DNA of 64,000 nt, taken from Candidatus Poribacteria bacterium (lineage in GTDB: Bacteria > Poribacteria > WGA-4E > WGA-3G). Each line of letters opens with the position of its first letter. Position 1 is the first letter of the stretch. The position numbers and the translations under genes were made by a program. Below, in pieces: positions 1 to 64,000 of the stretch. A model generated the notes under the pieces. It was not told the origin of the DNA. It was given only the letters and a program-made list of their open reading frames with translations, and made no database searches. Location of the stretch: assembly GCA_965205025.1 (NCBI GenBank), contig CBDBFU010000003.1, forward strand, positions 32,001 through 96,000, given 5' to 3'.

Positions 1-1077
1 AATGATAAGACATTCGAAGTACTTTCAAATTTAAGGGATATTGAACCAAATTTGGCTGTAATCCGGTTTCAGAAGAATGCTGGGCAGACTTCTGCAATGG
101 CTGCAGGTTTTGAATATGCACAAGGTGAAATTATAATCAGTATGGATGGAGATCTACAGAATGATCCGGCTGATATACCAAAACTACTTGAAAAACTCGA
201 TGATGGGTACGATTTAGTCTGTGGATGGCGTAAGGAAAGGCATGACAAATTTTGGAGTCGTAAAGTTCCTTCCATAATTGCAAACTGGATAATAGGAATA
301 GTTACAGGGGTAGCAATACATGATAACGGTTGTTCTCTAAAAGCATACCGGTCTGAAATGATAAAACAGGTCCCTTTATATGGGGAGATGCATCGTTTCA
401 TTCCTGCAATGTCTACTGTTGTTGGTGCTCGGATTTCAGAAATTGTTGTCACACATCATCCTCGACAATTTGGTACAAGTAAATATGGTCTCGGAAGAGT
501 TTGGAAGGTCTTCCTTGATATTTTAGCCTTTAAATTACTGCTTTCAATATTTGCACAGACTACAAATAATGACAGAATTGACGCAACACAAGAATCTATT
601 AGCCATCAATACATAAAATATAATATATATCGTATATCTGCATTCCTTAGCCTTCCATTCTTAATCTCTGGTTTCTTCTTGTTTAATATATCCAATATCA
701 TAGGATTTAGTCTTATGAGTATTTTTGCTTCCATAATCGGAATTGGTATAATTACTGGTACCACTGTATCAAAAGCTCATAGAGAAGCTGCAGATTTCAG
801 TACACTTGCTCGATTTTTTATAATTCACTGTTCAAGACGTCCTATTCGATACTTTGGACCATTTAGTACGCTAATTGTCTTAATTGGATGTATAGTTTAT
901 GGGTTTTTCCCAAGTTTCGCTCCTTTTATTATTACTCTTGGAATATTGGGGTTTTACATTGGACTCTTTGGTGAAGTCATTTCTTATACAAACGCAAAAA
1001 AAGTTCATGATTATACAGTGGAAATCTTCCTAAATTCCAGAAACGAGGTTATGGGTCTTGACAACAATATTCAATGA
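1..1077 (+). CDS. Glycosyltransferase family 2 (ArnC/DPM1-like polyprenol-phosphate glycosyltransferase) with C-terminal TM helices; 5'-truncated by window edge
   Basis: Frame open from base 1; motifs NAGQTSAMAAG, SMDGDLQNDP (DxD), DLVCGWR, LYGEMHRFIP, HHPRQFGTSKYG. Confidence 0.9.
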   Translation, partial: NDKTFEVLSNLRDIEPNLAVIRFQKNAGQTSAMAAGFEYAQGEIIISMDGDLQNDPADIPKLLEKLDDGYDLVCGWRKERHDKFWSRKVPSIIANWIIGIVTGVAIHDNGCSLKAYRSEMIKQVPLYGEMHRFIPAMSTVVGARISEIVVTHHPRQFGTSKYGLGRVWKVFLDILAFKLLLSIFAQTTNNDRIDATQESISHQYIKYNIYRISAFLSLPFLISGFFLFNISNIIGFSLMSIFASIIGIGIITGTTVSKAHREAADFSTLARFFIIHCSRRPIRYFGPFSTLIVLIGCIVYGFFPSFAPFIITLGILGFYIGLFGEVISYTNAKKVHDYTVEIFLNSRNEVMGLDNNIQ

Positions 1078-2194
1078 TTGGCAATCAGAATTCCCTGTAA
1101 CTCAGAAATATGTCTATATGAACCATGCTGGTGTAGCCCCGCTATCAAAGCGTGTACAAAAGGCTATGGTGAATTTCGTTGAAGATGCAACTGTGAATGG
1201 GGCAGTTAATGTAGATGATTGGGTTGATACAATTGAGGAGTGTAGAGATAGTGCAGCAAAGCTATTGAATGCTAATAACTCTGAAATTGCATTTATGAAG
1301 AATACCACACAAGGTATACTCATCGCTGCAAACGGAATTGATTGGAATGACGGTGATAATGTTGTAACTACTGCAGTTGAATTCCCTGCAAATATCTATC
1401 CTTGGTGGAGTTTAAATCAACGATACGGTGTAGAAACCCGTATGGTATCAGAAAAAAATGGTAAGATATATTTACAAGATCTTATTGATACTATTGATGA
1501 TAGAACACGGGCTTTAACAATAAGTCATGTTGAATTTGCATCTGGTTACCGAAATGACATTACTGCAATCGGTAAAATATGTCATGAACGAGATATATGG
1601 TTTGTTGTTGATGCTATTCAGAGTCTTGGGGCAATTAAGGTTGATGTCAAGAAGAGTAAAATCGATATACTTGCTGCTGATGGTCATAAATGGATGTTAG
1701 CCCCTGAGGGTGCCGCTGTTTTCTATTGTTCAGACAGTAAACGTGACCGACTTATCAATACTAATCTTGGATGGGCAGGTGTAGTAAATCCACGAGATTT
1801 TCTTGATTATGATATAACTCAAAAACCTGATGCCACACGATTTGAAGAAGGATCATATAACACGACAGGTATATATGGACTTAATGCTGCAATAAATTTA
1901 CTAAAGCAAGTTACAATAAAGAACATTGAGGAGAGGATACTTGATCTAACTGGTAAGTTAATAATAGGTTTGGAGAAAAAAGGTTATATAGTTGTTACAC
2001 CAAAAACCAATTCTGATCGCGCAGGGATAGTTATTTTTGAGAGCGACAAATACACTCCAACTGATTTATTCAAATTACTTCAAGATAATTACATCATTGC
2101 AGCAGAACGTGGAAGTGGTATAAGAATTTCTCCACATTTCTATAATTCTGAATCTGAAGTTGAAAGACTACTAAATACACTTCCTGATAATTAA
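1058..2194 (+). CDS. Aminotransferase class V PLP-dependent enzyme (cysteine desulfurase/selenocysteine lyase-like)
   Basis: YMNHAGVAP, VDAIQSLG, ADGHKWMLAPEG (PLP Lys), RISPHFYN. Confidence 0.9.
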   Translation: MTTIFNDWQSEFPVTQKYVYMNHAGVAPLSKRVQKAMVNFVEDATVNGAVNVDDWVDTIEECRDSAAKLLNANNSEIAFMKNTTQGILIAANGIDWNDGDNVVTTAVEFPANIYPWWSLNQRYGVETRMVSEKNGKIYLQDLIDTIDDRTRALTISHVEFASGYRNDITAIGKICHERDIWFVVDAIQSLGAIKVDVKKSKIDILAADGHKWMLAPEGAAVFYCSDSKRDRLINTNLGWAGVVNPRDFLDYDITQKPDATRFEEGSYNTTGIYGLNAAINLLKQVTIKNIEERILDLTGKLIIGLEKKGYIVVTPKTNSDRAGIVIFESDKYTPTDLFKLLQDNYIIAAERGSGIRISPHFYNSESEVERLLNTLPDN

Positions 2195-2233
2195 TTATAA
2201 CTTTCAAATAAGAAAACAATCTGAGAAAACAGA

Positions 2234-3661
2234 GTGATATTACAAACTATGAGAATTCTTCAACTTAATAAGATATTAAAATTATACTTTCTCTCAATAT
2301 TAATCTTATATATTGGATGTACTTTCCCTGGTAGTAAAAAAGATACCAACCGAATTAGATTTACAATCCAAAATACACTGACAGAACCTCAGAAGAACAT
2401 ACCAATCAATCTATCGTTAGAACGACTAAGAACAGTAAAATCTGATTTTTCTTTGAAAGCATTCTCAGTTGTTACAGGAAAAGCACCAAAAGAAGCGATG
2501 ATTCCAGCTCAAGCTGATGATTTAGATTATGATGGAGTCCGTGATCAACTTACTTTCTTATTAGATTTTATCCCACAAGAAACAAAAGAAATCTCAATAT
2601 TATATGATCCTGATGTACAAGCAACATTTACACTTGAAGTGAAAAAACAGTCTCGTGCCGGGATATTCCCTGAATTAGACGCTTCAGGGGCAATTGAATC
2701 TGACCTAATGGCTTATATATTAAAAGCAGATGGTTCTGTAGTTCCCTATGGAAAAAGAAGAGTAGATTTATTCAGTGTAGATGGCATGTTTCAAAATGAA
2801 TTGGACTTCAATGATCAACTTACACCAGAATTCAGGCAGCATTTTGAATCGAATAATATACAACTTACACAGACTCCTCAGGCATTAGATATAGAGATAA
2901 TTACTCCTGAATTTAGTTGGATAATCCACGACTTTGATAACCAAGAAGATTATTATATACGTAAATCAGACGAACAACTGAATCTGTATAAATCAATAGG
3001 GTTATCTTTAAACCAATTATTAACAGACGATAATACCACATTTGTCCCTCTTACTTCTCAAGAAACAATCATTGGATGTGGGGGGTATGTTATATACAAC
3101 AAAGTAAGTAGAAAAATATTTTCATTGAATAATCAGAATGATTACGTACGAATTCTTGCAAATGGTGGAATGAGATCAGTCATTCAAAGAGTATTACCTG
3201 AGGTAAAAATATTGGGTGAAAAATATAAGATGACAATCAGTACTTTCATCTATAGTAGAAATACATGGATTAACCAGACTATACATTTCGATAAACAATT
3301 ATCCTCTGATATAGCTTTGGCAGTTGGGATACCTAAATTTGAGAGCGAATTCGGTATTGATGAAGAATTACAATTGATCTGGTCTTGGGGAACTGATCCG
3401 AATGGTTCACATCCACTCGGTTATGCACTTTTTTATGATGAACCTAAGAGTGATGGAATCATAGAAATTGATCCTTCAATATTATCTATTTCATTAAAAC
3501 CTAATGAACGTGGACACATATATTACCGTGTATTATCTATTTGGGATGGAGGAATTAATACTATTCTTACAAAAACAGAATTTCTAAAATATCTAAAGAA
3601 TATGAGAACAATTATGGAAAATAAACCAACAATTAATTTCATACATGGAGAAGATAATTAG
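2234..3661 (+). CDS. Putative lipoprotein, DUF4861-like
   Basis: Lipobox-like LYIGC; IPAQADDLDYDGVRDQLTF motif typical of this family; start may be ATG 2249. Confidence 0.55.
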   Translation: MILQTMRILQLNKILKLYFLSILILYIGCTFPGSKKDTNRIRFTIQNTLTEPQKNIPINLSLERLRTVKSDFSLKAFSVVTGKAPKEAMIPAQADDLDYDGVRDQLTFLLDFIPQETKEISILYDPDVQATFTLEVKKQSRAGIFPELDASGAIESDLMAYILKADGSVVPYGKRRVDLFSVDGMFQNELDFNDQLTPEFRQHFESNNIQLTQTPQALDIEIITPEFSWIIHDFDNQEDYYIRKSDEQLNLYKSIGLSLNQLLTDDNTTFVPLTSQETIIGCGGYVIYNKVSRKIFSLNNQNDYVRILANGGMRSVIQRVLPEVKILGEKYKMTISTFIYSRNTWINQTIHFDKQLSSDIALAVGIPKFESEFGIDEELQLIWSWGTDPNGSHPLGYALFYDEPKSDGIIEIDPSILSISLKPNERGHIYYRVLSIWDGGINTILTKTEFLKYLKNMRTIMENKPTINFIHGEDN

Positions 3662-3693
3662 ACTTAGATTGACTCTAAACCTATGGAGGATTA

Positions 3694-4290
3694 ATGCTCA
3701 ATAAAGAAGAATGTCTCAGTGTGATAGCATCCCAACGTAATGATGAAATTGTCATCACAACTATGGGGACGAGTGTGCCTTGGGCAAGAATCTCCTCACA
3801 TCCATTGGATTATGCATCGGTTGGTAGTGCGATGGGACATGCTGCTGATTTAGCTATCGGTATCGCTTTGGCAAGACCGGATAATAAGGTAGTTGTATTA
3901 AATGGTGATGGAAGCATGTTGATGTGTTTAGGTACGCTTGCAACAATTACTGGCTTGGATAAAATGCCTACTAATTATATATTATTTGTTTGTGATAATG
4001 GTACCTATGAAGTAACTGGGAATCAACCAGTTCCTCGAAATCCAGATTTATCATGGATAACCATTGCAAAAGGTGTAGGTTTTCAGGAAGTGTATGAATT
4101 TGATGACATTAAAGTCCTTCAGGACAATCTACCAAAGATATGGAATAAGTCAGGTCCAACATTTGTGAGTTTAAAAATTGAACAAGCAAATGAACCACCC
4201 CCAGACAGATGGGGAGGATTCAATTTTCCATATTTACAAGAAACCTTGGCAACATCAACCCATAATTTAAGGACTGCTTTATCACAATAA
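3694..4290 (+). CDS. Thiamine-diphosphate-binding subunit, sulfopyruvate/phosphonopyruvate decarboxylase beta (ComE-like)
   Basis: GSAMG, GIALARP, NGDGSMLM..LGTL, DNGTYEVTGNQP; RBS GGAGG. Confidence 0.8.
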   Translation: MLNKEECLSVIASQRNDEIVITTMGTSVPWARISSHPLDYASVGSAMGHAADLAIGIALARPDNKVVVLNGDGSMLMCLGTLATITGLDKMPTNYILFVCDNGTYEVTGNQPVPRNPDLSWITIAKGVGFQEVYEFDDIKVLQDNLPKIWNKSGPTFVSLKIEQANEPPPDRWGGFNFPYLQETLATSTHNLRTALSQ

Positions 4291-4313
4291 ATAATCCGAT
4301 AGGAATTACTACT

Positions 4314-5210
4314 ATGGTAACAAAATTAGAAAAACGGAGAATGGGACGGACTGAAATGCATCCAAATTCATTAGGACTTGGTGCTGCATGGTTATGTCAT
4401 AAACCTGATGATGAGGTCATCAATTCAATTCGTCGGGCAATTGAACTTGGAATTAATTATATTGATACTTATCCTGGACATGCAGAACATCTTTGGGGTA
4501 AAGCTCTTTCTGATGGATTAAGAGAAAGGATCTATCTACAAGCAAAAGTAGGTACACATCCTGAAAGAAGGAAAGATTTTACTGAAGATGGAACACGTTG
4601 GAGCGTTACCAACAGTATTAGAGATTTACAGACAGAATATCTTGATGCAGTCTTGATTCATGATCCAGAAAATATGGAGAGTGTATTAGACAAAGGTTGT
4701 GCATTAGACACACTCTTGGAGATGAAGTCAGAAGGTATTATACGACACATTGGTGCGGGAGTACGATCTCATGAATTCCATAAAGAATTGATACAAACGG
4801 GACATATAGATATCATACTTACCTTCCTTGATTACACACTACTATCACAAACTGTTGCCAAAACAACAATCCCGTTAGCACGTGAATATGATGTAGGACT
4901 AATTCTTGCCAGTCCATTAGGAATGGGAAGTTTAACAGGTGTAGAACCAAACATTGAAGATGAACGTAGAAGAAATCCTGATGGCGAACCCCAAGCACAT
5001 TCAATGTGGAAATGGTGTAAAGAAAAAGGTGTCAATATCCGTCATATAGCAATGCAGTTTTGTCTTGCTGCACCGATAGATGGCATAGTAATGTTCGGAC
5101 CAGCAGATAAATCTCAAGTGGAAGATGGTTATGAAGCAGCTACCACAACAATTCCTGAGGAAGTATGGGAATCTTTTGAAAATGAATTTGGTATAAGACG
5201 TGGTATGTAA
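4314..5210 (+). CDS. Aldo/keto reductase
   Basis: RRMGRT, GLG, GINYIDT, YLDAVLIHDP, GIIRHIG. Confidence 0.9.
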   Translation: MVTKLEKRRMGRTEMHPNSLGLGAAWLCHKPDDEVINSIRRAIELGINYIDTYPGHAEHLWGKALSDGLRERIYLQAKVGTHPERRKDFTEDGTRWSVTNSIRDLQTEYLDAVLIHDPENMESVLDKGCALDTLLEMKSEGIIRHIGAGVRSHEFHKELIQTGHIDIILTFLDYTLLSQTVAKTTIPLAREYDVGLILASPLGMGSLTGVEPNIEDERRRNPDGEPQAHSMWKWCKEKGVNIRHIAMQFCLAAPIDGIVMFGPADKSQVEDGYEAATTTIPEEVWESFENEFGIRRGM

Positions 5211-5215
5211 ACCAA

Positions 5216-5260
5216 CAGGACTTACCCACTTCCTTGGTAGGTGCGGTTTCTATCCCAACC
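5216..5260. repeat. Remnant: CAGGACTTAC element end plus half GTAG-type REP
   Basis: CAGGACTTAC matches the end of the 7062-7182 element; GTAGGTGCGGTTTC matches the REP at 12873. Confidence 0.5.
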
Positions 5261-5297
5261 ATAAAATGAAGTTTATTTGTCTATCATCAAACTCACG

Positions 5298-6098
5298 TTA
5301 AGATTTAACACCTTCAGACAATTCAGACGCAAACTTCTTTACTGCCTTTAACATTCGTTCTTTATTGTGCATATTATCTTCAACTACATTTACAATTGCA
5401 CTCCCAACAATTACACCATCCGCAATCTCTGATACCTCTTTCGCATGTTCAGGAGTTGATACTCCAAACCCAACACCCACAGGCTTATCTGTGTGTTCTC
5501 TGAGATTAGTTATCATAGGAGCTATTTCATCCGATAGAGTTGCACGCACTCCTGTCACTCCTATTAATGAAACACCATAGATAAATCCTGTACTGACCGA
5601 ACCAATTAATTCCATTCGATCAGAGGAACTAGTAGGTGCCACAAGAAAAATGGTTGATATATTATATTTTGAAGCTACTTCCAATAAAGGTTGACCTTCT
5701 TCCGGTGGCAAATCCGGTACAATCACCCCATCTACTCCTGCTTCTTGTGCTGATCTACAAAAAACTGATTCCCCCATTGAGAAGATTGGGTTGTAATAAC
5801 TCATCAAGGCAATAGGTATTTTTGTCTTCTGTCTAAGGTTAGAAACCATGTCTAAGATTTGTTCGAGGGAAATGTTGTGAGTAAGAGCACGTTCACTGGC
5901 TCTTTGAACTGTGGGACCGTCTGCTATTGGATCAGAAAATGGAACACCTAATTCTATCAGGTCTGCACCTGCATCTTCAAGTGTTAGAAGTAAATCTGGA
6001 GTTAATTCGGGGGTGGGATCACCTGCACAAAGGTAAGGCATAAAGGCACAGGTATCTGACTGTCTGAGCTCTTGAAATGTCTTGTCAATTCGATTCAT
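5298..6098 (-). CDS. trpA: Tryptophan synthase alpha chain
   Basis: PYLCAGDP, IELGVPFSDPIADGPTVQ, MSYYNP, VPDLPPEE, GFGVS, DGVIVGSA. Confidence 0.97.
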   Translation of the reverse strand: MNRIDKTFQELRQSDTCAFMPYLCAGDPTPELTPDLLLTLEDAGADLIELGVPFSDPIADGPTVQRASERALTHNISLEQILDMVSNLRQKTKIPIALMSYYNPIFSMGESVFCRSAQEAGVDGVIVPDLPPEEGQPLLEVASKYNISTIFLVAPTSSSDRMELIGSVSTGFIYGVSLIGVTGVRATLSDEIAPMITNLREHTDKPVGVGFGVSTPEHAKEVSEIADGVIVGSAIVNVVEDNMHNKERMLKAVKKFASELSEGVKS

Positions 6099-6230
6099 GT
6101 ATAATTATTTGAGAGTTCCACTAAGGATATTTTCAATTATACATTGTCGATAATGTCTTGTCAAGTATCAGGGTTATTACCCAGTCAAAATATAGTTGTG
6201 AAATACTACCGAATAAACGCAAATACATTT

Positions 6231-6509
6231 ATGAAAATAGAAGTTAAGCGTCAAAAAGATGCAAAGGTCTCTCCAACAACGCAGAGGAAGCGCATTAACC
6301 TTAAGATGGATACTGATAATATGACTCCAGAGGAAAAGGAGAAATTCAATAAAACATTTGAGATGCTACGAACTGAGGATGAATACGAAATCCGTGCTTG
6401 GAGAGCAAGCGGAGGTGAAGACCCTTATATTCTGTTCCAAGGTACGAAAGAAGCATGCGAAACAGAATATGCTAAACTCAAGCGCATACTAACAACTTCG
6501 GAATCTTAG
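6231..6509 (+). CDS. Hypothetical small protein
   Basis: ORF track 6144-6509; ATG at 6231 (MKIEVKR) more plausible; no recognised motif. Confidence 0.45.
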   Translation: MKIEVKRQKDAKVSPTTQRKRINLKMDTDNMTPEEKEKFNKTFEMLRTEDEYEIRAWRASGGEDPYILFQGTKEACETEYAKLKRILTTSES

Positions 6510-6679
6510 GTTAGGGTATGTTATATCGGATTGAGAGTGCAGGCATCGGATTTCGCTGCCAGCATTACATAATCAGAAAGAGGATGGATCGTTAGATAAA
6601 TTGTTAATATATGCTTTCAAATCAAAAGCGTTGTCGCCAACAAATAGACGTTTGAATATTTCATCAAAAACATAGTTTT

Positions 6680-7283
6680 TCACACTGGGTTATCTTCTAC
6701 TTGAGGGTCTTGCGTTGTTGTAGGAATATTGAAATCAGCTGCAGATGGTATTGGTTCAGTGAATGTCTCCCCACGTGCTTCAGCTGCCTGCCTACGCCGA
6801 TCCCAGTCTAAAAATTGTTGAATTATATCCATTTTTTATTTATTGTGCGCTTCCTGATTTTTTCTTTTTCTCTCTTCCCAGAGTAATCGAAATAAGAACA
6901 CAATGACACCTCCACCTTCCAAAAATGTAATGATTAAGGTTAAAGTCGCAAAGATTTTCGGACTATTATTGAATAACGTTGTGATGGCACCCAAAGAAGG
7001 TTAACCGGAAACAAAAAATATTAAGTATAGGATATATCCAATGACAACAATAAAAAATATTCAGGACTTATGCATTTCATCTTAAAGTCCCCCTGATAAG
7101 GGGGATTTAGGGGGTTAAAACACTGAAATGACGGCTTTTTAAGTCAAATTTTACCTTTTTCTGCTTAAGTTGCGTAAGTCCTAATATTAAGAAATAGTTT
7201 TTTGATGCCTTAGCATACCACGTATAACGAGCTAAATTATGTTCTTTATCTTGTTGGGTGCTTTCATGATTTTCTATAGACAT
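6680..7283 (-). pseudogene. Small membrane protein gene broken by a MITE and two in-frame TAA stops; C-terminus WDRRRQAAEARGETFTEP
   Basis: Removing 7062-7182 plus one AATATT copy joins ..KNYFLI to FFIVVIGYILYLIFFVSG*PSLG..LLWEERKRKNQEAHNK*KMDIIQQFLDWDRRR.. in one frame. Confidence 0.7.
7062..7182. mobile_element. MITE-like element (121 bp) with AGGACTTA(T/C)GCA inverted ends and 6-bp AATATT target duplication
   Basis: AGGACTTATGCA...TGCGTAAGTCCT; AATATT at 7056-7061 and 7183-7188; internal hairpin TCCCCCT-GATA-AGGGGGA. Confidence 0.8.
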
Positions 7284-7301
7284 TTCGTCCCTACGGGACT
7301 C
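7274..7301. repeat. REP-like hairpin, CTATAGACAT..GTCCCTACGGGAC family
   Basis: Near-identical to copies at 44384-44461. Confidence 0.75.
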
Positions 7302-7477
7302 CAATTTTTACAGCTAATTAATTCTATTTAGACGAAAATCGTAATGTAGATATTTCAATTGAAAACGGTATTATGCTACATAAAACGCGAGTTGGTAACC
7401 CATAGTTTTGGATTCCGCTGGAAAAATGTAAAATTGGACAAATTGAAGGATTAAATGTACTATTAATCATCTCTATT

Positions 7478-8458
7478 TTGGCTATAGGTAATGAAATGAA
7501 ACAAGTTCTTATTGATACTGATCCAGGGGTAGATGATGCCTTAGCATTAATCTACGCTTTCAAATCGCCGGATATCAAGGTAGAAGCCATTACAACGGTT
7601 AGTGGGAATGTCAATCTTGAGACTACATCACAAAATCTCCTCAAAATACTAAATTTGATGAATCTTTCAGAATTTCCTATTATTGCAAAGGGTGAAGCAC
7701 AACCGTTGATAAAACCACCAGTAGTTGCTGAGGATGTTCATGGGAAGGATGGTTTAGGTAATATCAGTGAATTACTCAATTCTGCGGGGAAGTTGAAATA
7801 TGATACTGCAGATTGTCAATTTACAGATCAATCCGCAGATGACTTAATTCTTGAGATGGTAGACTGTTATCCTGACGAGTTGATTATAGTAGCTTTAGGT
7901 CCATTAACCAATATAGCTAAAGCAATTCAAAAGGATTTGACTCGTTTTCAAAAGGTACACAGTCTTTATCTCATGGGTGGTGTATTTACTGAATATGGTA
8001 ATATTACTACAAATGCGGAATTCAATGTTTTTGTTGATCCACACGCAGCCCACGAAGTATTTAAATCAGGTGTACCTATTCACATTGCCCCATTAGATGT
8101 GACACATCAAGTCAAATTGACAGGTGAACGGTTACAAATAGAACTTGGAGGACGGGAGGATATAATCTCATATTTTATATATGATTCTACACAAGCAGTG
8201 ATGCGGTTTTACCAAGAAAACGTTGGCTTCTATGGATTTCATATTCATGATGCACTACCAATTGGCATGCTCAATCATCCGGAATTATTCAAGAGTGTAG
8301 AAACTCACGTACAAGTAGAAACGGAGGGAGAATTAACCAGTGGCATGACAGTGGCTGATCTTCGTAAAAAGACTGTTACAGATCCAAATGCTAAAGTATA
8401 TGTTGAGGTAGATGCGGATTCTTTTCTTGACCTTTTCTTTAAAACAATCCTAACCTAA
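7478..8458 (+). CDS. Nucleoside hydrolase (IUNH/Rih family)
   Basis: IDTDPGVDDA, VHGKDGLG, LGPLTNIA, AEFNVFVDPHAA, HDA; probable start ATG 7496. Confidence 0.93.
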   Translation: MAIGNEMKQVLIDTDPGVDDALALIYAFKSPDIKVEAITTVSGNVNLETTSQNLLKILNLMNLSEFPIIAKGEAQPLIKPPVVAEDVHGKDGLGNISELLNSAGKLKYDTADCQFTDQSADDLILEMVDCYPDELIIVALGPLTNIAKAIQKDLTRFQKVHSLYLMGGVFTEYGNITTNAEFNVFVDPHAAHEVFKSGVPIHIAPLDVTHQVKLTGERLQIELGGREDIISYFIYDSTQAVMRFYQENVGFYGFHIHDALPIGMLNHPELFKSVETHVQVETEGELTSGMTVADLRKKTVTDPNAKVYVEVDADSFLDLFFKTILT

Positions 8459-8473
8459 GCAATGCATACCCTA

Positions 8474-8986
8474 TCATCTTATCCCCATTGGATTCCTTGG
8501 AATATACCGAAAATCTGCAGTGGGATCTCTCCTTAAACTTCGTGGTATATCCAATTCAGGCATTTTCAGACTATTAAATACAATCCGTTGTTTTTCAGTT
8601 AGCTCATTTGTAATTTCTTGTAGTAATTTTCCTATCTCTTTTAAGAGGACATTCCTATGTGTAAGGAACTTCCTTACTTTTATACGTACATTCGAAAGTC
8701 TCCGTTGTCTTTGAGCTGTGCTTAGACCACCATCGTAACGGTAAAGCTGTCTATCTTGCGTCATGACGCGATACTCTCTTAAATCAGACTCAATCTGTCT
8801 TTTTTCAAAATCGTAATCATCTAATACATCCTGAATTAACTTCAATTTTGGATGAATTATATTCTTTTGCTTGTCAGAGAGTTGCAATGCATCAGTACTT
8901 TTGGAAATCTGAGTAAGCCTAACCTTACCACACCCGACTATTAGAAGGATGAAAAATAGTAAGGACATGTTCTGTAGAATATTCAT
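8474..8986 (-). CDS. Hypothetical lipoprotein with coiled coil
   Basis: Lipobox LIVGC; helical heptads; RBS GAGG. Confidence 0.6.
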   Translation of the reverse strand: MNILQNMSLLFFILLIVGCGKVRLTQISKSTDALQLSDKQKNIIHPKLKLIQDVLDDYDFEKRQIESDLREYRVMTQDRQLYRYDGGLSTAQRQRRLSNVRIKVRKFLTHRNVLLKEIGKLLQEITNELTEKQRIVFNSLKMPELDIPRSLRRDPTADFRYIPRNPMGIR

Positions 8987-9139
8987 ATCTGTAACCTCAG
9001 AAATTGTTCCAAACAGTGAATATATGACAAATGATTTAATCAGAAGTCAATGGTTTATAATTGGATTGTATTTTACTTACTAAGTTAATCCATTGAACGA
9101 TAGACGAGATATTATGATTACAGAATGAAAGTTTTCAAC

Positions 9140-10651
9140 TTATGAATCCAGAGAATACAATTCACCATACTTTGTTCTTAGATATTTCATATATGGTTCA
9201 ATTGTCATAGATTTCCCTGTTGCACGTTCAATTAACTCTGGAGCAGTAAATTTCGATCCATGTTGATAGACATTCTCTATTAACCAATTGTGTAGTGTCT
9301 GGAATTCACCATTCTCAATTTCATTTGGAATTTCAGGATGTGCTTCCAACGCTGTCATATAAAATTGTGCTCCTAATATATTCCCTAATGTATATCCTTG
9401 AAATCCTCCACCAATGAGATTGTAATACCAGTGTACATCCTGTAATACACCATCTTTATCATCAGGTGGAACGATCCCAAAATCTGCTTCAAATCTTTCT
9501 CTCCACGCATCAGGTAGGTCTTTGATTTCCATTTCTCCTTCCAATAATGCGAGCTCAAAATCAAAACGTAACATGACATGTAGATTGTAGGTTACCTCGT
9601 CAGCTTCCGTACGTATAAGTGAGCGTTCTACCTTATTAATTGCGCGATGGAATGTATCAAGAGACACATCATTTAGTTGGTCTGGAAATAACTGTTGTAA
9701 TTGTGGATAAAAACACTTCCAGAATCCCTTACTTCTTCCAACAATATTTTCCCAGAGTCTGGATTGGCTTTCATGAACACCTGCTGAAGTTCCTCTTGCC
9801 AAAGGTGTTCCTTCAAAATCCATGCGAATTCCTTGTTCATATAAGGCATGTCCAGTTTCATGCATTGTACAGAACATGGCTTCTCCCAAACTATCCTCTT
9901 TAGATCGGGTGGTAATGCGGACATCTCCTAACGAGAATTTGGTCATGAATGGATGGTGTGTTTTATCTGACCGTCCCCGATTTAAATCATACCCAAATTT
10001 CTGTGCAATGTCTAAACCGAATGACAACTGTTTTTCTTCTGGGTAGATTTTGTGTAAACAGGTGTCATCTGTTGGGGGTTGTGAAGTAATTGCAGATGCA
10101 ATCGGAACCAGTTGTTCACGTAGTTCTGCAAAAACTCTCTTTACGTCCGTTGCTTTCATGCCATAATCTCTGGGTTCAATTAATGGATCTGCAATGTGGT
10201 CATATCCAGGGAAGAAATTTGCGGCTTGACGACTATATTCCAGCGTTTTTTCAAGGTAGGGTCGTACCCTTTCAAAGTCATTTGCAGGACGTGCTTCAGT
10301 CCATACTTGATAGGATTCCGATGAATGTGTTGCAACTTCTGCTAAAAATTCGGATGGAATTTTTATTGCTCTATCATACTGTCTACGAGTAAGTCGTATT
10401 AGACTCGCTTCATCTGAACTATAATCAAGACTCTGTTCGTAAGGCATTAAATCGTCAAGTAGTTTTCCGATTGCAGGGTCAGTAAACTTCTCATGTGCCA
10501 ATCGCCTTAGAGTGGCAGATTGTCGGGCGCGTGCTGCTGCACCACCAGGTGGCATGTAAGTAGATTGATCCCAATGAAGCAGGCCAGCAGCAGCTTGTAT
10601 ATCATTTACTTCAATTAAACGAGTTTTAAGTAGGTTATAATTTGTTTCCAA
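9140..10651 (-). CDS. Carboxypeptidase, peptidase family M32
   Basis: HPF, DVRITTR, HETGHALYEQG (HEXXH), HESQ, IRTEADE, GVLQDVHW. Confidence 0.95.
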   Translation of the reverse strand: METNYNLLKTRLIEVNDIQAAAGLLHWDQSTYMPPGGAAARARQSATLRRLAHEKFTDPAIGKLLDDLMPYEQSLDYSSDEASLIRLTRRQYDRAIKIPSEFLAEVATHSSESYQVWTEARPANDFERVRPYLEKTLEYSRQAANFFPGYDHIADPLIEPRDYGMKATDVKRVFAELREQLVPIASAITSQPPTDDTCLHKIYPEEKQLSFGLDIAQKFGYDLNRGRSDKTHHPFMTKFSLGDVRITTRSKEDSLGEAMFCTMHETGHALYEQGIRMDFEGTPLARGTSAGVHESQSRLWENIVGRSKGFWKCFYPQLQQLFPDQLNDVSLDTFHRAINKVERSLIRTEADEVTYNLHVMLRFDFELALLEGEMEIKDLPDAWRERFEADFGIVPPDDKDGVLQDVHWYYNLIGGGFQGYTLGNILGAQFYMTALEAHPEIPNEIENGEFQTLHNWLIENVYQHGSKFTAPELIERATGKSMTIEPYMKYLRTKYGELYSLDS

Positions 10652-10843
10652 GATACTTCTCCTCTAAGGTTGGTCTCCTCACATTCTACCATAGTTTGTT
10701 ATGCCATACAAAAGAATTCACAGCACAACTGACTGTTGTTAGTTGGAACTCCTTCATTCCTTACTATTTATGTCCAAAACATTATAGTTTAATTTAGAGA
10801 ATTCATGTAAAATAGTTTACAAATTATTTAGATAGGAAAACGA

Positions 10844-12790
10844 ATGAAATATATTTATCTATATCTACTGTTTTTGTTAGTTGCTACATCTGTTTTTGCA
10901 CAAGAAATCACATTCTCCACAACAGACTATCGACAGGACATGTTATTATCAAACGAACCAAATGTTATCGGTTTTGAAGGTTCATCTGTGATAGTTGAAT
11001 TTGAAACGATAATTGATGCACCAACCAGTGTTGTCTACTATGGAGTTCCACATACAGAAGATTACTTGACAACACCGCGATATCGTAAGAGTGCTTTGGG
11101 AATACATATTGATGAAAAGAAAACCGAACATCAAATAAAGATTGACGTATCTAAGCTTGAAGATGTTCATTACGATACGGGTCTAATTAAAGGGAATGGA
11201 GGCACTATAGTTTACCGAATTGAGGTATTCGATTCCCGTGTAAATACAACTCGTGCGTATGATCGTAGATTAAAGTATAAAAGAGAAGGAGATCCAAAAA
11301 CAGGGATCTATTCTACTCTTACAACGATCACAGAAGGTCCATTTATTGATCTCCTAACTCATAATTCAGCAGTTATATCCTGGATGACAGATAAACCTAC
11401 TGAAGGAATTGTCAGGATATATACACAGGATAAGACCAATACCCTAACTGAAAAAGAAGACTTTTCCTCTAAAGAAGATAGTACACATCATGAGGTAACT
11501 GTGGCAAATCTTCAACCCGATACAACCTATTTCTACCAAATTTATACTGATGAGTTTTCCAATACTTATCCCTTCAAAACCGCCCCGATACCAGGGAATG
11601 CATCCACATTCAAGTTTGGATTTATGTCAGATTCACGTGCAGGTGTAGGAGGAGGAGAACGTGCTCAGAACGGAGTCAATGCAAAAGATTTAGGACGATT
11701 TGCAATAGAACTCTACACTAAGAAAGCTGATTTTGTTTGTTTTGGAGGGGATTTAATCAACGGATATACATCCGATGTATGGGATTTTACTTCACAACTG
11801 AAAACTTGGAAACGTACTATACAACCTGTTGGCGCGCTTATCCCTTTTTATGAATCAATTGGGAATCATGAGCAGGTTGGAACATATTACACAGTGAAAT
11901 CTTCAGACATGAAACAGGATGAAAATTACATACAATTCGCAGGCACCGTTGGTGAGAATAGTGCTGAGAATATATTTGCAAAAGAATTTGTAAATCCAAC
12001 AGGTAGTTTTTATGGACACGGCATACCAGACCCAGAGAGGAAATGGAGTTCCAACATCGGTGGTAAGGATATTGGTCCATCCTACGAAGAGAATGTCTAT
12101 TCATTTAATTATGGTAGGATACATTTTATATCTCTAAATAGTAATTATTGGACAACAGGTTATAGAAGTCAAAGTAAATTTGGACAAAAGTCCCAGGATA
12201 AAGATGCTATCAATCTTGCCCTAAATCTTTTTGGTGGAAACAGGGAAGGTTATTTGATGAATTACCAGTTGAATTGGTTAAAAAAGGAATTAGATGCAGC
12301 ACAAAACGATTCAAAAATTGATTGGATATTTATCATATTGCACGAACCGCCATTTCCAAATGGTGGACATGTAAAAGATGCAATGTATTGGGGGACACCA
12401 GGACAGGGTGAACTTGGCGGATATAACGATATAGATGCTCCGATAGGAGATGTAATTGATATGCGGAATAGGTTTTGGACAGTCGTATCCAGTAAATCTA
12501 AAGTCTTAGGAGTTTTATGTGGGGATGAACACAACTATAGCAGAACATTAATCGATTCTTCACTGAATCCAGAATTCAAACATCCCGTATGGCAAATTAT
12601 CAGTGGTGGATGTGGGGCTCCCTATTATGTACAAGATAAATCTGTTCCTTGGGTAGACAATGTCAGAGCATTTACTATTGATAAACATTTCTGTTTGTTC
12701 TCAGTTGATAATAAACAGATAGGTTTGGAAGTCTATAATGATAATAGTCAACTGTTGGATAGCATACCTGATTTAACAAATATTCGATAG
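10844..12790 (+). CDS. Secreted metallophosphoesterase with FN3-like domain (purple acid phosphatase-like)
   Basis: Signal peptide; SDSR, GGDLING, IGNHE, HEPPFP, GDEHNYSR; directly upstream of pstS. Confidence 0.85.
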   Translation: MKYIYLYLLFLLVATSVFAQEITFSTTDYRQDMLLSNEPNVIGFEGSSVIVEFETIIDAPTSVVYYGVPHTEDYLTTPRYRKSALGIHIDEKKTEHQIKIDVSKLEDVHYDTGLIKGNGGTIVYRIEVFDSRVNTTRAYDRRLKYKREGDPKTGIYSTLTTITEGPFIDLLTHNSAVISWMTDKPTEGIVRIYTQDKTNTLTEKEDFSSKEDSTHHEVTVANLQPDTTYFYQIYTDEFSNTYPFKTAPIPGNASTFKFGFMSDSRAGVGGGERAQNGVNAKDLGRFAIELYTKKADFVCFGGDLINGYTSDVWDFTSQLKTWKRTIQPVGALIPFYESIGNHEQVGTYYTVKSSDMKQDENYIQFAGTVGENSAENIFAKEFVNPTGSFYGHGIPDPERKWSSNIGGKDIGPSYEENVYSFNYGRIHFISLNSNYWTTGYRSQSKFGQKSQDKDAINLALNLFGGNREGYLMNYQLNWLKKELDAAQNDSKIDWIFIILHEPPFPNGGHVKDAMYWGTPGQGELGGYNDIDAPIGDVIDMRNRFWTVVSSKSKVLGVLCGDEHNYSRTLIDSSLNPEFKHPVWQIISGGCGAPYYVQDKSVPWVDNVRAFTIDKHFCLFSVDNKQIGLEVYNDNSQLLDSIPDLTNIR

Positions 12791-12825
12791 GATGCTATTT
12801 ATGAAAGTTAAATCGGCTCGGTTAG

Positions 12826-12939
12826 ATGAGGATTTAGTAAATATTTCGGTAATTCTAATTTTCCCAGACCCGGTAGGTGCGGTTTCCTAACCGCACTGGA
12901 TTTTTTCCAAAACTACCGATTTAAAAAATTAATCTTCAT
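12826..12939. mobile_element. TIR element copy A (114 bp) inserted in a REP loop, with an internal REP
   Basis: ATGAGGATTT..TTCGGTA / TACCGA..TTAATCTTCAT ends; flanks rejoin to a perfect GTAGGCTCGGTTTCCTAACCGAGCC hairpin on the minus strand. Confidence 0.8.
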
Positions 12940-12967
12940 GAAACCGAGCCTACCAATGGGTGGGAAA

Positions 12968-13011
12968 GATCGGAATCCCCTCCTACGGAAGAGGTTAATG
13001 CTTAAATTGAC
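12968..13011. repeat. Dispersed ~45-bp repeat GATCGGAATCCCCTCC..AGA..GTTAATGCTTAAATTGAC
   Basis: Second copy at ~41493-41536. Confidence 0.7.
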
Positions 13012-13042
13012 GCTTATGAATCAACAAAATAAATATATAGTA

Positions 13043-13076
13043 TTGTCTAAATTTCGTAACAATTGTTTGTTATAAT
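13043..13076 (+). promoter_or_regulatory. pstS promoter: extended -10 with possible Pho-box-like half-sites
   Basis: TGtTATAAT at 13068-13076; TTGTCTA and TCGTAAC 11 bp apart (weak match). Confidence 0.4.
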
Positions 13077-13109
13077 ACAGTATATAGAAATACCGTCATA
13101 GGAATTATT

Positions 13110-14036
13110 TTGACTGTTATGTTTTTCAGAAAAAACTTCGTTATTCTCATGAACCTAATTATTCTTGTATGTGCAATTTTTTTCATTGGTTGCTCTTCAA
13201 ATTCGAGTGGTGAAAATGGATCACAGAAAACAGAACGATCCGTTATCAGAAATAAGGGGTCGGATACAATGGTAAATTTAGCTCAGGCATGGGCAGAGGA
13301 GTATGACGAGGTGTCCACCACTATTTCTGTCTCAGTGTCAGGGGGCGGTTCTGGAACAGGAGTTGCAGCATTAATCAATGGAACAGTAGACATAGCTAAC
13401 TGCAGTAGACAAATAAAAGAAAAAGAAAAGCAGCAGGCATTAGATAACACAGGAAAAGAACCGATAGAATTTATTGTCGGATATGATGCATTGGCTGTAT
13501 ATGTACATAAAGATAATCCACTCTCACAAGTTACAATACCGCAACTCGCCGAGATATATGGAGAAGATGGTGAACTCAAGAAGTGGAACCAATTGGGTAT
13601 AGCAAATTCTGGATGTAAAAGTGATAAGATAATACGCATTAGTCGGCAATCCAACTCCGGGACTTTTTTCTATTTTAGAGAAGCACTTTTGGGAAAAAAC
13701 CGAGATTTTGAATTGGGGTCATTGGACTTACACGGGTCAAAGGATGTTGTGGAGGTAGTAGGTCGTACACCTTGTGCTATCGGTTATAGCGGCATGGGAT
13801 ATGCCACCGAACATGTGAAAATGTTAGAAGTTGCAACAGACAACAATGTCCTATACTATGCTCCGAATCTTGACAATGTAATTGCCAAAACATACCCTAT
13901 CGCACGACCATTATATATGTATTCACTTGGCGTACCAGAAGGAGCATCAAAAATATATCTTGATTGGATCTTGTCTGAGGATGGTCAAAAAATCGTTGAA
14001 AAACTTGGGTTTGTACCCTTAACGAAGAATCAATAA
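13110..14036 (+). CDS. pstS: Phosphate ABC transporter substrate-binding lipoprotein
   Basis: Lipobox FIGC; KGSDTM, GGGSGTG, DIANCSR, RQSNSGT, YPIARPLY. Confidence 0.95.
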   Translation: MTVMFFRKNFVILMNLIILVCAIFFIGCSSNSSGENGSQKTERSVIRNKGSDTMVNLAQAWAEEYDEVSTTISVSVSGGGSGTGVAALINGTVDIANCSRQIKEKEKQQALDNTGKEPIEFIVGYDALAVYVHKDNPLSQVTIPQLAEIYGEDGELKKWNQLGIANSGCKSDKIIRISRQSNSGTFFYFREALLGKNRDFELGSLDLHGSKDVVEVVGRTPCAIGYSGMGYATEHVKMLEVATDNNVLYYAPNLDNVIAKTYPIARPLYMYSLGVPEGASKIYLDWILSEDGQKIVEKLGFVPLTKNQ

Positions 14037-14087
14037 GATCTACATATCTACTCTCACAACAAAATTGATCTCAATAGTTAAATCTTA

Positions 14088-14990
14088 ATGAGTAAACAAC
14101 CTAATAAAACTACAAACCGTCCATTTTCTGAAATAGTCATAGAACTTTTCATTCGCCTCTGTGGGATTAGTTCGATAATATTTGTTTTTGGAATTTTCTT
14201 CTTTGTATTTAAAGAGGGGGCAAGTTTTCTATTTAATGGATTGAATCTTTGGGAGTTTTTAACAAGCGAAGAATGGTATCCGACATCGCTAAACAACATA
14301 AGGTATGGTACTTTAGCTTTAATATTGGGTACATTCAGTGTAACTGTCTTAGCGATGTTAATGGCAGTTCCATTTGGACTTGGTGCTGCTATTTTTGTCT
14401 CAGAGTTCTGTTCCCCCAAATTAAGAGAGACATTCAAAATAGTTATAGAATTACTTGCTGCGATTCCTTCTGTTGTCTGGGGTTTCATCGGTTTGACTTT
14501 GATGAATCAACTGATTATCCAAGTATTTAATGCTCCAATCGGTTTGACTATGCTCAACGGTAGCATCATGCTTGCGTTAATGAGTGTTCCGATCATTGTC
14601 TCTATCGCTGAAGACGCACTAAAAGCGGTACCTGACTCCTATCGTGAAGCAGCCGAGGCACTTGGTGCAACGAGATGGCAGGTCATCTACCGTGTGTTAT
14701 TACCCGCTGCAAAGAATGGGTTATTGGCAGCTGTCTTACTTGGAGCAGCCAGATCTATCGGTGAAACAATGGCAGTATTAATGGCGACAGGGCATTCAGT
14801 GAATATCCCTACAAGTCCGTTATCTTGGATTCGCACACTGACTGCTACGATTGCTGCTGAATTAGGAGAGGTAGCGAGAGGGGGAGAACATTGGCAAGTA
14901 CTATTCATCATCGGTATCCTTCTATTCAGCATCACATTCATTGTGAATTTAATTGCAGATTTAGTTATCAAAGGGATACGCCAAAGTTAA
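14088..14990 (+). CDS. pstC: Phosphate ABC transporter permease
   Basis: IELLAAIPSVVWG, REAAEALGAT (EAA loop), RSIGETMAV. Confidence 0.95.
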   Translation: MSKQPNKTTNRPFSEIVIELFIRLCGISSIIFVFGIFFFVFKEGASFLFNGLNLWEFLTSEEWYPTSLNNIRYGTLALILGTFSVTVLAMLMAVPFGLGAAIFVSEFCSPKLRETFKIVIELLAAIPSVVWGFIGLTLMNQLIIQVFNAPIGLTMLNGSIMLALMSVPIIVSIAEDALKAVPDSYREAAEALGATRWQVIYRVLLPAAKNGLLAAVLLGAARSIGETMAVLMATGHSVNIPTSPLSWIRTLTATIAAELGEVARGGEHWQVLFIIGILLFSITFIVNLIADLVIKGIRQS

Positions 14991-15011
14991 ACTCAGAGAA
15001 TAAAGCAAATT

Positions 15012-15929
15012 ATGGATGTAAATACCGACATATCACCAGAATTAATGTTTACCGAATCTCAAATAGGTAGACGGAACAGGTACATTGAAAATGGTGTGAA
15101 GATATTCTTCCTGATAATGACCTGTCTGATGATACTTCCACTACTTCTAATTATTGGGTATCTTTTCTATAAAGCATATCCAGGACTGTCATTCGAATTT
15201 TTATTCACAAATCCAAAAGACAATATGCGGGCGGGTGGGGTATGGGCACCGTTATTAGGTACAATTTATTTGGTTGTAGTTTCACTTGTGGTTGCTGCAC
15301 CCATTGGAGTCTTTTCTGCAGTATACCTAAATGAGTATGCAAGGGATAATTGGTTTACCCGAATAGTGAATTTGGCAGTCGTGAATCTTGCTGGTGTCCC
15401 AAGCATAGTTCATGCCTTATTTGGTGTAGGAGCATTTGTTCTATTCGCCGGTTTTGGGGAATCTATTTTGGCGGCTTCCCTCACATTAGCAATTATGACT
15501 CTCCCTGTAATCATTGCAAGTACGAAAGAAGCCTTAAACGCCGTACCCATGTCGTTCAGAGAAGCGTGTTGGAATTTAGGTGCAACCCGTTGGCAAACAA
15601 TTCGACGAATTGTTCTCCCCAATTCTATTAGTGGGATCTTGACAGGTGTTATCTTACAAGTTTCTCGTGCTGCTGGTGAAACAGCCCCTATCATGTTTAC
15701 AGGAGCAGTATTCTATAAGGCTATTCCTGAAGGGAATCCCTTTGCCTATCATATTATGGACCAGTGTATGGCACTCTCACTACATCTTTATACCATTTCT
15801 ACCCAGGCTCGAGATGTACCCGATATAATAATTTATGGAACAGCAATTGTACTTGTAGGGATTGTTCTCTTTGTCAATGCCGCAGCAATATGTGTTCGTG
15901 TATATCTTAGAACTCGGAAGAAATGGTAA
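15012..15929 (+). CDS. pstA: Phosphate ABC transporter permease
   Basis: AVYLNEY, NLAGVPSIV, REACWNLGATRWQT, RAAGETAP. Confidence 0.95.
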   Translation: MDVNTDISPELMFTESQIGRRNRYIENGVKIFFLIMTCLMILPLLLIIGYLFYKAYPGLSFEFLFTNPKDNMRAGGVWAPLLGTIYLVVVSLVVAAPIGVFSAVYLNEYARDNWFTRIVNLAVVNLAGVPSIVHALFGVGAFVLFAGFGESILAASLTLAIMTLPVIIASTKEALNAVPMSFREACWNLGATRWQTIRRIVLPNSISGILTGVILQVSRAAGETAPIMFTGAVFYKAIPEGNPFAYHIMDQCMALSLHLYTISTQARDVPDIIIYGTAIVLVGIVLFVNAAAICVRVYLRTRKKW

Positions 15930-15966
15930 TTGTTTTATTATTACAATAAACATCTTGATATAACTG

Positions 15967-16728
15967 ATGAACAATCACTTAAATAACGAACAAACCGATA
16001 AAAAACAGCGATTGGCCGGTATAGTTGAAAATACTGTATTTAATATTATAATTCAACTACTCATTCTCGGTTCAGCAATCGCTTTTGTACTTGAAACTGA
16101 GCCAGAATTAGCAGAGTATAATTCATACTTTCTGATAGCAGATTGGTCTTTTCTTATCTTATTTACGTTAGAGTATGCATTACGTATATATGCTGCCCCG
16201 GATAAGAAGGCTTTCATCTTTAGTTTTTTCGGTTTAGTGGACCTAATTGCAATTCTACCATCGCTCGTGCTAATTCCTGGATTGGGACATCTACCCGGTT
16301 TTCATGTTTTACGTGTATTAAGATTCTTACGTGTATTCAGAATCTTTAAAGCAACCCGTTTTATTTTAGCGGTAGATAGGATGATAGACGCATTAGCGGA
16401 GGTAAGAAGGGAACTCCTTGCTCTTGTGATTTTATCTGCCATGATGGTTTATCTGTCTGCCTGTGGTATCTACTACTTTGAAAAGGTGGCTCAACCTGAG
16501 CATTTTGGCACAATTCCAAAATCAATGTGGTGGGCAATTGTATCACTCACAACAATTGGTTATGGTGATGCTTATCCAATTACACCCGGGGGAAAAGTCT
16601 TCACTGCGTTTGTAGCATTAGTTGGGGTTGGACTCATTGCCATTCCCTCTGGATTGTTAGCCTCTGTTTTAACAGAAGCAAGAGTGGAGGAAAGATTGGA
16701 GGAAGAACATGATAATAGGAATGACTAA
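15967..16728 (+). CDS. Voltage-gated-type potassium channel (6 TM, Ion_trans)
   Basis: S4 LRVLRFLRVFRIFK; pore WWAIVSLTTIGYGDAYP. Confidence 0.93.
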   Translation: MNNHLNNEQTDKKQRLAGIVENTVFNIIIQLLILGSAIAFVLETEPELAEYNSYFLIADWSFLILFTLEYALRIYAAPDKKAFIFSFFGLVDLIAILPSLVLIPGLGHLPGFHVLRVLRFLRVFRIFKATRFILAVDRMIDALAEVRRELLALVILSAMMVYLSACGIYYFEKVAQPEHFGTIPKSMWWAIVSLTTIGYGDAYPITPGGKVFTAFVALVGVGLIAIPSGLLASVLTEARVEERLEEEHDNRND

Positions 16729-17056
16729 TCAGAATTTTCTAAGAATAACCATAGCTTTGGTTGTAATTTCATTTGTAATAGTTTTTCTCTCTGGTTGTGG
16801 AATTTACTTCTTTGAAAAAGATATACAACCTGAAGTATTTGGTTCAGTGTTGAATTCTGTCACCTATACTTTATTGATATATACAACAATTGGTTATGTA
16901 AATACTGCACCTGTTACATTAGGGGGTACAATAATGAGTTCCATGGTGGCATTTGTTGGTTCTATTATAGGGATACTGTTTTTAGTTAACATAATCATTG
17001 GAACATTACGAACCTGTACAATAATACGTCGAGAAACTAAGAAACTTTTTGGATAA
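16709..17056 (+). CDS. Pore-only (2 TM) K+ channel paralog with altered filter TTIGYVN
   Basis: LSGCGIYFFEKDIQPEVFGSV mirrors LSACGIYYFEKVAQPEHFGTI of upstream channel; start may be ATG 16721. Confidence 0.75.
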   Translation: MIIGMTNQNFLRITIALVVISFVIVFLSGCGIYFFEKDIQPEVFGSVLNSVTYTLLIYTTIGYVNTAPVTLGGTIMSSMVAFVGSIIGILFLVNIIIGTLRTCTIIRRETKKLFG

Positions 17057-17072
17057 TTGAGTAAAGGGAATA

Positions 17073-17828
17073 GTGATAAACAAAATTGAGATTGCAGATC
17101 TTAGGGTTCATTATGGAGATATACCCGCACTAAATGGTATATCTTTTAATGTAATTGAGAATGAAATACTTGGGATCATCGGTCCAGCACAATCTGGGAA
17201 AACCACACTATTAAAAGCAATTAATCGAACTCTCGATTTTACACAAGGTGTAACAATCCAAGGTTCGGTAAAACTGGACGGAATTGATGTCAGCTCAATT
17301 AGGGATGTCTACGGATTACGGAAAAGGATTGGCATGGTCTTACCATTGCCTGTCGGTTTACCTCTATCAATTTACGATAACGTAGCATTTGCCCCAAGAA
17401 CATCAGGACTTCGAAACAAAGCTGAATTAGATGTTATCGTTGAACGATGCCTACATCAGGCTGCATTATGGGATGAAGTTAAGGATAGATTAGATTCACT
17501 GGGAACAAAATTATCGGGTGGTCAACAACAAAGATTGACGATCGCAAGAGCACTATCCCATCAACCTGAAATTCTATGCTTGGATGAATTCTCTATCGCT
17601 GTTGATCCAATTACAACCATGCGGATTGAAGAAGTACTGAATACATTAAAAAATGAGATGACTATTCTGCTGGTAACCAACCTTGTTCAACAAGCAAAAA
17701 GGTTAGCAAATCGTACAGCATTTATGTTAAATGGTGATCTGATAGAAATTGATGACACAGAAGTGATTTTTTCAGAGAATCCCGCACAACAATCAACTTA
17801 CGATTATATCAACGGTAATTTTGGATAA
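17073..17828 (+). CDS. pstB: Phosphate ABC transporter ATPase (copy 1; intact LSGGQ, H-switch lost)
   Basis: GPAQSGKTT, LWDEVKDRL, LSGGQQQRL, LDEFS, VTNL. Confidence 0.85.
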   Translation: MINKIEIADLRVHYGDIPALNGISFNVIENEILGIIGPAQSGKTTLLKAINRTLDFTQGVTIQGSVKLDGIDVSSIRDVYGLRKRIGMVLPLPVGLPLSIYDNVAFAPRTSGLRNKAELDVIVERCLHQAALWDEVKDRLDSLGTKLSGGQQQRLTIARALSHQPEILCLDEFSIAVDPITTMRIEEVLNTLKNEMTILLVTNLVQQAKRLANRTAFMLNGDLIEIDDTEVIFSENPAQQSTYDYINGNFG

Positions 17829-17886
17829 CATAGAATTATTCCATAAATAAATTTGCTTCATATAACTGAAGTGGGACGAAGTTCAA

Positions 17887-18660
17887 TTGGATACGAATAA
17901 CTACTGTATTGAAACTGAGAATCTTAATCTATGGTATGGGGATTTCCAAGCCTTAATAGATGTTACTGTAAGAATCCCTGAAGGACAGATTACATCTCTA
18001 ATTGGACCATCTGGTTGTGGAAAAACTACACTGCTTAGATGTTTTAATCGGGTAAATGAACGTTACGGGAACGTAACTACTAAAGGTGAAATACATATTT
18101 TAGGGAAAAACATCTACGATCCTGATGTTTCACTCTTAGAACTGAGAAAAACTGTCGGAATGGTGTTTCAAAGACCAAATCCACTCCCAATTTCTGTGTA
18201 TGATAACATTCTTTTCGGTATTCGTATTCATTCTCAATTTAGAAGTCTAACACGGTCCCAATCAGATGAAATCGTTGAGGAAGCACTTACCTCTGTATTT
18301 CTGTGGGATGATTTAAAGGATAAACTTAAGACAAAAGCGACTTCGTTACAATTAGAACAACAACAGAAACTCTGCATTGCAAGACTCTTACCTCTTAAGC
18401 CGAAGGTCATCCTGATGGATGAACCATGTTCAGCACTCGATGCAAAAGGAACGCAAGCAGTCGAAGAATTGATGTCTATCCTCGAAGGATCATATACGTT
18501 TCTAATAGTCACTCATAATATGGCACAGGCTCGACGTGTAAGTAAGGAGTGTATTTTTATGTTTCTTGGAGAATTAATAGAACACAAAGATACACAGACA
18601 CTATTTGAATCACCTGAACATGAGAGAACTGCTGATTATGTCCAGATGCGATATGGTTAA
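17887..18660 (+). CDS. pstB: Phosphate ABC transporter ATPase (copy 2; degenerate signature, H-switch intact)
   Basis: GPSGCGKTT, GMVFQRPNP, LQLEQQQKL, MDEPCSALD, VTHNM. Confidence 0.88.
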   Translation: MDTNNYCIETENLNLWYGDFQALIDVTVRIPEGQITSLIGPSGCGKTTLLRCFNRVNERYGNVTTKGEIHILGKNIYDPDVSLLELRKTVGMVFQRPNPLPISVYDNILFGIRIHSQFRSLTRSQSDEIVEEALTSVFLWDDLKDKLKTKATSLQLEQQQKLCIARLLPLKPKVILMDEPCSALDAKGTQAVEELMSILEGSYTFLIVTHNMAQARRVSKECIFMFLGELIEHKDTQTLFESPEHERTADYVQMRYG

Positions 18661-18802
18661 GTTGCAATAAACAAACTACACTTTGACAATTTTCATAGAT
18701 TTCCCAAACATCATTGCTAAACAATTATTCAATTCAAAGGGAGATTAACAACCAAATTTTTGTTCCCAGTCTAGTATAATTCAATCTTGACATCCAATTA
18801 TC

Positions 18803-19531
18803 ATGGACAAGACAAAACTGCTTTTTAATTCAGTTGCAGTTCTAATTCTAATAATAGTCCTATTTGTATACTTGATTCTAACATTCAAAGTTCCAACGGT
18901 TGATAGTGAATTTAGTTTCGAGAGAATGAACATCAACCGAATAAACTTATTGAAGGTACGGTTGTTGTGGATGATTCCTGTCTTGTGTGCGGCAATAGTC
19001 CTGAGTATTGTGTTGGCGTTTGTTATAGAGGAATGGCTACCAACAACAAATTTAATTCGTAGGATTATTGTTCCTCAAATTGCCATACTGTCAGGTATAC
19101 CATCAATTATCTATGGAATATTTGCTATCTATTATCTTGTATTTAATTTGATTTCCTCCTCGAATACAAGTCTTGCTATTATTGTCATTCTGTTGGTAAT
19201 CCCACTTACAACTTTGTCCGCTCAAAATGCTATTAGAAATGTTGACATATCAATCCGACATGCAGCGTATGCAGTTGGTGCTACGAAATGGCAGGTAATC
19301 TTTGATCATGTATTACCACTTTCACTAATTGAAATCTTGGGTGGTATCTGTCACACAATATCACGAGTACTGTCAGTTGCAGCATTTTGTATATTAGTAT
19401 CAATTATGATGGAATCTCCAATTAATGAACAAACAGTCATAAACATAATATACAATATTGGAATTTTACTTGTGTTGGTATTGTTATTCAGTTTTATATC
19501 AACTTTTCTGAAGAAAAATCCAAATAGATAA
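18803..19531 (+). CDS. Divergent PstA/PstC-like ABC permease
   Basis: LSGIPSIIYG, RHAAYAVGATKWQVI (EAA-like); lacks the GET motif. Confidence 0.75.
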   Translation: MDKTKLLFNSVAVLILIIVLFVYLILTFKVPTVDSEFSFERMNINRINLLKVRLLWMIPVLCAAIVLSIVLAFVIEEWLPTTNLIRRIIVPQIAILSGIPSIIYGIFAIYYLVFNLISSSNTSLAIIVILLVIPLTTLSAQNAIRNVDISIRHAAYAVGATKWQVIFDHVLPLSLIEILGGICHTISRVLSVAAFCILVSIMMESPINEQTVINIIYNIGILLVLVLLFSFISTFLKKNPNR

Positions 19532-19676
19532 GGAGAGTAGGCATCAGTGTTATTATGCAACTGATGCAGGAACTCAAAAAGAATCAGTCAATTCAACAGT
19601 ATGAATGTCGTTAATGCAATCTCCGTATAGAATTCGTTGGAAATCTGCCTTTACCGGATTATTCAATCAGAATCTT

Positions 19677-19905
19677 ATACCATTTCTATAGATTATTGTC
19701 TAATTAGGCGGTTATTATCGTAGTCATTTTTCAGGTCACAAACTGAATGAGGATTAAGTTTTAAATTCGGTAATTCCCATTTTCCCAAACTTGGTAGGTT
19801 CGGTTTCCTAACCGAACCGAATTTCTAACACATTACCGAATTATTATTTTAATCTTCATAAAGTTTGTGGTACAAAAAAGAGACATTTTCAATTAGAAAT
19901 GGTAT
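19677..19905. mobile_element. Outer MITE (ATACCATTTCTA/TAGAAATGGTAT ends) interrupted by TIR element copy B
   Basis: Uninterrupted 114-bp relative at 40463-40576 shares the ends and the CACAAACT..TACAAAAAGAGACAT..TCAATT segment. Confidence 0.75.
19747..19859. mobile_element. TIR element copy B (113 bp) inserted in a REP loop, with an internal REP
   Basis: ATGAGGATTAA..TTCGGTAAT / ATTACCGAA..TTAATCTTCAT; flanks CACAAACTGA | AAAGTTTGTGGTAC; cargo GTAGGTTCGGTTTCCTAACCGAACC. Confidence 0.82.
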
Positions 19906-19946
19906 TAGGTAAGAATCAACATACAATATTTCCATTGGTATAATCT

Positions 19947-20702
19947 ATGGCACCAATTATACAAGTCAATAATCTAAATGTTTGGTTTGGAAATAGACGT
20001 ATTCTCAGAAATCTATCATTTGATATTGAACCAAAACAGGTAACTGCATTTATAGGTCCTTCAAACTGTGGAAAGACTACAGTAATCCGTTGTCTAAATA
20101 GGTTGAATGATTTACAAGCAAATTATAGACATACAGGCGAAATACTTTTTAATGGTGAGGAATTATATGCTCGAAAAAACAAAACCGCAGACATTGCGCG
20201 AAAAATTAGTATGGTTTTTGAGAAACCTATTCTCTTCAAAAGGTCCATATATGAAAATGTGGCTTATAGCGCGAGGATACGCGGTATTAAACAAGTAAGT
20301 CAAATGAGTAACATTGTTGATGAATGTCTGATGAAGGCACAATTGTGGAATGAAGTTAAGGATAAACTTCACACCGATCCAAACTTTCTATCTATTGGTC
20401 AACAACAACAACTTTGTATTGCTCGTGCATTAGCATGTGATCCGGAAATCCTAATTTTTGATGAACCCTGTGCACAATTAGATGCAACAGAGACTCCCAC
20501 ACTTGAGACAATTATACAAACTCTTAAACAGCAGGTTACAATCATTTTTGTTACAAATAAGAGAAGGCAAGCTGCGCGTGTATCAGATGTAGCAGGTTTT
20601 CTATACAATGGTGAATTAGTAGAAATAGGTAAGACAGAACAGATTTTTACGACACCTACAGATAACCGCACAGAAAACTATGTTACCGGTAGATTAGGTT
20701 AA
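19947..20702 (+). CDS. pstB: Phosphate ABC transporter ATPase (copy 3, degenerate)
   Basis: GPSNCGKTT, LWNEVKDKL, LSIGQQQQL, FDEPCAQLD, VTNK, ENYVTGRLG. Confidence 0.83.
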   Translation: MAPIIQVNNLNVWFGNRRILRNLSFDIEPKQVTAFIGPSNCGKTTVIRCLNRLNDLQANYRHTGEILFNGEELYARKNKTADIARKISMVFEKPILFKRSIYENVAYSARIRGIKQVSQMSNIVDECLMKAQLWNEVKDKLHTDPNFLSIGQQQQLCIARALACDPEILIFDEPCAQLDATETPTLETIIQTLKQQVTIIFVTNKRRQAARVSDVAGFLYNGELVEIGKTEQIFTTPTDNRTENYVTGRLG

Positions 20703-20726
20703 TACATATATTGTTTTGAGGTATAT

Positions 20727-21380
20727 ATGCAAAACCGTCTTGAATCTGAATTAAAAGCACTTCAACACCAACTACTCAATATGGGTGGTATTGCAGAAAA
20801 CATGCTGCAGGACGCTATTCAATCAGTTTTAAATAGAGATGATAGTTTGGCTGAAAGAGTAATCGCTTTAGATGACTCAGTGGATAAACTCGAAAATGAA
20901 ATAGAAGCTAAATGTATACATATAATTGCAAGACACCAACCTGTAGCTTTTGAATTACGTTTCCTTACGATGACACTCAAAGTAAACCAGAATATAGAAA
21001 GGTTAGCGGATAAGTGTGTTTCTATTGCGAGAAGATCTATCGAACTCATAGAATATCCACCTATTCAACCTTTCGTGGATCTTCCATCGGTATGTGGAAT
21101 AATTCAAGAAATGGTTAAAGACTCTCTTGATTCACTTGTGCATCGAGATGCAGAACTTGCTGAGCAACTTCGAGAACGCGATAATGAGGTGGATGAAATC
21201 TATGAACAGACTTTAAGCGATTTGTGTGTGATACTGAGGCGTCATCCTGAAAATATACAAGCAGGTATAAGTATGTTGTTATTATTCAGACATTTAGAAA
21301 GGATAGGGGATCTCGCTGTAAATATCGGTGAGGAGGTGTTTTATCTGGTTAAAGGGGAAGTTTTACGTCACTCAAATTAG
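20727..21380 (+). CDS. phoU: Phosphate signalling protein PhoU
   Basis: DDSVDKLE, QPVAFELR, IERLAD, DNEVDE, LERIGDLAVNIGE. Confidence 0.95.
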   Translation: MQNRLESELKALQHQLLNMGGIAENMLQDAIQSVLNRDDSLAERVIALDDSVDKLENEIEAKCIHIIARHQPVAFELRFLTMTLKVNQNIERLADKCVSIARRSIELIEYPPIQPFVDLPSVCGIIQEMVKDSLDSLVHRDAELAEQLRERDNEVDEIYEQTLSDLCVILRRHPENIQAGISMLLLFRHLERIGDLAVNIGEEVFYLVKGEVLRHSN

Positions 21381-21402
21381 ATTGATAAATGACAAAATTC
21401 TT

Positions 21403-22650
21403 TTATCCATCTGATGAATTTTCTTTCTCTTGATAAAAATGAACATCTCGTTGGGGAAATGGGATTTTAATACCATATTTTTTTAGTTTATCCCAAACCA
21501 TAAAATGTAAATCACTGGCAACATCAAACCGCATAAATGAATCAGGAATCCACACAAATAATTCAAAGTCTAATGAAGATTCTCCAAAACTTGTAAACCT
21601 GACAAATGGCACGGTGACATTTTCCATTTTTGGAGAAGGATCTTTTATCACCAATTCATGTTCGGCAGCAGCTTCTAAGAGTGCTTTCTTTACAATTTGT
21701 ACATCCGAACTATATGACACTCCTACCGGAACTCGAACCCGAAAACGGTTATTATAATGTGTGAGATTATGCACTGGTTCTGTAATTAATTTGGAATTAG
21801 GTACAATAATCTCTTTTTCATCAAGAGCCACAATCACAGTTGATCTTAAGTTAATACTACTAACTCTACCAAATATATCCACATCCATTACCTCTACCAA
21901 ATCACCAATTTTTATTGGACGTTCAAAGATCAAAATAAAACCTGAGATTAAGTTCGCAACTGTATTCTGTAGACCGAATCCTATTCCAATACTTAACCCT
22001 CCGAAAACTATCGCTAAACTTGTGAAATTCATACCGATATTTCTTAGACAAATTAGAACTCCGATTGTAATCATTATAAAATGAAAGATTCGAAGGATTA
22101 TAAACTGTGTATGTCGTTCAATTTGAAATGCTTGCAATACTTGGTTCTGTAGAATCCACTGTGTGTATTTAGATAGTATAAACATGCCAAATATAATTGC
22201 AAAGCCGTAGAATATATTGGCTAATGTTAAGGTGGGTTGTTCGGTGTCTGACTTAACAGTATCGGCATCTGTTTCAACATCATCTTCCGATATAGGATCT
22301 TCGACTGCTGGTTTTGAACTATCTTCAGAAGATTTAAAAAGTTTAACAAGATCATATCGAAAAACCTTATCAAATATATCTATAGTAATACCTGAAAATC
22401 TGAATGCAAATCCAATACCGAGAATTAATGTGATGAGAAATAGGATAGCTACAATCCTATTATCTATATTATTAGCAAATTTCAGTTTGGAAATTACACG
22501 CCGAAACGATCTACGTAAAAGTGCAGTCCCAAGTAACCAAACTGCTACAAACCCAATTAATTTAACAATTTGGAATACCTTAACTTCATCATCTAAGGTT
22601 AGGACAGTTATATTCAGTATTTCATTTAATTGGCTTAGCAAATTTTCCAT
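21403..22650 (-). CDS. Small-conductance mechanosensitive channel (MscS family)
   Basis: GIGFGLQNTVANLISG, FERPIKIGD, IIVPNS, VGVSY, FGESSLDF, IPFPQRDVH. Confidence 0.95.
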   Translation of the reverse strand: MENLLSQLNEILNITVLTLDDEVKVFQIVKLIGFVAVWLLGTALLRRSFRRVISKLKFANNIDNRIVAILFLITLILGIGFAFRFSGITIDIFDKVFRYDLVKLFKSSEDSSKPAVEDPISEDDVETDADTVKSDTEQPTLTLANIFYGFAIIFGMFILSKYTQWILQNQVLQAFQIERHTQFIILRIFHFIMITIGVLICLRNIGMNFTSLAIVFGGLSIGIGFGLQNTVANLISGFILIFERPIKIGDLVEVMDVDIFGRVSSINLRSTVIVALDEKEIIVPNSKLITEPVHNLTHYNNRFRVRVPVGVSYSSDVQIVKKALLEAAAEHELVIKDPSPKMENVTVPFVRFTSFGESSLDFELFVWIPDSFMRFDVASDLHFMVWDKLKKYGIKIPFPQRDVHFYQEKENSSDG

Positions 22651-22822
22651 AATTTAGCTTGGATAATTCCCTCAGACAGAAAATAATTTCTCTGATGTCA
22701 TAAAAATTGCTTCACTGTATTGGCTAACAGCACTTCTATAACTTGGAAATTCACTATAGAAATAACGAATTCAGCATTGAAGATATATCAAGGAATTAAA
22801 GGAATAATGGATGGTATCTATT

Positions 22823-25096
22823 TTAATCGATTGAAATAGACTGTTTTGAGTGGACGAATAATACATCATTCACACCTGCATATCTTTGCAGGATAAGGTC
22901 CAATTCATTAGAATTTAGATCTTCACTTGTTAGACCTACAATGACCAAATCCGCTTGTGCTGATCTATGGGCAACTTCTTCCTCCATAGTTGCCTCATTC
23001 TCATAAGAAACAGAAGTGACATTTTGCATGGATATGGGTAATCTACCTTCCTTGATAACAGTGGATAGATGATCAGTATCGAGTTCAGTATCCCAAGAGT
23101 CAGCACAGGCGAACAGACGTATTTTCGCCTTTTTCCATTCTGGATGACCAACGAGTATATAGGCAAGCAATAGCATCATTGGGACATTTGAGATGTTGTC
23201 ATTTGTAACCCATACATGAATTGATGATCTATAGCCAAAACGATACTTAGTTGACCTAAGGATCAGTACATTGAACAGTGAATCTACTGCCAGAAGAGCT
23301 CCTTGTTGAACTTCATCAATCTCTTCTGGATGCTCTTTATCAAATTCAAGTAATATTGAGTTATTAGGTAGACCTGATATACCGGGCATCTGCATTACAT
23401 GGGACAAAGCAAGTTGGAAATTTGGACAAATGAGTGAATCCACAAAAACACCTGCACCACTTGCTTCCGATTGTTGAATCAATGCCTCAACATGCATTCG
23501 TGCTGATATTTCATCGGTAAACGAATAATCCCCTTGAAAATACTGTATAAATTGTCCGAATCCCTGTCTATGACAAATCCAACGTAATAAATCAAAGTGC
23601 CCGAGACGTCTTTCCCCAAATTGTGTGATTGCAACTATGGAAGGACGCCACCCACTTTCAGATATATTTGCCCGTTCCTTTTGTAATGTTGTTTGCAGCC
23701 ATCGTGTCAATTGAAACATTGCACCTTGAAAAATTCCTGATAAACCACGGTGTTCATCACGACCTCTACGCAATCCTATGTATATCGCCATCATGATTGT
23801 TATAGATATGATTGCAGAGAGAAAACTGATTTGAAACATCATGATACCGCACATTATTGTTCCAAGTAAGGATACATACCATCGAGAATGGAAAGTTGGA
23901 CGATACGAGGGATTCCCCGCAAAATGTTCGAGGAAGGAGACGATACAAAGGGCACCATAGGTTACAAGGAAAAACATAGTCAATATCTTTGCAATGAAGT
24001 TTATTCCACCTATAGCAACGAAGACTACTGCGATAATTCCTGAGACAAAGGTCGCTGGGACAGGATCTTGTTCTTTACCAACACCAAAACGTAGCAATCT
24101 ATTTAGACTTGGGATTGGCATGACATTGTCTCTTGCAAGTGCTTGAAGTGTTCTCGGTGCCACCATAATTGACCCAAGAGCAGAAGATAATGACGCTGCA
24201 CCTAACCCAATGTAAATGACTGGTTCCCACAGAGAGATCTTGCCCATGATAAACTGATCATTAGCAAGGTCGTCTGGTGTGGCATTCCAGCTTAACTTCA
24301 CTGCCACCAGAATATAGACTACCATACCTGCTAAGGTTGCACTAATTGTGCCAAGTGGTATACTCCGCTGAGGATTATTGAGGTCACCAGATAAACCCAG
24401 ACCTGCAATCATACCTGTAAATGCAGGAAAACATGTGGCGAAAACTATACCGAATCTGTCTGGTTCAGAGATAGTTGCAATGATATTCAGTGCCATTGGA
24501 GTCTCGCCTTGTTCAGGTCTACCGAATAAAAATGACAAAAGTGCACCACCCAGAATAATACAAATTGCCCACAGCATTGAAACCCCAATATTCGCTCCTT
24601 TAGTCAGCATGATTATGACTAAAACCACTGTTCCAGGAATACTTAACCAGCGTAGATTAATATCACTCTCAAATTCATAGCGAAATTGAATATAATCAAA
24701 GATAGGGTCAAATGCTTCAGCAAATGCAACCATATAGAAAGCAATTGATATCGCCTGTGAAAGGAATAAGGCTATACCTATGGTTCCACCAATACTGGTA
24801 CCAAAGGATCGACTTACAATATAGTAAGCACCACCCCCTGCAACTCTTCGATTAGTGGCTACTTCTGAAACAGCAAGTACAGTAGGAATTGTTACCAAAT
24901 GACCAAGTACTATAATGGCAAGAGTCTTCAATAAACCGACATTCCCTACGACATAACCGAAACGCAAGAACAATATCGCACCAAGAATCGTACTTATTGA
25001 TGCTAAGAAGACTGGGGCAGTGCCAAACCCATGACCGAATTGAGGGGTATTTCCATTACCTGATGTACTGGTTTGTTGACCTAACTTTGAAATCAT
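22823..25096 (-). CDS. Prokaryotic cation-chloride cotransporter (SLC12/CCC-like APC permease)
   Basis: STILGAILFLR, GGGAYYIVSRSFG, FPAFTGMIAG, SGDL..PQRSIP.GT, APRTLQALARD, WRPS C-terminal domain. Confidence 0.88.
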   Translation of the reverse strand: MISKLGQQTSTSGNGNTPQFGHGFGTAPVFLASISTILGAILFLRFGYVVGNVGLLKTLAIIVLGHLVTIPTVLAVSEVATNRRVAGGGAYYIVSRSFGTSIGGTIGIALFLSQAISIAFYMVAFAEAFDPIFDYIQFRYEFESDINLRWLSIPGTVVLVIIMLTKGANIGVSMLWAICIILGGALLSFLFGRPEQGETPMALNIIATISEPDRFGIVFATCFPAFTGMIAGLGLSGDLNNPQRSIPLGTISATLAGMVVYILVAVKLSWNATPDDLANDQFIMGKISLWEPVIYIGLGAASLSSALGSIMVAPRTLQALARDNVMPIPSLNRLLRFGVGKEQDPVPATFVSGIIAVVFVAIGGINFIAKILTMFFLVTYGALCIVSFLEHFAGNPSYRPTFHSRWYVSLLGTIMCGIMMFQISFLSAIISITIMMAIYIGLRRGRDEHRGLSGIFQGAMFQLTRWLQTTLQKERANISESGWRPSIVAITQFGERRLGHFDLLRWICHRQGFGQFIQYFQGDYSFTDEISARMHVEALIQQSEASGAGVFVDSLICPNFQLALSHVMQMPGISGLPNNSILLEFDKEHPEEIDEVQQGALLAVDSLFNVLILRSTKYRFGYRSSIHVWVTNDNISNVPMMLLLAYILVGHPEWKKAKIRLFACADSWDTELDTDHLSTVIKEGRLPISMQNVTSVSYENEATMEEEVAHRSAQADLVIVGLTSEDLNSNELDLILQRYAGVNDVLFVHSKQSISID

Positions 25097-25218
25097 GGTT
25101 GATATCCTTCTTCGAATGGACTTACTGATATGATTAATCTAAAAATCCTATCTCAACAAACACTACACTAAACAAAGCAGAAGATAGAAAATGATAATCA
25201 ATTATAAATAGTGAAAAA

Positions 25219-25926
25219 TTAGAGTTTAAATCTAAAGATAGTCAGATACTTATGATGTAATTTCTTTGTTAAAGGTTCACTATCGTAACTAAGTGAACCA
25301 CTCAATCGCAACCCTAATCGAGTTGTTAGGTTGAACGTGAGTGCCGGTTCTGCTAAATACTTAAAGTTTTGAAATCCAACTTGCGGGGTGAATTTCATTG
25401 ATATATTCAATTTTCGCCAACCGATTGATGAAAATGCTAACCACCTGAAGGATGTAGGATCAAATTTTCTGACAGTTAGATCTTTATAGGGTTGTATATT
25501 CTCAAGAAAATACCCTAATCCACCAGATATCCTTAATGTTCCTTTTTCATAAATTCCAGGTCGAATATATCCACCTATCTGTACTGTGAGTGCAGTTCCT
25601 TGGGTTATATTCCGTTCTAAATCCGTGAACACCTCAATACCATAAGTCTGGATTCGCATCCCACCCTGGATCCGTCCTTTTGCAATCTCTGTAATTACAC
25701 CCTCTTTACCCGAACCACGGGACCCAAATATTCCTGCCCAACCATTAATTGTCTTAAATGGTACTACTGCTGTTAGAGTGATAGTCTGTAAGGCATCATC
25801 CCCAGCAATACCAATATCTAATGTCTTAGAATCCTGCGGTAAATCGGCAAACTGGCTATATGTTGGTATTACAAAGTAGATCGAGAATAGGACAATAAAA
25901 ATGATTCTAATAACAATCTGATTCAT
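25219..25926 (-). CDS. Putative outer-membrane beta-barrel protein (DUF481-like), paralog 1
   Basis: Signal peptide, alternating beta-strands, C-terminal LTIFRFKL; clear paralog of 26420-27172. Confidence 0.6.
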   Translation of the reverse strand: MNQIVIRIIFIVLFSIYFVIPTYSQFADLPQDSKTLDIGIAGDDALQTITLTAVVPFKTINGWAGIFGSRGSGKEGVITEIAKGRIQGGMRIQTYGIEVFTDLERNITQGTALTVQIGGYIRPGIYEKGTLRISGGLGYFLENIQPYKDLTVRKFDPTSFRWLAFSSIGWRKLNISMKFTPQVGFQNFKYLAEPALTFNLTTRLGLRLSGSLSYDSEPLTKKLHHKYLTIFRFKL

Positions 25927-26274
25927 ATCCTATATTACATCCAATTATCATTATTCATTCTTATAGAGCATTTATAGTAATACAAGATAGTTAAATGATA
26001 AAGTTGATCTTAAGTTATTCCTTTGTTGATACCATTTTCGATTAAGATACAATCTTGATTGAATAAATAGAATCCTTAGATAAACGGACATATATTACCC
26101 GTTAATATAGCAAATGTCAAGTAAATAGACATAGAAGGGTGTGTAATGTTATGGCTCTATCGGCGTAAATATAAGTATTAGACTCTTTGTTGGAGTAGAT
26201 TCAGATCTTCTCCTCATCTGTAAGAGGGAATTCCGATTCCCGACTCTTCTGGGGTTTCAAGAACACACATTAAA

Positions 26275-26322
26275 ATAAAAAAGTTTGGTACTTCATAACT
26301 ATGAAATACCAAACTTTTATTT
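26275..26322. terminator. Hairpin with A/T tails, probable intrinsic terminator
   Basis: AAAAGTTTGGTACTTCAT..ATGAAATACCAAACTTTT downstream of the 26420-27172 gene. Confidence 0.6.
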
Positions 26323-26419
26323 GTTCAACTCAAAATAAGGATAAAATTATCCAATTTACAATGAGTAGGATAAAACTCTATAAGAATTTAGGTAATAATA
26401 CATCTATATACTATATTCA

Positions 26420-27172
26420 CTATAAAGTTATACGTAAAATAGAAAGATAAATATACTGTAAATTGTCTGTTAGGGGTTCACTGTTATAGGTTACAGTTCC
26501 ACTGACACGAAACCCAAAACGATCAGATAGATCGAAGGTTACAGCGGGTTCCGCACAAATCCTGTAGTTTTTAAACCCTATTTCAGGTGTGAAGGTTAAC
26601 TCAGTATTGATCTTATTCCAGTCAAGCGTAGAAGAAACTAACCATCTAAATGCCGTTGGGTCAAATTGTCTAATTTTTAATTCTTCAAATGGTCGTATAG
26701 TTTCTAAAAAGTAACCAAAATTTGCTGAAATACTCAGTGAACCCTTTTTATACTCTCCAGGTTGAATAGTACCACCAACTTGAGCAGTCAATGCACTTCC
26801 ATCCATCAGATTACGTTCAAAATATGAAAATGCTTCTAATTCAAGCTCTTTAACATTTATGATACTTTCAACATGTAACTTTACTATTTCTGAATGTACC
26901 CCATTTTCACCTGAGGAACGAGAACCGAAAAAACCTGCCCAACCATTAATGTTTGTAACCGGTACAACGGCGGTAAGGGTTACGGTCCTATGATTTGAAT
27001 CACCAGTAACACCAATATCAACTGTATTTTGATCCTCAGGTAAATCGGTAAATTGTCCATAAACTGGTAATGAAATAAAAAACAAGAGAAACACAATAAA
27101 CGCAAGTATACTTTTCTTTAAAACACAATCTAATCGGGATAACCCTACTTGTGTTTCTGTTACGTAATGCAT
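26420..27172 (-). CDS. Putative outer-membrane beta-barrel protein (DUF481-like), paralog 2
   Basis: QFTDLP, INGWAGFFGSR, FDPTAFRWL, AEPA shared with paralog 1; C-terminal LSILRITL. Confidence 0.6.
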   Translation of the reverse strand: MHYVTETQVGLSRLDCVLKKSILAFIVFLLFFISLPVYGQFTDLPEDQNTVDIGVTGDSNHRTVTLTAVVPVTNINGWAGFFGSRSSGENGVHSEIVKLHVESIINVKELELEAFSYFERNLMDGSALTAQVGGTIQPGEYKKGSLSISANFGYFLETIRPFEELKIRQFDPTAFRWLVSSTLDWNKINTELTFTPEIGFKNYRICAEPAVTFDLSDRFGFRVSGTVTYNSEPLTDNLQYIYLSILRITL

Positions 27173-27534
27173 ACAGGGGGTTTGGAAACTTACGGGTTAA
27201 TTCTGAACGCTAAAATAATCGAAAAAATATTCGATTAAAACACCTGCCAAACAGTGAGAAGTCATACCTCCAAGATATAACCTACAAAGTCTAATTGTAT
27301 ATTTGTAATGTAAAATTTAATGTATTCAGAATTATATCAACTTAGACGATGATGATATTCCGACTATTTATTGTTGTTTAACAACGAAATTATTCAGTTA
27401 TGGTTTCTACAAAATTGCATAATTTTTGTAGTAAATTTAATATACCAAAATTATGGAAAATCCCATAAAAATGATTGTGATATTTTACTCTCTAAATTAT
27501 GAAATTTCAAATAAAAATGCAGGAAATTTACCTT

Positions 27535-27609
27535 TATGTCGCGATTCGGAGATCGCTCCTACAGAAAAAATTACAAATATGTCGCGATTCGGAGATCGCT
27601 CCTACAGAA
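27535..27609 (-). repeat. Two identical 32-bp GTAG-type REPs in direct orientation
   Basis: TATGTCGCGATTCGGAGATCGCTCCTACAGAA at 27535 and 27578; relative at 52701. Confidence 0.85.
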
Positions 27610-27738
27610 GATAAATAGTAGAATGTATCTATATTCGACCATTGAATGCATTTGGCATGCGAATTCTATTCTCTTGTCACAATACAAAATACATGATAGA
27701 CTGATGATGTTTGAGTATCGTATTTGAGGTAGATTTTT

Positions 27739-28668
27739 ATGGAATATAATGAACTTGCAACAAAGAAACCGTTTATAGTAAACAAAAATCTTGGGAGTGC
27801 TGTAGAAGTAGAACCTGAAGAATTAACAGCAACAAATGCTGATGGATTACCTATAATTCTTCCTACCCAAAAACAAAAATACGATTTTGATCGTAAAGGG
27901 TGGCTACTTGTTCCAGAAGTATTATCGAAAGAAGAAATATCTGAAATACAGGCATTTTGTCATGAATCAATAAGTAATGATCAAAATATAACTGAATCCC
28001 AAATTTGTGGTTTAGAAGGACCATTACAAAAATTAGTGGATCATCCCGTTGTTGTTGGATTATTAAATGAATTTCTTGCATATCCCCCTGCTGCCAGTGA
28101 GGAATGTTACGGGTTTCGACTTGAAAAATCTGATGTCATATTCGGAGAGCTAAAGGATGAGAAGCAGAACGACAAGCAAAATTACAATGGAAATGGTCTG
28201 TTTCGTCTACCCGGTGATTCACATATTTATCGATGTGTCCCGGGCAGAGCATGGAGTGGATTGACACGGGTGATATGGGAATTATCCGATGTCAAAGCAG
28301 AGTCTAACGATATTCGGGTCATTACAGGAAGCCACAAGAGTGCTTATGTTTTTCCGCAACACATTCATACAGACAATTCGGCAATCTGGGAGACCTATGA
28401 ATGTCCACCAGGATCTCTTATCCTACTTACTGAATCTATAACTACAAAGCATATTACGACTGCCACAGATCAGAAAGTTGATCGATTACGAATTACGAAT
28501 TTATATAATACAGTGGCAAGCCGTTGGTGTAATTGGTTACCCTCTTCTGAACTACTCGAATCAATGCCACCAAAACGACAATCCCTCTTTAGAGAAACTT
28601 ATGCAGGTGGCAATGTCACCAAGGGACATTTTGGTGATCGTACTTCTGCATATCCAATTAATATCTAA
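27739..28668 (+). CDS. Phytanoyl-CoA dioxygenase (PhyH)-like protein, Fe ligands apparently lost
   Basis: QKYDFDRKGWL, WELSDV, GSHKS, CPPGSLILLTE; YNG and ESITTK where the paralog has HNG and EALTHS. Confidence 0.8.
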   Translation: MEYNELATKKPFIVNKNLGSAVEVEPEELTATNADGLPIILPTQKQKYDFDRKGWLLVPEVLSKEEISEIQAFCHESISNDQNITESQICGLEGPLQKLVDHPVVVGLLNEFLAYPPAASEECYGFRLEKSDVIFGELKDEKQNDKQNYNGNGLFRLPGDSHIYRCVPGRAWSGLTRVIWELSDVKAESNDIRVITGSHKSAYVFPQHIHTDNSAIWETYECPPGSLILLTESITTKHITTATDQKVDRLRITNLYNTVASRWCNWLPSSELLESMPPKRQSLFRETYAGGNVTKGHFGDRTSAYPINI

Positions 28669-28680
28669 AATAGGTATAAG

Positions 28681-29553
28681 ATGAATACACAAACAGACGT
28701 TCTCACACATAATTCTCAAGAGGTTATCATTCCTCATGAACACTTTGAATTACCTACGCACAACTCTGATGGTGATTCTATTCCCCCGTTGACACCAGAG
28801 CAGATCTATGAATTTGATACACATGGGTGGATACTATTTCCTGAAATCATCACAGGGGATGATCTCAAAGAAATGCAGGAGTTCGCATATCGTCTTCATC
28901 ACGATCCAGATTCGATCCCTGAACATGAAAGGAATACACTTGGTGGACCATTACAGAAATTGATTGACCACCCTCTTGTGGTGTCATTACTGAATGAATT
29001 CACTGCACATCCGTCTGTTACAAATTCACACTGCTACGGTTATACAGTAGAAAGTACAAATCTGTTCTATAGAACGGAGGGTATGGGAGGATTCGGTCCA
29101 CATAATGGGAACGGTATGCTACGTTTTCCTGGAGACGTCCATTATTATAATGCTTTTCCTGGAAAAGGATATAGTCCACATACCCGAATCGTATGGGAAT
29201 TGAATGAAGTAAAGAAGGGACAAGGTGGCACGCTATTGGTTACAGGTAGTCATAAATCTGTATACACCGCTCCTGCAGAAATCCAAAACCCAGATTCAGA
29301 CATTTGGACGACTTACGGATGTCCTCCAGGTACACTCATCATCTTTACTGAAGCATTAACACATAGCGCAAACCCTTGGACGAATACGGATAACGACAGA
29401 ATGGCTATTTTCAACCTGTATAGTCCAGTTGACAGCGGTTATGCAAGAGTCTATCAACCCCATCCAAAACTTCTCGAATCAATGACAGAGATGAGACGTA
29501 CCCTCTTTAGAAGTCGCTTTGTTGTTGACAATAGTGATAACTCAGATAGTTGA
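28681..29553 (+). CDS. PhyH-like Fe(II)/2-oxoglutarate enzyme with HxG motif
   Basis: QIYEFDTHGW, GPHNG, GGTLLVTGSHKS, IFTEALTHSANPW, DRMAIF. Confidence 0.88.
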   Translation: MNTQTDVLTHNSQEVIIPHEHFELPTHNSDGDSIPPLTPEQIYEFDTHGWILFPEIITGDDLKEMQEFAYRLHHDPDSIPEHERNTLGGPLQKLIDHPLVVSLLNEFTAHPSVTNSHCYGYTVESTNLFYRTEGMGGFGPHNGNGMLRFPGDVHYYNAFPGKGYSPHTRIVWELNEVKKGQGGTLLVTGSHKSVYTAPAEIQNPDSDIWTTYGCPPGTLIIFTEALTHSANPWTNTDNDRMAIFNLYSPVDSGYARVYQPHPKLLESMTEMRRTLFRSRFVVDNSDNSDS

Positions 29554-29574
29554 TTGAATTGAAAGGAGACCCAC

Positions 29575-30948
29575 TTGTCAAATCAACCTAACATATTATG
29601 GATATATGGAGAAGATCTATCTCCTGACTTAGGATGTTATGGTACACCCGCAGTGAGTACACCAAACATTGATAGGATTGCTGAAGAAGGTACACGTTTC
29701 CCAAACGCATTTGTAACATGTCCTGTATGTTCACCGAGTAGGTCAGCACTAATTACCGGGACCTACCAAACCCATTTTGACGCGCATAATCATCGTAGTA
29801 ATCGGGATAAACCTTTGCGCGAAGATATGAAATTGATTACCGATTACTTCCATGAAGCAGGATACTACACATGCAACAGTCCAGGTCCTCCGTATAATCG
29901 TAAAGGTAAAACTGATTTCAATTTCCATAGAGATAACCCATTCGATGGGATTGATTGGCGTGAACGGTCCGATGGTCAACCCTTTTATGCTCAAATAAAT
30001 ATACCAGATACCCATAGAGTTTTTAAACCTGATCCAGATAGACCAATCAATCCAGAGGATGTTGAGCTGCCTCCGTATTATCCGGATCATCCCTTGATTC
30101 GTAAGGATTGGGCACTCTATCTTGAAAGTATCCAGATTTTAGATAAGAAGATAGGGAAAATTCTGGACCGATTGGACGAAGAAGGTTTAACTGAGAATAC
30201 AATTCTCTTCTTCATGAGTGATCATGGACGCGCACATATACGTTGTAAGCAATTTCTCTATGATGGTGGTATTCATATACCATTAATTGTAAGATTTCCT
30301 GGACAGGTTCACGCGGGAGAAGTTAATGAAAAATTAGTGAGTGGTGTGGACTTTATGCCAACTTCACTGTCAATGGCTGGAATTGATATTCCTGATTATG
30401 TACAAGGTGAAGTGTTCCTTGGTGAAAATGCTACAGAACGAGAAGCAGTCTTTGCAGCACGAGACAGATGCGATGGCACTGATGACCGTATACGATGTGT
30501 TCGGACACACAATTACAAACTCATCCGAAATTATCATCCTGAACTCCCCTATATGCAGTTTAATGGATATAAGAAACTTCAATATCCTCTGTGGTCTTTA
30601 ATTAATGTTCTAAATGAGAAGGACGAACTCACAACAGCACAACAACATTTTTGTCAGGACACCCGTCCTTATGAAGAGTTGTATGATTTACAATCTGATC
30701 CGTATGAGACAAAAAATCTAATTGATGATGAAAAGTATGTTACAGTTAGAACGGATCTCACAGGAAAATTGGATACATGGATTGAAACTACTGGAGATAT
30801 GGGAGTTACACCTGAATCTGATGAAGTGAAAACCTACTGGGATGAACACATGCTGGAAGGTTATAATGACAGAATGGAAGATCGAGGTCTATCACCTGAC
30901 ATTAGTGATGAGGACTATGTGAAATGGTGGGAAAATAAACTGCTATAA
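29575..30948 (+). CDS. Sulfatase (formylglycine-dependent)
   Basis: PNILWI, CPVCSPSRSALITG, SDHG, KQFLYDGG, YKLIRN, EELYDLQSDPYE. Confidence 0.95.
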   Translation: MSNQPNILWIYGEDLSPDLGCYGTPAVSTPNIDRIAEEGTRFPNAFVTCPVCSPSRSALITGTYQTHFDAHNHRSNRDKPLREDMKLITDYFHEAGYYTCNSPGPPYNRKGKTDFNFHRDNPFDGIDWRERSDGQPFYAQINIPDTHRVFKPDPDRPINPEDVELPPYYPDHPLIRKDWALYLESIQILDKKIGKILDRLDEEGLTENTILFFMSDHGRAHIRCKQFLYDGGIHIPLIVRFPGQVHAGEVNEKLVSGVDFMPTSLSMAGIDIPDYVQGEVFLGENATEREAVFAARDRCDGTDDRIRCVRTHNYKLIRNYHPELPYMQFNGYKKLQYPLWSLINVLNEKDELTTAQQHFCQDTRPYEELYDLQSDPYETKNLIDDEKYVTVRTDLTGKLDTWIETTGDMGVTPESDEVKTYWDEHMLEGYNDRMEDRGLSPDISDEDYVKWWENKLL

Positions 30949-30980
30949 AATCCTGCCTGTCCCAACTCTTTCCACCCCCT

Positions 30981-31085
30981 TGTAGGCGGGAATTCCGATT
31001 CCCAGCCATTCCATCCTTCCTTCTTCTGTGGGAGGGATTCCGATCCCCGATCTTCTCTTCTGTAGGAGCGACCTCCTGGTCGCTA
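30981..31085 (+). repeat. Cluster of three GTAG-type REP hairpins between convergent genes
   Basis: GTAGGCGGGAATTCCGATTCCC, GTGGGAGGGATTCCGATCCCCG, GTAGGAGCGACCTCCTGGTCGC. Confidence 0.8.
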
Positions 31086-31098
31086 CATGATTCACCTA

Positions 31099-32112
31099 TT
31101 ACCTACCGGTATATGCCTTCTTGAGTTCAGACCAACGCACCGATTTCTTGCCAGCAGGTGAAACCGACAACGCACCTTCATGCCAATCTGCCCCACTACC
31201 CTCAGCCAACTGTGTGAATATGTTTGAAGTTAGATCGTATTTATATATACGATATGTAGGTTTAGTATAGCGTCCGTTTACATATTCAAAAGCACTGAAG
31301 AGCACTGATCGTCCTTCATTCATCCAAGAAAGAGATGTACAAAACCAATTATCTGGAATATCCAATATCTGTTTCACATCATCCTCAATATTGTGTATGA
31401 TATACCGAAAATGTCCTATCCTCCAATGTTTGACTACTATGCCATTATTACCTTGCACTTCTTCGGGAATCAATTCTGACTCACAGTATAGTATCTGTTT
31501 TCCATCCGATGACCAGCGTGGGTAATAATGATACCGAGGACCTCTTTCAGGATCGGGTTTTGTCCATTGGCGTGGATTGTCTCCGTTGGTATCCATCATC
31601 CAAAGGTGCTTTTCAACAAATTTATGGTCATCATTGACATATATAATCGTTTTACCATCGGGTGACCAGTCAACCTGATTGATATGGGACCTTGATATTA
31701 GACTCAGTTCACCTGTATCTATGTCTATCACATAATGAGCGGATAGGCCTCGGGTGAAAACGATTTTCTTTCCATCAGGAGAAAACGAAAAGTCAATCAT
31801 TCCCATATCTATGTCCGTGACTTGTTGAATACCGGTACCGTCAGCATGCATGAGATAGACATTTGTGTCCCCTTTCTGGTCTGGTAACGTAGTGTTACGT
31901 GTAAATGCAATCCGTTTACCATTAGGTGACCAATACGGGATTCTGTCGTAATAAGGCGTGTCGGTGATTTGTTCCATGTTCTGACCGTCATCGTCCATAA
32001 CATAGATGTTGCTATTCTCGTTATGGATGGCACTAAAGACGATTTTTGCGTGTGAAGTTGCTGCAAATAGAAAAAGCAGACCTATCAGCAAGATTAAACG
32101 TAGAATATTCAT
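31099..32112 (-). CDS. Secreted TolB-like (PD40) beta-propeller with conserved C-terminal tail, paralog 1
   Basis: Signal peptide SHA-KIVF; WSPNGKRIAF, WSPDGK repeats; tail LSVSPAGKKSVRWSELKK. Confidence 0.88.
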   Translation of the reverse strand: MNILRLILLIGLLFLFAATSHAKIVFSAIHNENSNIYVMDDDGQNMEQITDTPYYDRIPYWSPNGKRIAFTRNTTLPDQKGDTNVYLMHADGTGIQQVTDIDMGMIDFSFSPDGKKIVFTRGLSAHYVIDIDTGELSLISRSHINQVDWSPDGKTIIYVNDDHKFVEKHLWMMDTNGDNPRQWTKPDPERGPRYHYYPRWSSDGKQILYCESELIPEEVQGNNGIVVKHWRIGHFRYIIHNIEDDVKQILDIPDNWFCTSLSWMNEGRSVLFSAFEYVNGRYTKPTYRIYKYDLTSNIFTQLAEGSGADWHEGALSVSPAGKKSVRWSELKKAYTGR

Positions 32113-32155
32113 CAGATCTCCTATGGTATGTTATTGATAAAAGGATTAGACTTTC

Positions 32156-32213
32156 GTAGGAAGGGATTCCGACCTCCGATCTTATCTTCTGTAGGAGCGA
32201 CCTCCTGGTCGCG
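32156..32213 (+). repeat. REP pair duplicated together with the TolB-like gene
   Basis: GTAGGAAGGGATTCCGACCTCCG and GTAGGAGCGACCTCCTGGTCGC, as at 31028-31083. Confidence 0.75.
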
Positions 32214-32247
32214 ACATAATTTATTGATATATAATTTAGGGGCCATA

Positions 32248-33258
32248 TTACCTATCGGTATATGCCTTCTTGAGTTCAGACCAACGTACCGATTTCTTGC
32301 CAACAGGTGAAACCGATAACGGGCCTTCATGCCAATCCGCCCTACTACCCTCAGTCAAATGTGTGAATGTATTTGATTTAAGGTCGTATTTATAGATTTG
32401 AGATGGAGGATGCTGGTTGTGTACAGTATCATATTCAAACGCACTGAACAAAACAGTCTGATCACCATCCATCCAGGCAAGAGAGGTAGTATACAAATTA
32501 TCCGGTATCTCTAATACTTGTTTTTTATCATCGACGAGACTATGTATGATAACCCGAGAACGTCCAAACCTTCCTTGCCCAGGAACATCTTGATTCTCAT
32601 CTTTTACAAAAACCAGTTCTCTTTCAAAATACACAATCTGTTTTCCATCAGAAGACCATCTCGGATAAGCATGATATAGACGTCCTCTTTTAGGATCGGA
32701 TTCTGTCCATTGGCGTCGATTGTCTCCGTTGGCATCCATTATCCAAAGGTGTTTATCAGCAAACTGATGGTCATCGTTGACATACACAATCTGTTTTCCA
32801 TCGGGTGACCAGTCAATTTCATTTATATGCGATCTGGTGATTTGTATTATTTCACCTGAATCAATCACTATCATGTTCTGATTTGAAAAGTTTTGAGTAA
32901 AAAGAAGCTTCTTACCGTCAGGTGAATACGCTAAATCAATCATTCGAACTTTTTCATAGTGCGTGAGTTGCTTCACATCTGTTCCGTCTGCCTGCATGAT
33001 GTAGACATTTTGATTTCCTTCTTGGTCTGGTAGCCTTGTGTTACGCACAAATGCAATCCGGGCACCATCAGGAGACCAATATGTTCTACTGTCATAATAT
33101 GGTGTATTAGTAATTTGTTTTATGTTTTCACCGTTATCGTCCATGACATAGATGTTACTATTCTTGTTATGGGATGAACTAAAGACGATTTTTGCGTGTG
33201 AAGTTGCTACAAATAGAATCAATAGACTTGCCAATAAGATTATCCGTAGAGTATTCAT
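32248..33258 (-). CDS. Secreted TolB-like (PD40) beta-propeller with conserved C-terminal tail, paralog 2
   Basis: Same architecture; tail LSVSPVGKKSVRWSELKK. Confidence 0.88.
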   Translation of the reverse strand: MNTLRIILLASLLILFVATSHAKIVFSSSHNKNSNIYVMDDNGENIKQITNTPYYDSRTYWSPDGARIAFVRNTRLPDQEGNQNVYIMQADGTDVKQLTHYEKVRMIDLAYSPDGKKLLFTQNFSNQNMIVIDSGEIIQITRSHINEIDWSPDGKQIVYVNDDHQFADKHLWIMDANGDNRRQWTESDPKRGRLYHAYPRWSSDGKQIVYFERELVFVKDENQDVPGQGRFGRSRVIIHSLVDDKKQVLEIPDNLYTTSLAWMDGDQTVLFSAFEYDTVHNQHPPSQIYKYDLKSNTFTHLTEGSRADWHEGPLSVSPVGKKSVRWSELKKAYTDR

Positions 33259-33293
33259 CAGATATCTCCTATGGTCTGTTTTGTAATTATAGG

Positions 33294-33309
33294 AGCAATT
33301 AATGTGCCA
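33294..33309 (-). promoter_or_regulatory. Sigma-54 (-24/-12) promoter
   Basis: Minus strand TGGCAC-ATTAA-TTGCT fits TGGCAC-N5-TTGCW, 35 bp upstream of start 33258. Confidence 0.7.
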
Positions 33310-33773
33310 AAACTATATAGATGAATTGTTGTGATGCTGCACAATTTAGGGCATTTTTAAGGGTTGTTGCACTTTACGGTGCAAGTTATACCATTTCAGA
33401 TAATTACAATCTCTTTAATGTAGCATAAACTTCCAGTTTGTGCGGTATTTCAAGACATGCTTAGCAACTTTTCAAAAGTGAGATAGAATACCTAATTATT
33501 TTAGATGTATGGATAATGTGAATGGAAAGAAATGTTAATATTTATTGTTCTGAAATGATTGTACTTTCACGGAAACCTTCACGGAGCAATTCTACGAACC
33601 CTTACTATATAAGGGTTTTTAAATTTAATCACCCATTTTTCCGTGAATCACATACGTTAATATATATTTAACTTAGGTGCAAACGGAATGCATTTTATTA
33701 GATATATCCCTTGCATGATCATCCCATCTTACCTATAATAATTGTATCTCAAGGGAATCACCAACGAATATAC

Positions 33774-36700
33774 ATGCCTTACGTCAACATCAAAACAACC
33801 CACAAACCCATCAAGACATACTATGCCGAACTGGATAAATACACTCAACTCGGTGCAGAAAACGAAGGTACAGTCCGAACAGCATTCCAAAATCTCCTTC
33901 AACACTATTGTGGTAAATCCAACCTAACACTCCTCTGCGAAAGAACAAAACATATCGCTGAAAATAGACGTATCACACCAGATGGGGAAGTGGTAGACTC
34001 CTACGGAATTCCACACGGATATTGGGAAGCAAAAGACACACAAGACGATCTACATACTGAAGCAAACAAAAAATTCGCTGCTGGATATCCATCCAAAAAC
34101 ATCGTCTTACAATCCCCGACACATGCACTCCTATATCAACACGATGAACTGCAACTCGACCTTGATCTGACAGAACCAAGAAACCTTGTACAAGTCCTTG
34201 AATCCTTTTTTGCCTATCAGGCAGAAAACATCTCCGCATGGCACGCAGCAGTTGCAGAATTCAAGGAGATGGTGCCGGACTTAGGCAAGCAATTAGCAGA
34301 GTTAATAGAAAACGAACGTCAAAACAATTCGCATTTCCATGAAGCATTCTCTAAATTCCATCAGCAGTGTCAAGCTTCAATAAATCCGAACCTATCTATA
34401 CCTGCAGTTGAGGAAATGCTCATTCAACATCTGTTGACAGAACGACTATTCAGAACTGTCTTCGACAATCCAGATTTCACACGTAGAAATATAATCGCGC
34501 GTGAAATTGAGAATGTCATTGATGTGTTAACAGAAAGATCCCTGAATAGATCCGAATTCCTCCGTCCGTTAGAACGTTTTTACACCACCATAGAAAAAAC
34601 TGCCAATACCATAACCGATTTCTCACAGAAACAGAGTTTTTTAAATACGGTATATGAACAGTTTTTTCAAGGATTCTCAGTTAAAGTTGCAGATACACAT
34701 GGGATCGTCTACACCCCGCAACCGATAGTTGATTTTATGGTGAAAAGTGTAGAACATATCCTACAGAAAGAGTTTGGTCGGTCAATGGCAGATGAAGGTG
34801 TCCATATAATTGATCCATTTGTTGGAACTGGCAACTTCATTGTTCGGATCATGCAGGAACTTGATCCCATAGCATTAGAACGTAAATACACCGCAGATCC
34901 GCCAGAACTCCAGTGTAATGAGGTTATGTTGCTACCTTATTACATTGCGAATCTCAACATAGAACAACAGTTTTACACCAAAACCAACCGATATGCATCC
35001 TATGAAGGTCTCTGTCTTGTGGATACATTCGAGTTAGCAGAGGATAAACAGATTCCGCTTTTAGCACCAGAAAACACTCAACGTGTCGAAAAACAGAAGC
35101 AGACACCCATGTTTGTTGTTATCGGTAATCCACCTTACAATATGGGACAGGTTAATGAGAATGATAATAATCAGAATCGTAAATATGATACTATGGATAA
35201 ACGAGTTGCAGAAACCTACGTAAAAGACTCCCAAGCAACACTTAGAAATAAATTGTCAGATCCCTATGTAAAAGCGATTCGATGGGCATCAGATAGAATT
35301 GGAAAAGAAGGAATGGTTGCTTTTGTAACTAACAATGGATTTCTGGATGGTATAGCTTTTGATGGGATGCGAAAACATCTTGCTCAAGATTATAATATTA
35401 TCTACCATATTGATTTTAAAGGTAATGCTCGGACTTCTGGTGAACGACGAAGACAGGAAGGGGGTAATATCTTTGATGATCAGATAAGGGTTGGTATCGG
35501 GATTAGTTTCTTTATAAAAAAAGACAATTCTACTTCAAAATCCACAAGAGTTTTCATGCATTCAGTAGATAATTATTTAAAGGCAAATGAGAAACAGTCA
35601 ATATTAAGTCAATTTTCAGATATTTCAAATGTTTCATTCAAACAAATAAAGATAGATGAAAAGCATACATGGCTCACCGATGGATTGCACTCAGAGTTTT
35701 ATGACTATATTCCAATTGGTATTAAATCTTCAAAAAACCTTAATGATTCTCAAAGCACAATTTTTAATGTTTACTCCTTAGGAGTAGCGACAAATAGAGA
35801 TAACCTGGCATATTCATCTCATATGAATTTGTTAGAAGATAAAGTTAAAACATTCATTGAAATCTATAATTCAACCTTAGATCGAAGGAAAAGGTATGAT
35901 ACAGAATCCTCTGTGAATGAGTTAATAGATACTGATGATCCGCGGATTAAATGGACACGACAAGTTAAGAAATCTCTGGAAAAAATGGAGACTAACAATT
36001 ATGAAGTAACACACATACGTAGAGCATTATATAGACCGTTCAATAGTCAATATCTCTATTTTGATAATTTTTGGAATGAGGAAAGATATCAACAACATAG
36101 AATCTATCCAATTCAAGAAACCGAATTAGAAAATGTGTCAATCTGTGTTAGTGGAATTGGCGGCAAAAAACCATTCCAAACTTTGATTGTTGGTATAATA
36201 CCAGATCTTCATCTAACTGGTGATTCGCAATGTTTTCCTTTCTACACATACGACGAAGATGGTTCAAACAGACGAGAGAATATTACGGATTGGGCATTAA
36301 ATGCATTCCAAACACAATACAAAGACAACACCATCACCAAATGGGACATCTTCCACTATAATTACGGACTGTTACATCATCCCCGATATCGTGAAAAATA
36401 CCAAGCAAACCTAAAACGAGACCTACCCCATATCCCTTATGTCAAAGATTTCTGGGGATTTGCTAACGCTGGTGCACGGTTAGCAGAAATACATGTCAAC
36501 TACGAATCACAACCTGAATACGACAAACTCAATCTCATTCAAAACCCCGATGTTCCGCTGAATTGGCGTGTTGAGAAAATGAAACTCTCCAAAGACAAAA
36601 CATCGCTTGTTTATAACGACTTCCTGACGATTGACGGTATCCCACCGAAAGCCTTAGAATATCGTCTCGGCACACGTTCCGCATTGGAATGGATTGTTAA

Positions 36701-36869
36701 CCAATACTGTGTCAAAACCGACAAACGTAGTGGCATCGTCAACGACCCCAACCGAGAGGACGATCCACAATATATTGTTAGGTTAATCGGTCAGGTGATA
36801 ACTGTTAGTTTAGAGACTGTGGAGATTGTTGCTGGGTTACCTGCATTGGATATTCAAGATGTTGATTAA
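33774..36869 (+). CDS. Single-chain restriction-modification enzyme (PD-(D/E)xK nuclease + N6-adenine MTase + Type ISP-like TRD, no helicase; Type IIG/IIL-like)
   Basis: PDG..YWEAKD; GIVYTPQPIVDF; IDPFVGTGNF; IGNPPYN; LYRPF; RSALEWIVNQY, SGIVNDPN; ATG 33774 preferred over 33711. Confidence 0.88.
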   Translation: MPYVNIKTTHKPIKTYYAELDKYTQLGAENEGTVRTAFQNLLQHYCGKSNLTLLCERTKHIAENRRITPDGEVVDSYGIPHGYWEAKDTQDDLHTEANKKFAAGYPSKNIVLQSPTHALLYQHDELQLDLDLTEPRNLVQVLESFFAYQAENISAWHAAVAEFKEMVPDLGKQLAELIENERQNNSHFHEAFSKFHQQCQASINPNLSIPAVEEMLIQHLLTERLFRTVFDNPDFTRRNIIAREIENVIDVLTERSLNRSEFLRPLERFYTTIEKTANTITDFSQKQSFLNTVYEQFFQGFSVKVADTHGIVYTPQPIVDFMVKSVEHILQKEFGRSMADEGVHIIDPFVGTGNFIVRIMQELDPIALERKYTADPPELQCNEVMLLPYYIANLNIEQQFYTKTNRYASYEGLCLVDTFELAEDKQIPLLAPENTQRVEKQKQTPMFVVIGNPPYNMGQVNENDNNQNRKYDTMDKRVAETYVKDSQATLRNKLSDPYVKAIRWASDRIGKEGMVAFVTNNGFLDGIAFDGMRKHLAQDYNIIYHIDFKGNARTSGERRRQEGGNIFDDQIRVGIGISFFIKKDNSTSKSTRVFMHSVDNYLKANEKQSILSQFSDISNVSFKQIKIDEKHTWLTDGLHSEFYDYIPIGIKSSKNLNDSQSTIFNVYSLGVATNRDNLAYSSHMNLLEDKVKTFIEIYNSTLDRRKRYDTESSVNELIDTDDPRIKWTRQVKKSLEKMETNNYEVTHIRRALYRPFNSQYLYFDNFWNEERYQQHRIYPIQETELENVSICVSGIGGKKPFQTLIVGIIPDLHLTGDSQCFPFYTYDEDGSNRRENITDWALNAFQTQYKDNTITKWDIFHYNYGLLHHPRYREKYQANLKRDLPHIPYVKDFWGFANAGARLAEIHVNYESQPEYDKLNLIQNPDVPLNWRVEKMKLSKDKTSLVYNDFLTIDGIPPKALEYRLGTRSALEWIVNQYCVKTDKRSGIVNDPNREDDPQYIVRLIGQVITVSLETVEIVAGLPALDIQDVD

Positions 36870-37282
36870 CAAATTCTCGCAAAATAATTTGATATGTTGT
36901 AACCAGCGATTAAGAAAGAAAACAACTCTTCATGTACAGCAAACTGTTAGTTTGCTGATAATATCTATATCCTCCTAAAATTCTTTCCCATTCAAATTGT
37001 CCAAAGTTTAGAAATAACAATACAGGAGAGAATACCCCTCATATCCGCGTAATCTATTTAATCGGTGTAATCCGTGATTCAAATTACACCCGCATCAAGC
37101 CGAGATTTATACTGCAACCTCGTAAACCTATAGGAGCGGAGAAACACCCTACAGCGGTGTGATAGCGACACCCTTCTACTACTTTTTCCTTGAATAATAT
37201 GTTAAAATAAACTAATCTGTTAACCGAAATGCGATATAGGCGTTATTCTCATGGCGTAAAACTGAAGTTTGGGAGATTCACA

Positions 37283-37891
37283 ATGCTAAATGGACGGACG
37301 ATTTGTCTTGTGGTCCTCTGTGTCCTTTTTATTTCCTCTACGGTATTCGCGCAGACCGATACAATTATTGAGAAGATATTTGAATCAGAGACGCGAGTCC
37401 GCGAACATGTAAATCAGGAAGTCAAAGGCATTGAGACAAAAGTTGACAACCTTAGTACAAAGGTTGACAACCTTAGTACAAAGGTTGGAACTCTCAGTGA
37501 AGATGTAAGAGAAAATAAGACGAATATAGGGAACATGAAAGAGGACATACGCGAATTAAAAGGGGCGGTGGATCGGATTTGGTACGGCATATTAGGGATC
37601 TTGGGAACTTTGATACTTTCTATAGTCGGTTTTTTTCTCAGGTCATGGTGGCAAAATCGAGGTAAGGCAGAAAATGTGAACGTGGTAGATAGCTTAGCCG
37701 ATCAAATCACCAACCTTACCTCAGCACAAGCAGAAAATTCAGCACAAATCACCAGACTCATCTCAGCACAAATGGAAATTTCAGCAACGAGAAACGTTCC
37801 CGGTCACCCCCAAGTACTGAGTTTGGAGGAGTTAGACGAGTTAACAGGCGACATAAGGTCTGAACGTTATGATGAAATGGAAAGAATCTGA
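37283..37891 (+). CDS. Exported coiled-coil protein with a TM anchor
   Basis: Signal peptide (..STVFA-Q), heptad KVDNLST duplicated as an exact 21-bp repeat, TM IWYGILGILGTLILSIVGFFL; ATG 37283 preferred. Confidence 0.65.
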   Translation: MLNGRTICLVVLCVLFISSTVFAQTDTIIEKIFESETRVREHVNQEVKGIETKVDNLSTKVDNLSTKVGTLSEDVRENKTNIGNMKEDIRELKGAVDRIWYGILGILGTLILSIVGFFLRSWWQNRGKAENVNVVDSLADQITNLTSAQAENSAQITRLISAQMEISATRNVPGHPQVLSLEELDELTGDIRSERYDEMERI

Positions 37892-38799
37892 TGGAACACA
37901 CTAAGAACCCTACATCCGCAGAAGCCTATGTCGAGAGGGGTAATGAATTATACGATCAAGGTAATTTTCAGGCTGCTATTTCCGATTTTGACGAGGCAAT
38001 CCGTCTTGACCCTGAATATGCCATCGCATACAACAACCGAGGAGACGCCAAAGACGAGTTGGGAGACTTTGAAGCTGCTATTTCCGATTTTGACGAGGCA
38101 ATCCGACTTGACCCTGAATATGCAACAGCCTACTACAACCGAGGAAACGTCAAAAGCAAACTGGATGACCTTGCAGCTGCTATTTCCGATTTTGACGAGG
38201 CAATCCGACTTGACCCTGAATATACGGGTGCATACAACAACCGAGGAAACGCCAAAAGCAAACTGGATGACCTTGTAGCTGCTATTTCCGACTATGACGA
38301 GGCGATACGGATAAACCCCGAATATGCGGGTGCATACAACAACCGAGGAAACGCCAATAACAAACTGGGAAAATATTTTCAAGCCATTTCCGATTATGAC
38401 CAAGCGATCCGTCTTGACCCTGAATATGTGGACGCCTACTACAACCGAGGAAACGCCAAACTTCGACTGGGACACCCCGAGGCTGCTATCGCTGATTATG
38501 ACGAGCTTATTCGTCTCAACCCTAATGATGGGGATGCCTACTACAACCGAGGTGTTGCCAAAAGCCGATTAGGAGAGCATTTTGCTGCGATTTCTGATTA
38601 TGATGAGGTGATACGACTTGACCCTAATGAAGCGAAAGCCTATAACAACCGAGGCTTTATGAAAAGTCAATTGGGACACCTCAAGGCTGCGATTTCTGAT
38701 TTTGACGAGGCGATACGACTTGACCCCGAACATACGATAGCCTACACAAATCGAGAAAACGCCAAAAAAGAACTTAGAGAACGCCAGAAAGAAACTTAA
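37891..38799 (+). CDS. Tetratricopeptide repeat protein (~8 TPRs, 102-bp DNA period)
   Basis: AYNNRG.AK..LG....AISDFDEAIRLDP repeats; start overlaps upstream stop. Confidence 0.95.
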   Translation: MEHTKNPTSAEAYVERGNELYDQGNFQAAISDFDEAIRLDPEYAIAYNNRGDAKDELGDFEAAISDFDEAIRLDPEYATAYYNRGNVKSKLDDLAAAISDFDEAIRLDPEYTGAYNNRGNAKSKLDDLVAAISDYDEAIRINPEYAGAYNNRGNANNKLGKYFQAISDYDQAIRLDPEYVDAYYNRGNAKLRLGHPEAAIADYDELIRLNPNDGDAYYNRGVAKSRLGEHFAAISDYDEVIRLDPNEAKAYNNRGFMKSQLGHLKAAISDFDEAIRLDPEHTIAYTNRENAKKELRERQKET

Positions 38800-38880
38800 G
38801 TAACCCTCTTCCTTTCATTCATCCACCCATCCAATAAATCCCGTTCTGACGACTTACCGCTCATTTGATACCTTGATTTG

Positions 38881-39135
38881 GTAGGGACGGTATGTCTATA
38901 GAATATATGTCTTAAAATATACTGAGTCCCGGGGAATGTCTAAATGACATTCATACCGTTGATTCCTTGATTTCTTGATTCGTGGTACGAAAGGTGTATA
39001 GAAACGCATTACCTCACCAAAGTCCAAGCCCCAGCGGGGCGAAATGTATGTAGAAAAGGTGAAACCCAGAAAAAAAGCCCCGGTGAATGCCATACGCGCA
39101 TTCATACCGTTGATTCGAGGGGCGAAATGTGTATT
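38881..39135. repeat. REP cluster with two 33-bp micro-element insertions
   Basis: GTAGGGACGGTATGTCTATAG, AGCCCCAGCGGGGCGAAATG; inserts at 38932-38964 and 39083-39115. Confidence 0.75.
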
Positions 39136-39230
39136 GATGTAGTTTTGATTCAGATGACTGCTTTAATATCAGATCAACCTAAAATATCTGATTTTTATCT
39201 AAACTATAGTAATGGTCAATAGGAGAAATA

Positions 39231-40196
39231 ATGGCAAAAAGTGTTCAACTCAAAGTACCTGTTGCACTGAATAACCAAAATAGGTTGTGTACTCCGGAAC
39301 AAGCAATTAAGGAACATGACTATACTTGTCCATCATGCCAAGATAGAGTTATTCTTAGAAAAGGCACTAAAAAAACTGCCCATTTCGCCCATAAGTTTAG
39401 TGAAGTGTGTAATCAAGAAACAATCCTCCATAAAACTGCGAAACATCTAATTGTTCAGACTATCTCTGATTGGAAATCTGGACATGGTGATGTACCTATC
39501 CTTCAAAAAGTTTGTGAAGTCTGCAAGGATACCATCAAACAACCACTACCGGATAAAGTCGAATCCGCTGTGTTGGAACACAGGATGGATGAGGGTTTTA
39601 TTGTAGATGTAGCGCTCATGGTTAAAGGAGCACCGGCTGCAGCCGTGGAAATTCGCGCATCTCATGCTGTAGATGAAAAGAAAGCACAATCAATTTCAAT
39701 ACCTTTTATTGAACTTGACGCACACAAAGTTATAGAAAATCCTAACATCTTCTTACCTATTCGCGATACTTTCAATTGGCGTTGTCATAAATGTGAAAAC
39801 GCTGAAAAAGATTTCGAAGCGAAAGTAAACAGGATTTCTAAGCAAACAAGTGTTCCGCTTCCCACTGGTAAATACTATCGGTACGGTCCCGGAAGATGCT
39901 ATAAATGCAAAAGGGAAATAATCATTTTTGCCTGGCCTAAAGCATCTGAATGGGATAGTTCCCAGCCGAAAGAGAAACCGATACCAAAAACAATTCAATT
40001 GCGGTATGGACATACTATAGGAAAAAAATATTGGGTTAATACCTGTCCATATTGCAAGGCAATTCAAGGTGATTTTTTTCTTTTTTATGAGTTTGAATGT
40101 CCATTTTTCGGTATCAAGAGGAAAGATTCGAAACAAAGTTATGATGAAGACATGCAAACTATCGTTCGGAACACTCTAATTCACGACTTATGCTAA
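39231..40196 (+). CDS. CoiA-like PD-(D/E)xK nuclease with several Zn ribbons
   Basis: YTCPSC..HFAH, ETILHKTAK, VDV..AVEIRASH, CHKC, CYKC, YWVNTCPYC..QGDFF; RBS AGGAG. Confidence 0.75.
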   Translation: MAKSVQLKVPVALNNQNRLCTPEQAIKEHDYTCPSCQDRVILRKGTKKTAHFAHKFSEVCNQETILHKTAKHLIVQTISDWKSGHGDVPILQKVCEVCKDTIKQPLPDKVESAVLEHRMDEGFIVDVALMVKGAPAAAVEIRASHAVDEKKAQSISIPFIELDAHKVIENPNIFLPIRDTFNWRCHKCENAEKDFEAKVNRISKQTSVPLPTGKYYRYGPGRCYKCKREIIIFAWPKASEWDSSQPKEKPIPKTIQLRYGHTIGKKYWVNTCPYCKAIQGDFFLFYEFECPFFGIKRKDSKQSYDEDMQTIVRNTLIHDLC

Positions 40197-40220
40197 TGTT
40201 TACTATAGTATGTACAATTT

Positions 40221-40435
40221 TAGACATAGCACTCCGCTGGAGTGCAGGATTGCTATGCTTCACTGCTATAGACATATTGCTCCGCTGGAGCAAGACGCAC
40301 AACTTATCCGTGTGTTAGATGCAATCAATAGTGAACTAACTACACCGACCTTACGATGTCTCCTCACGCCAGCGGCGTGATATGTCTATAGAAATAAGAG
40401 CCAGACAGCCCCGCACTCCAGCGGAGTGCTATGTA
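40221..40435. repeat. Four REP-like hairpins in two opposed pairs (CTCCGCTGGAG family)
   Basis: GCACTCCGCTGGAGTGC, TTGCTCCGCTGGAGCAA, CACGCCAGCGGCGTG, GCACTCCAGCGGAGTGC with (CTAT)AGACAT tails. Confidence 0.8.
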
Positions 40436-40462
40436 AGTAAATAGGTGGCAACTTGGGTTATA

Positions 40463-40576
40463 ATACCATTTCTAAAAAATGGGTTCGCATTACAGGCTTT
40501 TGTTAAATGTAATCTAATACACCACAAACTAACAGTATGTGCTACAAAAAGAGACATCTTCAATTAGAAATGGTAT
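40463..40576. mobile_element. MITE (114 bp) with ATACCATTTCTA/TAGAAATGGTAT ends and internal REP
   Basis: 12-bp perfect inverted ends; cargo CACAAACTAACAGTATGTGCTAC. Confidence 0.78.
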
Positions 40577-40646
40577 AATAATTTTTGATAATAACCTCTA
40601 TCATAAGCAACTATTATCATACTTTTTTCACACATAGAGAACAACA

Positions 40647-41252
40647 ATGATTACTAAGACATATCTACAATCATTAGAATGGGAAGAAAAGCGTAAAACC
40701 AAGTTAAAGGATTGTAAATTTAAGTGCGAATGTGAGGGTGGATGTGTTCGCAAAGCGACACATGTACATCACCTACATCATTATACTTTAGGATATGAAA
40801 GCATGGAAGATTTACAAGCTTTCTGTTCAAAATGCTACCATACTAAATATTCTATATTTCGTAATTTCTATGGCAATCCTGTTCGGGATTGTTGTCTTGT
40901 TGGGGAACAACAAGAAGTAGAAAAGACACTCCCGTATGATGTTTGGAAGGAGGCAAATTTTCATTTACAGATGGACACTCCGAAATACAGTTTGATAGCT
41001 GAGAAAATAGGCACAGACCCTATTATCGCTGCACTACTGGATAATCTTGGAATCATGTTTGCGTGTGATGAGTTGGCTGTAACGGATAAAGTTACAGAGG
41101 TAATAAATAAATTCGCAGATGTCGTTCCTGCAAGGCAAGCTAATTTAGAAGGTTATTGTGATATTGCCTATAAGATAAAACCTGAATTTGAAAAGTATTT
41201 TAAAATTTCATCCGATACCAACATTGATGAGAATGAACAAGGATCGTTATGA
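40647..41252 (+). CDS. HNH-endonuclease-like protein with unknown C-terminal domain
   Basis: YLQSLEW..KR....D...CE.....HVHH....LG.E...DL...C..C pattern. Confidence 0.65.
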   Translation: MITKTYLQSLEWEEKRKTKLKDCKFKCECEGGCVRKATHVHHLHHYTLGYESMEDLQAFCSKCYHTKYSIFRNFYGNPVRDCCLVGEQQEVEKTLPYDVWKEANFHLQMDTPKYSLIAEKIGTDPIIAALLDNLGIMFACDELAVTDKVTEVINKFADVVPARQANLEGYCDIAYKIKPEFEKYFKISSDTNIDENEQGSL

Positions 41253-41626
41253 CTTCACTATTATGTAGTTTTCTCGTACGACCGCGTTTCTCAGAAACGG
41301 GTGTTGCAGGCAGTTGGTTTGTGTGAGTTGTCTAAACCACAGATTACACGGATTAGAGTGTTTGGAGAGGGTAAGGAGTAAGATCACAAACTAAAAGTTT
41401 GTGGTACAAAGATGGGTTTTCTGAATCTCGGATTATGCGGATAAGAGTTTTTGTCTGTGAGAATCTTCTTCAATAGAAATGTAAGAATCGGGGATCGGAA
41501 TCCCCTCCCACAGAAGAGTTAATGCTTAAATTGACAATTTTAGTGACAAAAAGTTTACACACCTAATATATAAGGAGAAATCTATGGGAATCATAGATTG
41601 ATTTTGGTGAGGAAACTCCTGATCCT

Positions 41627-41797
41627 ATGGAAGATTCATATAAAGGTGACACTCAACCATTATCACCTGAGGAATTTAAAACACTATTAGATGAGTTAAC
41701 GGACATAAGTATGAAATTTACAAGGTCTGATGTTAAACCATTATCCGATTACGCAGTAAGTCGTGAAGGTATATATGAAGGCCATCCAAAATTATGA
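41627..41797 (+). CDS. Putative antitoxin (56 aa), upstream partner of PIN toxin
   Basis: Ends PLSDYAVSREGIYEGHPKL; ATGA overlap with PIN fragment; below ORF-track cutoff. Confidence 0.65.
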   Translation: MEDSYKGDTQPLSPEEFKTLLDELTDISMKFTRSDVKPLSDYAVSREGIYEGHPKL

Positions 41798-41865
41798 ATT
41801 ATCTGATTGATACCAATTTTTTGTTGCGAATTATAGGTAGTAATGATCCGCGTTATGCGAGGTAG
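41794..41865 (+). pseudogene. Truncated PIN-domain (VapC-like) toxin
   Basis: MNYLIDTNFLLRII N-terminal PIN motif, stops after 23 codons within a tandem repeat. Confidence 0.7.
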
Positions 41866-41909
41866 TAATGATCCGCGTTATGCGAGGTAGTAATGATCCG
41901 CGTTATGCG
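41835..41909 (+). repeat. Perfect 25-bp tandem triplication
   Basis: AGGTAGTAATGATCCGCGTTATGCG x3. Confidence 0.95.
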
Positions 41910-41971
41910 GAATCGGTGGTTCAGACAAATAAAACTCATTACCTAAAAAACAAAATTGTATCAAGAAACAA

Positions 41972-42586
41972 TCAATCTTCTACAGATATTGAAAATATGA
42001 CATTTTCGCTATTTTCTGGTGGATTCATTCGACTTAATGAATTTCTGAATTTCTGTGCCGCCTTTCTGTGTTTAGGATTATCACTGTTTTCAAGTTTAGA
42101 AATATAGTTTTGTAATTCCTCAAAAGAATTAGTTTGGAATGTAGGATTGCCCTTTGTTGGCACTAAATCATTAAAGACAGTAGGTCTTTCTCCCCAATCC
42201 ACATCAACATGCTCATTGACTTTTAACGATCCGTTTTTGATAAGCTCCTCTATGATAGGATTATCTAAATCCTCTTTTATAGTCACTTGTGATTTGGCTA
42301 AGTCCTCATTTGATTTTGGATCAACATCATCTGATCGCTCACGGTTTTCTGTAGCCAAATTCTGTTGGTTACTACCAGGTTGTTGTCGCTGTTTTGCATT
42401 TTTTATATTCTGTCTATTCTGTCGCACAATTTTCATTTCTGCTTGAGTTGGAGCTCTAAACACTTTTTCGGGCGTACTTAATTTCTGTTGCTGAGATATA
42501 CTGTAGGCATATAAACCTAAAGAAACTATCGCAATTAACAACAAAAATATAACGGTAGTTCTTTTTAAAAATTTTTGATTTAGCAT
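41972..42586 (-). CDS. Hypothetical protein with N-terminal TM/signal anchor
   Basis: Hydrophobic N-terminus, polar body, RBS GGAGG. Confidence 0.65.
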   Translation of the reverse strand: MLNQKFLKRTTVIFLLLIAIVSLGLYAYSISQQQKLSTPEKVFRAPTQAEMKIVRQNRQNIKNAKQRQQPGSNQQNLATENRERSDDVDPKSNEDLAKSQVTIKEDLDNPIIEELIKNGSLKVNEHVDVDWGERPTVFNDLVPTKGNPTFQTNSFEELQNYISKLENSDNPKHRKAAQKFRNSLSRMNPPENSENVIFSISVED

Positions 42587-43280
42587 GTGTTATACGCCTC
42601 CACAGTTGTAGAAAATGAAACTAAATTATAGCGTAATTTACAAACCTTTCATTAATTATACTTTAAATATAATCAAAAGTAAACATAAGAGAATAGTGCT
42701 CTTAGCCTTGTATATCGTCGAATCTGCAGTTCAGACAAACCAAAACACATTACCTAAAATACCAACCGTACAAAATACCACTCTTCTCTGTGTAATCCGT
42801 GTAATCCGCGTAATCCGTGATTCTGAAAAAATTTGAAGATAGTCAACACGATTGGCTACAAATAGAAAACATAACAATTGAATAATTTTATGGGAAACAG
42901 ACGACTGGAAACAACTAAACATAGAAACTCATTAAATAACAGAATACACTTGACATCCACATTTAAGCATGTTACTATTTATATAACAATATATGAATGC
43001 AATACTTTACATTGGGTTCCAAAACAATACATTAGAAGGCAAGTAAAAGACACTAAATTATTCATTTTTGCAAATTCTTGTCACCTTAAAAAAGTGGCTG
43101 TAAACCCAGTGTAGTACTGGTGGGATAAGGGATTTACCAATGTCACACCATGTGACAAAAAGTGTAACTTTTTTAAACATTTAGATAGTATAGTTATTAC
43201 AACTGTGAAGTTTGAAAATGAGTAGATTATCCGTGGTTCAGATAAACAAAACGACATAAAAAACACAACGGAGGAATCTT

Positions 43281-43772
43281 ATGTACAAATTCTTTCTACC
43301 TATTATGGTGTTGTGTATACTCATGATCGGTTGTATTCCGGAATCTCCATTAGATTCTGATGATACCGACGATCTAATAAACATCTATACAAAATATTCT
43401 TTGGAAGGAGCTAAGGTAGTTGCTAACGATGGAACTAACACATTTCTTGGAGAAATCACTGGAAAATATAATATCAACTCTATATTCAACAAGTACGGTA
43501 TGTATGGGAGCAAATATAGTGTAACGTCTATATGGAATCCATATAGTATATATGGGAGTGAATATAGCGTATATAGTGCCTTTAATGAGTACACTTTCAA
43601 GCCACCAAAAATAATAAAAAACAACAAAAGAATAGGTTATCTCACCACTAACAATCTTGTTACCGGGGGGTTAGTCCATCCCTTCTTCTGTCGATTTTCT
43701 AACCACAAATCCAGGGTTATTTTCTTCTGTAGGAGGGAACTCCGATTCCCGACTCTTACATTTCTTCTGTAA
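43281..43772 (+). CDS. Lipoprotein with S-I-x-N-x-Y-G-x-Y-G-S repeats; 3' end reads into REP DNA
   Basis: Lipobox LMIGC; SIFNKYGMYGSKYS, SIWNPYSIYGSEYS, PPKI; tail CRRELRFPT is translated REP. Confidence 0.7.
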   Translation: MYKFFLPIMVLCILMIGCIPESPLDSDDTDDLINIYTKYSLEGAKVVANDGTNTFLGEITGKYNINSIFNKYGMYGSKYSVTSIWNPYSIYGSEYSVYSAFNEYTFKPPKIIKNNKRIGYLTTNNLVTGGLVHPFFCRFSNHKSRVIFFCRRELRFPTLTFLL

Positions 43773-43990
43773 GCGGGGATTCCAAACCACGATTTTTCAA
43801 ATTCCTATTCATCCCTTGGTAGGATCGTTTTCAAACAGTGCCGAAGTTCCAGCATTGAAAGAGAATCTTACAAACAATAACCATTCTTTTCCGCGTAATC
43901 CGCGATTAAGAAAATAAAATCATCCGTATACCAAACCCTCTTCTCCACGTAATCCAACGAATTCTCAGCGAATGCCCCAGTGAATGCCCT

Positions 43991-44090
43991 ATGAAGATTA
44001 AATAAATATTTCGGTAATCCATTTCATAAATTATCGTAGAAACGGGGTTTCCCCGTCCGTATATTACTGAATTTAAAAGTTAATCTTGAT
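43991..44090. mobile_element. TIR element copy C (100 bp) inserted in the loop of a GTGAATG..CATTCAC hairpin
   Basis: ATGAAGATTAA..TTCGGTAAT / ATTACTGAA..TTAATCTTGAT; cargo GTAGAAACGGGGTTTCCCCGT. Confidence 0.75.
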
Positions 44091-44099
44091 TAGACATTC

Positions 44100-44540
44100 A
44101 CCCGAACTGTATCCGTTCTAAAGATACATGGGTATCTTCAATATAGAGCTGTCTACGAAATATTTATAGAAGATATATTTGAACCACATTCTTGAGTCCC
44201 ATAGGGACGGAATGTATATAGCAAAGATGCTTGCTTAATATTCTTGAGTCCCGTAGGGACGGAATGTTTATAGATAAACGGGACTGTATCCGTTCTAAAG
44301 ACACATAGGTGTCTTCAATAGACCTGTCTACGAAATGTTTATAGAAGGTCATACGTCTCATGAAAACTCCACCTATATGTTGATATAGACATTCCGTCCC
44401 TACGGGACTCATTCGGTCAATTGATCTGTTTTCTATAGACATTCCGTCCCTACGGGACTCATAACCTATAAACCATAGTCTAATTGACACTAATGAATCA
44501 ACGGTATGAATGCCGTTTAGGCATTCCCAGGGACTCATAA
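44100..44540. repeat. Composite repeat block: ~65-bp direct repeats, four GTCCC(G/A)TAGGGAC REPs in opposed pairs, one 33-bp micro-element
   Basis: ACTGTATCCGTTCTAAAGA..CTGTCTACGAAAT x2; REPs near 44190, 44242, 44384, 44434; micro-element 44496-44528. Confidence 0.8.
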
Positions 44541-44762
44541 ATCTTTATATGATTGTTCCTGTCACACTTAAATCATAATGTAGGTGTATCAATTGGAAAT
44601 GGTATTAATTCACAATTAAAATATCGTCACAAATGGTAAAGACTGCTACAATAGTTGACATAATAGGGTTATCTTCTTTATTTAGATAAATACATTATAG
44701 AGATATCCTATGGATTTATAAAATATATACTATGTAGCAAATTAGATTAGAATAGGTGGATA

Positions 44763-45902
44763 ATGAAAAATCAGAAGATTATCATCATTGGTGGCGGTGT
44801 AATTGGTCTTGGTATCGGGTGGCAACTGGCGAAAGCGGGGGCAGATGTCACCATTCATGAACGAGGACAAGTCGGACGCGGTGCATCATGGGCAGCCGGT
44901 GGTATGCTCGGTCCAATTGCTGAAGCACATATAGACGAACTCGACCTGCTCAAACTCAGTAATCAAAGTTTAGACCGTTACCCAGAATGGGTCGATGAGT
45001 TAGAAACAGAAACAGAAATGCGTATCGGTTACCGCGCAGAGGGTACACTCATTATAGGTATTCAACCAGATGATAAATATCAGCTCGAACATGCATATAA
45101 TTTATATAAAGATTTAGGGTTGCATGTAGAGTGGTTGAGCGGAGATGAAGCACGTAGAATTGAAGGGGCACTATCACCTTATGTGACCGCAGCTATTCGT
45201 TGTGAAACTGATCATCAAGTAGATAACCGACTGATGACACAGGCACTTCAACGTGCTTATGAGGCACGCGGCGGTGTGATACATCATAATAGTCCAGTAA
45301 GGAGAATTACTATAGAAAACGGAACTGTAACAGGAGTTCAAACACAAGAAGGTTTTCAAGGTACAGATGTATGTATTCTTGCCGCAGGATGTTGGTCTGG
45401 TCAGATCGACGGGTTACCGGATTCAATTATTCCTCCCGTTCGTCCCGTAAAAGGTCAGTTGTTGGCGTTACAAATGCGTAAGGATATCATGATCAGTAAC
45501 GTCATCCGTACTGTCAAGGCAAGGTATCCGATGCCAGTATATTTAGTGCCGCGAAAAGATGGAAGACTTGTCATCGGTGCAACAACTGAAGAGATCGGGT
45601 TTGATACGGATCTGAACGTTGGTGGAATATATGAACTCCTCCATGGAGCGTTTGAAGCTGTACCTGGTATTTATGAACTTCCACTCATAGAGACTTGGTC
45701 AGGTTTACGACCCGGTAGTAGCGATAATGCTCCCATACTTGGTAAAACACCTGTCGAAAATCTAATTTATGCAACAGGACACTATCGTAACGGTATCTTA
45801 CTCACACCCATCACAGCCTACGAGATCGCTAACCTTATTCTAACCGGTGAGACTCCAGAGACAATTGCCCCATTTCATTTGGACAGGTTTTCAAAGGAAT
45901 AG
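44763..45902 (+). CDS. thiO: Glycine oxidase
   Basis: IIGGGVIG, ASWAAGGML, PVRPVKGQ, YLVPRKDG, WSGLRP, TGHYRNGILLTP. Confidence 0.92.
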   Translation: MKNQKIIIIGGGVIGLGIGWQLAKAGADVTIHERGQVGRGASWAAGGMLGPIAEAHIDELDLLKLSNQSLDRYPEWVDELETETEMRIGYRAEGTLIIGIQPDDKYQLEHAYNLYKDLGLHVEWLSGDEARRIEGALSPYVTAAIRCETDHQVDNRLMTQALQRAYEARGGVIHHNSPVRRITIENGTVTGVQTQEGFQGTDVCILAAGCWSGQIDGLPDSIIPPVRPVKGQLLALQMRKDIMISNVIRTVKARYPMPVYLVPRKDGRLVIGATTEEIGFDTDLNVGGIYELLHGAFEAVPGIYELPLIETWSGLRPGSSDNAPILGKTPVENLIYATGHYRNGILLTPITAYEIANLILTGETPETIAPFHLDRFSKE

Positions 45903-46055
45903 GATCAATAGAAAAGTTGGTGATGTTAGTGTGAATATAGTATATTAAAAAAGCAAATCGTTTGTTTCGAAATAGTCCATCTTTGATATTTTAGACACAA
46001 ACACCATACACATAGGAACATGTCATGTCTTATCCTAAGAGAATGAAGGTATATT

Positions 46056-48023
46056 CTATCTATAAAATGAATAGACTGCTACTCCCCAGATGAGTCTTAT
46101 GACTACCCAAGCACCACCAACGATAAACTCACCCAAGATTAAGCCTAAAAACAAAGGTAGCACTTTCTGGTAGAGTCGTATTCCTCCGAACCTAAGAATA
46201 AGATTCTTCGCAGCCCAACTAACAAATACTGAAAACCAGAGCCATCCAAATGTCCAGATACTACTCGCTACAGCATATCCAGTCGGATGGAAAGGGAACA
46301 TTGGAAAACGGGTTCTCAACCACCACAGTAAACCAGTAAATAAGAAACCTACCCCCATGAAACCAACCGCTGGTAAGTTCGTTTCACTGGGATAATACAG
46401 CCAAGTTCTAAGTCTGTTATAACCCCCATTACCTAATCCCGGATTCGCACCAATTTCATAAGATACTACTAAATATGACCAAAAGGAAGCGAGAATCCCA
46501 AAAAACACACCACACATCATTGCTATTACCATCCTATTTGTTTTCATGTTTCCCACTTCAGCGAGTTTAAATCCTTCCAATGTATGGGGCATAGGATGGG
46601 CGCGATAGCCTCGATTAAAAGCATAGTATAGAGACATCATTGTTAAACTACGCGGTGGAATCATTCTCGATCCAAATGAATCCATAATAAACTGGCGCGG
46701 ATTAGCAACAAACATCTCATGTGTAGGTGGACCTACCTCCGCCCTAACTCTTGTAATTCCAAGTGCAAGTAGATAATAGATTAAAAAATATATCGCTATC
46801 ATCCAAAATGCCATACCTCCATAACCAGAAAAGATAAATATAAATAGGATTCCGGCTATTAATCCAATTAATGGAAACCAGTAATTATTCGTATCATGCA
46901 TATCAGACGATACTTTTGTTGAAATATCACTATGTGTTCTAAATGTATGTAGTAATTTACTACCAATATTATAGAAATGTTTTCTTCCTCCATATAGTCC
47001 AAAACAGGCAATGGCAAGATATGCCCCTACTCCTTGTGGTCCATCATAAGGAAATCCAGGTAATACTTGAAGTCCCATTGCCCTTCCAAGGATACGCTCT
47101 CCTTTCCAAAACAGATAAAAAAACCAGAGCGAAAAAGACATCTCTAACGGCATCAAAAATGCCAGTCCTACACCAAATGACAAGATATAAATCGGTGTCC
47201 ATCCAATTGCATCCCACGGTTTTTCTGTGAAATACCTACCAAGGTCTGCCTTACGCACCGGTATTTCTGGAAACACTGGAAAGAACGCATGTATACCATT
47301 GATTAGATCAATTCCTCCTGCAATAGCAAATCCAATCCATAACATCTTGTTTTTAAAGAGTCTTCCATCTTGATAAGTCATTTCTATCGGTAAGCGAACT
47401 ATGGGGTAAGTTAACCGTTCTCGTTCTATCCACTGTTTTCGTAACAACAAGTCAATACATATCATTATCCAAATTAACACGGATAATAATATTGTCCACC
47501 AGAAAATAGGTTTCCACCATGCTAAGAGATATTTATTCCTATAAAATGTGGTATCTCCATCATAGAAATCTTGTAATACAGACAGATTGTTAAGTGTCAT
47601 CCAACTCGGTAAATGTCTCCAAAATAGCTGTTGCCACTCATTTTCTGGGGTGGCAAACCAAAACGCATTCGGAATTACCGGTACAACTGTCTGCATCATG
47701 TCATGTCCCGCAATTGCTGATGAGAGTGAAAGAATCACATAAATCGTTAGCAATTCACCTTGACGTAAAGCATATCGAGGGAGTAATGTCCTAAGTAGGA
47801 GATTAAGACCTGTCAATAAAGTAAGGGTTATCACTACATTGTAGATCAAAGACATCGTAGTTGGCAAAGTACTCCAAAATCGAAGATGGTTTGCCATGAT
47901 AAAGTAGGTATTTGGTGGAATGAGTATGATGCCTATAAGGACAGAACGAAAAGTAACACCGTATAACTTTTTATGGTATTCTGTATCTGTTCTATTTATA
48001 TGTTTTTCAGATAAATTTGACAT
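46056..48023 (-). CDS. Multi-pass membrane protein, DUF6785/DUF6784-like putative transporter
   Basis: GELLTIY, RKQWIERERLTYP, RVRAEVG, FPFHPTGY, LRFGG..LY....PLFLGLILGE. Confidence 0.75.
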   Translation of the reverse strand: MSNLSEKHINRTDTEYHKKLYGVTFRSVLIGIILIPPNTYFIMANHLRFWSTLPTTMSLIYNVVITLTLLTGLNLLLRTLLPRYALRQGELLTIYVILSLSSAIAGHDMMQTVVPVIPNAFWFATPENEWQQLFWRHLPSWMTLNNLSVLQDFYDGDTTFYRNKYLLAWWKPIFWWTILLSVLIWIMICIDLLLRKQWIERERLTYPIVRLPIEMTYQDGRLFKNKMLWIGFAIAGGIDLINGIHAFFPVFPEIPVRKADLGRYFTEKPWDAIGWTPIYILSFGVGLAFLMPLEMSFSLWFFYLFWKGERILGRAMGLQVLPGFPYDGPQGVGAYLAIACFGLYGGRKHFYNIGSKLLHTFRTHSDISTKVSSDMHDTNNYWFPLIGLIAGILFIFIFSGYGGMAFWMIAIYFLIYYLLALGITRVRAEVGPPTHEMFVANPRQFIMDSFGSRMIPPRSLTMMSLYYAFNRGYRAHPMPHTLEGFKLAEVGNMKTNRMVIAMMCGVFFGILASFWSYLVVSYEIGANPGLGNGGYNRLRTWLYYPSETNLPAVGFMGVGFLFTGLLWWLRTRFPMFPFHPTGYAVASSIWTFGWLWFSVFVSWAAKNLILRFGGIRLYQKVLPLFLGLILGEFIVGGAWVVIRLIWGVAVYSFYR

Positions 48024-48202
48024 ATACTTAGTATGTGAAAGATGGGGATCTATTATATGATATGTATTGGAATGTGTTGGAAAGTGTTCTTATACTATTT
48101 TCAATTGAAGTCATATATTACAATTTTACACTATTAAGGACCAATTAACTATAGATTTATAGTTCAAATGGGACGAAATGTTTATAGAAATAATTCGTTG
48201 AC

Positions 48203-48985
48203 TTATCTGTCCCAGGAATTAGTCTTTTTGAAAAGCAATAATAGAATTGGAAAAAGTAATAGAGATAGAATTAGATACAAACAGGAATTGTATAACCACA
48301 AATTAGATCTACCAGCATAAAGGATCGAGGATAGACCGGTGAATGAACTAAGAATATCAAGATAATATATATTAAACGGAAAAAATGGCAAGAGCGGGAT
48401 CAGAGTGATAAAAAGAATAATTACATAACTTACACCTTTTGCAGTTGTGATAGGAAAACACAATCCACAGATATAACCAATTATGCTAAAAAGGATGCCA
48501 TTAATTGTAAGTATTATCCCACACTTAGCCAATTGCCATATCGTATATCCTCCAATATAACTTGATAATGAGAATATCGGAATTAGAAACCATACACTCC
48601 ATAATGTCCAAATTACAACAGCAAATATTTTTCCAATTAAGATCTCCATATCCGTAAGTTTGGATAACTTAAGGAATGCGATATTTCCAATACCAACATT
48701 TAGACTATTAACATTATTCTTTTCATGTTGCTCTATACTCAATATTTCAACAGCATGCCGCGGAACAAGAAATGTAATAAATAACATACTAATGATGAAC
48801 AGTGAATATGTCTGATGACCAGGATTAAAACTATCTGCTATCTGGTTTTCAATTCCATACGAATAATACTCTGTAAGACTACTAAAAAAGACTATTATAA
48901 GTAAGACTAATACAGTAAAATGCATCAATCTATATCGGCGTGAATTCGAATATATAGATATGTCCTTAATTATTATTGACAGCAT
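48203..48985 (-). CDS. Membrane protein, ABC-2 permease-like
   Basis: About six TM helices; LSKLTDMEILIGKIFA motif. Confidence 0.6.
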   Translation of the reverse strand: MLSIIIKDISIYSNSRRYRLMHFTVLVLLIIVFFSSLTEYYSYGIENQIADSFNPGHQTYSLFIISMLFITFLVPRHAVEILSIEQHEKNNVNSLNVGIGNIAFLKLSKLTDMEILIGKIFAVVIWTLWSVWFLIPIFSLSSYIGGYTIWQLAKCGIILTINGILFSIIGYICGLCFPITTAKGVSYVIILFITLIPLLPFFPFNIYYLDILSSFTGLSSILYAGRSNLWLYNSCLYLILSLLLFPILLLLFKKTNSWDR

Positions 48986-49117
48986 TTTATTTATACACAG
49001 AAGAAAATTGCTTTTTTACATACCTTAGAACTGACTGTATATTGACTGAATAATATAATGATGTTATTCTAACAATATGTTCTATCTCAATCCCATTAAC
49101 AATTTTAGGAGTTATCT

Positions 49118-50308
49118 ATGTCAAAACTCAATATCGCTTTAATCGGTGCAGGACGTAGAGGTGGGGGTTCCCATCTACCTGTAATTGCGAAACTAAAAGA
49201 TATATATAATCTCGTTGCAATCTGTGATATCAATGAGGAAACCGCAAAACAATATGCCAAACAATACAATGCCAACCCATACACTAATGTACGAGATCTC
49301 GTTGAACACGAGAAAATTGATGTCGTGGATATTACAGTTCCAGGTGTTGCGCATCATTCTATTGCCTGTTTTCTTGCTGATGCTGGGATACATATAATCT
49401 GTGAAACTCCTATTGCTGTAACATTACCAACATCCGATATGATGATTGAAAGTGCGAAAAAGAATAACATTAAACTTGAGGTGGCAGAAAATTACTATAG
49501 AGCACCAAGGGAGAGATTCTTGTCAAAGGTGATTAACGCCGATATCATTGGAGATGTCGCACGTATTTATCGGATCTTCTATGAAGGTGGATATCATGGT
49601 ATGAGTATGCTTCGTTTACGAGCTGGTAGTGAACCAAAATCAGCTCTCGGTATTACCCAATCCTCACCTGTAATTCCAATCATTGACAGAATGAAACGTA
49701 ATCATACAAGTGAAAATTGGAGTTTAGGTTTTATTGAATTTAACAACAATGCTACTGCACTTATGGTCTACTCTAATGTCATACACGCACGTTCTTTAGG
49801 ACGAGGACAAACAGGTATATCACAAATTGATGGAAGTAAAGGGACGATAGTGGGTGACGAAATCTATGTTACTCCTGCGGATGATCTGCAATCAGGTGCT
49901 AAAGGAATACCACATCGGGCAAAACGAACAACAATTGATGTTGACGGAGTTGATGTAATTGATAAAATTGAGCTTGAACTACCTAATCAAACTGTAACTT
50001 GGGAGAATCCACTAAAAAAGTATCCTCTCTCAGAAGGACAAATTGCTGTCGCAGATGAACTCATTAGTATTGCTAAGGCTGTTAATGAAGACATTGAACC
50101 TGAATATGGTTATATCTTGGCAAGGCAAGACCAAGAAATGAACATTGCTATGAATGAATCAGGTAAAAGAAGCAAGGAAACAATTATGTTTCCAATCACT
50201 GACCTAACTGAAACAGAAAAAGGTACACATGAAAATTATGAAAACCAGTATGGACATCCAATAGAAGATATTGAAGCAGGTATTGATACCTTCTTTCCTC
50301 GTAGGTGA
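49118..50308 (+). CDS. Gfo/Idh/MocA family oxidoreductase
   Basis: IALIGAG, VAICD, ICETPIA, VAENY, GGYHG. Confidence 0.9.
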   Translation: MSKLNIALIGAGRRGGGSHLPVIAKLKDIYNLVAICDINEETAKQYAKQYNANPYTNVRDLVEHEKIDVVDITVPGVAHHSIACFLADAGIHIICETPIAVTLPTSDMMIESAKKNNIKLEVAENYYRAPRERFLSKVINADIIGDVARIYRIFYEGGYHGMSMLRLRAGSEPKSALGITQSSPVIPIIDRMKRNHTSENWSLGFIEFNNNATALMVYSNVIHARSLGRGQTGISQIDGSKGTIVGDEIYVTPADDLQSGAKGIPHRAKRTTIDVDGVDVIDKIELELPNQTVTWENPLKKYPLSEGQIAVADELISIAKAVNEDIEPEYGYILARQDQEMNIAMNESGKRSKETIMFPITDLTETEKGTHENYENQYGHPIEDIEAGIDTFFPRR

Positions 50309-50720
50309 GAAATTCTTAAATTTTTGTAGACTTTGAATCTCACCTGGAAGGTTAGTCTACTTATCAAATTACCTTTGTTTTTTGTCAGTAAATCTCGAAA
50401 CCGAATTCAAGACAAATCCATGTGGATATGGGTCTGCTTCTACCTGGACAGTATAATCAAAGTTTAAATTGACACTTATAGTGATATATTATCACGGACC
50501 CAACACATGGTCAAGGGAATCTATACTGGAAGCAGCCTATCCAAACATCAATGTCTATGGTAGTGTATATCATTGCACGGATTAACCGAGATTAGGAAGT
50601 CCTACATACTGATGTTGTAATGGAGAATTCAAGGAAATAAATCTGCGTTACTCTTACACCGAACACACGTTAAAATAGTTGTAAATACACTTTCTATATG
50701 ATATACTTTAATCCAGTTCT

Positions 50721-50744
50721 GTGTATAATTTAAAAACAGGAGGA
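50721..50744 (+). promoter_or_regulatory. -10 box and RBS of the tatAC operon
   Basis: GTGTATAAT followed by AGGAGG before start 50754. Confidence 0.5.
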
Positions 50745-50753
50745 ATTTAGATA

Positions 50754-50978
50754 ATGATTGGCGGAATAGGTGGAATGGAAGTATTTATTCTTCTGGTTCT
50801 TGCACTCGTTATCTTCGGTCCTCAAAAGTTACCTGAAATGGGTAAGACTTTAGGAAAAGCCATTAGAGAATTTAAAAGTGCCGGTGATGAAATAAAACAA
50901 GAAATCACAAAGGTTACTGAAGATATTGATATCGAACCTGAGAAAACTATAAAACCCCCAAATCAACCAAAAGCCTAA
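50754..50978 (+). CDS. tatA: Twin-arginine translocase subunit TatA
   Basis: IFGPQKLPEMGKTLGKAIREFK. Confidence 0.95.
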   Translation: MIGGIGGMEVFILLVLALVIFGPQKLPEMGKTLGKAIREFKSAGDEIKQEITKVTEDIDIEPEKTIKPPNQPKA

Positions 50979-50991
50979 AATCAGGTAGAAT

Positions 50992-51813
50992 ATGGAATCC
51001 AATGATGTTGAAATGTCTATTTGGGAACATCTTGAAGAACTCAGACGACGCATCATATTAATTGCAATCGCTCTCGGTTTTTTTACAATAATTTGTCTTT
51101 CTTTTAGTAAGCCAATCGAAAAAGTAATTAAGTTTCCTTTAGAAACATCTTTTAAGATACTGCTGGCTGACACTTTGGATTCATTCTTTGAATCTGAAGG
51201 AACATTAATAGGTTTTTTTTCCTTATCACTAAGAGCAGGGGCATCAAAAATACAAGCTGAACTCTTCAAGGTAGGTCCAATTGAAGGGATCATGGCTTAT
51301 CTAAAATTAGGAATTACAGCTGGGTTTCTATTGGCTTCTCCGTTTGTTATATATCAATTATGGGCATTCATATTTCCAGCACTTACAATTAAGGAAAAGA
51401 AATATGCCCTACCTCTCTTTATAATTATTGTAATCTTCTTTATTATTGGCGCTACATTTGCGTATTTCATTGTTACCCCTGTCGTATTAGAATTCTCAGC
51501 AAAACTATTTCCTGATCTCGCCAATAGATGGGATCTTGACAAATACATCAGTTTTATTACAAAGATTATCTTAGGATTCGGTATCGCTTTTGAACTGCCA
51601 ATAGTCATGGCTTTTCTTGCTCGTATCGGAGTTATTGATTGGCGTGGTTTTAGTAGCAAACAACGACATGCGTTATTAGGTATCGCTGTTTTATCCGCAG
51701 TACTAACACCCGCAGATCCGTGGTCAATGCTACTCATGGCAATACCTTTATTCCTTCTTTATCAACTCGGTATTTTTTTCGCGTTCCTCATGGAAAAGGA
51801 GGTTGAAATATAA
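50992..51813 (+). CDS. tatC: Twin-arginine translocase subunit TatC
   Basis: HLEELRRR, YQLWAFIFPAL, FELP, LTPADPWS. Confidence 0.96.
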   Translation: MESNDVEMSIWEHLEELRRRIILIAIALGFFTIICLSFSKPIEKVIKFPLETSFKILLADTLDSFFESEGTLIGFFSLSLRAGASKIQAELFKVGPIEGIMAYLKLGITAGFLLASPFVIYQLWAFIFPALTIKEKKYALPLFIIIVIFFIIGATFAYFIVTPVVLEFSAKLFPDLANRWDLDKYISFITKIILGFGIAFELPIVMAFLARIGVIDWRGFSSKQRHALLGIAVLSAVLTPADPWSMLLMAIPLFLLYQLGIFFAFLMEKEVEI

Positions 51814-52556
51814 TGGCAAACGAATCTTTAAGACAGCAACTCGCAAACCTATACAAGCTACAAGAACATGATAGAGAGTTGTTGTCATATCACAAACGTC
51901 TTACAGAAATTCCAAGGCACATAGAGAAGTTAGAACAAAGTGTGACAAAATTCAAGACAGATATCTCTGCAAAATCTGATGAACTTGCTGAAATTGAAAA
52001 GAATCTACGGTCAATGAATATAGAATTAGAAACAAACGAAGAACAAAGAGAGAAATTTAGAAACGAACAACGAGAAGTAACAACAAATGACGCTTATGCC
52101 GCACTCGAAAATCAAATTGAATACCTAAATCAGAAAGATGCTGAAACTGAAGAACAGATATTAGAACTGATGGAAAAAGTTGATCTGATGAAGGAAGAAT
52201 TGGATAAACTCAACGATGAAGTGGCAAGTGAAGATAAAATAAAATCGAAAAAAACTGCAGAATTTCGTAAAGAACAGAAAGTATTAAAGGCAGATATTGA
52301 TAAGAGAATTCAAGAACGATCCCAATTTCTACCTAAAATTGATAAGACACTCGGTAATCAATATCAAAAATGGATTCAAAGAAATAAGGGAGATTTTGTA
52401 GCTTTAGGAAAAAATGGAACTTGTGGCAGTTGTCGACTTACTATCCATCCCCAAAGCCTAAAGGAAGCACAGAAGTATGAAAAATTGGTCTATTGTTCAA
52501 ACTGTAAACGAGTTTTATATGTAGAACCACTCTCTGCTGGTGAACAATATCCATAG
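51813..52556 (+). CDS. Coiled-coil C4 zinc-ribbon protein (DUF164/CdsZ-like)
   Basis: LYKLQEHD, long coiled coil, CGSC..CSNCKRVLY. Confidence 0.88.
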   Translation: MANESLRQQLANLYKLQEHDRELLSYHKRLTEIPRHIEKLEQSVTKFKTDISAKSDELAEIEKNLRSMNIELETNEEQREKFRNEQREVTTNDAYAALENQIEYLNQKDAETEEQILELMEKVDLMKEELDKLNDEVASEDKIKSKKTAEFRKEQKVLKADIDKRIQERSQFLPKIDKTLGNQYQKWIQRNKGDFVALGKNGTCGSCRLTIHPQSLKEAQKYEKLVYCSNCKRVLYVEPLSAGEQYP

Positions 52557-52666
52557 ATTATTAAGTTAATGCCTTGTGCTATTTAACATTTAGCATTTTT
52601 ACATTTTACATGTCCGTCTTGTTTAGGTTGAATTCTATTATTCTCTGATACCTGATAACTTCTAAA

Positions 52667-52728
52667 GTAGGAGGGAACTTTGATTTCCGACTACAGACTG
52701 GTCGCGATTCCGAGTTCGCTCCAACAGA
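52667..52728. repeat. Two opposed GTAG-type REPs
   Basis: GTAGGAGGGAACTTTGATTTCCGA and GTCGCGATTCCGAGTTCGCTCCAAC. Confidence 0.65.
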
Positions 52729-52794
52729 ATATGAACAGTTGTGTAAAACAACAAAGCTGATACATAACTAACACATCTATTTATTAGGACTTTA

Positions 52795-53121
52795 ATGCCA
52801 TTTTTTGATATAAAATCACAACCAGAAATAAGTGCCTTTGATGGAGTTTCAATTCGAACAGTTCATGGTGAGAAATTAATGCTATCCTATGTGCATTTAG
52901 AACCACATAGTATAGTGACTGAACATAGTCATCCACATGAACAGATGGGTATGGTATTAGAAGGGATATTCGAATTGAATATTGACGGAGACTCCAGAAT
53001 ACTTACTAAAGGTGATACATACCTAATTCCATCTGATACCAAACATAGTGCCCGAGCCTTTGATAACCCCGCTATTGCACTTGATATATTTAGTCCACCA
53101 CGGGAAGATTATATCAATTGA
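52795..53121 (+). CDS. Cupin domain protein
   Basis: HSHPHEQMG, IPSDTKH, DIFSPPREDY. Confidence 0.92.
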   Translation: MPFFDIKSQPEISAFDGVSIRTVHGEKLMLSYVHLEPHSIVTEHSHPHEQMGMVLEGIFELNIDGDSRILTKGDTYLIPSDTKHSARAFDNPAIALDIFSPPREDYIN

Positions 53122-53888
53122 CTAAAAATCTATATATTACAGTTAAATCATTAGAATCTACTGGATTAGTCAAAGCAGGTATAAGTCAACGAATAGGTGG
53201 AGTAAGTCCACCACCATACAGATCACTAAACCTTGCAACCCATGTTAGGGACAATCTGGACAATGTCACCAGAAATCAACAGAAATTATCTAAACAAACA
53301 GGGATAAAGACATTAAAGTATTGCAATCAGATCCATAGTGATAAGGTTATTGATGCAGACCAAATAACTCACCCATATTGGAATGGAATTGGTTCTGCAG
53401 AATCTACTCCAACCGGAGATGCTCTTATATCTAAAATCAATAACACAACATTAGGCGTATTTACTGCAGACTGTATCCCAATATCTATTTTAGATCTCAA
53501 CACACCATCAATAGCAATTGTTCATGCGGGTTGGCGTGGAACAGAAGCACAAATTGCTATCAAGACACTTAATAAAATGAAGGAGGATTATGGAACAAAA
53601 GCCGATAACTGTCTTATCCATTTAGGTCCATCCATACAGAAGTGTTGTTATGAAGTTGGGGCAGATTTACTATCAAAGTTTAGTCAGAAATTCGGTGATT
53701 CTGTTGTCTATGGTAATCACCTATGTTTACAAACAGCGAATGTTAACCAGTTGATTGACTACTCAGTTCCTGAAACTTCCATTTCAATTTCGCCATTTTG
53801 TACCTCTTGTAACCTCAATCGTTTTTATTCTTATCGAGTTGAAGGTCAAGAAACTGGTAGGATGTTATCATATATACAGTTAATATGA
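53118..53888 (+). CDS. pgeF: PgeF/YfiH family purine nucleoside phosphorylase-like protein
   Basis: SLNL, NQIHS, FTADCIPI, HAGWRG, GPSI..CCYEVG, FYSYR. Confidence 0.92.
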   Translation: MTKNLYITVKSLESTGLVKAGISQRIGGVSPPPYRSLNLATHVRDNLDNVTRNQQKLSKQTGIKTLKYCNQIHSDKVIDADQITHPYWNGIGSAESTPTGDALISKINNTTLGVFTADCIPISILDLNTPSIAIVHAGWRGTEAQIAIKTLNKMKEDYGTKADNCLIHLGPSIQKCCYEVGADLLSKFSQKFGDSVVYGNHLCLQTANVNQLIDYSVPETSISISPFCTSCNLNRFYSYRVEGQETGRMLSYIQLI

Positions 53889-54124
53889 ATTGAATCTAAT
53901 AGAGAATACCCATATCAGCTGGTAGGACCAGTCATCTAACCTTCTCATTTAAATAGTAGAACAAATTCTTACTTGTACCTTAGAAAATTCACCAACAATA
54001 ACAAGTAAGAACAATCAATTTACGAATCATAGCCACACCTAATCTTATTTGCTTTATTGTAAAAAAAATGGTATCATTAACCAACCGAGAATGGGTATTC
54101 GGTTTTTACCGAGTGAGGAATTGA

Positions 54125-54460
54125 ATGCGTTCATTTTTTCTCTCATTATCAATCTTGTCAAGCCTGATCGGCCTCTATTTTATTTTCCGCGGATGTATAC
54201 ATCCAACATTATACACTAAGGAATTATCAAAAGAGAATACAACTGCTGTAAGGGTTACCCAAGTATATACTGAGGCTACTTATCGGGTTGTTCTGGGTAT
54301 CGGTTTTACTTCATTTGCTATCTTTACAGGCATATCAGGATTATTGATTTCAACTGATGAAGTAAAAAAGGAGATTGCCTTCGTAATTGGTAAGATTACA
54401 AAGAAGACATCAGTTTCATCAGAATCAGACAGTGCCCAAGACGAGAAGGATGAATCTTGA
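54125..54460 (+). CDS. Hypothetical two-TM membrane protein
   Basis: Two hydrophobic segments; RBS GAGG; overlaps yggS start. Confidence 0.6.
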   Translation: MRSFFLSLSILSSLIGLYFIFRGCIHPTLYTKELSKENTTAVRVTQVYTEATYRVVLGIGFTSFAIFTGISGLLISTDEVKKEIAFVIGKITKKTSVSSESDSAQDEKDES

Positions 54461-55185
54461 ATCAAATTACACAGAATCTTGATACCGTGAAGCAACGCAT
54501 TACAGATGCCGCACAACGGAGCGGGAGATTACCTGAAAAGATAGGACTTATTGCTGTAACCAAAGGAGTTGACGTTTCACAGATTCAAAACATAATTGAT
54601 GAAGGGGTCACTGATATCGGGGAAAACAGGATTCAAGAAGCACAAAAAAAATATGACATTATCAATCAAAGTAAAGAGAACGGAACACAAGAAAATAATA
54701 TAAACTGCAATTGCAACTGGCATCTGATAGGACATCTACAACGAAATAAGGTTAAATCTGCTTTAGAGATGTTCTCACTAATTCATTCAGTAGATAGCAT
54801 TCGCTTATATAAAGAGATATCTAATCGGTCTAAAGAAAAAAAGAATCCAACGAGAGTCTTATTACAAATTAATACAACAGGGGAAGTCAGCAAATTCGGT
54901 ATAGCTGTAGATGAAGTAATAAGTTTTATAGAGGAGGCACATACATATCCTAATGTGGCGATATGTGGATTGATGACAATTGGTATTTTAAGTGTTTCAC
55001 CAGAGGATAATCGTCCAGCTTTTGAATTACTCAGGAATCTATCTGAGAAAATTGAAAAACAACAATTTTCTGGTGTTGAAATGCAATATCTATCAATGGG
55101 TATGACGAATGATTTTGAAATTGCAATTGAAGAAGGAGCAAACTTAGTTAGAATAGGAACTGCTATCTTTGGTATAGATAACTAA
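54457..55185 (+). CDS. yggS: PLP homeostasis protein YggS
   Basis: LIAVTK, GENRIQE, WHLIGHLQRNK, LSMGMTND, VRIGTAIFG. Confidence 0.96.
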   Translation: MNQITQNLDTVKQRITDAAQRSGRLPEKIGLIAVTKGVDVSQIQNIIDEGVTDIGENRIQEAQKKYDIINQSKENGTQENNINCNCNWHLIGHLQRNKVKSALEMFSLIHSVDSIRLYKEISNRSKEKKNPTRVLLQINTTGEVSKFGIAVDEVISFIEEAHTYPNVAICGLMTIGILSVSPEDNRPAFELLRNLSEKIEKQQFSGVEMQYLSMGMTNDFEIAIEEGANLVRIGTAIFGIDN

Positions 55186-55282
55186 TAATTATTTGACGAT
55201 CACTCTATTGTTGAAGTTGATAGTGGTAACGGAATATAATGCTGAGTAAGAGAGTATAAATGACGATTAGTGGAGAGAATAA

Positions 55283-56098
55283 GTGGAAGAATACCTTAAA
55301 TTAGGTGTGATTGGTATAGGGAAAATGGGAGGTATTATTGTCAGAAGTATTGTAAATGACCTTCTTTCTCCACAACATATCTCAATTGTTGATCTTGATC
55401 AAAAACTTGTATCCCAATTGTGTGATGAAACTGGGGTGACAGCCGTATCAGACATACCAGAATTGTTAACTACTACAGATTATATTCTATGTGCTGTTCC
55501 TCCTGTTGCTATTCCAAATATCCTACCTCAGATATCCGAAAGTATAACAGATAAACAGTGGTTGATTAGCATAGCAGCTGGAGTATCAACAACAACTTTG
55601 GAATCATATTTTGATTCTCCTCCACCAATAGTACGAGTTATGCCAAATATTGCCGCTTCAGTTGGGGCTGCGGTTTCTGTCATATCTGCTGGTATTGCTG
55701 CTAAGGAAGGACATCTAAAGCAAACACAAAATGTGTTTGATACTTGTGGTATTACACTAATCATGGAAGAACGTCATATAAATGCTGTAACAGGAGTAAG
55801 TGGTAGCGGTCCTGCTTATGTCGCACTTTTTATTGAGGCATTAGCTGATGCAGGAGTTCTGGTTGGTCTTCCGCGTCAAGATGCACAGACTTTAGCAATC
55901 CACACTGTATTAGGAGCAGCAACTATTATGACGGAATCTAATGAACACCCAGCAACGTTAAAAAATCGTGTAACGACTCCAGGCGGAACAACTGCCGCTG
56001 GACTTCATGCACTTGAAAAGGGTGGATTAAGGGCGACAATTACTGAAGCAATACTTTCAGCCACAGAACGAGCAAAAGAACTTGATACGAGTAATTAA
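55283..56098 (+). CDS. proC: Pyrroline-5-carboxylate reductase
   Basis: IGIGKMG, SIAAG, RVMPN, SGSGPAY, VTTPGGTT. Confidence 0.96.
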   Translation: MEEYLKLGVIGIGKMGGIIVRSIVNDLLSPQHISIVDLDQKLVSQLCDETGVTAVSDIPELLTTTDYILCAVPPVAIPNILPQISESITDKQWLISIAAGVSTTTLESYFDSPPPIVRVMPNIAASVGAAVSVISAGIAAKEGHLKQTQNVFDTCGITLIMEERHINAVTGVSGSGPAYVALFIEALADAGVLVGLPRQDAQTLAIHTVLGAATIMTESNEHPATLKNRVTTPGGTTAAGLHALEKGGLRATITEAILSATERAKELDTSN

Positions 56099-56112
56099 GA
56101 AGGAACAAAGTT

Positions 56113-56373
56113 GTGGAACTATTGGCTGGATTACTCAAACATCTCTTAAACATTTACATGCTTGTTATTATCCTGAATGTAATTTTATCATGGGTTGTAT
56201 TCGGTACACAGAATATAGTCATTCGTCGGATTTATCTGGTTACAGGACAATTCGTTGATCCCCTATTGCAACCGATTCGAACATTTCTAAATCCAATGAC
56301 TCGAAACATTGGAATTGATTTTTCTCCAATTGTCTTAATTGTACTCTTAGGTATACTTGAATCATGGTTATAA
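56113..56373 (+). CDS. yggT: YggT family membrane protein
   Basis: ILSWV, DPLLQPIR, GIDFSPI. Confidence 0.9.
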   Translation: MELLAGLLKHLLNIYMLVIILNVILSWVVFGTQNIVIRRIYLVTGQFVDPLLQPIRTFLNPMTRNIGIDFSPIVLIVLLGILESWL

Positions 56374-56448
56374 TTTTAGAGGCTTTAGCCTACTCTGGCT
56401 TGTATACATGATTCTTCTTAATCTTTATAAACAAATCAAACCTGTCTT

Positions 56449-59025
56449 ATGAAAAAGACGAACACACCTACACGGAACTCTAATTCAGATCCTTCTAAGA
56501 GTCTAATCCATAAAAAACCAGTTTCTACAAAAGTACAAGAGTCTACATTCGAATACAGACTTGCTTCGGATATAGTCCAATTTTGGACAACACAAAACGT
56601 CTATTCGGACAAGGAAAAAAACTCTGAAACACCAACTTCTGTGATTCGAGAGATGCCTACACCTGTTTCTACACTCAGTTTTGATACATTACGTAGGAAA
56701 CTATATCAAGATACATACCTTAAATTTGAATTGATGCAAGGCAACTCTGTCAATTACACTCCATTATGGGAGACTTTTCCATTTAGTATTGAATCTATTG
56801 TAATAAAAGGCAATAATGACACTGCAAATATGACCAAATTTAGAAAGCAATGTCGTCAAATTTTTGCACAACATCTAAAATCTCAACAAGAGAAATTTAT
56901 TAATCTTGGTATTTTTGCTGATTGGAAATCTGCTGAAAAATCTTTAGATACACGATATGAAACAAAAATGTTTTCTCATTTTGACAGATTACGTGAACAT
57001 AGTTTTTTACGAGATGAATTACGACTCAGTCATTGGTGTCCAAACTGTATTTTACCTTTGGAATCTGGAAAAACTGTAAACACCATTTCTACTTCAGAAT
57101 TATATACTTATGTTAAGTTTCCATTAAATATTGGTTATGAAGATTTTGGAAAGAATGTCTACTTTACCATTCAATTTACAGAAAAACAACTATGGGAAGT
57201 AGTCGGAACTATAGCATTAGGGATAACAAATAATGTTACATATTGGTTAACACACTATCAAGATGATTATCTAATTTTTGCTGAGCCTCATCTAAAGAAA
57301 TTCGTTGGTAGAAGCAAAAAACCTAAATTATGTCCTAAACCTATAGCAAAATTAGATGTTGGCACACTAAAAGATTGTACTGTTACCCATCCACTTTTTT
57401 CTCTAAACGAATTACCTATCGTTATTATTCCAGATGGGGTAATCTCTAATATTGCTGAATTTGATAATCGTAAGGAATTAATCTCTGGGATCATTCCAAT
57501 AAACCCATCACATCATACACTAAGTTATTCAATCATAAACTCTTTAGATGATTTCGAAGAGACAGACTTAAAATCACTTATACATTCTACATCAACTGCA
57601 CCAATATTTGACGAGAATGGAAGGTTCACTGAAGATGCAGACACACTATGTGGGTTAGATTTGTCTCAAGTTACGCCTTTTATAACTGATGAATTTGAAG
57701 CAAAAGGTATGTTAATAAAAACGCGAAAACAGATGACAAAACAGCATCAATGTCAAATTTGCGAAGGCATTTCAGTGTCTCGACCTTATCGACACTGGGT
57801 TTTTTCATTCGGGGCAAGTGAGATAAAGCGAGAAGTAACCAATTCCCCTGAATATTGGGAACATTATGATGAAAGTCTACGAAATCTTATTCTTGGTGAA
57901 GTAGCAAAAGTTAATGAATTGACTGTATCTTCAGAAAGACAGTGGGGAATACCGCTACCTGTTCTAAGGTGTGATAACTGTAATGAGCTATTAGCAGATA
58001 AAAAAATACTTCGATCTGTGAGGAGTTCTATTCGTAGAGGTGCTGAACAATGGTTTCGTTTGAGTGTTGAAGAACTCTTGCCAGCAGAAACTGTATGCGA
58101 AAATTGTAATTCCAAAGATTTTAGGAAAGAATCAACATATATCGAAAGTTACTTTGCAAATTTGTTGCAAGCACTTGATACATCAGATTTTAAGAAAACG
58201 GTACATGAATCATTTAATAGTATTGCATTTGTACCTGAAGCAAAATTTATTGAGTGGTTGGGACAATTAAGTATAATTTCTGCTTCTCTTCAACAAAGTA
58301 GACCAACAAAAGATAGCCAACCCTATAAGAATCTACGAATAATTCCATTATCAGATATATCAAATGATTCAGAGATTCAGGATACTATTATAGAGAAATA
58401 TCCCGCCGATGTAATAAGAATTGTATCTTTAGGCACAAATTTACAGAATGCTAATTCTGACGAGGACATTCCTGAGTATCTTGAATCCCAAATGAAAAAG
58501 ACTAATAGTAAGTATATACAATTGAAGATTTTACTAACAAACGCCATAGAAGTTAGTATGAAACTTGAAAATAGTAATAGCACAAAACAGAGAAGAAGGA
58601 GAACATTTAATCCGATTACTTTCAAAATACAAAACCTAAAAGAGACTGACTATTTGACATTATCAAAAATTAACGATTCAATTAGTAGGATAGACGAAGC
58701 ATACCAGTCAAAAACATATCATATCATCTTTGATTTACTATCGGATTTATGTGTTGAAGAATTTGTTAAGTATATACAATTGTGTCAAAATGACCTTACT
58801 GAGGAAAACTTAAAATCTACCCAAAGTACAATAACGGCAATTTTGAAAGTTGTAATTCAAAGACTTGCTCCTATTACACCATTCTTAGCAGAGGATTTAA
58901 ATAAAGCAGTATTTACCTCTTCAAAAAGTATTTTTGAAGAAAAATGGGTTAATTTACCACAAACTAATTGGAATGATGACATGGTTGAGGAGTGGAAGAC
59001 TCTCATATCAAAAAACAATAAATGA
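56449..59025 (+). CDS. Isoleucyl-tRNA synthetase homologue lacking catalytic motifs (probable pseudo-enzyme)
   Basis: FRKQCR, LGIFADW, HWCPNC, YVKFP, RQWGIPLP, FRKE, YPADVIR, LAPITPFLAE conserved; no HIGH, no KMSKS; located between yggT and lspA. Confidence 0.85.
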   Translation: MKKTNTPTRNSNSDPSKSLIHKKPVSTKVQESTFEYRLASDIVQFWTTQNVYSDKEKNSETPTSVIREMPTPVSTLSFDTLRRKLYQDTYLKFELMQGNSVNYTPLWETFPFSIESIVIKGNNDTANMTKFRKQCRQIFAQHLKSQQEKFINLGIFADWKSAEKSLDTRYETKMFSHFDRLREHSFLRDELRLSHWCPNCILPLESGKTVNTISTSELYTYVKFPLNIGYEDFGKNVYFTIQFTEKQLWEVVGTIALGITNNVTYWLTHYQDDYLIFAEPHLKKFVGRSKKPKLCPKPIAKLDVGTLKDCTVTHPLFSLNELPIVIIPDGVISNIAEFDNRKELISGIIPINPSHHTLSYSIINSLDDFEETDLKSLIHSTSTAPIFDENGRFTEDADTLCGLDLSQVTPFITDEFEAKGMLIKTRKQMTKQHQCQICEGISVSRPYRHWVFSFGASEIKREVTNSPEYWEHYDESLRNLILGEVAKVNELTVSSERQWGIPLPVLRCDNCNELLADKKILRSVRSSIRRGAEQWFRLSVEELLPAETVCENCNSKDFRKESTYIESYFANLLQALDTSDFKKTVHESFNSIAFVPEAKFIEWLGQLSIISASLQQSRPTKDSQPYKNLRIIPLSDISNDSEIQDTIIEKYPADVIRIVSLGTNLQNANSDEDIPEYLESQMKKTNSKYIQLKILLTNAIEVSMKLENSNSTKQRRRRTFNPITFKIQNLKETDYLTLSKINDSISRIDEAYQSKTYHIIFDLLSDLCVEEFVKYIQLCQNDLTEENLKSTQSTITAILKVVIQRLAPITPFLAEDLNKAVFTSSKSIFEEKWVNLPQTNWNDDMVEEWKTLISKNNK

Positions 59026-59540
59026 AATATGACAATGGTGTGTTATATAACGTGTTGAAAAAAATTAGAAACCTAAAGACAATATTACCATTAGTTTTAG
59101 TGGCAATACCAATTTTTATTCTTGATTATGTGACAAAATTATTAATCCAAATGTATATTCCTGAGGGAACAGGATACCCGATAATTCCAGGTTTCTTCAA
59201 TTTAAGACATGATAGAAATAGTGGTGCTGCCTTTGGTATATTAGCTGATCAACGTACCTTTCTTGTTTTAGTAACTATTGTTGCACTTATTTTTATCTTT
59301 TTTTACTATTTTCGATTTAGACACAGTGGATGGATGCGGATATCACTTGGGTTTCTATTAGGTGGGGCTGTTGGGAACTTCTTAGATCGAATTGTCTTAG
59401 GTGAGGTCGTTGACTTCCTTCAATTTGGAATAGTAAGTAAAAGACTATACTGGCCAACTTTTAATGTCGCTGATATTTCTGTTTGTATCGGGGCAGGGAT
59501 GTTAATTGTATATCTTTTTCGTCTTCAAAGTACAGAATGA
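59022..59540 (+). CDS. lspA: Lipoprotein signal peptidase II
   Basis: DYVTK, NSGAAFG, GGAVGNFLDR, VVDF, FNVAD. Confidence 0.97.
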   Translation: MKYDNGVLYNVLKKIRNLKTILPLVLVAIPIFILDYVTKLLIQMYIPEGTGYPIIPGFFNLRHDRNSGAAFGILADQRTFLVLVTIVALIFIFFYYFRFRHSGWMRISLGFLLGGAVGNFLDRIVLGEVVDFLQFGIVSKRLYWPTFNVADISVCIGAGMLIVYLFRLQSTE

Positions 59541-59617
59541 GTATTACAGTAAATTAATGATGAACATAATTTTCATGGATAGATCTGTTCCATTTATATT
59601 AGGATGATAAAAAATCA

Positions 59618-60193
59618 ATGAATAATTATACAATACTATACAGTTTTCTCCTATTATTTTTGCCATTCATGATAACCAATCAATCACAGGCACAATTCAT
59701 ACCACAACAAACACAAGAGACACCGGATTCTGAATATCATGAAAGTGCTTTAAGAAGATTTGAAATTATCACCTTAAGTGCTTTCCCTTTCACTGCTGTT
59801 CATAGTTATTTAGGTGTACGAGGTATACAAATGATACAACAGAATAAGATCGCTCCTGTCCTAACACCTAAGAATTATAGAATCATGGGAATTAGTGCAG
59901 TTTCTTTATCTCTATTTATTGGGGTGTGGGATTGGTACCATACTCGCAATGTTGATAGATCTGAACCCAGTATCCCTGGTCACGAACATCCATCTCCACC
60001 ACAAGATGAGATTCCTGACGATGGTAGTATTGCTCGTGCAACCTACTATGGACCATATTCGACAAATATATATTTGAATAATCAGTCTCCTAATCAAATT
60101 CCCTCCATGAAACCGTTATGTATGGGATTGAATAAATGGATGAACGAACAATCTACGCTGATTTCTCTTACATTGCTTGAAATACGCTTTTAA
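59618..60193 (+). CDS. Hypothetical exported/membrane protein
   Basis: Signal peptide, LRRFEIITLSAFPFT, one further TM segment. Confidence 0.6.
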   Translation: MNNYTILYSFLLLFLPFMITNQSQAQFIPQQTQETPDSEYHESALRRFEIITLSAFPFTAVHSYLGVRGIQMIQQNKIAPVLTPKNYRIMGISAVSLSLFIGVWDWYHTRNVDRSEPSIPGHEHPSPPQDEIPDDGSIARATYYGPYSTNIYLNNQSPNQIPSMKPLCMGLNKWMNEQSTLISLTLLEIRF

Positions 60194-60253
60194 GGATAAG
60201 TTTATTCTGATATATTAATTCTTACCATATTCCTATGAGATAATTTTGAATAA

Positions 60254-61235
60254 ATGCGTATACTCTTTATGGGCACAAGTGAATTTGCTGTTCCTGCTTT
60301 AAAATGAACTTATTGTCCAGAATTTCAATATCATTGGGGTTGTAACACAACCAGACAGACCCAAAGGCAGAGGAAGAAAATTAAGTCCTTCCCCAATAAA
60401 ATCACTTGCAACAGAACACAGTCTTCAGATAATCCAACCAGAGAAAATTAGAATGAAGGAATCTGTAGATGAATTGTTAAAACTCCAACCTGATGTCATA
60501 GTCGTTGCTGCCTTTGGACAACTTCTCCCACAGACAATATTAGACATTCCTCCTTGTGGAGTCATTAATATACATCCTTCCATACTTCCAAAATATAGAG
60601 GGGCAGCACCAATACAATGGGCAGTAATAAATGGAGAAAAGGAGACTGGTGTGTCTCTCATGTTATTAGACCAAGGTGAAGATACAGGAGATGTAATATC
60701 TATTGATAAAGTAAAGATTACTGATGAAGATACAGTAAAAACTGTACACGACAAATTAGCGAATTTAGGAGCAAAACGACTCGCTGCTTTAATAGCAAAA
60801 TTACCTAAAGAAAAACCTCCTTCAGCAATACCACAGAATCATAAGAATGCTACCCATGCACCACGACTCACTAAAGAGATTGGACATATTAATTGGAATC
60901 ATAATGCTACTGATATCCATAACCTAATACGAGGAACTATGGGGTGGCCAGGAGCATCAACTGTATACGGGGAAGGATTACAGGTAAAAATCATAAAGGA
61001 CTATACCACATAAAAATAGAAAACACTGCTGTTGATACCACATTAAAGAAACAACCAGGTAGAATACAGATTACTGCAGAACGCAAAATTGTATGTAATC
61101 ACTGGCGAAGGTGAACTTCAGATACTACAAGTTCAACCTGCTACAAAAACTGTCATGGAAGTTAGTGACTTTATCAATGGATATCAAATTAAGACTGGAG
61201 ATCGTTTCTATAGGTTAAATAGTAATCCAGAGTAA
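60254..61235 (+). CDS. fmt: Methionyl-tRNA formyltransferase; four apparent +1 frameshifts (probably sequencing errors)
   Basis: MRILFMGTSEFAVPAL | VVTQPDRPKGRG, INIHPSILPKYRGAAPIQ | ..LQVQPA..FING; extra bases near 60301, 60998, 61014, 61086. Confidence 0.88.
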
Positions 61236-61240
61236 TAGGA

Positions 61241-62212
61241 TTGAGTATGAATAAACTTAACAACATATTATTTAGATTAACTAATGTTGCCATATATCTT
61301 CTCATTGTGATGACTATTATCGGTTTCTTAATTGTGGCTGTCATAATTCCACAGTGGGTTAAGTCAACCGAGATATTAGTTCCTAATCTAATCGGAAAGG
61401 ATTATTGGCAAGCTGTAGATACACTTGGAAATATAGGATTAAAACCAGACGACATAATTCAGCAAGCGAATAGTAATCAACCAAAGGGACAGGTCATTAC
61501 ACAGGAGCCACCTGCAAACTTTAGTATAAAACCACATCACAAGGTTAAAATCACTGTAAGCGTTGGAACTGACCTATCCCCTGTGCCTTCTGTAATAGGA
61601 AAATCTATTGATGCCGCATACGAAACTTTACAATCTGCTGGTTTTCGGGTTAATACTACAGCACGAGTCCACTCAACGAATTACCTTCAAGATATTGTGA
61701 TTGCTCAGTCTCCATCTGAAAATAGCAATTTCCAAATGAATGCAGAAATTAACTTATTAGTTAGTAAGGGCAGAAAAGCACAGAATATACAATTACCTGA
61801 TTTAACAAATCAACCCTTAAATGAGGTGTTAGCCACACTTCAAGAAATGGGAATGGATGTTGATGTAAGCTATAGTCCACACCCTACAATTCCAGATGGA
61901 CACATCATTGGACACAAACGATTACTACAGATTGGTGATCGAATCACTCTTAAAGTGAGTGGACAACGAGAATTAACTGAAAATACAGGAAGATGGTTGA
62001 AACACAAACACACTGTTACCGAAATCGGAAATATGGCTAAAAAAATCGAGATTGTTATTGTCGATGCATATAGTGAACGTAAATTAAAACCTGTTTACAT
62101 TTCACCAGGAACAGTAATTGACATGGAGAAAATGAGAATTCGAGTTTTTGGTCCTACCCTTGTCATTGTATTTGAAGATGGGAAGAAAGTATCTGAACGA
62201 CAATATCAGTAG
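61241..62212 (+). CDS. PASTA-domain membrane protein (3 PASTA repeats, no kinase)
   Basis: N-terminal TM; VPNLIGK, VITQEP, VPSVIGK, VIAQSP, LPDL. Confidence 0.88.
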   Translation: MSMNKLNNILFRLTNVAIYLLIVMTIIGFLIVAVIIPQWVKSTEILVPNLIGKDYWQAVDTLGNIGLKPDDIIQQANSNQPKGQVITQEPPANFSIKPHHKVKITVSVGTDLSPVPSVIGKSIDAAYETLQSAGFRVNTTARVHSTNYLQDIVIAQSPSENSNFQMNAEINLLVSKGRKAQNIQLPDLTNQPLNEVLATLQEMGMDVDVSYSPHPTIPDGHIIGHKRLLQIGDRITLKVSGQRELTENTGRWLKHKHTVTEIGNMAKKIEIVIVDAYSERKLKPVYISPGTVIDMEKMRIRVFGPTLVIVFEDGKKVSERQYQ

Positions 62213-62267
62213 AATTTCTCCTATCAAATTGATTAGAATATTAAAGTATATCGTATATTAACTAACA

Positions 62268-62940
62268 ATGAATATTAAAAATGTAGACACACCTAAAATT
62301 GCACCATCCCTATTAGCAGCTGATTTCAGTTGTTTTGGTGATGAGGTGGAACGCGTAACACAAGCTGGGGCGGATCTACTTCATTTCGATGTCATGGATG
62401 GTGTCTTGGTGCCAAATTTCGGTATTAGTCCTCCTTTAATTGCTTCAGTACGTGATAAGACAAAGCTCGTATTTGATGTTCATATTATGGTAGCACATCC
62501 ACTTTCTTATATTGAGGCACTCGTTGACGCCGGGTCAGACATAATTACATTTCATATTGAATCACATGATGATCCAAATAAAGTTATAGAAGCAATTAAA
62601 AAATATAATGTTTCTGTAGGAATAGCATATTCCCCGAATACCCAAAACAGATGCTGTTATACCATACCTATCCTATATTGACCTAATTTTACCAATGAGT
62701 GTTGAACCGGGATTTGGTGGGCAAAGTTTTTTGCCGAATACCTTAGAAAAAATTAAAGAATTGCATAATCTCATAAATGATTTAGATAATTCTCCTGATA
62801 TATCTGTAGATGGTGGAGTGACAACAGTAATTAGTCCTTCCGCAATACAGAATGGGGCAACTATACTTGTTGCAGGTACAGCAATTTTAAAGAGTGATAA
62901 TCCACAGGAAATTATAAAACAGTTACGTACAGTAGAATAG
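62268..62940 (+). CDS. rpe: Ribulose-phosphate 3-epimerase; one apparent +1 frameshift near 62644
   Basis: IAPSLLAADF, HFDVMDG, DVHIM | MSVEPGFGGQ, VDGG, LVAG. Confidence 0.92.
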
Positions 62941-62960
62941 GTCAATTTATAAATTCTGAG

Positions 62961-63687
62961 ATGTATATGCATACATTTTATGTGCCACCTAACCAAATAA
63001 GTGGAGACTTTACGAAAATTTATGGTTCAGAACATCATCAATTACGGAATGTTCTGCGACTAAATTCGGGAGATAATGTACGGATTATTGACGGTATTGG
63101 AAATATATTAATCGCAGAAATATCTAATATTCGAAATGATTCAACTATTGTCAGCATAATTGACCATCAGATTCAATTAAAAAAGAAACCTGAGATCAGT
63201 CTTTTTCAAGGTATACCGAAAAACAATAGGATGGAGTTGATTCTACAAAAAACTACTGAACTTGGTTTAACTAAAGTCGTTCCAGTACTGACAAAACGAT
63301 CCTTACAAGAAGTGAATGAAAACCGAATTGAACGCTGGAAAAAGATCGTTATTTCTGCCACTAAACAATGTCAGACTTCGTGGTTAACTAATCTCAGTGA
63401 AGTACATGACTTCAAAGAATGTCTAAAGCAGTTACATTTCTATGACCTTAAGATAATTTTTGTGGGAAAATGAGGAAAAATATCATATTAAAACTATATT
63501 ACAGCAGACCGAACATATTGGATCTATCGCAGTATTAGTTGGACCTGAAGGTGGGTTCGAGGAAGAAGAGGTAAAATACGCAGTTGAATACGGATGTAAA
63601 CCTGTATCGTTAGGATCAAACATATTAAGAACCGAAACAGCTGCAATTGCAATTACTGCTATCATAAATTATGTATACCAGAATTAA
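62961..63687 (+). CDS. rsmE: 16S rRNA m3U1498 methyltransferase; one apparent +1 frameshift near 63458
   Basis: HHQLRNVLRL, QKTTELG, ATKQC | VGPEGGF, LGSNILRTETA. Confidence 0.92.
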
Positions 63688-63693
63688 GTGAAT

Positions 63694-64000
63694 ATGAAGA
63701 TTATGAAAACAGCAAAACTAATCACTATGGGATGTAAGGTGAATCAATACGATACTCAATCTATGCGAGAAACTCTCGTTCGTCATGGATATAGGATTGT
63801 TGATGATAAGCAACATGCGGATCTATATCTTATTAATACCTGCACCGTAACTAACGTTGCCGATCAGAAAGCAAGACAAGTCATACGGAAAGCTATACGA
63901 CATAATCCAAACGCTGATGTTTGGGTTACAGGTTGTTATGCAGAAAGTGATCGTAAAGCAATAGAGGAGATTCCTGGTGTGACATTCGTCTTTGGTAATA
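63694..64000 (+). CDS. mtaB: tRNA methylthiotransferase MtaB, N-terminal part (cut by window edge)
   Basis: TMGCKVNQYDT, INTCTVT, VTGCYA; follows rsmE as is usual. Confidence 0.88.
   Translation, partial: MKIMKTAKLITMGCKVNQYDTQSMRETLVRHGYRIVDDKQHADLYLINTCTVTNVADQKARQVIRKAIRHNPNADVWVTGCYAESDRKAIEEIPGVTFVFGN

Follow-up and report, generated by a model that had tools for sequence, protein, structure and literature searches.

A conserved IleRS1-derived pseudo-synthetase, predicted to be catalytically inactive, at the ancestral ileS-lspA locus of Poribacteria

The window analysed here is a stretch of 64,000 nucleotides from a Candidatus Poribacteria bacterium (assembly GCA_965205025.1, contig CBDBFU010000003.1, positions 32,001 to 96,000 of the forward strand), and all coordinates below refer to it. 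It contains an uninterrupted open reading frame, encoding the protein that we call P0001 (pseudo-IleRS1), within a series of genes on the same strand. The order of the first three of these genes is the same in relatives:

53118-53888 (+), Cu-oxidase_4 gene (YfiH/PgeF-like), upstream context
54457-55185 (+), YggS-like gene, upstream context
55283-56098 (+), proC, upstream context
56113-56373 (+), yggT (YGGT family match), upstream neighbour
56449-59025 (+), pseudo-IleRS1 (protein P0001), ATG start, 858 codons plus stop
59022-59540 (+), lspA, signal peptidase II (Peptidase_A8, 136.6 bits), its start overlapping the pseudo-IleRS1 stop (ATGA)

An earlier, sequence-only reading had described an uninterrupted frame of 858 codons that follows yggT and overlaps lspA by ATGA, and both its extent and its position were borne out. 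The sequence from 56000 to 59495 recurs in contigs from two public runs, without differences or gaps; the same assembly shows 1-nt insertion errors just downstream of this segment. At gathering thresholds, no Rfam family matched within the window, and a promoter/terminator scan of positions 54000-61500 gave no enrichment over shuffled sequences (31 sites versus 33.8; 4 versus 3.2).

P0001 descends from a bacterial type-1 isoleucyl-tRNA synthetase (IleRS1) and still lies at the ancestral ileS-lspA locus. Two Pfam families match it above their gathering scores (tRNA-synt_1, 80.8 bits; Anticodon_1, 51.2 bits), and a profile search of the PDB ranked the IleRS1 structures 8c9f (387 bits) and 1ffy (356 bits) above the IleRS2 structure 8c9d (228 bits). 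AlphaFold2 returned a full type-1 IleRS fold (pLDDT 86.3, pTM 0.84), for which the top Foldseek matches were again IleRS1 (8c9f, 8c9e and 1qu2; best E 4e-35). In a phylogenetic tree, the pseudo-IleRS sequences form one clade (SH-aLRT 99) inside a group that they share with IleRS1 (100), and IleRS2 stands apart (99). Descent from the type-1 enzymes, with which the gene had been read as colinear from the letters, is supported by the tree and by the profile scores. The domain order can be followed along the whole gene, with dN/dS values obtained within the family:

56449-56559 (+), N-terminal disordered K/R-rich tail, residues 1-37, present in family f1 only; pLDDT below 50 for residues 1-32; dN/dS high and noisy, 0.19-1.55
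56560-57033 (+), N-terminal half of the Rossmann fold, from alignments, with PLWETFP at the former GWDCHG; dN/dS 0.09-0.25
56647-56691 (+), former HIGH region within this half, REMPTPVSTLSFDTL, from IleRS1 alignments
57034-57750 (+), homologue of the CP1 editing domain, Thr-rich motif and Asp lost, His355 kept; dN/dS 0.11-0.22
57037-57048 (+), CPNC (C197/C200), first half of Zn site 1, from conservation in 103 sequences
57751-57762 (+), CQIC (C435/C438), partner of CPNC in Zn site 1, likewise from the 103 sequences
57751-58143 (+), CP core, Zn and CP2 region, the most constrained part, with 36 of 131 positions at least 90% conserved; dN/dS 0.05-0.15
within the CP core (+), motifs QRQWG.PLP, WFRLSVEELLP and DFRKE, with CDNC at 57970-57981 and CENC at 58096-58107
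58144-58443 (+), C-terminal half of the Rossmann fold, VPEAKFIEWL in place of EGSDQHRGWF; dN/dS 0.07-0.22
about 58330-58398 (+), site of the deleted KMSKS loop, followed by KYPADVIR
58444-59022 (+), linker helix (dN/dS 0.11-0.54) and helical anticodon-binding domain with LAPITPFLAE (Pfam Anticodon_1, residues 738-855; dN/dS 0.20-0.30)

Class I synthetases rank among the classic essential enzymes. The strings that the sequence-only reading had quoted as replacements of their signatures (REMPTPVSTLSFDT, LWETFPFSIE, QFTEKQLWE, ISGIIPINPSHHTLSY, VPEAKFIEWL and YPADVIR) are all present in the translation and align exactly to the IleRS1 motifs HDGPPYANG.IHIGH, GWDCHGLPIE, WTTTPWT, GTG.VH.APGHG.DD, EGSDQHRGWF and GAD..R.W, and the structural elements it had described as persisting (CPNC, CQIC, CDNC, CENC, WGIPLP and LAPITPFLAE) are found there as well. 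Its statement that every catalytic motif is replaced holds for HIGH, GWDCHG, the Thr-rich motif, the Asp, EGSDQHRGWF and KMSKS, but not for one editing-site residue, His355. The class I HIGH (HXGH) signature is absent, with LSFDT at the aligned positions, and the KMSKS loop has been deleted, so that about 13 residues are missing when the protein is aligned with true IleRS1. In the editing site, the Thr residues are replaced and the Asp has become Ser359, so that His355 is the sole residue retained, and the intact editing site of free-standing or trans-editing factors (AlaX/ProX/YbaK-like) is therefore not what is found here; other Poribacteria families keep PGH..DDY, yet without the Thr-rich motif. 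Alignment with true IleRS1 also confirms that the C-terminal CxxC...CxxC Zn-binding domain, which recognises the anticodon, is missing from P0001; it was lost in most lineages of pseudo-IleRS1 and is present in a deep-branching homologue of family f10 (L049).

These losses extend to the whole family. The catalytic motifs are missing from all 103 sampled members, HIGH being found in 0 of 103, and the family keeps 41 of 154 IleRS1-invariant positions overall, 4 of 28 in the KMSKS half and 2 of 11 in the anticodon-binding domain. Against the NCBIfam ileS model TIGR00392, P0001 scores 162.3 bits, below the curated cut-off of 621.4, and so falls outside the equivalog; in genome G041, a deep-branching pseudo-IleRS1 reaches 445 bits and the IleRS2 983 bits. 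Judged by these motifs, pseudo-IleRS1 is almost certainly dead for aminoacylation: isoleucine activation, tRNA charging and, in this lineage, editing would have been lost, since the protein no longer has its ATP-binding signatures, its KMSKS loop or the editing-site residues named above. A survey of 158 IleRS1 sequences reports no non-canonical HXGH among them, and there a HXGH-to-GXHH swap was by itself enough to abolish IleRS1 activity (Brkic et al. 2023, PMC10485003).

The sequence-only reading had predicted that aminoacylation had moved to a second IleRS gene, and such a gene was found on another contig (C27) of the same genome. It encodes a canonical IleRS2 of 1057 amino acids with KMSKS, WTTTPWT, a GVHH signature and the DUF5915 C-terminal domain. 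ARAGORN identified one tRNA-Ile(GAU) and three CAU tRNAs, which is an ordinary Ile-decoding set; a tRNA-Ser search with a lowered ARAGORN threshold returned 2751 calls and was discarded as noise. From its motifs, this separate IleRS2 is the enzyme predicted to charge tRNA-Ile. Of 176 Poribacteria genomes, 167 have IleRS2 and 147 have both genes; if IleRS2 was acquired horizontally, as had been suggested, the acquisition is older than the Poribacteria radiation.

The nine assemblies in which IleRS2 was not found could be taken to mean that pseudo-IleRS1 is still an isoleucyl-tRNA synthetase working by a non-canonical mechanism, the more so as one of them, that of the nearest relative (G004), has 99% marker completeness. 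However, all nine are fragmented (40-910 contigs; 120 in G004), and every assembly with fewer than 40 contigs has IleRS2. In G004, the three neighbours of ileS2 are missing too, which suggests an assembly gap. With the 10-kb ileS2 region of genome G000 as a DNA query, the entire region was recovered in synteny in G018, and in G004 only an intergenic piece of about 380 nt, on a contig that ends nearby, together with a dispersed repeat. The absence in G004 thus points, without proof, to an assembly or binning gap. As HIGH and KMSKS are absent from pseudo-IleRS1 and a swapped HIGH already kills IleRS1 activity (PMC10485003), a surviving synthetase activity is hardly conceivable.

An orthologue of pseudo-IleRS1 lies at this locus in 156 of the 176 genomes of the phylum, including 111 of 111 in family f1. 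The reading frame is open in all 20 loci examined and in nearly all of the 156 genomes. At dS 0.4-0.9, dN/dS is 0.15-0.20 for pseudo-IleRS1, 0.07-0.10 for proC and 0.06-0.15 for lspA; when genome pairs are matched, pseudo-IleRS1 has values of 0.11-0.27 and IleRS2 of 0.03-0.07, and each folded domain of the protein stays below 0.55. Among 103 sequences, 21-88% identical to P0001, conservation reaches at least 90% at 132 positions, 50 of which differ from the IleRS1 consensus and are family-specific. Both Zn sites belong to the conserved positions. In the first, C197 and C435 never vary, and C200 and C438 are conserved in at least 90% of the sequences; in the second, C508, C511, C550 and C553 are all invariant, where true IleRS1 shows variation. 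The family is well delimited, comprises about 100 sequence clusters and has a structure model of high confidence.

Some of these data could be read as those of a functionless relic, that is, a slowly decaying pseudogene or a frame kept open only for the transcription or translation of lspA. Pseudo-IleRS1 evolves 3-5 times faster than IleRS2. Moreover, it has been cleanly deleted in two lineages, being found in 0 of 11 genomes of f2 and 0 of 4 of f3/g3, and is cut down to a 150-residue fragment in one genome (G087), from which it follows that the gene is dispensable. Decay, against which the sequence-only reading had already argued from divergence without stops, would nevertheless bring dN/dS to about 1, far above the values of the intact orthologues at this locus, and the highly conserved positions persist in a family that reaches down to 21-28% identity. 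Keeping a frame open puts no constraint on its amino acids, which counts against a relic retained for lspA, and most other members do not overlap lspA. The relic reading is largely refuted, and we consider it very improbable. Conversely, that selection for some function acts on pseudo-IleRS1 is close to certain, and the dead copy is very probably folded and functional, and has been under purifying selection since before Poribacteria diversified. P0001 thus combines a synthetase fold, lost signatures, a canonical enzyme elsewhere in the genome and purifying selection, as a pseudo-synthetase does, its inactivity being what we infer from the motifs.

The best explanation of these observations, to which we give a probability of about one half, is a pseudo-synthetase with a binding-based role, most likely towards tRNA or another RNA. 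Pseudo-IleRS1 would work by binding and not by aminoacylation, and its partner would most likely be tRNA(Ile) or other RNA, held on a retained synthetase scaffold made of the Zn-stabilised CP core, the Rossmann remnant and the helical anticodon-binding domain. The newly acquired, disordered Lys/Arg-rich tail of f1 may aid this binding, and its outcome, regulatory or chaperone-like in kind, would be non-essential. Several features hint at RNA: the entire tRNA-facing architecture is retained, the second-site cysteines are invariant, the deep-branching f10 member keeps the C-terminal Zn finger, and f1, which is without this finger, has the polybasic tail (median length 37, with 10 K+R and 3 D+E, in 91 f1-type members). 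Against it, the tail is limited to one family, being absent in 12 members of other families; among the folded domains, constraint is weakest in the anticodon-binding domain, where 2 of 11 IleRS1-invariant positions survive, and most lineages are without the anticodon-recognising C-terminal Zn domain. Net charge was tried as a proxy for RNA binding and was uninformative, since it ranges from -51 to +6 within the family and pI varies as well. RNA binding as the specific mechanism, suggested by sequence features such as these, is therefore put forward tentatively, as slightly more doubtful than probable.

The strongest conservation in the family lies in the remodelled active-site motifs (IREMPTPV, PLWETFP, KWL and YPADV.R), a pattern that a ligand pocket would explain no less well than an RNA surface. 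The former synthetic site may hence have been remodelled to bind a different small molecule, as a sensor (HisZ-like) or as an aminoacyl-tRNA-dependent transferase (SbzA-like), and the protein would then act as an enzyme or as an allosteric subunit, beyond a mere RNA binder. The replacements of HIGH, GWDCHG, GWF and GAD..R rank with the best-conserved stretches of the family, dN/dS is low in either half of the Rossmann fold (0.07-0.25), the family-specific positions number 50 of the 132, and P70, D88 and W603 are invariant. These three residues align to Pro46, Asp85 and Trp558 of Thermus thermophilus IleRS, which we take to be isoleucine-pocket residues. Other positions of the pocket have not been kept (E to V595, Q to D599, W to H568), and the conserved core motifs may be merely structural. 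There is a precedent in SbzA, an IleRS-like protein that is reported to transfer Ile from Ile-tRNA (PMC6331615); the analogy is weakened, since SbzA retains HIGH and KMSKS and belongs to a biosynthetic cluster (PMC6331615), whereas P0001 has neither motif and is encoded in a housekeeping locus, among yggS, proC, yggT and lspA, without biosynthetic neighbours. On balance, we regard a remodelled pocket as unlikely, although it is the foremost of the competing functions.

The gene neighbourhood raises the further idea of a protein scaffold or regulator that binds IleRS2, other translation factors, or the envelope and division proteins of neighbouring genes (YggT, DivIVA, LspA). The order yggS-proC-(yggT or DivIVA)-gene-lspA is kept across classes, the gene overlaps lspA translationally in this genome, and known pseudo-synthetases such as HisZ are listed as acting as subunits (PMC9437257). 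However, among 71 ileS1 loci from other phyla whose sequence extends far enough downstream, lspA lies directly downstream in 32 and within the locus in 50; linkage to lspA is ordinary for active ileS1, and the neighbourhood was therefore inherited and is a poor guide to function. In most other family members a gap of about 10-30 nt replaces the overlap, and 2 of the 20 genus loci yielded no lspA within 1.5 kb. A role as protein scaffold seems improbable.

Several described systems can be set beside the family. With IleRS1 (Priestia megaterium 8c9e; Staphylococcus aureus 1ffy and 1qu2), P0001 shares ancestry, domain order, fold, both Zn sites of the CP region and the position upstream of lspA; it differs in being without HIGH, the KMSKS loop, the Thr-rich motif, the editing Asp and the C-terminal Zn finger, and in its faster evolution. 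Genomes with both IleRS types, one mupirocin-sensitive and one resistant, have been described, in which both enzymes are reported to be active, whereas here the type-1 copy is without catalytic motifs; the same work links the GVHH signature, which the Poribacteria IleRS2 carries, to mupirocin hyper-resistance (Brkic et al. 2023, PMC10485003). Sulfolobaceae LeuRS-I and Halobacteria LeuRS2 are likewise retained class Ia duplicates in which aminoacylation is reported as absent or barely present, and LeuRS-I is important for optimal growth and has retained tRNA binding (PMC9437257). LeuRS-I still makes leucyl-adenylate (PMC9437257), whereas P0001 is without ATP motifs altogether and, unlike both, is bacterial, IleRS-derived and conserved across a phylum. 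HisZ, listed in the same source (PMC9437257), is also an inactive synthetase paralogue retained for binding or regulation. SbzA, of SB-203208 biosynthesis, is likewise an IleRS homologue in a non-translational role, described as T. thermophilus IleRS-like, with slightly changed HIGH and KMSKS and weak charging (PMC6331615). Of these proteins, HisZ is the HisRS-like regulatory subunit of ATP phosphoribosyltransferase; it is a class II protein with a known partner and pathway, whereas P0001 is known here without a partner.

A literature search on Poribacteria synthetases, judged by title or abstract, and on inactive or pseudo IleRS paralogues, supplementary files apart, found no description of the family. 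Similar IleRS1 copies without HIGH and KMSKS occur in Armatimonadota and Bacillota MAGs. A locus search with an alignment of the non-Poribacteria clade lacking these motifs returned 80 loci of ordinary IleRS1 at 37-44% identity, of which 65 pass strict motif patterns, 12 are KMSKS-loop variants (KTSKS, KQSKS, xMHKS) and 3 lie outside the patterns; these loci served for the count of ileS1-lspA linkage given above. It is possible, though doubtful, that dead IleRS1 copies are a recurrent and undescribed class of pseudo-synthetase that arises after takeover by IleRS2, the Poribacteria family being the oldest and most remodelled, with a rebuilt site, in which the Ile-pocket-like P70, D88 and W603 persist, and an invariant Zn-knuckle region that would have a new function. 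If so, these parts could sense an amino acid or metabolite, or act ATP-free on (aminoacyl-)tRNA-Ile, in place of passive RNA binding, and the separate clades in Armatimonadota and other MAGs would be independent repeats of the same route.

In some database records, members of the family are named 'isoleucyl-tRNA synthetase' (JGI) or 'class I tRNA ligase family protein' (NCBI), and two similar proteins of other phyla 'isoleucine--tRNA ligase'; such names could mislead genome-based calls of IleRS type or of mupirocin sensitivity. For Poribacteria, the family offers a clean example of the fate of a resident enzyme once a resistant IleRS2 takes over, and a natural experiment on the options for reuse of a 100-kDa synthetase scaffold.

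The sequence-only reading had described a catalytically dead IleRS1 homologue between yggT and lspA, and its observations were recovered: every string that it quoted is present in the translation of an uninterrupted frame, and these strings align exactly with the catalytic motifs of true IleRS1 in protein-search alignments.

Pseudo-IleRS1 and its motif positions, aligned with true IleRS1
56449-59025, + strand: pseudo-IleRS1 ORF (protein P0001), 858 codons, uninterrupted
HDGPPYANG.IHIGH: (I)REMPTPVS-TLSFDT
GWDCHGLPIE: LWETFPFSIE
WTTTPWT: TEKQLWE
GTG.VH.APGHG.DD: ISGIIPINPSHHTLSY
EGSDQHRGWF: VPEAKFIEWL
KMSKS loop: gap of ~13 residues preceding KYPADVIR

In the same alignments the C-terminal CxxC...CxxC domain is missing, and the four CxxC pairs, WGIPLP and LAPITPFLAE are all kept, as had been stated. 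Pfam matched tRNA-synt_1 with only 80.8 bits, as well as Anticodon_1, and the NCBIfam ileS model, whose cut-off is 621 bits, scored the protein at 162. All the signatures required for forming the adenylate, charging tRNA and, in this protein, editing are lost. The locus is also as first described, with a YGGT-family ORF preceding the gene and an ATGA in which its stop overlaps the lspA start; proC, a YggS-like gene and a Cu-oxidase_4 (YfiH-like) gene lie farther upstream. Positions 56000-59495 are reproduced with zero differences by contigs of two public runs.

Downstream, fmt (60263-61300), rpe (62268-62940) and rsmE (62961-63687) are frameshift-split in the window. Since a contig from public run X2 (depth ~30), which matches 59881-63999 with no substitutions, is one base shorter at each of the frameshift sites (60301, 60998, 61020, 61085, 62641 and 63457), and run X3 agrees with it at three of the six, these breaks are 1-nt insertion errors of the window's assembly and not pseudogenes. 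Directly after lspA we also observed a 191-aa ORF (59618-60193, + strand) whose N-terminus is hydrophobic and for which Pfam gave no match; in most relatives, members of distant families among them, this position is occupied by an ORF of 162-215 aa that begins in a similar way.

Several comparisons show descent from IleRS1. A profile built from 103 family members scored 387 and 356 bits against the solved IleRS1 structures 8c9f and 1ffy, and 228 bits against IleRS2 (8c9d). In a quick maximum likelihood tree (IQ-TREE, 38 rows, ValRS outgroup), all 16 sampled family members formed one clade (SH-aLRT 99), nested in a group with IleRS1 (100), apart from IleRS2 (99) and with branches much longer than those of IleRS1. 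The fold is predicted to be intact: the AlphaFold2 model of P0001, built with the family alignment, has a pLDDT of 86.3 and a pTM of 0.84, with residues 1-32 disordered, and its first Foldseek matches are full-length IleRS structures (8c9f, E 3.8e-35; 1qu2, with tRNA, TM 0.62). The N-terminal tail is Lys/Arg-rich, with medians of 37 residues, 10 K+R and 3 D+E in 91 members of the type found in P0001's own family, f1, and the other families lack the tail.

The named relatives of P0001 are Candidatus Poribacteria proteins. In a survey of 176 genomes of this phylum with P0001 as query (E <= 1e-15), 156 had a match, distributed by family as follows.

Genomes with a pseudo-IleRS1 match, by family
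f1: 111/111
f3: 25/29
f4: 6/7
f5: 3/3
f8: 7/8
f9: 1/1
f10: 2/2
f2: 0/11
f6, f7 and f11: 0/1 each

The frame is open (849-877 aa) in 20 same-genus loci, all of which keep the order proC-yggT-gene, with lspA next in 18; in other families and classes the gene likewise follows yggS-proC-yggT (or a DivIVA gene) and precedes lspA. Linkage of ileS1 to lspA is ordinary: among the 71 IleRS1 loci from other phyla whose sequence extends far enough downstream, lspA is the next gene in 32 and lies within the locus in 50. In Firmicutes the order is ylmD-ylmE-sepF-ylmG-ylmH-divIVA-ileS-lspA. HIGH and the KMSKS loop are absent in all 12 translated distant members, several of which retain the editing-site PGH..DDY, and the C-terminal Zn finger persists in the f10 member (L049, 931 aa), which scores 445 bits with TIGR00392. 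Catalysis was thus lost before the sampled phylum radiated, with domains shed stepwise afterwards.

Three loci, two in f2 (G028, G025) and one in f3/g3 (G026), consist of proC-yggT, a short spacer or small ORF, and lspA, and tblastn found no remnant of the gene there. In G087 (f4/g7), a 150-aa C-terminal remnant is all that stands between yggT and lspA (L062 3303-3755, - strand); the gene is intact, at 734 aa, in two other genomes of that genus, and the fragment, with ambiguous bases nearby, reflects either recent truncation or misassembly. Given these deletions and this fragment, the gene is dispensable.

A second IleRS had been expected elsewhere in the genome, and it was found in the window's own genome assembly (5.66 Mb, 33 contigs, 95% complete), which also encodes ValRS, LeuRS and MetRS.

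Second IleRS gene
L002 229-3402 (contig C27, outside the window), - strand: ileS2, GVHH in place of HXGH

The encoded 1057-aa protein carries GVHH, KMSKS, WTTTPWT and a C-terminal DUF5915 domain, and is therefore an IleRS2. A GXHH motif in IleRS2 has been linked to mupirocin hyper-resistance; in the same paper, non-canonical HXGH motifs occur in 0 of 158 IleRS1, and the motif swap kills IleRS1 activity (Brkic et al., 2023, PMC10485003). A separate IleRS2 is thus present alongside pseudo-IleRS1, and 167 of the 176 genomes have one: both genes occur in 147, IleRS2 only in 20, the dead copy only in nine and neither in none. All nine genomes lacking an IleRS2 match are in 40-910 contigs. They include the nearest relative, G004 (99% marker completeness, 120 contigs), in which a search with the ileS family model gave no IleRS match; the three genes flanking ileS2 in the window's genome and in G018 were not found in the G004 assembly either, so that a gap in the assembly is the likely reason for its missing IleRS2. 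In f2/g5 and most of f3 the IleRS2 belongs to a distinct version (45-47% identity, match beginning at query residue 152), which hints at replacement inside the phylum.

Contig C27 also holds a ~430-nt non-coding repeat (L151 40-680, C27:21540-22180) with 65 copies in the genome at ~79% identity, dozens in G004 and G018 and none in the window; it contains no ORF above 80 aa and has no Rfam match. ARAGORN, with default settings, reported 41 tRNA genes, including tRNA-SeC, and no tRNA-Ser, to which the Rfam tRNA model (40 matches) added nothing; incomplete assembly or odd Ser tRNAs may account for this.

The claim that the gene is not simply decaying was borne out by pairwise dN/dS (Nei-Gojobori, codon alignments of 20 genus orthologues, 94 of 190 pairs being saturated). 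At dS 0.4-0.9 the ratio was 0.15-0.20, and in the same pairs 0.07-0.10 for proC, 0.06-0.15 for lspA and 0.07-0.44 for yggT; the closest pairs (dS < 0.2) gave 0.16-0.51. In matched genome pairs it was 0.11-0.27 versus 0.03-0.07 for IleRS2, and identity within the genus was 47-84% versus 81-93%.

dN/dS by region of pseudo-IleRS1
CP-core/Zn region: 0.05-0.15
Rossmann N-half: 0.09-0.25
Rossmann C-half: 0.07-0.22
CP1: 0.11-0.22
Anticodon-binding domain: 0.20-0.30
Linker: 0.11-0.54
N-terminal tail: 0.19-1.55

Conservation reaches at least 90% at 132 positions across 103 sequences whose identity to P0001 is 21-88%; 50 of these positions differ from the IleRS1 consensus, and only 41 of 154 IleRS1-invariant positions are retained. 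Neither a decaying pseudogene nor a frame held open merely for the sake of lspA fits these numbers, which indicate long-term purifying selection.

A global profile search of 1.84 billion representatives placed the Poribacteria family on top, with none of six motif patterns in 19 of the 20 best matches. Lower among the 150 matches listed are other IleRS1-like proteins lacking HIGH/KMSKS and retaining HDGPPY, GWD.HG and the C-terminal Zn finger (from other lineages: P0145, P0149, P0157, P0163, P0165, P0175, P0176, P0184, P0185, P0197, P0205, P0222, P0239 and P0263), and those with named sources come from Armatimonadota and Bacillota MAGs, where their annotation is isoleucine--tRNA ligase. In a 63-row tree, ten of the non-Poribacteria proteins grouped in a clade (99) distinct from that of the Poribacteria family (99), and others were singletons; IleRS1 catalysis therefore seems to have been lost several times.

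Pseudo-IleRS1 probably works through binding, and tRNA or RNA would be the favoured partner, a tentative reading to which we assign a probability of about 0.4. It draws on the tRNA-facing scaffold, retained whole, on the second Zn knuckle with the residues around it, more conserved here than in real IleRS1, and on the polybasic tail, which is seen in the family from which the C-terminal anticodon-binding domain has disappeared. The replacing motifs are themselves among the most conserved stretches of the family, and P70, D88 and W603, which we take to correspond to pocket residues in T. thermophilus IleRS, are invariant; these points speak for the main rival, in which a ligand pocket has been remodelled and the protein would serve as a sensor or an ATP-independent enzyme, a reading that we consider rather unlikely. 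A protein-partner role seems more doubtful still.

Searches of the full text of papers found no published description of this family. The IleRS paralogues listed in Table 1 of a review of duplicated synthetases are IleRS2 and SbzA (PMC9437257), the latter retaining HIGH and KMSKS and encoded in a biosynthetic cluster (PMC6331615). The closest functional analogues are LeuRS-I of Sulfolobaceae, LeuRS2 of Halobacteria and HisZ (PMC9437257), none of which, unlike pseudo-IleRS1, is an IleRS1 devoid of the ATP motifs. The interpretation first proposed, a copy relieved of aminoacylation and maintained for a new role, is supported by the IleRS2 elsewhere and by orthologues held by purifying selection, and the gene encodes a genuine pseudo-IleRS1, ancient and conserved over most of the phylum.
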